A stretch of DNA of 51,779 bases, filler included, from Sphacelaria rigidula (taxonomy: Eukaryota): the NCBI GenBank assembly GCA_964200075.2. It is 4 parts of 4 records of this genome, joined end to end, with 100 filler letters (N's around TTAATTAATTAA, not from the genome) between each part and the next. Parts side by side here need not be neighbours in the genome. Positions count along the whole stretch, not along the records: positions 1 to 12,875 come from CAXNAA020003344.1; 3 more parts are not named here. The stretch is one strand, 5' to 3'. Under the pieces are notes generated by a model. The model saw only the letters and a program-made list of their open reading frames with translations. It had not been told where the DNA came from and did not search any database. This document shows, piece after piece, positions 1-51,779 of this stretch (the first letter of the stretch is position 1; each line of letters begins with the position of its first letter). The position numbers and the translations under genes are program-made.

Positions 1-650
1 TCATCACGAGTCAACTTATTATACTAAAACCAAGTAATTTCCTGACGAATCATTATTTGTCCTAACCGTGAATTGTTTTACTGGCTCATATAGCCTAATC
101 CAAGTTCAACATCCCTAACACGAGTACTCCGCGTCTGTGCCAGGCGATCTGCATGGTGAACCATCCAGGCGTCCCACGATTGTCAATCTTCTTACCTCAT
201 CGCTGTACTGGCTACTCTCGTGTAGAGGGATCATTTTTCACGGTGTAAGATTCAACGACGGCTTGCATGACACAAATTCTTTCTCACACTCGGGATGTTC
301 CCCCGTACATTTATGTTTTCCCATTCCATGTACGGTTCACCACGGGTCGCTACCCCACTAATGCTTCCGAGTAGACGTTCGCTATCGACAGCTTGACCTA
401 CGATTCCCCTACATTTTATTCCGGTTTCTGTCCTTCAAGACCTCAAAATATCTGCGTACCGCTTGGTGCTCCTTCTTTTTGGTCATTTGGTCGGTCGTTG
501 GCAAGGTATTTATTTCGTGAGTGCAGTAGGTCTTGACGTTCAAGCCATGCCTATCATTCGCCCCTTCAAATAATTTGAAACCTGTGCACCTGAGGTCGGA
601 GATTTGGGGAAGATAACTGACGGGATTTCCATCGCCCAATGGAAATCGGT
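1..650 (-). mobile_element. Possible decayed LINE ORF2 C-terminus
   Basis: YLPQISDLRCTGFKLFEG...HGLNV followed by Cys-containing fragments, resembling the region before the LINE zinc knuckle. Heavily degraded. Confidence 0.3.
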
Positions 651-904
651 AAAGTTTTCCGTGTATCCCACCGCGGGACTCAATCTTGATGTGAATCTAA
701 CATGTCGGGGTGACCTTCATCTATCTGCACTTGTTTTATCTTTCCTGTGTTTTCGATTTTACATGCGAGGTGGTGAACCTTCAGGCCAATTTTTATATGT
801 CTGGGTTTTGTCGTTTGTTTCGTGTCTTACTTTTGTTGCGATATGGGGGACAGAAGCTCGATTGTTATCTCGTCTTGATATGAGGAAATAAAGATGGTGA
901 GTCC

Positions 905-1535
905 TATTGCTTCATGTCTATATCCGGTATGTGTTCTGGTTAATGCAAAGAAATATAGCGTCTTCATTTCATGTCTATGTCCGGTGTGTGTTCCAGTTTA
1001 TGCGAAGAAAAAGTTACCGACTTTTCAAATTTCATGTCTCGATCGGTCTGCGTTTTAGTTTGTGTAAAGGAAAATGCCCATCACCGTTATTTCATGTCTA
1101 TATCCGGTCTGTGTTCTGGTTAGTGTAAAGAAAATGTGCTGGCTCCTTTATTTCATTTTCTCGTCCGGTCTGTGTTCTGGTTGGTGCAAAGAAAGAATCC
1201 TTAGCTTCGTTAGTTCATGTCTACAGCTGGCCTGTGTTTTGGTGACGCACAGAAAAAAGTGTTAGCTTCGTCCTTCCACGTGTAAATGCTCTGGTTATGT
1301 AAAGAAAGAGATGTTCAGCTTCGTTATTTCATATCTATGCTCGGCCTGTGTTCTGACTGGTGCAAGGAAAAAATGGCTCGCTACGTTGTTTCGTGTCTAT
1401 GTCCGGTCTTTGTCCTCGTTGGTTAATCCAAAGGAAAGGATGGTTAGATTTGATATTTCATGTCTATATCCGGTCTGTCTCTAATAGAGGAGATCAAAAT
1501 TGGTTTCATTAGCGATTCCATGTCTAGTGTGTTGG
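905..1535. repeat. Degenerate ~60-bp minisatellite, ~11 units
   Basis: Recurring ttcatgtctatatccggtctgtgttctggtt..tg.aaagaaaa at ~58-62 bp spacing. Confidence 0.8.
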
Positions 1536-1588
1536 TATGGAGGGATTTTTATTGTATCATGTCGGCCTCTGGTGTGTGTAATACGACG

Positions 1589-1622
<34 letters not shown>

Positions 1623-1651
1623 GAACTATTTTAATATTGGGGGGCGGGGGG

Positions 1652-1715
1652 CGTACTCATTTGTTGCTTGCCTTGGTCGTTCGGCCATTCATCGCGCACC
1701 CATTTCGAGACGGAG
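1652..1715 (-). mobile_element. LINE family A 3' fragment
   Basis: cgtactcatttgttgcttgccttggtcgt...gagacggag, preceded by a G-run. Confidence 0.7.
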
Positions 1716-1958
1716 GGTGGGCAAAAGGAATGGTTTCAACGAGGCGGAGGCCGTCGTTTCATTCTTCCCCTGGTCTCCGAATCACGATTCGTTTTCCTAT
1801 ACGTACCGTGATAAATCGGTGAAGTTCACGATTTTGAAGGACTTGTCGGAACAAAACCGTGAAGCGTACGGTGCAGTTTTGGTAGACCTGTCGAAGAGCA
1901 AGGCGTACTGAACCGCTTATCGATATGCTCACACGTTTCGAATATTTTCCCTACTTAG

Positions 1959-4864
1959 GACAGCAATGCTGGACGAGCTGGACTTCCGCAAAGAGGCTGG
2001 AAACATCGCCAGCTTCACCGAGTTCCTGGATCGCGCGGGCATTACAGAGGCCGTCGCCCCAAAGGTGAGCAACGGTACTTCGCAAATGACATGAGTACGT
2101 GGGAGTAATACTCTCGGTGAGTGATATTATCGCCCACCAACACACTTCAACCCCGTTCGTTGTGGTTTCGAAAATATGTATTCTGCCTTTTCATGTTTTG
2201 TGTTGGAACAAGGATGTGTATATGTTTCGTTTTGTGCCGATGGCAGCGGAAGAGCGGTGGATTATGATGAAGGTGCCAAACGAGGAAAGAAAACCTTTTG
2301 ATTACGAGCTGGGCCGGACAAGACTCCGCCATACAGTCCACTTGCCATGCGCAGCGCATTTTTGTCGCTTTTCGGGTTGAGAATTTGACACCAGAAAGAC
2401 AACGCACAGGCCTACTTTCTATCTGGAATCAGATCATCCTCCCTCGCCCCCCCCCCGCCCCACCCCATTTCCGGACGATTCAATATTTTTGAGCTGTCTA
2501 CAACCACCTTGAAGTAATCGAAAAATGAAGTCGGAACCTGACTCCGGATCGAGGGTAGGGCCCATGTGTCGTCTATCTGGTGTAAAAATCCCACGCCGAA
2601 ATTCGAATTTTTCCCCCCGCACATGGATGTATTCGCGAAGACAGTGGTGGAGGCTATTTGCAAGTTGGAGAACTGCCGGCCGTGCTGACACGTCGCTTTG
2701 ATTGTGTAACGTAGCCCCACCATTCACTTGTCCTTTTCCTAATCGTATGAGATGGTGGAGACAGAAGTCCTCTCCCAACACTGATACATCGGAGGGCATC
2801 TCTCTGAGCGTGCGCAGCGTGCGCAGTTGATGTGAGCACAGAGCCGCAGCAGGGTATATCAAGCACAGACAGGAGGTTCCGCCGCATTTTGTCTCCATTT
2901 CGCACTTTGTTGAACCCAGTATATTCATGGGCACATTTTTTTTTTTTTCCATCACGACGCAGTCAAGTACATTACGAGCTGTCGGAAGACGCGTATGGCG
3001 ACCTCCCAATCGCAGGAATGTGTTCACCCGGCGATATCTCGCCGCCGGTCCCGAGAGATGTTTGGTGGAAGGAATATCAGCAGCTATGTCGGCCCAGCTC
3101 GTATGATGGAATGGGTTTGGTGCATGTGGTGTTATTCAGCGTCGTTTTCTCACGGTTGCCTGTCCTCCGAACAATTTCACTCTCCAGAGAATCTATGTGT
3201 TGGTTACGGTGGGTTAGTCGACACTCTCTTGAGTCGTCACCGTCCGTTACTGCTTCAAACACGGAACAAACGAAAATGAACTCATACACGCACGAACATA
3301 GGTTAACGAGAAGCTTAGCTCGGAGCGGCTGTTGGTGATGGAGCGCTTCAAAGGGGTACCCCTCACCGACCTGGAGGGTATCAGCCAGTACAGCAAGAAT
3401 CCGGAGGCCACTCTGATCACAGCCCTCAATACATGGAGCATGAGTGTCATGATGGCCGACTCCTTTCACGCGGTGAGGGAACACTCGTGGCAGTGCAGAA
3501 TAATGACGCGGGATTGTGCTGCGTTTCAAGGATGGGGTGGAATGGGCGGGAGGGGGGCAGAAGTGCGGGGGGGAGGGGGGGGGGCACGTCAGGAATGACG
3601 AAGGTATGTAGAATGATTGCGCAAGCGTATATTCATTGGTCGAATATCCATGTCTCTTGCGTCGCTAATAGTGAGCTTGTTGTCCCGAACCCCCATAGAG
3701 TGACACCACTATTTCCTACACATCAAACTTCGATTGAGTTGAAGTGAGATCTGGCAACGAGGAGTAGAAAAGCGAGCGATCAATACCTCGTATATCTTTA
3801 CTCGAAAAAATATCCAAGAGAAAACGACGGTTACAGGTTTTGTACACCGCGAGTGGTGTTATAGCTACAAGAACTAGTTCGCGTTGGGCTTCTACTGTAC
3901 ATGTGCTTCAATCGTGTTTGGGTTGTTTTAGACTTCTCTTTTTCTTCGAGGGTCTACACCTTACACTCGTTACGTTCACGTTTCACGTGAAAGTTCGTCA
4001 AAAGTCAAGCCAGGCTAGTACTGCGGTGGGGGACAACGTTGGGAGCCCTGATTTGACTTGATTTTTGACCTGGGCTCCCCACGTGGTCCCCGTCCCCCAC
4101 CGCAGTACGAGCCTGGCTCAACTTTTGACATGAAACGTGACACGACGTGACACTTGGCGGGTGTAACGTACAAACCAGTGTATTGTTTCGGTTCTACTTG
4201 ATGATATCGTTTTATCAGGGTTCATTCATCCTGCAGTGGCTTGCTGAAAAATCTCCCGGCTGCACGTGGTCGCGCGGAGGAAGTTACGTTTTGTCTGTTT
4301 CCTCTTGTCGTTTTCCCATGCCACTTGGATTGCCCCTGTCCGCGTCTGTATACGCAATACACGAGCAGGACGTTCATGCGGGAAACTTGTTGGTGCTGGA
4401 AGATGGGCGAGTGGGATTCATTGACTTTGGGATCGTGGGGCGCATTCCGCAAAGAGTATGGTCCTCTATAAGTGACCTCAGGTATGTCGAGATGCTACGC
4501 ACATAGAGATAGATCATCAAGAAATTTCATCTTCGTATGAAGAAGTTGTCATGAGCTGTGAGGTCGTCCGCAGGCTGCTGCTGGAATACCCTGGGTGGTT
4601 GCCGAAGAAGTGCATGTACCCCCAAACACCACCCTCTCTTGTCGTCGTCGTCGTCGTCGTCGTCGTCGTTGTTGTTGTTGTTGTTTTTGTTGTTGCTGTT
4701 GTTGTTGTCGTATATCGAGATACTACGCATATAGAGATCATCAACACATTTCATATACGTATGAAGAAGTTGTCATGAGCTGCGAGGTCATCCGTAGGCT
4801 GCTGCTGGAATACCCTGGGTGGTTGCCGAAGAAGTGCATGTACCCCCAAACACTTCCCTCTTTT

Positions 4865-4905
<41 letters not shown>

Positions 4906-5066
4906 TGTTGTTGTATATCGAGATGCTACGCATATAGAGATCGTCAAGATATTTCATATTCGTATGAAGAAGTTGTCATGAGCTGCAAGGTCATCCGCAG
5001 GCTGATGCTGGAATACCCTGGGTGGTTGCCGAAAAATTGCATGTACCCCCAAACACTTCCCTCTTT

Positions 5067-5109
<43 letters not shown>

Positions 5110-8100
5110 GTTGTTGTTGTTGTCGTTGTTGTTGTTGTCGTCGTCGTCGTTGTGTGCAAACCGATCGCGAATTGTTTGATGAGTGTGCTACGTCTCCGTC
5201 TCTGCACCTATACGTACTGAGTAGTCAAAAGTTCACCATTCCCTGTGCCGGCAATCTTGGTTGTGCCCCCGCCCGCCTCCCCTTCACTATCCTACACTCT
5301 CACCATCCCACACCTGCCCCTTCTCATCCCCGCCCCCTGCGCGGTACGCGAGCGCAGCAATGGCTTCGTAACCAACAACTATCGTCTAATGGCAGCATCT
5401 CTGGTGAAGATGGGAGCAGCGGACGGAGAAGTGAACCTGGATGCGTTCGCTTTTGACATCGAGCGCGTGATGGAACGCATCGGCTCCATGGAGGCCCAAC
5501 TGGACACCACCGCCGTAATTGACGAGGGGACCGGTCGGGTGTCATACGGAACTTCTGTAAACGTGGATCAAGAGGTGCGGGGGGGGGTGTACTCATGGTC
5601 TTGCATGTCATGATCATAATACCATCGACCTCGTATCCCTACAAAGCCGGGACGGAGAACGATGGGTTTTCGCCGCACCAGGCTCGCAATCGCCAACCGC
5701 GAAGCACCGTGATGCGTCCAGCGAGTCGCAGAAAGGGTGGGGGAGGAGGGGCGTACTCAGTTCTTACTTGCCTTGGTCATATGACCATTGACCACGCTCC
5801 CCGTCCGAGACGGAGCACTGTTCCTACTCCTAGAGACACCTACAACGTCTGGGCGCTCATTACGTTTTCTCCATACATCCCATGATAACCTTTTACATAT
5901 CTTGTCCCCTTCCTGTTTCGCCGTCTGTGACCACCATCTATCTCCTAGTGTAGCGATAGTTTTCTCGCTCCCATCTGGTGTATCGAACGATTTCATATGC
6001 CACTTTGATTTAGTTCCCACATTTCCTCCTCTAACACCTCCCGGTCCTCCTCGTACAGTTCATACTCTCCCACTTTATGAGGTCTACCCTGCATTTCCTT
6101 CTACAGGCGAAATTCTGTGCATTTACTTCCTTGCCCCCCGACTACTGGCGTATCTCCTCCTCTTTTCTGGCAGGTTCAGGTCCCCCACCCAAAATCGCAG
6201 TCTCGACTTGTTCACGTAATCCATTCAGCGGTGAGATTTTGTTCTCATCTCCATCCCTTTGCTCAACCCCCCGTGTATCTTGAGGTGCTCTTCCTCGTCT
6301 TCTTTTTTTGTTCGCGCTTGTTCCCCCCCTATTCCTATACTTTCGTTTACTTTCGTCTTGTACTCCCCACATTCACCTATGGACAGTATTTCGTCTTGGT
6401 TTCTTTCTATATTCTTTCATATTTTCTCGTCTACGCTATCCTACCTCATTCCGGCCTGCCCCTTCGTTTACTTTCTTTCATACAACCTTATCAACTATGG
6501 CGGGCAATATATCTCTTGGCATGTTCCTCGCGTAATGTTGCCATTTCAGTTTTCTCATGTCTCCATTTGTTCTGAGTGAGTACATTTTTCAAATCCGCTC
6601 TCGATACTGTGCAACTCGTCATTTTTTAGCAGTCAAATATTTTCTTGGCTGCTGTCGTCTGTACTGTTTCCAGCTTCTTTATCAACTTCGCGTTCCCTTT
6701 CCATACTTCTCCTGCATATTCTAGCTTCGGTAAAATCACATTCGTCAGAATACATATCTGAATCCTAGTATCGAGGCGGTACTGGGGAGGGGGGGGGGGG
6801 ACAGGGAATGAGTAGATGGTGATCTTTTCGTCAATGTTGTGTGGCAGTTTGCACCGAAAAAATGAATGCGAGGTGTTGCGGAGCTAGTAATGGGTTTTAG
6901 CGCTTTGACCTCCAGCATCGCTTCAGAACAGTTTCACCGACAGATAATCCAGGGGTTTGAATGTTCTTGACGAGGGGGCGTGGGGGCGTGCAGGTTTCCC
7001 GATTGTCACCGAATGCTCCCCAGATCAACCTTGCGTGTTTCAAGAGTTTGTTTAGGTCGGGCGAATGGCCTGGGGAGGGATCGTGTGACCATTTGAAAGT
7101 TCTGATTGGAATGGTCCTCAAGTTCCCCTTCAAATCGGCCAATAGCGCTCACACGTGGAGGTAAAGCTGCGTTTCATTATCTGGCCATCAACTATAGACA
7201 CACACGCACACACACAAGGGGGGTACTTTTGCTCTCTGCTCACTCTTCGCCGCTTACCCGTCCCCTCTGGTGTTGCTAACAGCTGCGCACTGTTGCGTAA
7301 CACGGAAGAGAGGTGGAACCAGAGTGAATGCGCCGTGTATAGCGGGGAGTATCCTGTTCTTTATCTGCCGCTGATGAAACAAAAAAAACAGTGTGTACTG
7401 TACACCAACATCACGGTGCCATAGAGCACGGCTTGAGATTATGTGACATGCAGCGTATCGTCAAAACGCGCAGGGGGTGTGCGAGCACGTCTTGAACATG
7501 CAGCGTATTATCAAAGCGTGCAGGAGGTGTGCGAGCACGTCTTGAACGTACCAAGATTGCCAAAGCAAGGCGGAGGGTATGTATGCTGCTTGAGTATATA
7601 GCAGCAGTAGTGGCAGCCAGCGTGCACCATTTACTTCGGCATACCAGTCTGTTCACTACTCAGCATGGAGGAACGTACACCCGCGTGGCTTGGCCAGAAA
7701 AAACAGGCATGGGTTCTCCTGAAGTCCCTTTTATGTGAACACTCAATGCCCACCAGTGCAGATGAATAGGCTTGTACGCGGCGAATATCTCCTCGACATT
7801 TCGTACGTTCTGATTTGATGTTTTTAATAGCAACTTCATAGTTAACTTTCTGTTTTTTCCATTCGTACACGACGGTAAGATATATATATATATATATTTA
7901 CATGTGTATATATATATATCTATGCTAGAGTTTCGGCGGCTTACGCCGCCACGCCGAATGGAACGAGTTTCAAGATACAGAGAACTGGCTGTGTTAACGT
8001 GTTTTTCGCGTGATCTGGTAAAATGAGAATGAGTGATTGCAGAGGGGGTGACCAGCCGCGGTGACAAGCTAAAGCGGCCAACAAACGACGAGGTGCGCGT

Positions 8101-9021
8101 TGACCCGAGAGAGTAGAGTGTCGAAACGGTCCGAATCCATCCACAGATATCCCACCGCTGAGAGAGCGATGCGTGGACGGACAGGTCATAGAATTCGTAG
8201 CTGGAACCGAGGAAAAATGAGGAGCTCATTGTCACCTTTGTGACCATTCTGGTGCTATTTCTCGCTATTTGCTCTCTGACGGCAAGGACATCACCCGGTT
8301 GCTGCTGGATATTGTCGGCGTGGCGGAAAACAACGGTCTTAAGCTTCCAAGAGAGTTCGGCATGCTCATCAAGCAGGTACAAAAACATGGCGAACTCCAC
8401 GTTGGCGGTGGCGTGCTCTGAATACGTCGAGCGTCTCGTGAAAAACCTCGGTGTATTTTCGAAGGTTGCGACGTGATCGTGTTTGCTGTCCCGTATCGTA
8501 TCTCCATCGTGGCGGCGTCCGTCCTTTTCGTTCCCCCGCTGCCCATTCCCTCCGATATCGATTTGAAGTAAATGTTTTTCGTGTTTATTGTTGTTCCTTT
8601 TGTCAACACCGTAGTGCAGGGTCGTATCACCTTCAAAGAGGAAAGTTTATACTTGGAGCATTTTTTGCACTAGCACGCCAACAAGAAGACGGGGATTTTG
8701 TAGAATATTGAAAAATGCACGTCCATGTTTTTTCATGCTTAGCTCTGCTGAGTACTCGTGGTAGGTAAACTAACCGCAAATGCCAGACAATCCGCGGATT
8801 TCCATGTCCGTTGCCAGTCGTACACAAACTGGTTCGATCAAGTTTTATTATAATTTCGCCCCCCTCCTCCCCTGCCCCCCTTTACCTCCTCCCCTCGCAC
8901 CGTGCAGGCGTTATACTTTGATCGCTACACGCGTTTGCTTGCTCCCGACTTGGACCCTCTGAGGGACGACAGAGTTACGTTGCCAAGTGGAGAGGGCCGC
9001 GTTGGAGCCCCGCTGCAATGA
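1959..9021 (+). CDS. ABC1/UbiB (aarF-domain) atypical protein kinase, similar to plastid At5g05200/ABC1K9; 3' portion, 6 exons, 5' end outside contig
   Basis: Manually spliced GT-AG exons 1959-2064, 3302-3472, 4369-4481, 5358-5574, 8287-8376, 8908-9021 (TGA) join in frame. Translation includes MLDELDFRKEAGNI, LVMERFKGVPLTDL, SFHA|DVHAGNLLVLEDGRVGFIDFGIVGRI, GLKLPREFGMLIKQ|ALYFDRYTRLLAPDLDPLRDDRV. These are the ABC1 motifs (ELDF..EA, HAD.H.GN, DFG) plus the YFDRYTRLLAP C-terminal motif recalled for the At5g05200 clade. Confidence 0.92.
2305..3101. mobile_element. Non-autonomous DNA transposon (Tc1/mariner-like MITE)
   Basis: TA|CGAGCTGGGCCG ... CGGCCCAGCTCG|TA: 12-bp TIRs with TA flanks. The same terminal motif recurs at ~22806 and ~38971-38986. 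Confidence 0.6.
3955..4165. mobile_element. Palindromic foldback/MITE
   Basis: gtcaaaagtcaagccaggctagtactgcggtgggggac pairs with gtcccccaccgcagtacgagcctggctcaacttttgac. Confidence 0.65.
4482..5153 (+). repeat. Three tandem ~205-240-bp units, each ending in (GTC)n(GTT)n
   Basis: Units start at 4482, 4710 and 4914 with gtat(g/a)tcgagat(g/a)ctacgca. They share a core cgtatgaagaagttgtcatgagctg...catgtacccccaaacac. Confidence 0.9.
5588..5733 (-). mobile_element. LINE family B 3' fragment ending ATGAGTACA + C-run
   Basis: Homologous to 26030-26078 and 49625-49702. It shares the (G)n-TGTACTCAT terminus with family A. Confidence 0.6.
5752..6782 (-). mobile_element. 5'-truncated LINE (family A), decayed ORF2 C-terminus ending TGAGTACG + C-run
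   Basis: Minus-strand translation, with frameshifts and stops: LDTRIQICILTNVILPKLEYAGEVWKGNAKLIKKLETVQTTAAKKI...SEKTIATLGDRWWSQTAKQEGDKICKR...WRKRNERPDVVGVSRSRNSAPSRTGSVVNGHMTKASKN*. PKLEYA..VW is the typical post-RT thumb motif of LINEs. G-runs flank both ends on the + strand. Confidence 0.8.
7447..7547. repeat. 50-bp tandem duplication
   Basis: acatgcagcgtat..tcaaa.cg.gcagg.ggtgtgcgagcacgtcttga occurs twice. Confidence 0.75.
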
Positions 9022-10095
9022 CGGAGTCTGCATCTGGATGTGTAGCTTCAGGCGCTGGCTGTCGTATGTGTAAAATCATCTTCTCGTCTCTTTTTCATGT
9101 CTACGTGTCTATATATGTATACATGCAATTCTTTTTCTGTGCAATTTCACGGAGATTGGTGACTGCACTTGCTCTCTGTCGCTCTCTTGGCAGCACTGTG
9201 TGGTTTCCTCCGTCTGCTTGAATTTGATTTGTGCAGTCTTCATCAACACGCTGACACAGACGAGGGATCATAACGCCGTCAAGTCAGAGAGGATCTTTGA
9301 CTCTAGAGTGACAAACATGAGCAAAATATGCCGGTATTTAGTGCGAGTAGTGCTTCGGGCCATGAAACGGGAGGGCTGTGGCTGAGATGAGAAAAAATAG
9401 ATGATACACTCTTATGCTTTATTCCATGTGTGTATATACTGGGCGCATGTGTGGTTTGTTCATTCCTGCCCCTAGCTTCGGAGGGCAGGGGTATCGAGAC
9501 AAGCATCAGCATTGATGTGTGTATTTAGTTGTATTTCTGTGCGTGTTTTTCTCTGGTTTGTGCAGTGCTTTATGGTTCGTCCGGTTCGAGGAGTGCAGTG
9601 TGTTGTGATTTGTGCATGAGGGTAGGGATGCTGGAGTATGAACACCTTGTGTGGTTGTGCACCGTATGCATCAACGTGAGTCGCATACCGTCTTTTTTCG
9701 ACTCTTCTTTTTTCGCGACTTAACCACGATTTGAAACACGCTGACCTAATTCTATCCGATGTGTGGACCGGCGGTCCGAACAGCATGAACGCTTCACCGG
9801 TATCGACCGTACACATGTTGATTGACAATTTGTTGAAGGGGAATCGCGCTGATGCCTACGTTGAACAAGACAGCGGTTTTTCAATGTGCACGAACAAATG
9901 CACGGATATACCCGTCGAAAAACTGTATTTTCCGCCAGCCCGCCCAGCTGCCATGGCCGAAGCTGCTTGCGTACCCCGAGCCTATTAGACAAAATGGATG
10001 AAATTTCGATGACCGCTTCAACCTCTCTAAAATGTTGAACCTCAAAATCGGATCCAGGCTGTTCACAGGATTTTTTTTTTAATTCTTTTTTTGGG

Positions 10096-10674
10096 CACGC
10101 TACCTTCCTTCTGCGGTGCTTGCATTTCGATTCACCGAGAGAAGAGTTTGGTGGTCCCTCCCCTCGTCGACCATAAAGTCGAACTTTGTGTACGCACAAC
10201 ATAGTCGCTCTCCACTCTAGCCGGTCGCCCCTGTGGCTCAGTTGGTAACCTCGACACCTTCTGCCGGTTGGGTCGCGGGTCCGAATCTCAGAACGATCTG
10301 GGATTTTTTCTCATGCCCAAAAATGGAGAGCGACTACGTCGTCGGTACCAAAATTCGACTCACTGGTCGACGATTGGAAGGGGCTGCTGAACTCCTCTCG
10401 CGATAAAACAGGAAGCCAAGCACCGCAGAAGGAAGGTAGAGAACCGAAACAAAACAAAAACGAAAGTTTCCTGTGTTGGCCTTCCGTCTGTGTGATCCCG
10501 GGTGGTGCGCCCACATAAACCGAAAGGTGTAGAATGGCGTCCAGAGTAGATGGGATGGCAACACACTCTTGAGCATGGTGTGAGGAAAAATCCCAGGTCG
10601 TCCCGAGATTCGAACCCATGTCCCAACCGTCAGAAGGTTTCGAAGTTACCATCTGAGCCACCGGGGCGACCGGC
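10096..10674. mobile_element. Two tRNA-derived SINE-like copies in nested antisense arrangement
   Basis: tRNA-like heads (A box TGGCTCAG(T/A)TGG, B box GGT(T/C)CGAATCTC) lie at 10220-10310 (+) and 10575-10674 (-). A body lies at 10311-10575 (+) and an inverted body fragment at 10096-10217. Same family as 14690-15068. Confidence 0.75.
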
Positions 10675-11729
10675 TACTGCTGGGTGTTCCTGAATACTAC
10701 CACCCCTGTAAAAACTTTCATACCGACACCCGACAGTTTTGTAAGTTCTGTAAGTCCATCACACCCTTGGTCGACAATTCTGCAAGGTCTGTAAGCCTCG
10801 CATAAGCCTAACCCGGGGTCAAGGTATACTCTTGTGCGTATATCCGATGCTGCAGATTCCAGGTACATGTCCGGGGGAAGTATGAATATTGATTCAATCC
10901 CTACGCAGTCTGATAACTTACATTTATTCCCTAACCCCCATCAATCAACCCCCCCTCGTTCACTCAAAACCATACACCCATCAAATTTTTTTTTTTCAAG
11001 TTTCGTACACTGACGGGTTACGCGGTACCGTGGAGTGGAAAAGCGAAACATGAAAAGCAATGCAGACCGTTTGGGTGGATCATTCCTAGACACGAGTGGT
11101 GGATAGAATGGGGGCGCTTCATCTGCGCCACCAGCGGTATCAAGTCGCGAGGTGCAGGTACTCGAATTTGATGGTGGTGGTGTCCAACCCTGTGTTGTGT
11201 AAGATACGGTTTGTTGTATACCCGGGGTACCTTGCCGGGTATTATCCCTTGCCGATAGTTGTGTGACTCCTGTAAGACTTTTACACCGGTACCCGACATC
11301 TCTGTAGCTTCTAACAGTGGATCCTAGATAATAGGGTTCATCTAAAAAATGAGGTTGAAGTGGCATTTCTCTTTTCCAGGGAAGACACGAAACACTTACA
11401 ACCGAGCGAAGCCATCTTCCCCCCCAAATTTCCGCAGCAGTTAAGCAGCTGTGGCCAGGTGCACCTAACGAATGCGGTGTACACGCGTGTCGATGACGAT
11501 ATCACCAGAGAGAGAAGCAACGACAGAGAGGAAGCTCCTCGCCCGTGTCCTTTGTGTGATCTCTCTCGGCAACTACCAATCGCTGGCGAAACTGGCATCA
11601 TCGATGTTATTATACCAGCATGTGCCAAATTTTCCATGTGCCAGAACATCGACGTGCGGAGAGATCCCGTCTCTTCTTGCCTGTCGCCAACGCGAAGATC
11701 GATTTCTCTCTGCCTCTCCTTTTGGACAG

Positions 11730-12875
11730 TGTTGGTAAAATCGTGACTTCTGGAGAAAAATATGTATTATTGAGACCTTGGTCCGGAGAGACGGGTCGGA
11801 AAAGTGGAGTGAGCACGGCAGGTGAGCTCATGTCATCTACAAACAAGAAACTCTGGAAACCAAAGAACCAAAGACAAGTTCCGGAAACGTTCCGCAACCT
11901 CAGCAACGTTCTACATGGTTCCAGCAACGGAACTCGGACCAACGCTTTTCCTTACGTACCACAAAACGTTGGGTTGTTCCCCACACCACAAATATCATGC
12001 TCGGACTAATGCAGTATCCACAAAGAGTACTCCAACATAGGCTACAGAAAGGACCGCAAACATTCCTCGCAATTCTCACTTATGTGGCAGTTCAGCAACT
12101 TATAGATCGACAGTTCCGTTATTCAAATCGTCCAATCAGATGTTCTACGCAAATCAGTCGATACTACAGCCGCTATCACGAACACCCTCCCTTGGGGCTG
12201 TTGTATCTACCAAACCAAATATATATCAAAGAAAACAAATGACGACGCAGACTTCTACTTCTCATCTCTGGAGCCAAGGGCAAAATCACGGTGAACTTCA
12301 AAGCGATCTCTCGGCAGAGCCGTCGTGAGGATGTCCGCATGCTGTTCTTCGCTGGGAACATGCGTGATCTCAATCGCACCCTCCTCCGTCAAATTCCTAA
12401 GAAAGTGGTGCCTCACGTCATTGTGCTTACTCCTGCACGAGCTAAGCGGATTTTCTGCAAGTCCAATCGCACCACTGTTGTCCTCAAGTACCTTAATCTT
12501 ACGAGGCTTCACACTAGATCTCAAGAACTGAAGCATTCCGTTCACAAACAGGGCCTCCTTCACACCATCACCCATCGCAAGATACTCTGCTTCAGAAGTC
12601 GACTGCAAAACGCATTTCTGCGTCCTAGATATCCAAACTACAAGCATGGCAGCCACAAAAACCAACGCTCCCGCTAATTTACTACCGTCAGGGGCCTTGC
12701 TTGCAAAGTCGGCATCTACGTACACCAACGTGCCTACATTTACCGTACTGTCCTGCTTGAACTTCAGAGTTAGATGCGTCGTTTCCAGAAGATAATTCAG
12801 AATCTTCTGGGCTGCCTTCCAGTGGCTCTTCTTTGGCTCGTGAGAGTGCCTCGCCACCGCCCGCACAGCATTCGA
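11730..12875 (-). mobile_element. Ty1/Copia LTR retrotransposon, 3' end (RT C-terminus/RNase H, PPT, 3' LTR)
   Basis: ORF 12255-12866 has the Copia RNase H motifs YVDADFA, STSEAEYLA, EDNSGAI, RSKHNDVRHHFLR and QHADILT. A purine tract AAGGGAGGG is followed by TGTT at 12184. The putative ~455-bp LTR 11730-12184 ends ...ACCAACA. The element is cut by the contig end. Confidence 0.88.
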
Positions 12876-12975
12876 NNNNNNNNNNNNNNNNNNNNNNNNN
12901 NNNNNNNNNNNNNNNNNNNTTAATTAATTAANNNNNNNNNNNNNNNNNNNNNNNNNNNNNNNNNNNNNNNNNNNN
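12876..12975. other. Artificial contig-joining linker (N44-TTAATTAATTAA-N44)
   Basis: Exactly 100 bp, with a six-frame stop linker in the centre. Confidence 0.97.
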
Positions 12976-13015
12976 TCCCGATCTACCATGAGAACCCCCC
13001 CCCCCCCCCCCCTCC

Positions 13016-13128
13016 TAATGAGCGCCAGAATGTTGGAAGTGTCTCTAGTAGTAGTAGGAACGGTGCTCCGTCTCGAGAGAGATGCGTGGTCAACGGTCAA
13101 ATTACTAAGGCAAGCAGCGATGAGTACG
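13016..13128 (+). mobile_element. LINE family A 3' fragment
   Basis: taatgagcgccagaatgttggaagtgtctc...ggcaagcagcgatgagtacg, between two C-runs. Confidence 0.75.
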
Positions 13129-13162
13129 CCCCCCCTCCCCGTTCTCCCTCTCCTCCCCTCAC

Positions 13163-16100
13163 CTCTCGGACGAAGGACGTCACCCGCCTCTTGGTGTTTC
13201 CATCTGTTGTCGGAGACAAGCGCGAATTCCCTCCCAACCTACCGCTGCCCTCAACACCCCCACCGCCGTCCGCCATCCAGCCTCCAACAGTTTGCCGACG
13301 GCTGCCCTTGGCCACCTCTAGCTCGCCCGACTCTTGTTTCTCCTCCATCATTTTATCCTCGGCGGCCGCCTTCGCCGCCACGCGTGCGGCCGCCGGCGAA
13401 GCCCCCATCGCCAAAGACTCAGACGCTGCCTCCTCCGCCGCCGCCGCCGCCGCGGGGGACAAGCATTCGCCTTCCGCGGTGGTCTCCGTTAACGGTAGTT
13501 GCAACGACGCAGAGCGGCCAATCCCTCTCGATAGTCGACGCGACATTGATCGTCGTCGGATAGCCCGATTCTCCTCCGTCGGTCGTGCCGTGTTGATCGC
13601 CGCCACGCCCGCCACTGCTTGCATGCTCGCTGAAAGCACGTCGTGGACACTTCTGGATGACGTGGGGCTTCCCACGCTTCCGCCGCCGCGCATGAACCCC
13701 GTGGGAGAGCGCGACCGCCCATCTCCGACACCGCCACCGAGACCGCCCGCCCCGCTAGACCATGATCCAGGACCGCGACGGAGCAAATGACGACGACCGA
13801 CTGTACTAGTGGAGACGGGTAGTGACTCTTGAGCACCGGCAACAGCACCCGGGCGCATCCGAAAATCGGGAGCAGCCACTGCCGCTACGGCTCGTTCCTT
13901 GGCCGCGAGTTCACGCGGTGAGGCGTCCACCGAACGCGCTACGAGAGACGGCGCGGCGTCTGCGTGCATATCGGACGAAAAATACCCCGCGTCAGACGCC
14001 TCTGCATCTGATGGTGCTTGCGACGGCATCGCGTCCGAGCCTCCGGCCTCTGACGGTGGCGCACGCGATGCTACCGCTGAAAAATCCGAACACTCGCTGC
14101 CACTTCTGCCGCCTCGCGCGCCAGCGACCGATGCCTCACTGGCGCCGCCGCCGCCACCCGCGACTTCATCATGAAATCCCAACTGTAGGGGCAACGAGCC
14201 AGCAGGGCGTGGGGGTGGAGGCGGCATCGCCGATCGGCGGGAATCAAGTTCATACTCATCGAGCTGTCGATCTCGGCTCGGCGGCGGCATTGCCGATCGG
14301 CGGTGGTCGTGTCGAGGATCATCGAACCGCGGACCTCCGCTTGGCGGAGCATGGCGGCGAGCTGCCGCCGATGGTTGAGCGTAGGTCGCCGAAGCGCGGC
14401 GACGACGGTGCCAACCGGGGGACAGCGGCGGCGCTGTTTTTAGCACCTCATCAAGAATGTCGTCCCAAGCACTTCGCTGGCCTTCCGGTGATACCAACCT
14501 TGACAAACAACGAGCGATACATCGTGCATGAAAAGGCACCAATGGACGACGGCAACGGGGGTTGAGGCTAGTGGAAACACCGACCAGATTCGGAAGTAAT
14601 TCGCGTAAGTTGTTGGCATGGGGATCTTGGGCTGGGCTTGGCATGGCGCGCTGTTTTCATCTTCCAGCGTGCAGTATCCAGCTCTCGCGGTATGCTCAAG
14701 TGCCACCCAGATTGTGTGTTGCCGTCCGATTTATTCCGGGCACCAGTCTACACCTTTCGGTATACGTGAGCGCATCAGCCGGGGTCACACAGGAGGGAGA
14801 TCAACACAGGAGCGTTTTTCTTTTGATACTTGTTTTAGTACCCCACCTTCGTTCTGCGGTGCTTGCCTTTATTTTTTTACGCGAGAGGGGTTCAGCAGTC
14901 CCTTTCCCTCGTCGACCGTTGAGTCGAATTTTGTGCACCCACGACATAGCCGCCCTCCACTGTTGGGCATGGTGTGAGAAAAAATTCCAGATCGCTCTGG
15001 GAATCGAATCCCCCTACTCAACCATGAGAAGGTTACGAGGTTACCAACTGAGCCACGGGGGGGACCGGTTTTATCCCACCCCCGAAAAATAATGGCACAC
15101 GCACCGCAGCTCTCCACCCACTACAGTGTCCGTTTTCAAAATGCCTCATCCATAATTTGGATCATCCCTGGCATCTACGAGTAGTTGTTTTTTCGTGTAG
15201 TCTCCAGGTAGCAGGTAGCAAGTGCATTTTCGAACTTACCTCCCCAACCCGCACGGTACCACAACAAAACAACCGCAAACTACTGTGAACAAGGGCACGT
15301 GGAAAATATATCTGAAAATAGGGCGTACAATATAGGCGGGAGAACCTTACATTTGGCTTGATAGGAAGGTAGTGTCGCGATCGAACGCCGTGCGAGGGCT
15401 TGCCGAGGCCGACTCCCAGTACCTAGGCGAAGCCATTACCCCGGCCGGCACCACAGCCTCGTTAAACGCCCGCCCTATTCCACTCGGTGTCGACAGTCGT
15501 CTGGCACTGCCGAGCAGAGAGCTCCTCGATTCCAATCTTGCTCGGACAGCCGCTCGCGTCGCCGCGAATGCGTCCACTTCCTCGCTAATGGGGGAGGCGA
15601 TAAGTCGCAAGTCCGGAAGGTTGGGGGCCAAGCGGTGATCATCATCCAGCGGCTTAGCGATACTTCCCCTAGCGGTAGCATGACCCACCCCTGCGCCCAT
15701 TGTTCTCCTCCTAGAGGACAAGATGCGTTTATCATGGTCGCCATCGCCGTCTTCGAAAGCCTCCGCGACGAAACCGCGCATGTTCCGTAACTTTTTAGCC
15801 GCCTTATCCTGAGCCCCTCTCGCAGCCTCGTAGCCACCAGCACTACCGATACCGCCATCATCGATCTCGTCTCCATTCCCGCCCTCAATCCCTCGGTTCC
15901 CCTCCTCCGTTGAACTATCAGAGAAGCTCGAAGGTAACCGGCCAATCCGGCCTGCCGCAGAGGGGGCCATCCCCGACGGCGGCGGCGGCGTCAAGAGCTC
16001 TAAAAGTTCCTGGTTATCATCACCATCGCCAACACCAGGGGAATGAGCACAAGCACCACCATCCCCACTTGCACTAGTCCGAGGCACGGGTTGACGTGAG

Positions 16101-17321
16101 GATGAGGAGGAAGCCAACGCGACGTTGGGTGATGAAGAGGCTTCTTGCGCGACGACTGCAGCAGCAGCAGCCGACGATACTGGGGTTTCAGTGGCGGATG
16201 ATGCGGCCAGTTTACTGTCCTCGGCTGCATCAGCGAAGGCCCTCTCGACCTATTTTTCGCAGAAGACCGCATGCACGCATCGCAAGGGGGGTCGAAGCCG
16301 TGTAAATTTTCCGGGCTAAGTCATTCACCTGGAATTTCGAAGAAAAGTGTCGTGCGAAGCTCCAAAGAAAGAGGGCTGCTTTCACTTCCCGATGCACAAG
16401 TCTACTGATTACCGACAGCCAGTACGTGTACAAGATGTGGGTACACCAATGCTGGCAGTGTTGTGCAGTATTGGCACAAACGCATAATTCACACCATCTT
16501 CTTATACCATTGTGTCAGAGGAGAAGCGATCACGAGATCAAACTTGATGCACCGCTCCCCCTGTTGACAGCAGGAATGATAAGCTATTGAAATGTTGCAA
16601 GCAACACCCTAGGACTATCGTGATACACCATGCGAGTGCACGGGGTGAGCATGACGAACACCTCACTGCTGAAGAAAAAAAGTCAAAATAATTCAGGTGA
16701 AATACATCCAATATATTGAAACAGAACCGCTGTATAGCATGCACCCGTCTATTCAAGGTACCTGGGATCGTGTCCTAAGCTCCATGTCGTCCAGCTTCAG
16801 ATCTGCTTCGGCCTGAGAACCCTCAGCCAGGTAAAGCGAAGTGGCCAAAGCAACTCCCGACATCTTGATGGGTAACTTTGAGCTGGTCAGCAGTGATTTC
16901 GCAGCAGTATAGACCTGAGCGAAGTCCACGAACATAATAGGATAAAAACAGCCACGACGTGAGGGAAGCCATGAAAGCAAGAACCGCATTGCTGCATGAA
17001 AACTGTCTTCGGGCGTGCTTAGAGAATCGAAATGGTCCTTAATACGCACATTGAAGCACCATGCTCACTCACGTTTTCGAGGAAAACTACACACGAAAAC
17101 AACGCATAATGAAACTGCGGACATACCTGAGCCCACGAGGCGACAAAGTGACAAAAAGCGAAATGAAGTGGAGAAAAATCAAAACATTCCCAGTCGAAGC
17201 TTTGGGGGGGGGGGGGGGGGGGAGGGGGGTGGGGGGAAAAAAAGGGGAAAAGGGGCCAAACGACACACAAATCCGAGGGGGGGCCCCCCCCCCCCCACNN
17301 NNNNNNNNCACAAAACAGAAA

Positions 17322-17362
<41 letters not shown>

Positions 17363-17374
17363 AAACCAGCCTTG

Positions 17375-17414
<40 letters not shown>

Positions 17415-20400
17415 GCGGCTGTCGAGTATAAAATGCGAAAACGGGCCAAACGACACACGAATCCGATGGGAGGACATCTCCACGCCACACGTGCGTCAAG
17501 TACATCGAGCCGACTGCCCCACACCTTCACCCACCAACGTCATACTTCACCTCTCTCCTAGACTCCCCGCCGCCAGCAACAAACGCACGCCCCTTCCCAC
17601 TCCCTCCGGCGCGCACAGCATCCGACTTGATCGCGACGCTCATCGCCCTAACACAGCCAGCGACAGCCTTCGGCGCTGCGGCCGCAACCGCCGCCTTCTT
17701 GCTCGCCGCGGCACCTCCGTCCTCTCCCGGTGGCGGCGGGAATAATTCGTTCTCGAGTCCCCCAGCGCGCGCGGCCACGGTCAACCAAGCGCCGCGCTGC
17801 GCGAGCGCACCCACTGCCCCGCTCATGAGCACGCTCGCGGCTTCATCGGCCTTCGTTTCGACCGGACCGCGGCCGCAGCTGAGCGCGCGCTCGGCCAAGG
17901 ATGAACAAAGACAGGACGCCTCTTGGGCACCCATGCTCACACGAGCTGCGAGGTAGGCTGTGAGGGTGTCTACAGCAGCTTCTACGACCTGGGTTATGCG
18001 TCGGCAGGCGAGGTACAGGGGAAAGGTGGGCGGGCGGTGAGGGCCGGCTTATTGATTGATTGAATTGATTCGTGTCGCATTCACTAATTCACCACAAACC
18101 CAGCAGTTGCCACTGGAAATATATGCACCCCAGGGGGAAGTTAAGGAATTGCGCTCAGTCAACAACATTCCAGCGGGGGAAGGGCAAAAGAGTACACGGT
18201 GTGCAACCCACACAGACCACAACATGAAGGTGTAAAACAGACGACCAGGACTTCCGCACCTGTGGGTGGTTTGGGAGGGGCACTGTAGTCGCTAATAGGT
18301 TGCAACACCAGAAAACGAGTCTGGGGCGAGCTCGTCTGACAGGAACTTGATCGGCTTGCGTGCACCGCCGTCAAGTTCATTGATTGCAAGGGGATGTCAA
18401 TCTTAAAAATCACCATGGTACCAACGCTCAAGACCTGACACTGTGGGCTGGGCCAGGGGCATAACATGCATTACCCGGGCACACGATAACTTCTTCAGAT
18501 TTCCGAATCAGCACGATATGAGTATATCGCTGTGAACTGCAGACCAACATGGTGATGCACGATCTGCCGCTAAAAAATGTCAAAAATGTACTTCATAATA
18601 GATTACCTCAACGACGGAACCATATTCTGCGGGGGGAAAAAAAGAGGACTTTGTCAGGATTCGAACTCGAGCCATCCATGACTGGAATCTTCTGTATCAC
18701 AAAGATTACAGGGACGGAGCGGTGTCACACAAAAAGTGGAATGCCCCGCCCAGTTTTCGGAGTTTTGAGCCGTAGTTCTATCAGAATTTTCTGCAGGCAA
18801 TTGAAAATTCGTGCTCGAAGCAGAAACAGTCCTTTTTTCTCATGAAGGCATGAGAACATCCTTTTTGTCACTGAAATTTCAAATCGCTCCAACTTTCTGG
18901 GGGCATTTTCTCTGCTACTTTTGATATGTTCCGCGTATCGATGAAACTAAAAAAAATCGTGCTGAAATTTCAGCGCACCAGTCCTAGAATTAAGCGGTGG
19001 GTCACCTACCAACCTCGAGTAGGAACTGCTGACTGGCCCAGCCCGTACCAACGCTGAAAATAGGTATACACTGCCAACGCTGCAAACCATCCTACAGTAC
19101 TCTCCAAGATAAGTACTTAGTTGCTCCGATTTTTCCCCATATTTCTCCATATATGTGTTGTTTCCTGCCGATGTATAGTGTACGCCGGAGCAGTGTGGTA
19201 CATCACTCCATTGTGTTTCTTCTTGGAGGAGAGGTTCATACTCCAAGTAGAGCGGCTGTAGTAGATGGACTGAAATATTTTCCTTTCCACGGCCTGTGGT
19301 TTTCTACGAATGGTATGGATGTGGTTCGGCGCAAGACTTCATCCGCCGAAGCCATGTGGCAGAGACCGGCCATTTACTTTACTTTCCTTTTCTTCTTTTT
19401 TTTATTTATTTTCTTTATAAAATGTCTTAGTCTACCATGATATTATGTTCTACCTTTTCTGTTTCTTGTTCTTTCTTTGGCGAATGTTTTAGTTTTGTTT
19501 TGTCTCGGATCTTCCATCATGTGGCCACGGCTGGATCCCTGGGGGGTCAGTTAAAGTGCGACAATCAATCAATCGAATCAAACCATCAGTGAATCCGCTG
19601 GACAAGGGCTGTTGACCGCTGCGCCGTCTCACCTGAACGTTCTTGTCTAGCAACATGCGAGGCAACAACGGTCCAACAACTCCCACGGCGGCCTTGTCTC
19701 CATTGCAGAGGGCCTGGTTAGCATCCTGCAAAAAAAAAACGAATAAAAAAACGAGCATTGTTTTTGAACATCCGCATCGACAAGCAGGTAGCGCAACGCC
19801 GGTCTATTCGGCAATGTTTCATCAGTCGGGAGCCATCGCTTCACATTCGGCGATAGAGGGGCAAAACACAGGAGTCAGCCTGGGGCTATCGATATCCCAG
19901 CTACGGTAACGGCTCGACAAAGGCCAATCCACACCACCTGCGCACACCAACTCAAAATACAAACAGTAACTATACACATCCATGCATATACAGAACGACG
20001 AGTGCGAATCGAAGATGAACCAAATCGGACCGAGATCAAGTAACAGTGCCCCCCGCTCCCGCTCTATCATAATAAAACCCAAACCTTGAAAACGGCAAGC
20101 CGCCATTTCCATTCCCTGTGCTCCAAAGCCGCCTCCAACTCGTCAACTGACCCGCGACAGCCCTCTCCGTTCCCAGACGGCTTGGTCACCCCCGCCGGCG
20201 CAGCTTCGAGTACTCCATTATTGAGATCCGTAATTTCACCCGCATCTCTGCCCTCTCCATCTCCCGCTCCATCTGACAGAGCCCTCTTCTGCCACGGCTT
20301 CGCCGGCTGGTTTGCCCTACTAGAATTGGCCTTCGATTTCCAGGGCTTCGCCGGCGCAGCTTTGGTGGCCGCAGCTGCCTCTTCCTCGCCTCCTACCTCG

Positions 20401-23400
20401 CCGCCCATGGCAGCACCCTCACCACCGTCATCAACCGAGGGCTTTTTCTTCACGGCAGCAACACGCTTCTTCCTTTCCCACGGCTTGATCCCCACCGCCG
20501 GTGCTGCAGGTTCATCCCCGTCTGCAGCAGCAGCGGAGTCGGAAACGACGCCGTCGCCATCAGTGCTGACACCAGCAGGGGTAACATCCGTGGCAGCGCC
20601 ACCTAACGGCCGCCGGTTGCGGGCACCACCAATGGCTCGATCGTTAGGGTCTTGGGGACGGGTGCACTCTGCCTCGGCGGAAGATGCTGTTCTTTCCTGC
20701 ACACGTAATACCGTAGCCGTGTGGTCAAAAAAAGGGGGGGGGGGGGGGGGGGGGGGCAGACACTTATGCTTCGTGGTGACGTGTACCACTAGAGGACGGC
20801 GCGAGTATGAAAAAAAGGAGGAAGGCGTGTTGTTGGTGTCGGGGTGAACGACGCCGTCAAATGGCGAGTAAGTTTATATTGTTTCACCCGTGCATGACCT
20901 GGCGTTTCTGTGGATAGCAAAAATGGTCGCAACAACGACAGCAACATACTACAATGTCCGACGTATTTCGAGAATTTTCTGAGTTGGTTGCTTGCCGAAA
21001 TGAGACTGTCAATTAGAAAAATATGGCACACAACTATTGTGCACAGCAGTACATGGCACCTGCTCCGACCACAAAGCCTCCGCGGCTGCTTCGTCCTCTT
21101 CCGGTGTGAGCATCGCACCCCTTTTGTTGGCGGTCAGTACCCAGCCATCGCTCTTGCCGCGGTACGCCACACGTGCCCACAGCCCATTCATCTGTAGTGA
21201 GTGCGCCAAAACATGTACACATACATAACCAGCGTCAAATAGCACACGTGACAACATAAATATTTGAAGTATACGTCGCAGGAAAAGACGAAGATTCATA
21301 CATCGGTGATACGTATCGGGAAGACATGACGAATATCACTGCACCAACATACGCTCTTTCACAAACGCTGGATATGAGCACCGCATCCAAGAGGACAGGG
21401 ATTTCGGGACGGAAAGAAAAGACACGCAGGCAGGCAGGCAAGCAGGCAGGCAGGCAGGCAGGCGGGTGTGCCATATATTTCGCGTGATATCCTGCGGTGC
21501 ACATTAATATCATTACTGTCGTAGACTGCGTCTCGAAAGATACGCATGGCATGATTGTTGACCAACAACCATGCTCCAGCAGAGCCACCAGTATTTTTAT
21601 GAAAACACAACTCGCCCACTGACACAACCACCAATACCGATACCGAACATCCCTGGCGACGTTTTTCCTAACACGTTTCCGGAGGTCCTTCCCAAGCATG
21701 ATCGAAGAAGGTACTCCATCCTTTAATCACAGGTCTGAGCGATTTTACGTATGAGATAATAAAAACATAAGGACCTTCGACACCGACCTCGAGCACTTTG
21801 ACGATATCTCCCTTGGCAACGACCCCGAGATCCATGGCGCACGCATCGGCCTCGTCGCGAATTTTGATCGGTCTGAATGAGAGGGGCATACAGGGTGCTC
21901 GGAAAGTAAATTCAAAAGGTAGTCAGGTCGGCACGAGCTGTCCGGTCCAACGAGTAAGCGCACATGACGACGAGGGCATCACGATCAGGAACACAAACGG
22001 AACACATGGAAACAGGAAGGCGTAGGACACTAGCACCACTTCACCGGCTGTGGCGCAGAATATCAAGCATACCCCCTCCATCTACAGCTATCAGGAAGTG
22101 ATCCATCGTCCGGGTCCTTGAAAGCAATATATCTACTATATAGTCATGAACCATCGCGAAACGGAGCTTGTTGCAGTCAAGACGAAAAAAACGCTACAAA
22201 TCCACACACGTAGCACATTCCCACTCTTGACACGCACCCCATGGACGTCATGAAGCGGGAGAATGACCCCTCCACACCATCTCCGCCTACCGCTCCCTCC
22301 TCCCTGCGATCATCCCCAACACCACCACCAGTCACCGCGCCCTCCGACTTCCTTGGACCGGATATTTTCCGCTCCCCTGCATCCAAACCACCCACTTCGG
22401 TTACCGTATCTGGACGATCCGTGGGCTCTAGCAATCCGGCGGGCTTGGCTCCCGTCAACGGCCGGTCCTCGCCGCTCGGCGCCGCACTAGCCGCGGCGGC
22501 TTCTGCTTCGGCAAAGTTGGCCTTTTGCTCCGTAAACGCCAGCGCGGCAGCGGCCACGTCGCCTTCCATCGGGGACATGGTCGGGCCTCGCTTGTTGGCA
22601 GTCAGGGTCCAGCCGTCCTCTCGTCCATGGTACGCCACTCGCACCCATTTACCGTTGGTCTTTCAATGTCAATGGCATCAGCGGGGCGGGCCGTGACGAT
22701 AGGATTAGGAAGGACGAGCGGGTTCGTTCGGGAACACGGCATGAGGTAATTTCCATCACTGTGCTTGGCTTGCCTTAGTGGTACGTCCAACCAATGTGCA
22801 GGTCTACGAGCTGGGCCAGCCTAGAAACGGATTTAAGCTCTCAAAGCAATATCTCACCGACACAGACGAGTTGGGCCATGATCCGTACATCGAATTCATC
22901 TTCTAAGCCGCTCCTTATAACAGGCAAGAATAAAATCTGGAATAGTGCCTTTCTGGAGCTTTCGCGTCATCTTACGCCCCAGAAGAGAGCTAGACGGAGG
23001 TTGACACGTTGGAATGACTTGCTCTACTACTTGAGGCGGTTCCAGGACATCTTCCCATTCTCCGATGGTCGCAGTTTTTCTGTTGGCCAAACAAGAATTT
23101 TTGTCCAAGAACGGTGAAAAACAGTCGAGTCCAGAGAACAGTGGCGATTAGGGTTAGGGTTAGGGTATACTAACCTAAAAATAACCCTAACCTAAAAATA
23201 ACCCTAACCCAAAAGTAGCCCTTTTCTAGATTTGACTGTATCTTACCGTTCTTGGACAAAATTTCTTGTTCGGCCAAATGAAAACTGCGGCCATCGGAAA
23301 ACGGAGATATGTCCTGGAACCGCCTCAACGAGTAGAGCAAGTCATTCCCACGTGTCAACCTCCGCCTACCTCTCGTTTGGGGCGTAAAACGATGTAAAAG

Positions 23401-25845
23401 CCCCAAAAAAGGCACTTTTCCAGATTTTTATTCTTGTCTGTTATAAGGAGCGGCCTAATCAAGGGGAAGGAAGGTCCCCATCTGCTCAAAATTTTGGGAC
23501 AGTGTTTTCTCGTTGATTTAACCTCATCTCTGGTAATTCATATACCAAACGGAAAAAGCGTCCATGCTAAAATCTCTATAAAACCCCCAATAGATACAGT
23601 CAGCGGGTGACGACATTTTTTGGTGTGGACATTCCCTGGAGCACGGGAAGACGATCGATACCCTCACCTTCACCTAATTCGTCATCTATCTTGGGATATG
23701 GCGCACATAATTTTCCATACCAAAATTAACATGTTGCGAGCAGAGGCATTGGATAAACTAAATCTGGATATCGCGTCTCAGCTTTTGAGAGTTATGCTAT
23801 AAAATTTCGTATGGAGAACCAATGGTGCATAATAGAGCTCGAAAAACATTTTTTTTTCCCGTTTTCAGGACAGTTTTGAGGAGAAATGAACACTGCTCTT
23901 GGGCCTTATCTCAATTATTAGCTCATTTTTTTATTGTGATTTGAAACTCAGCATGAAGAACCACAGAGGTGTGCTGAATAAGATAAAAAAATGGGCGCCC
24001 AGTTTTTTTTTGGGAGGGAGAGGTTCGGGCGTTCTCGAAAAACAATGGTCGTTTCCACACTAAAACGCCCTGAACCAGTGAAAAAAAAATGAGCAAAATC
24101 AACCTGACCCACTTTGTTTTGTAAACTATGCCCTAGCGAGGGCCCACACAAATTTTCAATACACAAACATCAAACGTGGGCCGGTAAATAACCTACAAAA
24201 TACTGTTCCGAATTTCTTCTGAACCCGTCACTAAACGGCCCATTAACCGGCCAATATTCAGAGTTGGGCCCTGAAATTAGATGTGGACAATCAATAGGGC
24301 ATAGTAGAAACAAATACCAGTGCACACATTTTTATTTTGTTTTCTTCATTACTTATGGGCAAAAATCAGTTTCCAGGTATCAGTACAATGCCCCCAAGTC
24401 ATTTTTTCTTTAAACGTGTGTGCTCAGGTATTCGTTTTTATTATGCCCTATTTGTTGTCCATACCAAATTTCAGGGTCCAAGTCTAAATATTGGCCGGTT
24501 AATGGGCCTGCAAACTACAAATTCGCTTCTCGGCTGGTCCAGGTCGTAGTCCACAAGGAGACGAGGAACTACATAGACCACGAGACATCCTTCACGTGCA
24601 GTGCTCTCCCCCGACCCCGGTGGGCCTAGTCTCGCCAGACACGTGCTGGCACGCGCGCACACACACACACACACGTTTCGTCCGGAAACACTTGCTCACC
24701 TCCAGAACCTTCACAATGTCCCCTTGCCTAAGGACCCCGATGTCCATCGAAAACGGATCCGCCTCCTCCCGCAATTTGAGAAGCCTGGTGTCGTAGCCCG
24801 ACCACCACACCGATGTATTCAGCGGTAGACAGCATAGACGGCGCGAAGCGAAGTGTCAACATGTGAGCTGACGGACATTCGTCGAACAGCTTCTGCCAAG
24901 AACTAGTGAACGTCGGGGCATGCACGCAATAGCCCCGCGGGCTGGCTGCATGATTGAAGCTACTATGGTATATAAACAAGGCTAGAAGCGCCATGCTTGG
25001 GACAATACCACACACGAAACATAGCTTTCACACATGTTCGCGACTGGGCCATACTTCAACAAGCAGAATAGCCTACAATGTACAATATAACATAAAATCT
25101 GCTGGCGCGCTAACTCTTAGCCCTTGGGTGATGAAAATGACACGAAACTCAACTTTGATCTTGTGTTTTCCGTTATTTTTTTCTTCCTCGGGGCGACGTC
25201 GCAGTCTCATGGAATCTCAAGTCCATTCTTCTCGCAGTACCTTGCACTACTTGATCATTGGATCAAAGTTCTAGCAGCCCGATGACTTTTATCCGATTAT
25301 TTTCCCAACCATCTTCGCTTTTCTGGAAGTCGAAATGATACCGTATCGTCTATAATAGATTCAAATTCACAAAACCTGCTCAGCACATGTTGCCGTGTCA
25401 GTTTGACCACCGAGAAGACGCGGTACTACTGGACACCAAAATTCACACTCCCCTGCACATTCTCACCCAAGCGCCGTCATGAACCTTTCTCCTTCCCCGC
25501 TAGCACCTCCACCACCTCCATCACCACCACCGTCCTTCTGCTGTAGCTCACCACCCGCACCACTGCTAGAGCCTTCGTCTGCCGCCGGAAATTCACTCGG
25601 TGGCGCCCACGCCCCTTTCCCGCCGCCGAGCGGGCGTTCATCGCCAACGCCGGCGGCGGGTTTGGCTCCCGTCAACGGCCGGTCCTCGCCGCTCGGCGCC
25701 GCACTAGCCGCGGCGGCTTCTGCTTCGGCAAAGTTGGCCTCTTGCTCCGTAAACGCCAGCGCGGCAGCGGCCACGTCGCCTTCCATCGGGGACATGGTCG
25801 GGCCTCGCTTGTTGGCAGTCAGGGTCCAGCCGTCCTCTCGTCCAT
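13163..25845 (-). CDS. Uncharacterised large protein: >=3 SH3b-like repeats, one TOG/HEAT-like domain, long low-complexity region; 11 exons, partial at both ends
   Basis: Phase-compatible GT-AG exons: 25467->25845, 24700-24784, 22238-22659, 21788-21872, 21060-21191, 20085-20696, 19633-19725, 17551-17988, 16762-16914, 15351-16249, 13163-14498. The repeats read LLKLREEADPFSMDIGVLRQGDIVKVLE|TNGKWVRVAYHGREDGWTLTANKRG and PIKIRDEADACAMDLGVVAKGDIVKVLE|MNGLWARVAYRGKSDGWVLTANKRG. The TOG-like part reads LEAALEHREWKWRLAVFK...LLDKNVQVVEAAVDTL...KSLLTSSKLPIKMSGVALATSLY. Confidence 0.8.
14690..15068 (-). mobile_element. tRNA-derived SINE-like element
   Basis: On the minus strand, head ccggtccccccccgtggctcagttggtaacc...gattcgattcc is followed by a ~280-bp body homologous to 10311-10575. 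It sits in an intron of the SH3b-TOG gene. Confidence 0.75.
19440..19585 (+). mobile_element. Non-LTR retroelement 3' end with (AATC)n tail
   Basis: ccacggctggatccctggggggtcagttaaagtgcgacaatcaatcaatc. Relatives occur at 32524-32620 (-), 39820-40078, 45340-45371 and ~18050-18100 (-). Confidence 0.6.
21426..21463. repeat. (GCAG)n microsatellite
   Basis: gcaggcaggcaggcaagcaggcagg... Confidence 0.85.
22906..23455. mobile_element. Foldback element with ~240-bp inverted arms and central telomere-type repeats
   Basis: TA|agccgctccttataacaggcaagaataaaatctgg ... ccagatttttattcttgtctgttataaggagcggcc|TA. The centre is (TTAGGG)3-TATAC-(taacccta)-like repeats. Confidence 0.8.
24238..24507. mobile_element. 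Inverted-repeat (MITE-like) segment within a larger DNA-transposon remnant (~23460-24530)
   Basis: ggcccattaaccggccaatatt...ccctgaaatt...tggacaatcaatagggcata pairs with tatgccctatttgttgtcca...aatttcaggg...aatattggccggttaatgggcc. Confidence 0.55.
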
Positions 25846-25945
25846 NNNNNNNNNNNNNNNNNNNNNNNNNNNNNNNNNNNNNNNNNNNNTTAATTAATTA
25901 ANNNNNNNNNNNNNNNNNNNNNNNNNNNNNNNNNNNNNNNNNNNN
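25846..25945. other. Artificial contig-joining linker
   Basis: Identical N44-TTAATTAATTAA-N44 block. Confidence 0.97.
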
Positions 25946-26029
25946 AACTGGGCCCCGCCCCAAAAGGGGGGGTGGGTCAATGTTTGAACCACAAAGGAAA
26001 AAAACAAATGGACACCCCCCCCCCCCCCC

Positions 26030-26078
26030 CCCGGGTCAATGGTCTGATGGCTATGGCATGCATGATCATGAGTACACC
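26030..26078 (+). mobile_element. LINE family B 3' fragment
   Basis: gggtcaatggtctgatggctatggcatgcatgatcatgagtacaccc, after a long C-run. Confidence 0.55.
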
Positions 26079-26479
26079 CTGGTGCATACCCGACAGTTTG
26101 GCATCGCGGATTGAATCAGCACATCCGAATCGCGTCAGACTTCTCACTAACATTCTTGGTCACTCGCGTTCTCACTTTGTTCGTCAACGGAAATCATACA
26201 ATTGTCAGAAAGAAACCGTATGCATTGCCTGGATTCGAAACCTCAACTTCCCACCCGAACAAGCTGGAGATCTAACAGTTACAGCAAACCACTCAGGCGG
26301 GTACCAGTAACATTTTGCTTCGCATGGTACGGCCACTGTTCACTAAATGTGCACGTCGTGTGGCAATTTCCAACGATTGTTAACAGTGACCGGCCACAAT
26401 TCAACTTCACGGCGATGCTAGGAGCCGCTGTCCAACAGCGGTGGCCGCATGCCCCGAGCGGAATGCCAGGAGTATTTTG

Positions 26480-26680
26480 CTACTGCCAAGGGATAGACTG
26501 CAAAACTTTGCTAAACCGCTCTCAACAGAAAGCATATTTTCGCGTTCATGACCCGTCCGTCGACTGGAGTCGTCTAGATTTTATCGACAAAATTGAAGTT
26601 TGTGCGCCCAACACATTTTCGTTCAATGGTCAATATTACGCTCGATTTTAGAGATTGGGCCAAAACATTTTTTTTTGTAC
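26480..26680 (+). mobile_element. Possible Penelope-like RT fragment
   Basis: IEVCAPNTFSFNGQYYARF resembles the PLE RT segment C....F.FNG..Y.Q. Short and decayed. Confidence 0.3.
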
Positions 26681-27204
26681 TCATGGCGTGGCCTCCTCAC
26701 CAACCGGGGGGCAGGGAATGTTTCGGCTCGGGCTTTCACCCTACGTTCCCGAGACTTCCTAACACAGGGCTAAATATGGAGCTAACCGTAGGCGCTGCTA
26801 CATCAATGTATCGGCCGCATCAACCTATAGCGTAGTAGTTACGAAACCCACCAACATAGAGCCCATGATGAGCATTCTCCGCAATATGGTCGGCATCCCA
26901 AATTTTTTACAGTTTCTTGCTTTTTTGTGTACAAGCTACTCACTGCAATGCAGCTGCAAGAGAAGAAGTTGTTCCAGGTTTTGTGAGTGAATAGGCTGCC
27001 ATACTATTCTACACCAAAACTAAGCGTATCAACCTGCGTCCACATACTCCACATCCAATTCCAGGTGCTAGTGAACTATCCCACCACTGTCTTGTAGCAG
27101 AGTGGTATAAGCCGTACGGTACACTCCATGTCATCCTTGCAGAGTCCGCAAATGCTGAGTTCTCGATACATTTCATTCCGATGGCAACAGGGCGCGCTCC
27201 GTTT

Positions 27205-30200
27205 TCATGAGGGCATCGGCTGCACGCTCAGGGTGCATGTTGCTTTCTTGTCCATTCCCATGATGCCGTCGGCCATGATACGCAGAACCAAAGGAACGTG
27301 ACCGGGAGACTGATCAGGAGTCGGGAAGCGAAGGGTTGATTGGAAACCTTTGCGTCCCAGCGCTCCGACCTGTATGTGGTTTTAGGTGGTATGCAATTAG
27401 ACATTGACGACAGTTGGAAGGGTCTCGAGCCGAGCTGTTGGAAAAGAAACCGGAGGGTTGTGGTACTCTGCAGTATCTCCATTTCAAGGGTTGGACGCCA
27501 TCCTAGACAGAAATTCGCGCACTGTGTACCATGTTTGAGAGTGACACCGACCACGGGATGAACAATATTGCGTAGTTTTTGGGCCAATGACTACAGTACT
27601 TTTTTATGGCTGCAACATTTGTAACGCTATCGTAGCTTCATAACGTCATCCCGTGGAGCCCCACCGTCCTACTTGTTTCCAATGGTAGCTGCAAAATAAT
27701 CCACAGGTCAACAAAGTGCGGCGATCAATCAACCACGAGGTGGGCCCACGCGGAAGGCATACCGGTTCCGAGGCTTGCCGTTTCCGATAGACGTTGCGAA
27801 TATCGAACCCTCGAACAGTACAGTCTGAACCACAGGCAAGGCGGGGATACCCGACTGTTCAGTACAACAAAACAAAGAGCAGGCAGCCTCACCCTCTTGA
27901 GTGCTAACAGCTCTCCATCCTCCGTACCCAAGATCAGCCACCAGCTCAATTCTTTCGCCTTGGGGAATCGGGGTGTCCACAACGCCCCCCTGCTGTTCCA
28001 AGGGTTCGCAATGGTGACCTTTACCGTGGCTTCGCAGTCCGCTTCCTGCCCTACCTCCTCCTGGAGTATTCGTAAATAGAGTTCTCGTAAGGTTGACAAG
28101 ACAAGAATAACTGCGTTCATGCTAATAGCAACAGTAGAGGCGTCATCGTCAACTTTTCGATAGCGCCTACACTTGACGGTAAATGGGGACACAGCCGCTC
28201 GCAAATTGCTTACATTGGACCCTCCTCGAGCCGGCCGCGCAGTAAACGACACGTTTGAAATTGCTGGAACTGCCGCTAACGCCCGGATCGCTGCTGCCAC
28301 TTGACCCCCTCCACCTGCGGCACGAGAAAAGGACGTCGGGATTTTTTCTTCACCACTTGCAGAACCAAAAGGTATCGATGCCATCGGAATAGATCTCGAC
28401 GGTTGAGATGTCGAAGCCGTCATGCGACTCACTTCACAAAACTACTCCAACGTACCACGTCACATCACATGAGTCGACAAAAACTCGCTTGTAGGTTTCT
28501 TCATCACACCAGGACTCGGATCGGCACATGCCGCCTGCTTGTCGGCCATATATCCGTGAAAGAAGTTAGATGGGGATTTCCAAAATAACGTCCACATCCA
28601 GGTTCTTCCATTGTAACACATAGCCTCCAGTTGGCGCAACAGCGGCGGCAGGGTCACCCCACTCGTCACCAAGTACGCCGATTACGACAACGGGTTCGAG
28701 AAATCGGACTAATCTGCTGAAATAATAACGACGACGTCAGCAACAATACCTTGTCCTTGTGGACGTCTTTCTCTTCCACCACCATCGCTGGTGCTAAGCC
28801 CAGAACTTTCCAACAACTTTCTTGCCGAGGTTTCCCCGCGCAAGACGAGGTCTCGGAACGAAGAAGCGCCTTTTGCTCGAATGCGACCAGCTTGCGTAGG
28901 CCCCACCCCCGGTATCTGCAGCAACGAGTCTGTGTCGTGCCAGGCAGCCTGATGAGCAGAAAAAGCGGTTACCGCGCGGCAGCAACACACGCGCGGGGGG
29001 ACAAGGGCCAAACGATGCAGGGGTTATGGAGAGTTAGTTCATGCACTTGGAAAATTGAAATCCTCGGGAGAGCTTCGACCAACACAGCCGATGCTTTTGC
29101 GACTTCGAGTTCGTGAATACTATATGTCCTCACTGCCTAGTCACCTTGGTTGTACAGAGGCGCTTCGATGGGAGAGCGAATGCGCGTACACGATGACGTC
29201 ACCTCGGGTGTCGTCTTCATCGAGCAAGGAACTACCCGATATCCCATACCGATTCGGGCCATGAGGATCTAGCAGGCCCTACTCTGTTGAATGGCGTGCG
29301 AATCGGCATGATCTGCGTTTTGTACTGAATTTATCTCGGAGTGGCCACCAGCAAACCGAACTTGCTTGCCTGTACGACCATTTGGTGCAGTGAGAGCAGC
29401 CCGATTGTAGTGTCGAGCAGCCCGAAACCAGCAGCGATGTCCAGCATGGCGTTCAGTACACGAACGGCCTGGTCCAGTACGCTACGCGTATCGGTCACGT
29501 AGTCCGAGATGGGGAGTGGCACACGCCCAAAGTGGGCCTAAAGAAAGCTCAGATTTAAACAACGGGGAGCGGGGGTGGGTGGGCACCATACAAGAAGTAT
29601 GATCAAAATGGAACAAAACAATCTGGTAGAGTAAGGTAAGCATGCCATGGACACGTGGTTTGCTGGGATGTATAATATGCCCTGACCCCTGTGTCTTTGG
29701 GGGAAACTCAAGAGCTGTGTTGACTAGCCAGACCATCCGGGCTCCGAATTATCAAGTGTGGCGAACGTGTACGCGGTAGGTCATCGTTTCCTGCTCTAGG
29801 GAATCACGGGAGTATTCAAGTATCGAAAAGGCAGCAGAAGGACAAAGAGGAAGCACAAGCACAAGGAAAACAGCACACGCAATGGCGGAGAAAGATACTG
29901 AGCACAACTTGAAGAGCAACGGACAGAGAAGAATAGCTCAGGGCAACGTATGGCCTTTAAGGCCTTCGTACCTGTAGCAGAAGGTATGCCTTGACGTGCG
30001 GACTATCCAACTCGAAACTCCCTACCGGCCACGGAAGCTTTTTCGAAAGTTCTCCGTTGAGACCATCTTCGTTGTGTCTTACTGGTAGCTCCGCAAATTC
30101 CTGGACACGCGGTATACGAGCAACGCGGAAAGAGGACCAAACCAATTCAAGCTTGTGCACGCTGGGGTGTCAGATTATGGTAGTGTGCCCCCAATTTTCC

Positions 30201-33200
30201 CGCATATGGCTGTAGGCTATCGCTATCGGAAGCGAAAGAGACGTAGAATTGCAGTAGTCATGTGCGGAACTCCTCCTACTGTTCTCTACGTGAAACCTCC
30301 GGGTTGCGTGAAGGCCCCAGAGAAACAGGCCCTCCACCCATATCGCATCGATCCAGGCACGAGTGTGTGGACTGAGAGACTGTACGTTGTCCTCGTGTCA
30401 GTATACCACACCAAGCTGTCCTGTCCCATATTAACCCCCTAGGGACGCAAACAGTGGGTCTCTCAGGTCTCAGATATTGCGATGGAAATTTGCTGGTACT
30501 ATCCAAAAATAATGGCGGAGACAGCGGTTCATGTACCTGAGCGTCAGCCAGTAGGCGGCACAAGTGCTCCACGGTGGTAAGTTCCACTTGCTCGTCGCCC
30601 AAGGAGGACTGGAATAGCTTCATCGTGCGGTAGTCCAGGTAGTAACGGCCGGCTATCATGGCCAACGGGGTGGCGTGTATCTCCTACAGCCGAAAATCAA
30701 AGTAGTGACAATGTCAATGAAAACATGATGAAGTACAGCAGAAACTATAGCAGGGATCAATCCTGATAGATGAACGAAATCCATTCAGAGAAGCCGGAAA
30801 ATATAGCATGTCACTGTGGCCTCCTTTACGCACGCCGTAACAACAGCCAACTCACCTCGTCTCCGGACCCCGCCGGGCCTCCTCCGCCCATCTCTATACA
30901 GCCGGCATCATGAAGGTCTAGCAGGGTGGAATCTACCAGTCCCAGCAGATGCTCCTGGGATTGAAGACAACAAAAAATTACCGCAAATTGAGGGGGACGA
31001 ACACCTCAGTGGAGTATAAACTAGACAGACCGACTGTACATGAATGCTGTTGCTGAATATTGCATGCTTGAGCATTACAGAAAAAAAAACATCTAGAAGG
31101 TAGCCATTGAGGTATTTTCCTGACGAATGATCTAGAAAACAGCAGAATGAACAACATGGTGTGTGCGCCTGCAGCATCTCCAAATGGGCTGGTGGCTAAA
31201 GCACAGCGGCACATGCTCCAGTGTGTGCGCACCTGCACGCCTTCGGTGGACGCATCCTCCAGGCCGTAGTATGAAGGGTTCGCCAGTAGCCTCACAAAGT
31301 AGAAAGTCCACGTAAGATAGTCCATGGCATCTTTCCTCGACCTTCACGTTGTGGGCAGACACGATGAATTGAATGATTGCATTCGCATTGGAGCCAGTCG
31401 TCATCGATTGTTCGGTTTCCATGACTACGCGCCTGGCATGCCAGCAGCTCAACGTCAAGCAATGTACGCGTACGAAAAACACGAACCACGTGCAAGCGAT
31501 GATTCATTCATTGGCTCTCCTAGCGGAACGCGTAATGACGCGACGATTTGAGTTGACAAAAATTCCACGAGCATCAACGGATAGCGGGACTGACAATCCA
31601 AAGCTTCACAAGAAATGGCAGGTAGGTACCGCAGGGCAACAGGGGGGGGTCTCACGAGACTTTAGATTCGTCCCCAGGTGTTGAGGGTTGGGGCCATGAA
31701 TTTCCACCATCATATACCGTTAAGTTTGGCACAGCAATGGATCCACACCTGATGGCACCCCCCGCGCACTCTGCCGATAGATGGTTGTGCAAGGCCCCTG
31801 CAAGCTTAGACTCCACGGGGAACGGCTCGTACAAAAACTTTTTGAAGAAGTTCTTCTTGGGTTCGTGCACCAATATGCAGGCCACCGCGTGGTCGTCAAA
31901 CTGGGGTCGACCGGCGCGTCCGATCATCTGACGAACAGCAGCAGCAGCAGCAGCAGCAATTTATTGTTGCGTAATCATATGAATTGCCGCGCAAATATTT
32001 TTCTGGGGGTGACGGGGCATGGATGAAGCAAACAGGCATGTCTTCTACGCATTAAACTCGCCCTGAAAGGCACGACGTTCATGGAGCATTCCTACAAGTG
32101 AGTGTAACATTCTTTGCAGGCGACATGAATCAGTACGATATTTTTGCCCCAACCAAACAACATCGAAGGACGTGTGCCGCGCACAAGCGTGCCGAACATC
32201 GCGTCTTTCCCCCCGGCCGAGAGTCATTCGGCAGTGGCCTGTGGGGTGCCTCCCATTTTTCCTTGAGTCGGTGCTACATCTTAGCCTGGCGTTTTTCTTG
32301 GGGTTTCTCCCTTTGCCTTATTTTCCTTCATTTCACTCTGTTGATGTCTCCTTTCCTTCCACCTCCCTCTATTCTCAAGTCATTGTCCCATAGCGAGCAT
32401 CGTCATTTACTTTTCTTCACCTTCTGATGTGCCTACTTTGTGACCGCGGTAGGGTTCGTGGCGAATCTGCTCATGTTCAACAATCAGCCATTCATGCACG
32501 GTCTGAGTGCGTTGTCGGGCGTCTGATTGATTGATTGATTGATTGTCGCATTTTAACTGACCCCTCCGGGGTCCAGCCGTGGTGTCATGATAGATGTACC
32601 CAACAAAAACGAAACTCAAACACGCTCTGAGGGAAAAAAAGAAAAGGAACTAACCTGTAGAAGGTCGGTGATGGGGAAGTCGACATACCGCCCGCTCTTG
32701 CCATCGAAGAATTCCGTCCCTTTCACCACCACCAAGTGAGCCGGGAAGTTGACGCCCCACGCCAGGGTGGACGTGCATACAAGCACCTGCAATTTGACGA
32801 GGAAGCGAAACGAACGAGGTCAGGGCCGTCATCGGCTACTTCACACATGATGTCGAACGGACGCGTCGCCGATGTAGACAGTCCCCAGCGGTAAGACATA
32901 CGACGGGCTTTGCCGTTGTATCTTCCGCATTGTGCATCACCTGTGCCATCCTTTCATGTGAGTTGAAGAACGGGATATGCGACGATATTGATTGGTGAAG
33001 CACCCAGCTTTCGGCCTGCCCCGCTTGTATGAACGTACAAGAGGCGTTTCCGTCCACATTGCTGCCCTTACCTGGTACAATCCGTGAACCGTGGATCAGC
33101 AAACAACATCAAGCAGGGCACCTGACTTGCTATGACGGAACATAGGTCTAGAGTATCCAACACCTAGACTACATCGATTACCAAACACCAACTTGTTCAT

Positions 33201-36200
33201 GACAAAAATAAAGCACGACCGACTGCGAGCAATGTCATAGTTGACCTGGATCTTCCCTTGCTCGAAGAGGGTCTCCACGAGGGTTCGGTCTCCCTCCGCT
33301 AGCCCCGCGTGATGAATCCCGATCCCAAACGCCAGAGTATGCTGTAACGCCTGGTCCCTGTTATCGGGGTCGAACACAAAGCGGCAAAGCAGCCATCCAA
33401 AACAGTTATTGGTGAGCAGACAGCGCGGTACAAGAGCAAATAAAACAGCAATCGTCGTAGTTGCACGACCCGAGAATTCAAGGACACAAGCCATGGAGCA
33501 CAACACTTCACCGAAAGCCACACGGTCCTCCCGCTAGTACATACCGTCGCCGAAGCATTGAGGTAGATTCGGAGAAGGCGCGACTTGGATGGCTTGATAA
33601 TGCTATCTTCTCCCTACATGGGTCTGAATTTTGAAGGCAAGAGTGCTTTGGAACTGACGTGTGGCACGTACGTCGTGGACCTGTAAAGGAAATTGCGGCA
33701 TTTTTCACAACGCCACTTTTGAACTACAACATTCCAATAAAGACAGAGGCAGAAACTCATTTTCTAGGGGCAACCATGAGCAAAGAGTGTACACTAGGCA
33801 GTACGCTGCGTGTACAGGGCCCTCCTCCGCCGTACAGCAACGGAAGAGGGTAACGGCATCTGCGGACCTGGTAACCAGAGTAATGGCCACACGACTCCGA
33901 GGACTGCTTGGTTTGGGGTCGATCAGTCGAGAAATACGTTGGTGCGCAGTTAGAGTCTTGTTAGTATTGTTTCGGTGTCACTTGTTTTTGTACACGTCGC
34001 AAGGGTGGCCCTGGTTTCGCTATTTCTTCCATGGATCGGAGACGTGGATAAGCACAGATGCGACCGCCCGAGCGAGCTGCTGGGACGGTCAAGTGTACTT
34101 GAAATAAATTCCAGCGAACTGATCACTATATTTGTATACATTTATATATGTATGTATATTTCACATGGAGATGTACGGTGCAGAGTGTTAACCGATGAAA
34201 ATCCGGATCCATGAAGATTCGTTAGTGGTGCAGTCGTTCAACAGCATTTCCGCCCGCCTGTGGCATTCTGAAATTTTGAAATCAAGCTGAATGCGGCGAA
34301 GATTGGGCAACACAGAACGGACACACAGCTGAATTGCGGTGGCTCCAGAGGAGAATTGAAACAATCATCTCGCCTGACAGACTGGGACGCGTCCTGCGCT
34401 TCTTCCTCAGGCATGCGGACGAACCGCCGCGGGTTGGCGTCCCTGGTGCAAAGGCTGATAAGATCCAACGCTGTCAACCTCGTTTGACGACGAGATGCCA
34501 CGAAAACCAAGACGGGTTTATCCGGACTGCGCCCAGCACAACATGCGAAAAAACAGCAGCAAGACAGAAGAGCAAGAGACGGGCAGATGAAGCAACAAAA
34601 TTTGAAGTTGATAGCTCGCCGGGACTCAGCGTGCACAGCACTGGTATACGAAATGCATACCGGGGTATTTGGCGTCATCGTCGGACGAGACGAAAAGCCC
34701 GGTGGGAGTAGCTGCGAGCAAGTGGGTCGACAACGGCGCAGATCGAATATGACGCTCAAGTATGGGCGAAAATTTCACGTTGCGGCATCGGACGCGAAGA
34801 CGCCGGATGAATGCTACGGGTATCATCCCTGAGGAAATGGATACCCCCTACAGACGTTCGACACTCCCCAGATGGGCACCAAACTCCTCTGGCATCACTG
34901 ATATCTCGGCAAAGCTAGGAAAGAACGTCGAGGGTTACAAATAAACGAGCACGCGAAACCATGTTAGGTCACCTGTGCTCCATTATTGCGGCGTACGTTG
35001 GCTTGTTCATGGTTGCCATGCGGGGGCAGTAGTGCTTGCCTGGATATCCCTGCCGAAACCGACAATACCACGAACGGTCACAAGTCCACCAAACAAGGAA
35101 GATGCGCAAAACGCATCGTATAGTTCATAGGAAATGGGTGAGGCTGTTTGGCGTGACGTCTCTCAAATTAATGAAAATGTCCTCATGACATGAGTAGAAA
35201 TCAGACTCAGATTGGTGCTCATACACAGCACAAAAGTGCCGCATTGAAACAAACCATCAATTTGTGTAGCGCTGACCCAAGCGGCGTAAGTGCACGAGAG
35301 AGCTTCAGCTCGACCGTAATCGTAGACCAAGTAACCGTCAAGCATGTTCGTCCATGCCTTGTACGTCGCAGCTGTGTTATACGAATGCGCCCTGCTTTCC
35401 ATGAAGCACGTGAAGCATACCTGGATGTGAACCTCGCACGGGATAGGCCGTACGCTAGGTCGGAAGTTATACAAGCCAGTGTCCTTCACTCCTAGCCAGT
35501 CCGAGAGGTCGCGTGGGTTAGCAAGGGCAGTGCTCAGACCCACGAACCGCACCTGTACATCAGCCGGCGACGTGAACGGCAACACGGGTCCAAGTACTAT
35601 TGTAACCCGCGAAACGATACGATGAACACACGACGAAGGCGGGGTACTCTGTAGTGTGATACCCCGTGATCACGGGGATGGAAGATCCCCAACTAGCCGG
35701 TACGGTACGAACATCGTCCTTTTGCACAAACGACGACCTCCCACAACGGAAAACTACACTGGAGCACATGAGACGGGGCTCTACCGCGGGGTTATACTTG
35801 TTCGCTTTTAGCAACTTTTTCAACCCCTTGACCGCAACTCCTCGTCAGATTGCTCAACGTTGCCCAGGCAAGAATTGGGATCAAATTGGTGTGAAATAAC
35901 ACGCCTGCCCGCATCGACAGGTGGATCCTGAGCACTGATATGGAGACGAGTGCGCGAGAATGCCTACCGGTCTAGGCAAGTCAGCAAGGGAGGTCTCGAT
36001 ATATTTTGGCGTCGAAAACAATCACACAGCACGACCTCATGGGTTTTATCGCGCTGCTGCAAGTGGTGCTGAGCGCTCGCTAATGTTACGTACAGCGGGG
36101 ATACGTAAACAGCGTATATCCATATTGTACATCTTTGATAGTTACGTGCCCCCCGCCTTGGTACTGTCGGAGTAGGACGTGTACTTCTCCGGTTTGTATC

Positions 36201-38488
36201 ATGTTTATTGCGCTGTACGGGACTCGAATGGCAAAAGCCTTCGCTGAAAAACCTCTTTGACAGTTTATTCTATATTTCTTGTCGCGACAACTCACGTCAT
36301 TCAATCAAGTCTTCTATTTCCAGTATCGGTTTGCATCAGCACATCAGTAACCGGGACTATGAGCTTACTAACAGCTGTAAACACGGCGTTTTACAAATCG
36401 GGGATGGAAACCCGGAGAAATAAAAATCTTCGTGTCCACACCAAATCTTCGAAGTATGCTTTCATTTCTTCACTTGCTGGTAGCTATTGACAACTACTAC
36501 ACGCTATACAAATTTGAATTTCGATAACCGAAATGTCGGGGTCCTAGGCGAACAACCATTTTGGGGGGATTTTAGGTGTCCAATCGGACCCCGACATTTC
36601 GGTTATTGAAATCCAATTTTTCATGGCGTGTAGTAGTTGTCAACAGCTGCCAGCAAGTGAAGAAAGAAATGGAAGCATACTTCAAGGATTTGGTGTGGAT
36701 ACGGAGATTCTAATTCTCCGGATTTTCATCTTCAATAAAAGATCCATCCCCGATTTGTAAAATCCCGTGTTTGTACACGAGGGATACGGGAGTGACAAAA
36801 GAGGACGTGTTTTCGCGAACACGTATTACCATCGCTACTTCAAACAAATCGAATGCAGTTTTCCAAATCTAAAATATGAACGAAAGAATGAGGATATTGC
36901 TAGACGTATCCTTGGATCCAAATGTTGAAAACCACCGCACCTGACGCTGGCCGCGACTCTTCTGCGTGGCGGCAGAAGCCGCAATGTAGCGCATCCTGCT
37001 CACGATGACCTCCAGCACCGGCCCTCGGTCCTCTCCCAGTAAGTGGATTTCGTCCATGATCTGACCAAAAAAGGAAAGTCCGCAATCGACGTGATTTATG
37101 GTATTGACTTCCGGCTGCATGGGGGTGTCTACCCAGCCATATGATTGCACACAGGGTACCGTACTTGTTCTTGATGCAGCCTCCCCTCTTCCAACGCGCG
37201 GTACTGGAGTCCCAAGCCCCGAGCCCAACTCAACTCGCCAAATCTATCAGCCATGACAGCTATTTCCCGTCACACATGTTTACAACTACACCGCAGGGGT
37301 CCACTGCAACGCGTGACACACGCTACCAAACGAACGAGGGAACCTCTCGGGCATCGCACCACTAGCCCCGTGTCCCTAACGTAGTCCCTCGACTTCCAGC
37401 CTCGCGTTACGCCGTCCCACTTTTCCGGGGTGGTCACGATAATTGTAGCTCTCCTGCGCAAACAAATCGCATGCACGAATAGAGGGTGTCATTGGTTAGT
37501 AATTATGATGCTACGCACACGACCTCAAGTGGATTGTTACCACCGGGACCTTCGGGATGCACAGACGCCAGAGTGGGGTTTGCAAACGAACCGTTCTGTA
37601 TTCGAGCATGCTTCCAAGCCACCGCAGGACATTGTGTGCATCGCACTTTGCATACGAATGTGCTGAGTAACTCCTACCGTGATGAAGGATATATTGGCAA
37701 AACTATCGAGGGGTACATTCCTTCTGAAACGTTCCTGTTCACATGTACTTCACGCAATTTTCCATGTAATGTTTTCCATTTAATCGACCGCATGCCTCAC
37801 TTTAGAGCGTCCGTATCCGGCGTGTGGTCTCCGGTGAGCTCCAGCACGCTCATGCCCATCTTTCTGCCGAACTTTTCACGCCAGTCCTTCAACCTTTCCC
37901 TTGCAAGTGCCTTGAGCGGTGCCACGTACACAGCCTGGCAGCATCCCCAACGAAAGAATCGGCGTTTGTTCTTGAATACCGCTCGTGATGCAACACAACT
38001 TGTTCCGTGCGCGGAAGAGATGGGCAAGTAAGCTACTTTGCAACTCAACTCACCACACCTTCGCACGCATATTTCAGTGATTACCGTGACAATAGTGTAA
38101 AGGTATGTAAGCCTGCGTCCACCAGATTGTGGCGTTCATTTTTCAGCCACAGCCTGTCCACACATTACGACCTTTGACGCAATACTAAGCATGACTTCCA
38201 ATAGCACGCCACCGCATATCTCCACCCTCCAAATTGATTTCTATAGTCACGTTACAACGAACGGCATCGGGCTAACAGCCTGACAGCCTGCCCTGGTCTC
38301 TACCACACGCCTGCACCCTCAAATCTGGGCTCGCCTTTGCCCCTGCGTGTTCGTTGAGCATCCTCATGATGGCTATCTCTGCGACCGCTGTCTTTCCCGA
38401 ACCCGTGGGTGCGCCCAGCAGAACGCTCTCGTCGCTGTGGTATAGGACGTGGAATAGCTGGGTCTGTATAGGGTTGAAGTGCTCGTAC
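27205..38488 (-). CDS. ASCC3: Activating signal cointegrator 1 complex subunit 3 (Ski2-like DExH helicase, ASCC3/Slh1); second helicase cassette and C-terminal Sec63 domain, 19 exons, 5' part outside contig
   Basis: Exons 38335-38488, 37801-37934, 37360-37453, 36941-37060, 35421-35552, 34973-35049, 34374-34526, 33246-33357, 32655-32786, 31749-31927, 31233-31341, 30856-30954, 30537-30683, 29972-30100, 29370-29537, 28750-28948, 28214-28314, 27893-28060, 27205-27369 (TGA). Motifs: [130 protein letters not shown]. The intact DEIH box and KHYCPRM motif favour ASCC3 over Brr2. Confidence 0.93.
32524..32620 (-). mobile_element. Non-LTR retroelement 3' end with (AATC)n tail
   Basis: Reverse complement reads cacggctggaccccggaggggtcagttaaaatgcgacaatcaatcaatc. 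Confidence 0.6.
36378..36774. mobile_element. Foldback MITE in ASCC3 intron
   Basis: aaacacggcgttttacaaatcggggatgga / tccatccccgatttgtaaaatcccgtgttt; the arms are imperfectly complementary over ~170 bp. Confidence 0.75.
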
Positions 38489-38812
38489 CTGCGATAATTG
38501 CCAGGGTAACAACGGAAACAAATCAGGACAAATACAGTCAAACTGTTCAGAAATGGTGCACGGTTAGGACAGATCAACTCGTGAGTCAACTCAAAGTCAT
38601 CATCTCGACGAATACATCATACGGTTCGTACATCATTTGTAATTCACACAGCCAGTCCTTCTTCATGACTCACGACGTGAATGGCTTGTACATGTACGCC
38701 ATGTGTGACAAGTTCAACGTGAGCGCCCGTACATGTTTCCCACCTTCGGATGAATGCGGGACCTACATAAGTCAACAAGGTTAATTAATCTGAAGTCATG
38801 GGGCCTGAACCA

Positions 38813-38912
38813 NNNNNNNNNNNNNNNNNNNNNNNNNNNNNNNNNNNNNNNNNNNNTTAATTAATTAANNNNNNNNNNNNNNNNNNNNNNNNNNNNNNNN
38901 NNNNNNNNNNNN
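38813..38912. other. Artificial contig-joining linker
   Basis: Identical N44-TTAATTAATTAA-N44 block. Confidence 0.97.
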
Positions 38913-38999
38913 AGTCCAAACTCGCTAGTGCGGCAGAGCTAGACTCGACTGACTGATAGTAGGCTTCTTGCCCGGCCCAGCTCGTACCTATATTCTGGA

Positions 39000-41330
39000 A
39001 TGTTGGATGTACGTGTCGATGGTGGTTTCGGCGTTGCCGGGGTGTTCGAAAAGGTACGGAAAGGCAACTGCGTATACTGACTGTGGAATACCGGCTATCC
39101 CGCACCTCACCAGGCTACCTTGTTGCGTATGTATGACGGTGATGTTGGGATGGTTGTCACCCGTATAGGCAAGGACTTATTTGGGTCTCAGGTGGATGTG
39201 CAAAGTACCCGTCCATGGTTCCACGACTGAAAGAGGTTTCCTCGAATTTGTCTGTTGGTGTGTGTGTCACAACGGGGAGTACCCATTGATGTCATGGCAG
39301 GTGAGAATTTGGCTCATGCATTAGGGTGTGTGGATCATATAATGGCGTGTGCGCCTGAATGAGGCAGTCGCGCTGGCGTTTGACGTGAGGCGGGTCTTGG
39401 ATATTACAACATTCCGTGTCTCCACATTGGGGGTTGTAGTGCACCATGTATTTCGTATCATTTATGATCTCACCTTTTCCCTGGTTCATCGCCGCACACG
39501 AGTGTTGACGCGGACCCTGAATTTCTAGAGGCACTACCTTGTGAGATAGGCGGGAATTGTACTACGTCCTGCTACTTATTGTGTCCTTGCGGTATAATTT
39601 GGCCCCTTAGCGCGCCCTGTGATTAGTATACTGTACCCGATGTCAAGGGGGCGTTTTCGCCAGGTGCTGTGGACTCGGCGCGCGCCGCGTATTTCGGTTG
39701 TGCATTCGGGGATATGGTTGTAGCTACCTGTGTCTGGAATTCGGATGGCGCAGCTCGTTCAGTCTCCTCTGTGGCTGCGGCTACCTGTGTTTAGAACTTG
39801 GGTAGCGCAGCTGTTCAAGTCTTCTCTATTGTTCTGTCATACCTTTTCTTTTCCCCCTATTTTCTTCAGAAAGTGTTTCGGTTGTTTTGTCTCGGGTACA
39901 TCTCTGATGTAACCGCCGTTGGATCCTTGGGGGGTCGGTTCATTTGCGGCTATCAAATCAAATCGAATCAAATATTGAGGTGTCGGTTCATTTGCGGCTA
40001 TCGAATAAAATCAAATCAAATCAATTCAATTCTTGGGGGGTCGGTTCATTTGCGGCAATCGAATCAAATCAAATCAACTGGCAGCAGTCCCGGACTTCAC
40101 TGCTTGATGACGGCTGCCTTCGAATATTCGTACATCAGCATCCCCTTCCTTTTTCCGCGCATGCGGTGATAGACATCGGCCGCCGTGCAGCTCAGTCTGA
40201 CAAGATAGCACGGCGGCGACAGGGGCGCATTGCCACTCTGTCTGTGAACGGTAAGGAAGTTTCGGGAGGGTGGCGGCAGGGTTGGTCATCCCTCTTGCAT
40301 GTGCATCTATGTTGATGACGGTATACTGGTGGAATTGTTTTTTCCTCAGAGAGCGAATGATGTTTGGAGCGAGACCCTTATTTTATGGTCATCTTCGTTC
40401 TTTGAGCGAGCCTTGTTTTCTGCAAATAGCAAATTGTCGGCCTCGGACACAATACACTGTTGGAAGTACTAGGTTTGGTGATTGATGCTGACTCCCTCGC
40501 TATTTTTCATTCAGAGGCAAACAGCAACAAATTGCAAAGGCGTGGTTGCAGTGGCCTCGAGAACGCAAGGGTGTATCAGAGAGAGGTATTTCGTCGTTCA
40601 CTGGTTTTCTGCTGCACGTCTCGTTTACTTCACGACCGGGAAAGCCCTTTGCTCATCGCATGCTCGCATCGGCTGGGGTGCGCCGCCCCTTCCCGTCCAG
40701 TGTTGTGACGGGGGATGATTTTCAAAGAGGGCAGCGACGATGTCGCGGGTGGTGGTATTGGGCCCGCATTGACTGGGGTGCGCCGCCCCTCCCCGTCCCG
40801 TGTTGTGTCGGGGGATTGTTTCAAAGAGGGCGGCGTTGATGTCGCGGGTGGTGGCGTTGAGCCCGAATCGGCTGGGGTGCGCCGCCCCTCCCCGTCCTGT
40901 GTTGTGTCGGGGGATTGTTTCAAAGAGGGCGGCGACGATGTCGCGGGTGGTGGTGTTAAGCCCGTGTCGGCTGGGGTGCGCCGCCCCTCCCCGTCCTGTA
41001 TTGTGACAGGTGATCTTTTCAAAGAGGGCGGCGACGAAGTCGCGAGGGATGATATTGGGCCCGAAATTCCATGATGATTCAGACGTGCGGCGTTGGCTGG
41101 CTGACGATGGATTGTCGCTGTATAGAGCAGCATCATCGTAATCCCTGGTGTATATATCCTCGTCCCGAGTAGTGACCGGGGATGCCTAAAAAAAAAAAAA
41201 GGGCACCGACGATGGCGCGGGTGGTGGTATTGACCCCGGAGTGTCATGATGATCTAGACCAGTGGCGTTGGTGGTGGTATTGACCCCGGAGGTTCACGGT
41301 GATCTCGCGTGTGGCGTTGCGTCGTTGACT
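39000..41330 (+). mobile_element. Decayed DIRS-like retroelement (RT/RNase H remnant)
   Basis: Fragmented translations in RT order: RIIYDLTFS, DVKGAF-like, YLCLEFGWRSS, SSPGLHCLMTAAFEYS, CIYVDDGILVEL, EVLGLVIDADSL, WPRERKGVSERGISSFTGFLLHV...RPGKPFAHRML. Many stops and frameshifts. The DIRS assignment is from recalled motif style. Confidence 0.6.
40670..41065. repeat. ~99-bp tandem repeat, 4 units, inside the DIRS-like remnant
   Basis: ggctggggtgcgccgcccctccccgtcc.gtgttgtgtcgggggattgtttcaaagagggcggcgacgatgtcgcgggtggtgg repeats; the ORF track shows a 33-aa periodicity. Confidence 0.85.
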
Positions 41331-41339
41331 ATGGGTTGT

Positions 41340-43700
41340 CACGGCGTGGAACAGCAATAACATCCCTGGTATAACGGTTGGTGTTGCACCTGCCCATGTT
41401 GTCCTTGCCTTCGGATGCGTCGGACGCGGCTGTCAGGGGCTATCGTTTGCCGTCGGGCATGTGGCGGCGGTGTGACTTTACCGCCGAGGAAAAACCCCAC
41501 GTTGAAGGTTCTACTGTGCACTCGGATGATGATGTTCGACCAATGTAATGGAACAATTGGGTACGGGAATGTCGGCGCCGGTAATATTTCTTCTGTGCAG
41601 GAGACGTCCACGGTTACGTGCTGGTTGCGTGCGGTTGTAAGGAGACAACTCGTACGCCGTCATGAATAAGCGCAGAGCGGTAAGGAGCCGCGTTCGGGTG
41701 CTGCGATACGCATGCTTGGTGTGCTGGAAATGGACTTGGGCTTCGTGTTGAGACGAAGCATGTTCCAGGAATTTCAATGATGTGGCTGGAGCAATTTGTG
41801 GTGACCCATGGATGGTGTTCCGCTAACCTTTTATCCCACTGCCCCGGTATTCAATGGCATTGGCAGGACATGAGGACAGAGTGGAGGCATCCGTGTTCAG
41901 GCTTTTGGACTCGGGCTCGTCCAAAATGCCATTGCGCGGTCGTCTGCGAGAACGTACCAGGGATATTCGGTCATTAAGAATACGTTGATGGAATTGAAAC
42001 GTAAGCGCGTTGTGATGAGAAGATAGCAACGAGTGTGGTGGCCGCTTCATTGTCGGTGCTGTTGGATGGGGAACATTTGTCCCTTGCGTGGGGCCCGGGT
42101 GGTCACGTGTTGTAGTTGGGTATCTGTGCCTCCTTTTCCTTTGACGAGATCACACGGGATGTGTACCCATCCTGTTTCGTTCCCATCACCCAGTAAACCT
42201 GTGCGTAGAAGTGATTTGGCACTTTATGGGGGAAAGACGCAGTTGCGTCGACGTGTTTGGAACAACGGGGGAGTTCTGATATGGACTTGGTATGATGCGG
42301 TGACTATGTTGCGGCAAGTGGCGGTGTTGGCTGGGCTGTTGCCTGCAGAGTTGTGCATTGGTGTCACCACACACTTGTCCGCAGCAGAAATGGCCTTAAG
42401 GATGTTGCACAAAAAGGTACGAGTAAATGGTATTTGCGGTTTGGGGTCAGAAGCTTTCGCCGATCGGCGTAGAAGTGGGATCAGTAGCCTGGTCAGGGCA
42501 CGGACTAGAGGGACGAGTAGAGACCTCATTGGGGAAAGGCGGCTCATGACGCCGAGTTACATGATGGGTGCTACATCAAAATAGTGGCAATGAAAGGGAT
42601 AAAGTAACACACGGTAAATGACTGGATAAGTAAAGAGTAGTACAGCCATGTGTCAACGAAGAGGATTGAATGCCAGAATTGGAGCCGAGACTAAGTTGTC
42701 GGTCACATGTGCACGGAAGTGTCTTGCCCCTACGGAATGGATTGCATTGGTGTGGCGAGGGAGAGCGTAGGGGAGACATGTTGTATCCGCGCGTCGACTT
42801 AGGTTCTTGTGGAGGCTGATGCGACTGCGCTCAGCGCAATCTCCAGATGGGAGCCAACGGTCGGACAAGTGAGGAGTCACACTGTTTTTGAACGGGTGAT
42901 TCATGAGGTTTTCCCTACCCACCCCCCACAAGCTGGGTTGGGGGCGGGAGTGCATAATGTGACAAAATTCGAAAGCAACTGCGCAAAAGGCTCGACTCTG
43001 TGTTAGAAAAGAATCGATGTTTTGTGCAGAAGCGAGAAGAACTTTCCCAGATGTTTATAGTGGTTACAGTATCTAGAAGCCATTTCACAACACGTTGACA
43101 TGCAAGATTGCCTGTGTGGTGAACAAAGTGAGTCAGTTCAGTGTGGGAGAAGCAGTAAGGCACAAGGACAAGTGCATCCACGATGAAGTGACAATAATGG
43201 TGTCTGGGTTGAAGTCGAGGTTTATGAGATCCGGGAGACGGGTGTGGTGCGACCATCAGTTGGTGACAGCATCGCGAATCGATGTTGTCTTGAGAACAAA
43301 ATTCGGAAGCAGCTGCACAAGATGATGATTTACAACTGACTTTTTGTTCGGGCAAGATATGGTTATTATTCTGCAAGCGTTGATGATGCAGCCCACCAAA
43401 ACGGTGCACCACTCCTAGGTCAAGTATACTGATGTGACAAATTCGTGCACCGAACTCCAAGTGACGATTTCCCGGTGACGAAAGCTCGCATATGGGAATT
43501 CCAAACGGCTTAAAGATGGCCATCAAGCTGTGAGAGCTTTGTTTTTGCCCTGCTACAAGTGGGGAAAAAACCTTGACGTCTTTTCAAACATAACTGTGAG
43601 CCGAAAAAAGTACAGGTACCACCACCGCTTAGGAACCTCATATTTGGCGTGAGCCTCGAGTCCTTATTTTCTGTGGGGCTACCAACAGCCACTACTGTGA
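41340..43700 (-). mobile_element. Possible decayed Ty3/Gypsy gag-protease region
   Basis: Disrupted coding-like frames with a degenerate protease-like LNTGA and a downstream PTFPYPI segment. A PBS-like TGGTAGCCCC lies at ~43675-43684. There is no intact ORF. Confidence 0.35.
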
Positions 43701-43929
43701 TAGGGTTTGGTGGGGTGGGGTTTTTATTCAGACGACACGATTTATGCTCGTGTTATATTTAGAAGGGAAAAAGATGAAGATCAAGCTCTCAACTGTACAA
43801 GATCTCGAGCGGTGGCGCTACCTGAGGGTGTATTTAAGCCTACTGTTAATACTATTGTTGTTGATGTGGCAGCGAGCTTCCGCCTCTCGTGCAGGACCCC
43901 CAATTGTATGTTTCCTTCGTGGTCCCTAC

Positions 43930-46641
43930 CTGTAGGTGGGTGCACTTCGCGAGGATCGCCTTCAGAGCGCGCTTGCTCTTGGTCCTGAGGTCATCGCTGC
44001 TGTCGTCATGGATCATGCACGCCTGTCGGAGTACAGTAGGACCAAAAGAAGAAAGGAGGATCAAGATCTGCTTTCTCTCTGTGTGTGTATGCTTGTGATT
44101 TGTGACTAACATTATTGATTGATTGAATGATTGATTATTTCACATTAGCTGATGGCAAAAACAACAACAGCAACAGCAGCAGCAGCAACAACAACAACAA
44201 CAACAAGTCATACGGGGTCTTCATTATCATGTATATGGTTGTTGTTAATAGCTGTGCGGTCGTTGTGTGTTCCTATGAACGGGGATAGGGGGGGCGTACT
44301 CATTTGTTGCTTGCCTTAGTCGTTTGACCATTGACCACGCATCCCTTTCGAGACGGAGCACCGTTCCTACTCCTAATAGAGACACCTCCAACATGCTGGC
44401 GCTCATTACTTTCCTTTTAACGGGGATAGGGGGGCAATCCGTAGGATCCACGGTGGTGCTGGATCTACGAGACAACAGTCGTGAGGCATTCAACAGCCGA
44501 TCATCGAAATTGAGGATGGATATTTTCATTGAGAATGAGAACGCCGAGGATTAAAGTCTTCATATCTACGCCAATCTTCGAACTATGGGTCCATTTCTTC
44601 ACCTACTGGTAGCTATTGACAAGTACTACAGGTCATACAAGTTTGGATTTCGATAACCGAAATGTTGAGGTCCTATGATAGCTGAAAAACCAATTTCGAG
44701 GAATTTCAGCGATCCGAATACTCCGCGTTCCCACCCTGAATGAGAAGCTACATCCTCAATTTCGATGATCGGCTGTTATCTGCGTTGATATGTCTCGACC
44801 GTTTACACGCGGGGGGGGGGGAGGGGTGGTTACTATTCCAATTGGCGTGTCGGAGACGTACGTGAGTTTCTGATTTGATGTTTGAGATGAGGCCATGCAC
44901 ATACGTTCCATTCTTCCCTTTGCCCACAGTACCTTATTGTACAACAATACTATACTCTTCTACCCGAACCTGATGGGCTGGCAGCCATGTATGTCCTTTG
45001 ATCGACCTTCACACTCGTGAAAAAAAAGTGATTCCCTGGATCACTGACTATGAAACATTGTGGACTCCACACGCAAGCTGCTTTGGGCCAAGAAAGCGGG
45101 GAACGGTATCTATCGATTGATCTATCCGCCTACCGTGGTTCGTTACCCTTGGCCATCACCCCTGCTGCTGCTGCTGCTGCTGTTTTGTTGTCGTGACTAT
45201 ACACAGCGCATTACGTACCCGCTTGTCCAAAACAGTCACCGAAAAAGAGGGAGATTAGGAAATGTGAAAAAAACGTGTCTCTCGATGTGGTGTCTGTGAA
45301 TGAACGCTGTTCTTTTCTTCTTCTTCACACTTTTGAACCAGTTAAAGTGCAACAATCAATCAATCAATCAGTCACACTTTTGAACCCCTCCCCTTCCTCG
45401 GGGACGAGTCCGTGGCCTCAAGGGATTGATTAACTCGTCTCTTCCCCGGTACGCTGCCTTGCATCTTGGTCTCGCAGATTGGATCATGACTAACACTTCC
45501 GCCTTGCATTTTGGTCTCGCAGATTGGATCATGACCAATACTCCCGCCTCGCATTTTGGTCTTGCGGATTGGATCATGACCAACACTCCCGCCTTGCATT
45601 TTGGTCTCGCGGATTGGATCATGATCAGCACTCCCGCACCGCGTCCACGCTTGTCAAACCAACTCCGCGAACTACTTTTCTTAATTCAATCACGACTTGC
45701 GCTTTCGACAGTGTAAAATCACATAGCTTCCAAGAAACAACACCCAAGGCATCGGGAATCGCACCCACGTTCTCTCCCCCTCATGGTGACAGTCGGACCA
45801 TTTAAATTTACACCATGGGGGTGCAGCGGCAATTGTTATTGTTAATGTTGTTGCCACCTTCACTAGGCTATATATATATACATGTATGCTACTGCAAAAA
45901 AAGACGTCAAGACGAACATCACCTAGTTTTCACGGTATTTTAACTATAAATTGACACACGTATTTTTGTCATCAGCTCATCATGAGTACACACACACGAT
46001 AAATTGTACATGACTACGATACACCTACTGCAGTTGAGCCAATTATGTGAGTAAGCGCTCTCTGCAAAAAGGAAGAAGTCACCCCCGCCGGTTTTACGCC
46101 AAGGAGGCAGCGGAAGTCAAATCCTCGTGCTCGAAAGGCTTTTATTTTATTTTTCGGGTGGTATACAGTATTGCAGTGTTATTCCCATCGAACAATGTGA
46201 TGTACATTTATTGTTTTGGTGGGTTTTGGAGAAAGGGAAGACAATATAGTGACAAAACGAAGACAGGAAACAGTACAGCTATATCGACCACAACCATAAT
46301 AATAACGCACTACAGCTTACTGTAGAATATAAGTGCGTCTGCTGCTCCCCTCCCCTCCCTCACCAGCAAGTGCCTCAGTACGTCGCCCTCTGCCAGTGCT
46401 CGAGCATGGTCTGGCGTGTGTCTCCCGATCTGTCCCAACGACCACGCACACGCTGCCTTGATGTGGTCCTCAGGCTCTGCAACCAACGCCTATCGTCGGG
46501 GGGGAGGGGGGGGGGGGGGGGGAGCAGGGGTAGAAGAGTTGTTGGGGGGAAGGAGAGAAGAGAGGGGCTTTTTTTTTTAATGAAAAAGAAAAGTTTAGGG
46601 NNNNNNNNNNCGCGCCCGGGGGCTGGTGTCCGCGGGTGGGG

Positions 46642-46693
<52 letters not shown>

Positions 46694-47065
46694 AGCATGG
46701 GTAGAAGTGTTGTTACGTGAATGGCGAGAAAAGAGCGGCCTTTTTTCTTCATCAAAAAAGGAAGTTTACGTCTGAGGAGGCACCTCGTACGTGAAATTGT
46801 GAGGTGGGAGTAGCATCCCGAATGAATACAGTACCAGAGGTGCAGTACAGGAGTATATTCGTCACGAGGGCTCCAATTGCTGCTGTCAATTCGGCGTCAC
46901 AGATATCTGTCCCCCCCCCTGCTCCAGGTCTCACTGTAGCCAAAACGCGTGGAATCTGCTACTACTACAACTACTACAACTACAACTACAACTACAACTA
47001 CAACTACAACTACAACTACAACAACTACAACTACTACTACAACTACTACAACTACAACTACTACA

Positions 47066-47145
<80 letters not shown>

Positions 47146-49544
47146 TACTACTACTACTACTACTATACTACTACTACTACCACCACCACCACCACGACCA
47201 GCGTTTCAGCACATATAACAAAGACCTGAAATACTTATAATTACATCGACAGTAGCCGGTTGAGCTATAATAGCGACTAATACTGTAACGTTCCCGACGA
47301 AAACAACCTGCGAACCTTGCGCGAGGTGTTGGTTTTGTAGACTACAACATATAAAGTGTGCTCTTATGATTGCAGACAGGCTCACCTCTTCCAAATGTAA
47401 TATCAAGCACCGGCTCCTTTCTTACATGTCTACTTCATGACAATATAACCTCATAACATAACTCCACCGTGATGGACTACATCACAGGGCGTTTTTCATT
47501 TTGCTCTGTCTCTGTCTCTGTCTCTCCTCGATTTTTTTGTGCTTTGTTATGCCCTTCTTCTTGTACGCGAGTTTCCCCAAGCCAGTACTTTCGGTGTCAT
47601 TTTTCTCAAACATGTCAACGTGAGATCATCGTTACGATCATCTTCTAGAGATTCCATAAAGATTCCAAGTAATAAACCGATCTTGTGCGACAGCCAATCA
47701 ATCCATCACTCACTCATTCACTCACTCACTCACTCGATCAACAAGCAAGCAAATATCGATATCTCACGTCTTTGAGCGGCGCCACCCCCTTGGATACGAT
47801 AACCGCCAAAGCTAGTGTCTCGCTGAACGCCGCGATGTACCCCACCGCCATGATCCCCGGCAATTTAGCGTTACCCTGCAGGACGCACATTCACACACGC
47901 ATCCGGGGAGGAGTGCGTGGCGTGGGCCAGCGTCAGGCGGCCAGGGAAGGCAAACCATCCAGGAAAGTAACGTTGAGTTTGCTTGTGGTGATGGTGACGG
48001 TAATGATGGTGGTGAAAATGCGGCCTTCTCACCTTCTCTGTTTTTTTCAAGCGTTCTGTATGACCTGCATACTATACCCTACTCTGAAAAACCGTGGATA
48101 TGAAGGTGCTACCCTGCTAGGAAAAATGGAAAATGGTCTCCACACACAAGGTGAAGCGGCTTGGACCCATATCTAACAAACTAACTGCTCTGGGGAGACG
48201 ACTAAATCTCGTCACTGTTAGCTCTTGCTCGAATCTCGAAGTCCTGCGCTGTCCTCAAAACACTATCACAGAAACCAATTCTGATTGGTCAATTCGATCG
48301 AGGGTCGGGAGAGCTGTACGCGCAGCAAGTGTACAGTGTACCGCCAAGGCTATTACACGAGCTAGAGATAGCATGTGCACAGTCGGGCGGGGTCTGGAGA
48401 GACAGATACGCGCACGTCCAGTTGTTATCGACATAAATAATATATGTTTTTGTCATGTCATTCTCCACTTGCCTGGGCGTCCGCCACGTAATCCACAAGT
48501 GCAGCGGCCCCTCCCGAGTTGACGATTAGCTTGGCGAGCTGGTCGTCAATCAAGAGAGAGGTTCGGTATGCGGTACAAAAGTGCAGGGTTAGATTCCTCG
48601 AGTGCTGAACGGGATTGGAAGCAAAATGAGCGCTGGGACTTTGAAAGAGGCACACACTCGGTCGGACTTATTGGCAAGGGGTGTATGATGCTTTGAGAGA
48701 GTAAAAAATTAACAAGAGTAATTCATCATTGAGGCTTTGCAGTTTACATGTATTTATATTAGGCTCGGGATATATATGCTTGGTGGTAAGGGGCTATATC
48801 ATGTAGTCACTAGGGTCGAAGCTCTCGAGAGCAGGGCGGCGCGTGTACTGCGCCAAGTTGATGGGGGGTTTTAGTGGGAGCATTCCCCACACTGCCTTGA
48901 GCCACAGCTCAAGGCGCCTTCCCCACATGATCNNNNNNNNNNAACTCGCTCGCGATCGTGGCGATCGCCAGCGGGGTAAGTGTTGGGTTGGGTTTCCTCC
49001 TTCCATCAAGGAAAAAACAAAATCATGTAGTTAGCTCTTTTTTGTCGTTCTTGCTTTTATTTCTGTCACAACCTGGGTGTATGCTGCATGCGATTGTGAT
49101 CGTCCCCACCACACCCTTTTATACTAATTTCTACCCACGAATGTATTCAATTTTTCGGAACGCTTATTTCCGACCGCTTGTTGTATTGCATTGTATAGTG
49201 CTGTTTTTGTTATTTGTAGGGGTCGGGGTCAGGGTCAGGGGCTTGGGGTTGCGGACGCTGCTTAGTGCATTGTGCTGCTTTTTTTTGTGCTTGTGCTTGA
49301 CTGCTTCATAAATCTCGTATTGTGTGCTTTTCTCTTTTTCGTTTACATTTTTCTCTTCTGTTTATGTTCACATTACCTCGGGCGTGTGCTTGGCAATCTC
49401 TCGGATGCACGTGGAAGCATTCTTGCGCACGTACAGATCGGAGTCCCTAAGACACTTCAAGATGTTGGGGAACACCTCCGCTTCGACCACCACCTCGGCC
49501 AGGTCTACGGAGTGCTTCGCGATTTGCCCCAGGCAGCAACACAC
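43930..49544 (-). CDS. SPAG6: Sperm-associated antigen 6 / PF16 axonemal central-pair armadillo-repeat protein; five internal exons
   Basis: Exons 49377-49544, 48473-48538 (GC donor), 47768-47875, 46364-46489, 43930-44022, all phase 0. Translation: VCCCLGQIAKHSVDLAEVVVEAEVFPNILKCLRDSDLYVRKNASTCIREIAKHTPE|LAKLIVNSGGAAALVDYVADAQ|GNAKLPGIMAVGYIAAFSETLALAVIVSKGVAPLKD|ALVAEPEDHIKAACAWSLGQIGRHTPDHARALAE...|...SSDDLRTKSKRALKAILAKCTHLQ, which matches recalled PF16/SPAG6 sequence. Confidence 0.93.
44295..44418 (-). mobile_element. LINE family A 3' fragment with 16-bp target-site duplication
   Basis: AACGGGGATAGGGGGG occurs directly on both sides (44278-44293 and 44419-44434). Confidence 0.8.
44494..44775. 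mobile_element. MITE with 25-bp perfect TIRs
   Basis: CAGCCGATCATCGAAATTGAGGATG ... CATCCTCAATTTCGATGATCGGCTG. The interior is homologous to the arm of 36378-36774. Confidence 0.75.
45456..45635. repeat. 45-bp tandem repeat, 4 units
   Basis: gccttgcattttggtctcgcagattggatcatgaccaacactccc at 45456, 45501, 45546 and 45591. Confidence 0.9.
46959..47195. repeat. (CTA/CAA)n microsatellite, probably a retroelement tail
   Basis: About 235 bp of CTA/CAA/CCA triplets in a SPAG6 intron. Confidence 0.9.
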
Positions 49545-49624
49545 CTGTTCTTTTTGTCGAGGAAGGGCAGGGGGTGGAGGAGGAGGGGGAGGGGGAGGAG
49601 GGGAGGGAGGGGGGGGGGGGGGGG

Positions 49625-49702
49625 ACTCATGATCTTGCATGCCATAGTCATATGACCATTGACCTCGCATCTCTACAAAGCCGGCAATGAGCACGCCGGA
49701 TT
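49625..49702 (-). mobile_element. LINE family B 3' fragment
   Basis: actcatgatcttgcatgccatagtcatatgaccattgacctcgcatctctacaaagccgg, between G-runs; homologous to 5588-5733. Confidence 0.6.
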
Positions 49703-50548
49703 TAGGGGGGGCGGTGCGGAGCGGAACGGGGGGAATGTTTTGGCGTTCAGTTTTCAATCAAATTAAAAACATTCCGAAAACATTCGAACGGGAAAAAGCT
49801 AATGTATCATATCCCATGCATATATATTTTGTTTCCAGGACGCATGAAGGCCTCCTAAATATGTTCACTATGAATTGATGAAAGTGTGTCTTTATCCATG
49901 TGTGCAGAATATCTAATCCACGCATCCTTTACCTAGGAATTCCGCTCCCTCTCATGTGTCTTGTATAAATCACGGGATGAGTGGGTATCGTTGAAAATGC
50001 AACAGGAAGAGGGGTGGGGGATAGGGATTACTTTTCGTGTTGCTCCGGCAGGCGGGGAAGTTGGGTAACTTAGGGATGCAGGGAACAACATACAACAGTG
50101 CAGAAAAGAGGGAACACGGCATGTGATCGACTTCGGTGTCGTGGAACATGGTAGATAACACTCCCCGATGGTGAGTTCTCCAGACTCGATTTTCGGAAGA
50201 CCAGCTCTGTGGAGCTAGCGACGCTTGTGTTGTTGGTAAAATCTAGTCGAGGGACATGTTCCGTACATATGTTTGTATTTTTTGTGTTCTCTTTTTCCGC
50301 TACAGAGACAAAACTAGTGCTTCCCGTTCAAAAAAACAATTTCAACTTTTGGGAAAATTACCGACCGGGGGTAGGTGGGGTCAAGTCTCTCATGACTGCC
50401 TACGGCAGATAAGTGAATGACGGCAAATTTGTGTATTTGTAGTCGCTTGACACCATGTGGCTGATATGTGCATGAACAACAACAACACGACGAACGAGAT
50501 CATGGTAACACCGTATGCCCCACGCAGACGACGCGGTGGGCGGGGAGG

Positions 50549-50630
50549 CGTACTCGTTTGTTGCTTGCCTTAGTCGTTTGATCATTGATCACGCATCCCT
50601 TTCGAGATGAAGCATAGTTACTACTCCTAA
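50549..50630 (-). mobile_element. LINE family A 3' fragment
   Basis: cgtactcgtttgttgcttgccttagtcgtttgatcattgatcacgcatcccttt..., with G-rich flanks. Confidence 0.7.
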
Positions 50631-50974
50631 CTAACTAACTAACGGGGGGGGGGGGAGCTAGACGAAACAATACTGGTGGATGATAACAAAGTCAACATGA
50701 ACGTAGGTATACTTAACTTACTGGAGGAGCACCTTGCAACCGGGGCGATGAGCTGTCCATAACATATCTGTATTTACTCACTATGATCAATACTTCCAGA
50801 TTGCTCTTGCACATCTCGTTGTCCTGTACCCCAGTATACTGATGCGTGTGTGAGTTCGTAACCTTGCTGACCGTGAGCTGTAAATGAACGAGAAAATCAT
50901 CAAGAGCTGGCTAGCTTAATGATCGTATGTTTTTCGAAAAACTTCCGCTACCTACCTACCTACCTACCTACCTA

Positions 50975-51524
50975 CAGTAGTGGGCGGTCTAACTATTCAT
51001 TTTGTGGCATTTTGTGATTTTTTCGTAATTGAGGACTTTCTTGGACTCTTTTCACTTGCCACCCCTTATGACATCAGGAATCTCAAGATATTTGTATCCG
51101 CTTCACATTCCAATAAGAAAAAATCATATCTACTCGATATTGAGTGACTTACGGGCTGACTGGTCATTGGGGGCCCTGCCACGATTCAGCCCAGATTCTT
51201 ACTCTTCTGTATTTTCGGTCGATCGAGCCCGTCCCGATAATATTCGTGAAAAAATGTACAATTTTAATTTTTTGAAATTCTGCCTACTCAGTGCACTAGG
51301 GCCGGAAACCTGTGTTTCACGGTCAATAACACCCTCCTGATAAACGGGGTATTTACTCGTTTCGCCCGATAACACCAACTGAGATTGACTTGGTCACTGT
51401 GTTTCGAACATGGTTTTTTTTGTTGTACCAAAATCTACCGACGCTGGCAATTTCGAGTTCTATCGAAGAGTAGTGCGCGAGGAAACCTCAAAACACCCCT
51501 AAATAGTTAGACCTCCCACTACTG
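50975..51524. mobile_element. Tc1/pogo-type MITE inserted in a (CCTA)n tract
   Basis: TA|CAGTAGTGGGCGGTCTAACTATT ... AATAGTTAGACCTCCCACTACTG|TA, with (CCTA)n on both sides. Confidence 0.75.
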
Positions 51525-51715
51525 TACCTACGTACCTACCTACGTACCTACCTACCTACCAAACGTAGTATTCGGAAATATTCGAGAAACCGTACCGAGT
51601 ATGTTTTGTACTTGCACACGAAATGCCACAGCTTAGTCAGTCGCTGTCACTCTGCCGAAAACCGCCGCTTCATAAAATCATGCACCAGCACCCCTGCCCA
51701 GTTCTCCCCCCCCCC

Positions 51716-51779
51716 CTCCATCGTTGCTCCGTCTCGAAAGGGATGCGTGGTCAATGGTCAAACGACTAAGGCAAGCAAC
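51716..51779 (+). mobile_element. LINE family A 3' fragment (cut by window end)
   Basis: gctccgtctcgaaagggatgcgtggtcaatggtcaaacgactaaggcaagcaac, after a C-run. Confidence 0.7.

Follow-up and report, generated by a model that had tools for sequence, protein, structure and literature searches.

In mammalian L1, the homopolymer tail of the RNA pairs with a nicked complementary tract and the TSD starts with the tail base. The members of stringent LINE/SINE pairs, among them UnaL2, SART1, and the green-algal RTEX, have in common a 3' stem-loop and a terminal repeat (PMC3747384). The green-algal RTEX tails listed in that source are (CA)n, (CAA)n, (CCAT)n, (ACAATG)n, and (CTTGTAA)n, and none of those listed is (C)n. 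Targeted insertion at (C)n repeats has been described for the Chlamys Penelope-like elements (PMC8557442).

Elements with C-rich ends have been annotated in Ectocarpus. According to a supplementary table, RTEX-1_Ec32 has a single EN-RT ORF, a (C)n 3' end, a length of 5867/5511 bp, and a C-rich TSD (PMC12477816 Suppl. 3, rows 2–4), and RTEX-2_Ec32 has (C)n termini/TSD (PMC12477816 Suppl. 3). Two non-autonomous elements are given in the same source, RTEX-N1_Ec32 (607/604 bp), which can be tandem and has a 60-bp 3' end that is 83% like that of RTEX-1/-2, and RTEX-N2_Ec32 (188 bp). The 3' end of RTE-1/-2_Ec32 is (CAA)n (PMC12477816 Suppl. 3, rows 8–9). The main text of this source is silent on C-rich or homopolymer ends, and no hairpin or stem is mentioned in five of its supplements (PMC12477816).

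Here we analysed a window of 51,779 nucleotides from Sphacelaria rigidula (GCA_964200075.2). The window is the whole stretch of DNA under study and consists of four contigs of one assembly joined by spacers, the first being G000:C3344. The assembly is a fragmented short-read assembly of 244 Mb in 27,214 contigs.

Results

Copies in the window

An earlier note on this DNA had reported nine copies on all four contigs, six of family A and three of family B, and all of these were recovered in the window (Table 1). It had also claimed a fixed 3' end, TGAGT(ACR) followed by CCC, which we observed at 7 of the 8 visible 3' ends. The exception is the copy at 50549, which ends CGAGTACG-CCTCCCC and has both a CGA in place of the stop codon and a broken C run. 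The longest copy has a degraded frame that matches residues 1022–1358 of the intact 1360-aa relative P0001 (tblastn), and this region covers the last ~340 codons of an EN-RT ORF, including the CCHC knuckle region. Because TGA closes this degraded frame, the 3' UTR is 5 nt. The proposal that the fixed end is the stop codon of ORF2 therefore stands with regard to TGA, 5 nt, and then C's, but the label ORF2 is wrong since there is a single EN-RT ORF. At the 5' junction of the copy at 50549, the (GTTA)n filler (50628–50643) repeats the first bases of the element, and a similar duplicated 5' start was seen in one copy elsewhere in the genome (L134). This suggests template jumps.

Three other features were observed in the window. 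A separate MITE-like repeat with 61-bp terminal inverted arms and high depth in other runs occurs at 44492–44777 and 36420–36756. By eye, a frame at 12255–12875 (-) resembles a Copia-type RNase H region, and exon-like frames with long introns at about 27700–38600 (-) resemble a Ski2/Brr2-type helicase.

Table 1. Positions in the window of family A and family B copies and of the parts discussed in the text.
Feature	Position	Strand
Family A, 64-nt module-sized copy	1652-1715	-
C9 tail of the family B copy at 5588	5579-5587	-
5'-truncated, non-coding family B copy in head-to-tail nesting after the family A copy at 5752	5588-5739	-
C-rich tail/TSD of the family A copy at 5752, also the 5' flank of the family B copy at 5588	5735-5751	-
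Family A copy, longest in the window, 5'-truncated, degraded (stops, frameshifts)	5752-6782	-
Family A stop codon TGA (5757-5759) and 5-nt 3' UTR	5752-5759	-
Family A ~67-nt 3' RNA module, within the last 20 codons, common to family B	5752-5818	-
5'-junction C tract of the family A copy at 5752 (left TSD region)	6784-6800	-
Family A, 113-nt copy flanked by C tracts	13016-13128	+
Family B, 43-nt copy preceded by C18	26034-26076	+
Right copy of the perfect 16-nt TSD of the family A copy at 44295, C6 first	44278-44293	-
Family A, 122-nt copy, on contig C3347	44295-44416	-
Left copy of the perfect 16-nt TSD of the family A copy at 44295	44419-44434	-
Family B, 79-nt copy with end TGAGT + C16	49625-49703	-
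Family A, copy of 83 nt with CGA in place of the stop and (GTTA)n filler at its 5' junction	50549-50631	-
Module-sized copy of family A preceded by C11, with its 3' end outside the window	51716/51722-51779	+

Genome-wide 3' ends, flanking tracts, and TSDs

An initial search with a query that stopped short of the terminus gave 30 loci, and 26 of the 28 loci whose end was visible had a C-rich continuation. An exact 22-mer ending in GAGTAC, the family A 3' end, had 3663 genomic matches (reversed control, 0), of which 2973 (81%) continued N-CCC and only one continued N-AAA. A poly(A) tail was therefore rejected for family A, in agreement with the earlier note. The corresponding 21-mer for family B had 694 genomic matches. 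For flank counts, the listed family A places were taken in contig order up to place 99 and, with five at contig starts and also place 100 left out, gave a sample of 94, from which L195 was excluded owing to its inverted structure, and the family B sample was the first 30 listed places. A run of C4 or more was present no further than 12 nt from the 3' end in 81/93 A copies and 27/30 B copies, and G4 or more followed the 3' end in none of either sample (0/93 and 0/30). The other end is C-rich as well, as had been proposed: C4 or more lay at most 22 nt from the 5' junction in 56/76 A copies against a background of 6.5% (G4 or more, 3/76) and, with full-length references, before the 5' junction in 23/29 B copies. 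The same ends were found at 5 of 5 related loci from other public assemblies. In 13/79 A copies (one of these a doubtful case), the 45 nt upstream contained a motif match to another A or B end, and in many copies the tail was interrupted, with the C run broken by other bases. In L195 (G000:C470:14645-14666), two element ends face each other with a flank motif in common, an arrangement resembling 5'-inversion or twin-priming.

TSDs were detected in 30 of 74 usable A copies compared with 3.5 expected from mismatched flank pairs; in the other 44 the TSD was not above threshold. With family B, TSDs in 2/29 copies (about 1 expected) were not above chance. A look for empty sites in four other runs, whose coverage of the unique flanks was slight, gave none. 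The TSDs of family A begin with the C tract and extend approximately 5–15 nt past it. Among 28 anchored TSDs, the 3' tract exceeded the target tract in 17, matched it in one, and fell short of it in 10. At clean short targets of 3–5 C's, the C-rich 3' tail reached 7–14 nt, with changes of 3 to 7, 3 to 14, 3 to 14, and 5 to 8 (L131, L146, L148, and L177); the short-target anchors of L150, L158, L179, and L183 look mis-assigned and were set aside. Three copies (L011, L110, and L134) are without a C tail although a C-rich tract adjoins, which indicates that C pairing is not obligatory. Together, the C-first TSDs and the gain of C's at short targets indicate that C's are supplied by the element, which also targets C tracts, so that both halves of the earlier proposal of poly(C) tailing and/or C/G-tract targeting are borne out. 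The fixed 3' end, variable 5' truncation, and TSDs of variable length likewise agree with its reading of 5'-truncated non-LTR retrotransposition. In L110 (G000:C35:4191-4212), and more weakly in L112, filler of TTAGGG, which we take to be a telomere-like motif, lies between the TSD and the 5' end of the element, as if the target end had been extended before joining.

Family A is very likely an RTE-X-type LINE

The RT domain (PF00078) was identified in a family A copy from this genome (L051), and APE endonuclease motifs are present in the longer copies (Pfam 9.5e-05, below the cut-off). The intact relatives P0001 and L259 carry PF03372 (EN) and PF00078 (RT) in one protein; P0001 is 72% identical to the RT stretch of this genome and L259 is 88% identical to P0001. 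An APE endonuclease N-terminal to RT in one polyprotein is the arrangement of an APE-type non-LTR retrotransposon. Among intact proteins, the nearest each consist of one EN-RT-CCHC ORF (1328–1360 aa), and their last residues are those of family A. The named homologs of the family A RT are from Ectocarpus, and two homolog clusters of the protein hold Ectocarpus members, one with an identical terminal peptide. In an RT tree of unnamed homologs, the brown-algal clade had a support of 1.0. The (CAA)n 3' end of the Ectocarpus RTE clade (RTE-1/-2_Ec32) is not that of family A, in which 81% of ends are N-CCC. Family A is very likely an RTE-X-type LINE with one ORF, an assignment made by correspondence rather than by the tree. 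Upstream of the ORF is a 5' UTR of about 1.3–1.8 kb with 63-bp tandem repeats. ORF size and this upstream region together give a full length of about 5.4–5.9 kb, which is an estimate from separate degraded pieces as no intact copy was found in this genome.

The 63-bp repeat array of the 5' UTR can be seen in L233 (909–1790) and L226, and L233 also has a tRNA-like insert near 1200–1290 that received no ARAGORN call. L259 is a near-complete C-tailed element inside a GTDB MAG. No relatives on viral contigs were found among 69 candidates. A second autonomous family in this genome, sought with the C-terminus of the other Ectocarpus-type protein, was rejected because the 20 loci examined out of 150 matches led to family A ends alone.

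Family B is non-coding

The earlier note had spoken of two LINE families. This does not hold for family B, which is without EN or RT, is about 570 bp in length, and has a protein match only in its last 57 nt. Full-length B measures approximately 550–570 nt, with a fixed 5' end in 5/30 copies, and its longest ATG frame (42–124 aa) is not common to the copies. The likeness between B and A begins at GTGCTC, 66 nt before the end of A; the last ~55–66 nt of B are ~81% like the LINE 3' end, and B showed no similarity to the 5' region of A. The 5' end of full-length B is a ~50-nt direct repeat of its own segment just before the tail. The lengths of the 30 copies cluster near 92–103, 217–219, 285–306, and 550–570 nt, and the group of 92–103 nt starts at the second copy of the repeat; these two arrangements were noted in L205, L214, L219, L225, and L208. 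Classical SINEs have a head derived from tRNA, 5S, or 7SL with a Pol III promoter. In B, a ribozyme or tRNA head received no support, as Rfam gave no match near the gathering score (6 loci) and ARAGORN no gene (2 loci), a test that a degenerate head could escape. From these sequence features we conclude that B is a non-autonomous LINE partner that shares the 3' end and tail of the LINE.

Module-sized copies of family A

Of the 79 A copies with a visible 5' flank, 48 are 56–71 nt long, 14 are shorter, and 17 are longer, a fraction of module-sized copies that may be inflated because copies that are short and young are favoured both by assembly from short reads and by the selection of exact matches. 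These 56–71-nt copies start at the 5' edge of the module. Across the genome, exact 22-mers had 2797 matches immediately within the module edge and 455 immediately beyond it. Depth fell 2.7–3.9-fold at the same edge in contigs from four other runs (three studies); loose ends there were G-rich and many joints were head-to-tail units of ~70 nt. A step at one position is unexplained by assembly or exact-match bias. The short copies were less diverged than the long ones (1.3 versus 3.3 mismatches). They had the same majority bases as the long ones at 40 positions with no diagnostic change, and we therefore rejected a separate subfamily of short copies. A size class at the module edge was absent from the 30 copies of B. 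Most family A templates appear to end at the 5' edge of the module, hence the ~65-nt class, either because templates are trimmed to the module or because RT drops off there.

A stem-loop in the coding region and a sister family

The module has a hairpin (H1), a bulged stem-loop (H2), and a possible closing stem. In an alignment of A, B, and two sister types, 97.9% of H2 cells were paired with 2 pairs changed on both sides, slid controls were at most 57% paired, and the covariation score was 0.331 compared with 0.202 ± 0.030 for shuffled alignments, a signal that comes from about two independent lineage changes. RNAalifold yielded the same H2 fold, and the pairing is kept across A, B, and the sister types while the amino acids differ. 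Single-sequence folding z-scores of the module were unremarkable (–1.5 to +1.4). The closing stem, in which the module ends are paired, had a probability of 0.84–1.0 in isolated A and B modules; it was weak in the sister families (0.58 and 0.13), was gone when 60 upstream bases were added, and had no covariation. The base after the paired module ends is G in 75/92 A copies and A in 21/30 B copies. We therefore predict a 3' signal in the form of a stem-loop that is supported by covariation and falls within the ORF's final 20 codons.

A profile search of GTDB revealed a sister family, ~50% identical in RT, on eukaryote-looking contigs within MAGs. Its copies stop right after the homologous codons, keep the module, and end TGAGTAT-(ATT)n, and by eye 3/8 copies have TSDs starting in A/T. 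The retained module, (ATT)n end, and A/T-first TSDs indicate that tail and target switch together. In one GTDB 'Nitrospirales' MAG (L261–L285), LINE copies are numerous on contigs of megabase size, which suggests contamination by a eukaryotic host.

Discussion

We propose that family A is a brown-algal RTE-X-type LINE with an RT signal encoded in the module, that B is mobilized in trans, and that both insert by TPRT at C/G tracts in a manner that mirrors L1, a reading to which we assign a probability of roughly 0.75. The RT-binding signal would be the structured ~67-nt module, and its overlap with the last 20 codons would be why family A has no real 3' UTR. B would be mobilized through the module that it has in common with A. 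The endonuclease would nick the G-rich strand within or next to a C/G tract, pairing would follow between the 3'-G end and the C run behind GUAC(G/A) on the RNA, RT would then copy the RNA, and a second nick would follow ~5–15 nt past the tract. The G-strand nick, rC:dG pairing, and trans-mobilization of B are inferred from established TPRT biology, and rC:dG priming fits the TSD polarity. The mechanism put forward in the earlier note is probably right. The C run on the RNA would most likely stem from the C-rich tail/TSD of the donor copy itself, reached by read-through and with some slippage, and not from a poly(C) polymerase, a source we favour because tails are often interrupted and the sister tail looks templated. 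Each insertion would leave a new C tract, so that copies nest.

An untemplated oligo(C) tail, added for example by a nucleotidyltransferase acting on a tRNA-like closed module and then priming on G tracts, would also account for the C's supplied by the element at short targets, and in isolated A and B modules the ends are predicted to pair (probability 0.84–1.0) and are followed by an unpaired G/A and then the C's. However, interrupted tails are unlike a pure polymerase product, the sister has a templated-looking (ATT)n behind the same module, and the closing stem lacks covariation, is weak in the sisters, and vanishes with 60 upstream bases, so that we consider this source unlikely. We give slightly less weight still to target preference alone, in which GUACG is the end of the RNA, C/G tracts are selected by the endonuclease, and slippage of RT on the primer or later expansion accounts for the extra C's. 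The three tail-less copies and the 10/28 TSDs with a 3' tract shorter than the target tract fit with this, but targets of 3 C's gained 4–11 C's on the 3' side alone, and later homopolymer expansion is unlikely as it should not be one-sided.

The tracts and the short class could also be artefacts of two-colour poly(G) calls or assembly breaks. The assembly is fragmented and from short reads, runs of G37 and G50 adjoin gaps, and for 14/93 copies of the sample a contig end is no more than 45 nt away. Copies that are both long and young are probably too few in the assembly. Strict strand polarity (C4 in 81/93, G4 in 0), TSDs in unique sequence, the same ends at 5/5 loci of other public assemblies, the same depth step in four other runs, and independent annotation in the long-read Ectocarpus genome (PMC12477816) largely refute this idea and we regard it as highly improbable. 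A further reading, which we hold only tentatively, extends the proposed C/G-tract TPRT: the module could be a promoter-less minimal retroposon, with RNA processed by trimming or cleavage down to the module, bound by protein and with its ends paired, plus C run as the dominant template and a switchable tail and target, (ATT)n versus (C)n. It is possible, with similar caution, that RNA from short intronic copies is among the templates and that the module is conserved in brown algae and an unrelated marine eukaryote. If this is true, a ~75-nt tag would suffice for a compact RT to insert an RNA at G/C tracts.

The ~65-nt copies, which number in the thousands, delimit a minimal cis signal and may escape repeat annotation. 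Because insertion duplicates and extends the tract, some of the C/G tracts within introns of brown algae could be due to these copies.

The earlier note regarded such elements as possibly undescribed, yet (C)n 3' ends and C-rich TSDs were already annotated for Ectocarpus RTE-X in a 2025 supplement (PMC12477816). The headline trait is therefore known at the annotation level, in what is very likely the same lineage. As described there, RTEX-1/-2_Ec32 resemble family A in having a single EN-RT ORF, a length of 5.5–5.9 kb, a (C)n end, and a C-rich TSD, whereas priming, a 3' stem-loop, and a ~65-nt class find no mention in its searched text and supplements (PMC12477816). By description, RTEX-N1 is like B (~570 bp) in being non-coding, C-flanked, and often tandem with a LINE 3' end in common; compared with the entries for RTEX-N1/-N2, the ~50-nt direct repeat and the lack of similarity to the A 5' region are features of B. 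We found no papers on rC:dG priming, a coding-region module, a tail switch, or a 65-nt class in a search that did not extend to Repbase, Dfam, or subscription journals, and the coding-region stem-loop, coupled tail/target switch, and predominance of ~65-nt module copies look new.

As a comparison, the Chlamys Penelope-like elements are like family A in targeting (C)n but differ in their GIY-YIG endonuclease and pseudo-LTRs and belong to another retroelement class (PMC8557442). In contrast to the stringent-type pairs (PMC3747384), the stem-loop of A and B is within coding sequence and the terminal repeat is a C homopolymer. The natural tail-swap pair, C versus ATT on one stem-loop, makes it testable whether LINE target choice lies with the endonuclease or with RNA-primer pairing. 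Compared with mammalian L1, family A has C/G in place of A/T, one ORF, and a 3' module that is specific, where L1 has relaxed recognition of poly(A). The supplementary table on Ectocarpus gave no mechanism, and the junction data presented here are the C/G mirror of L1 priming with poly(A) at T tracts.
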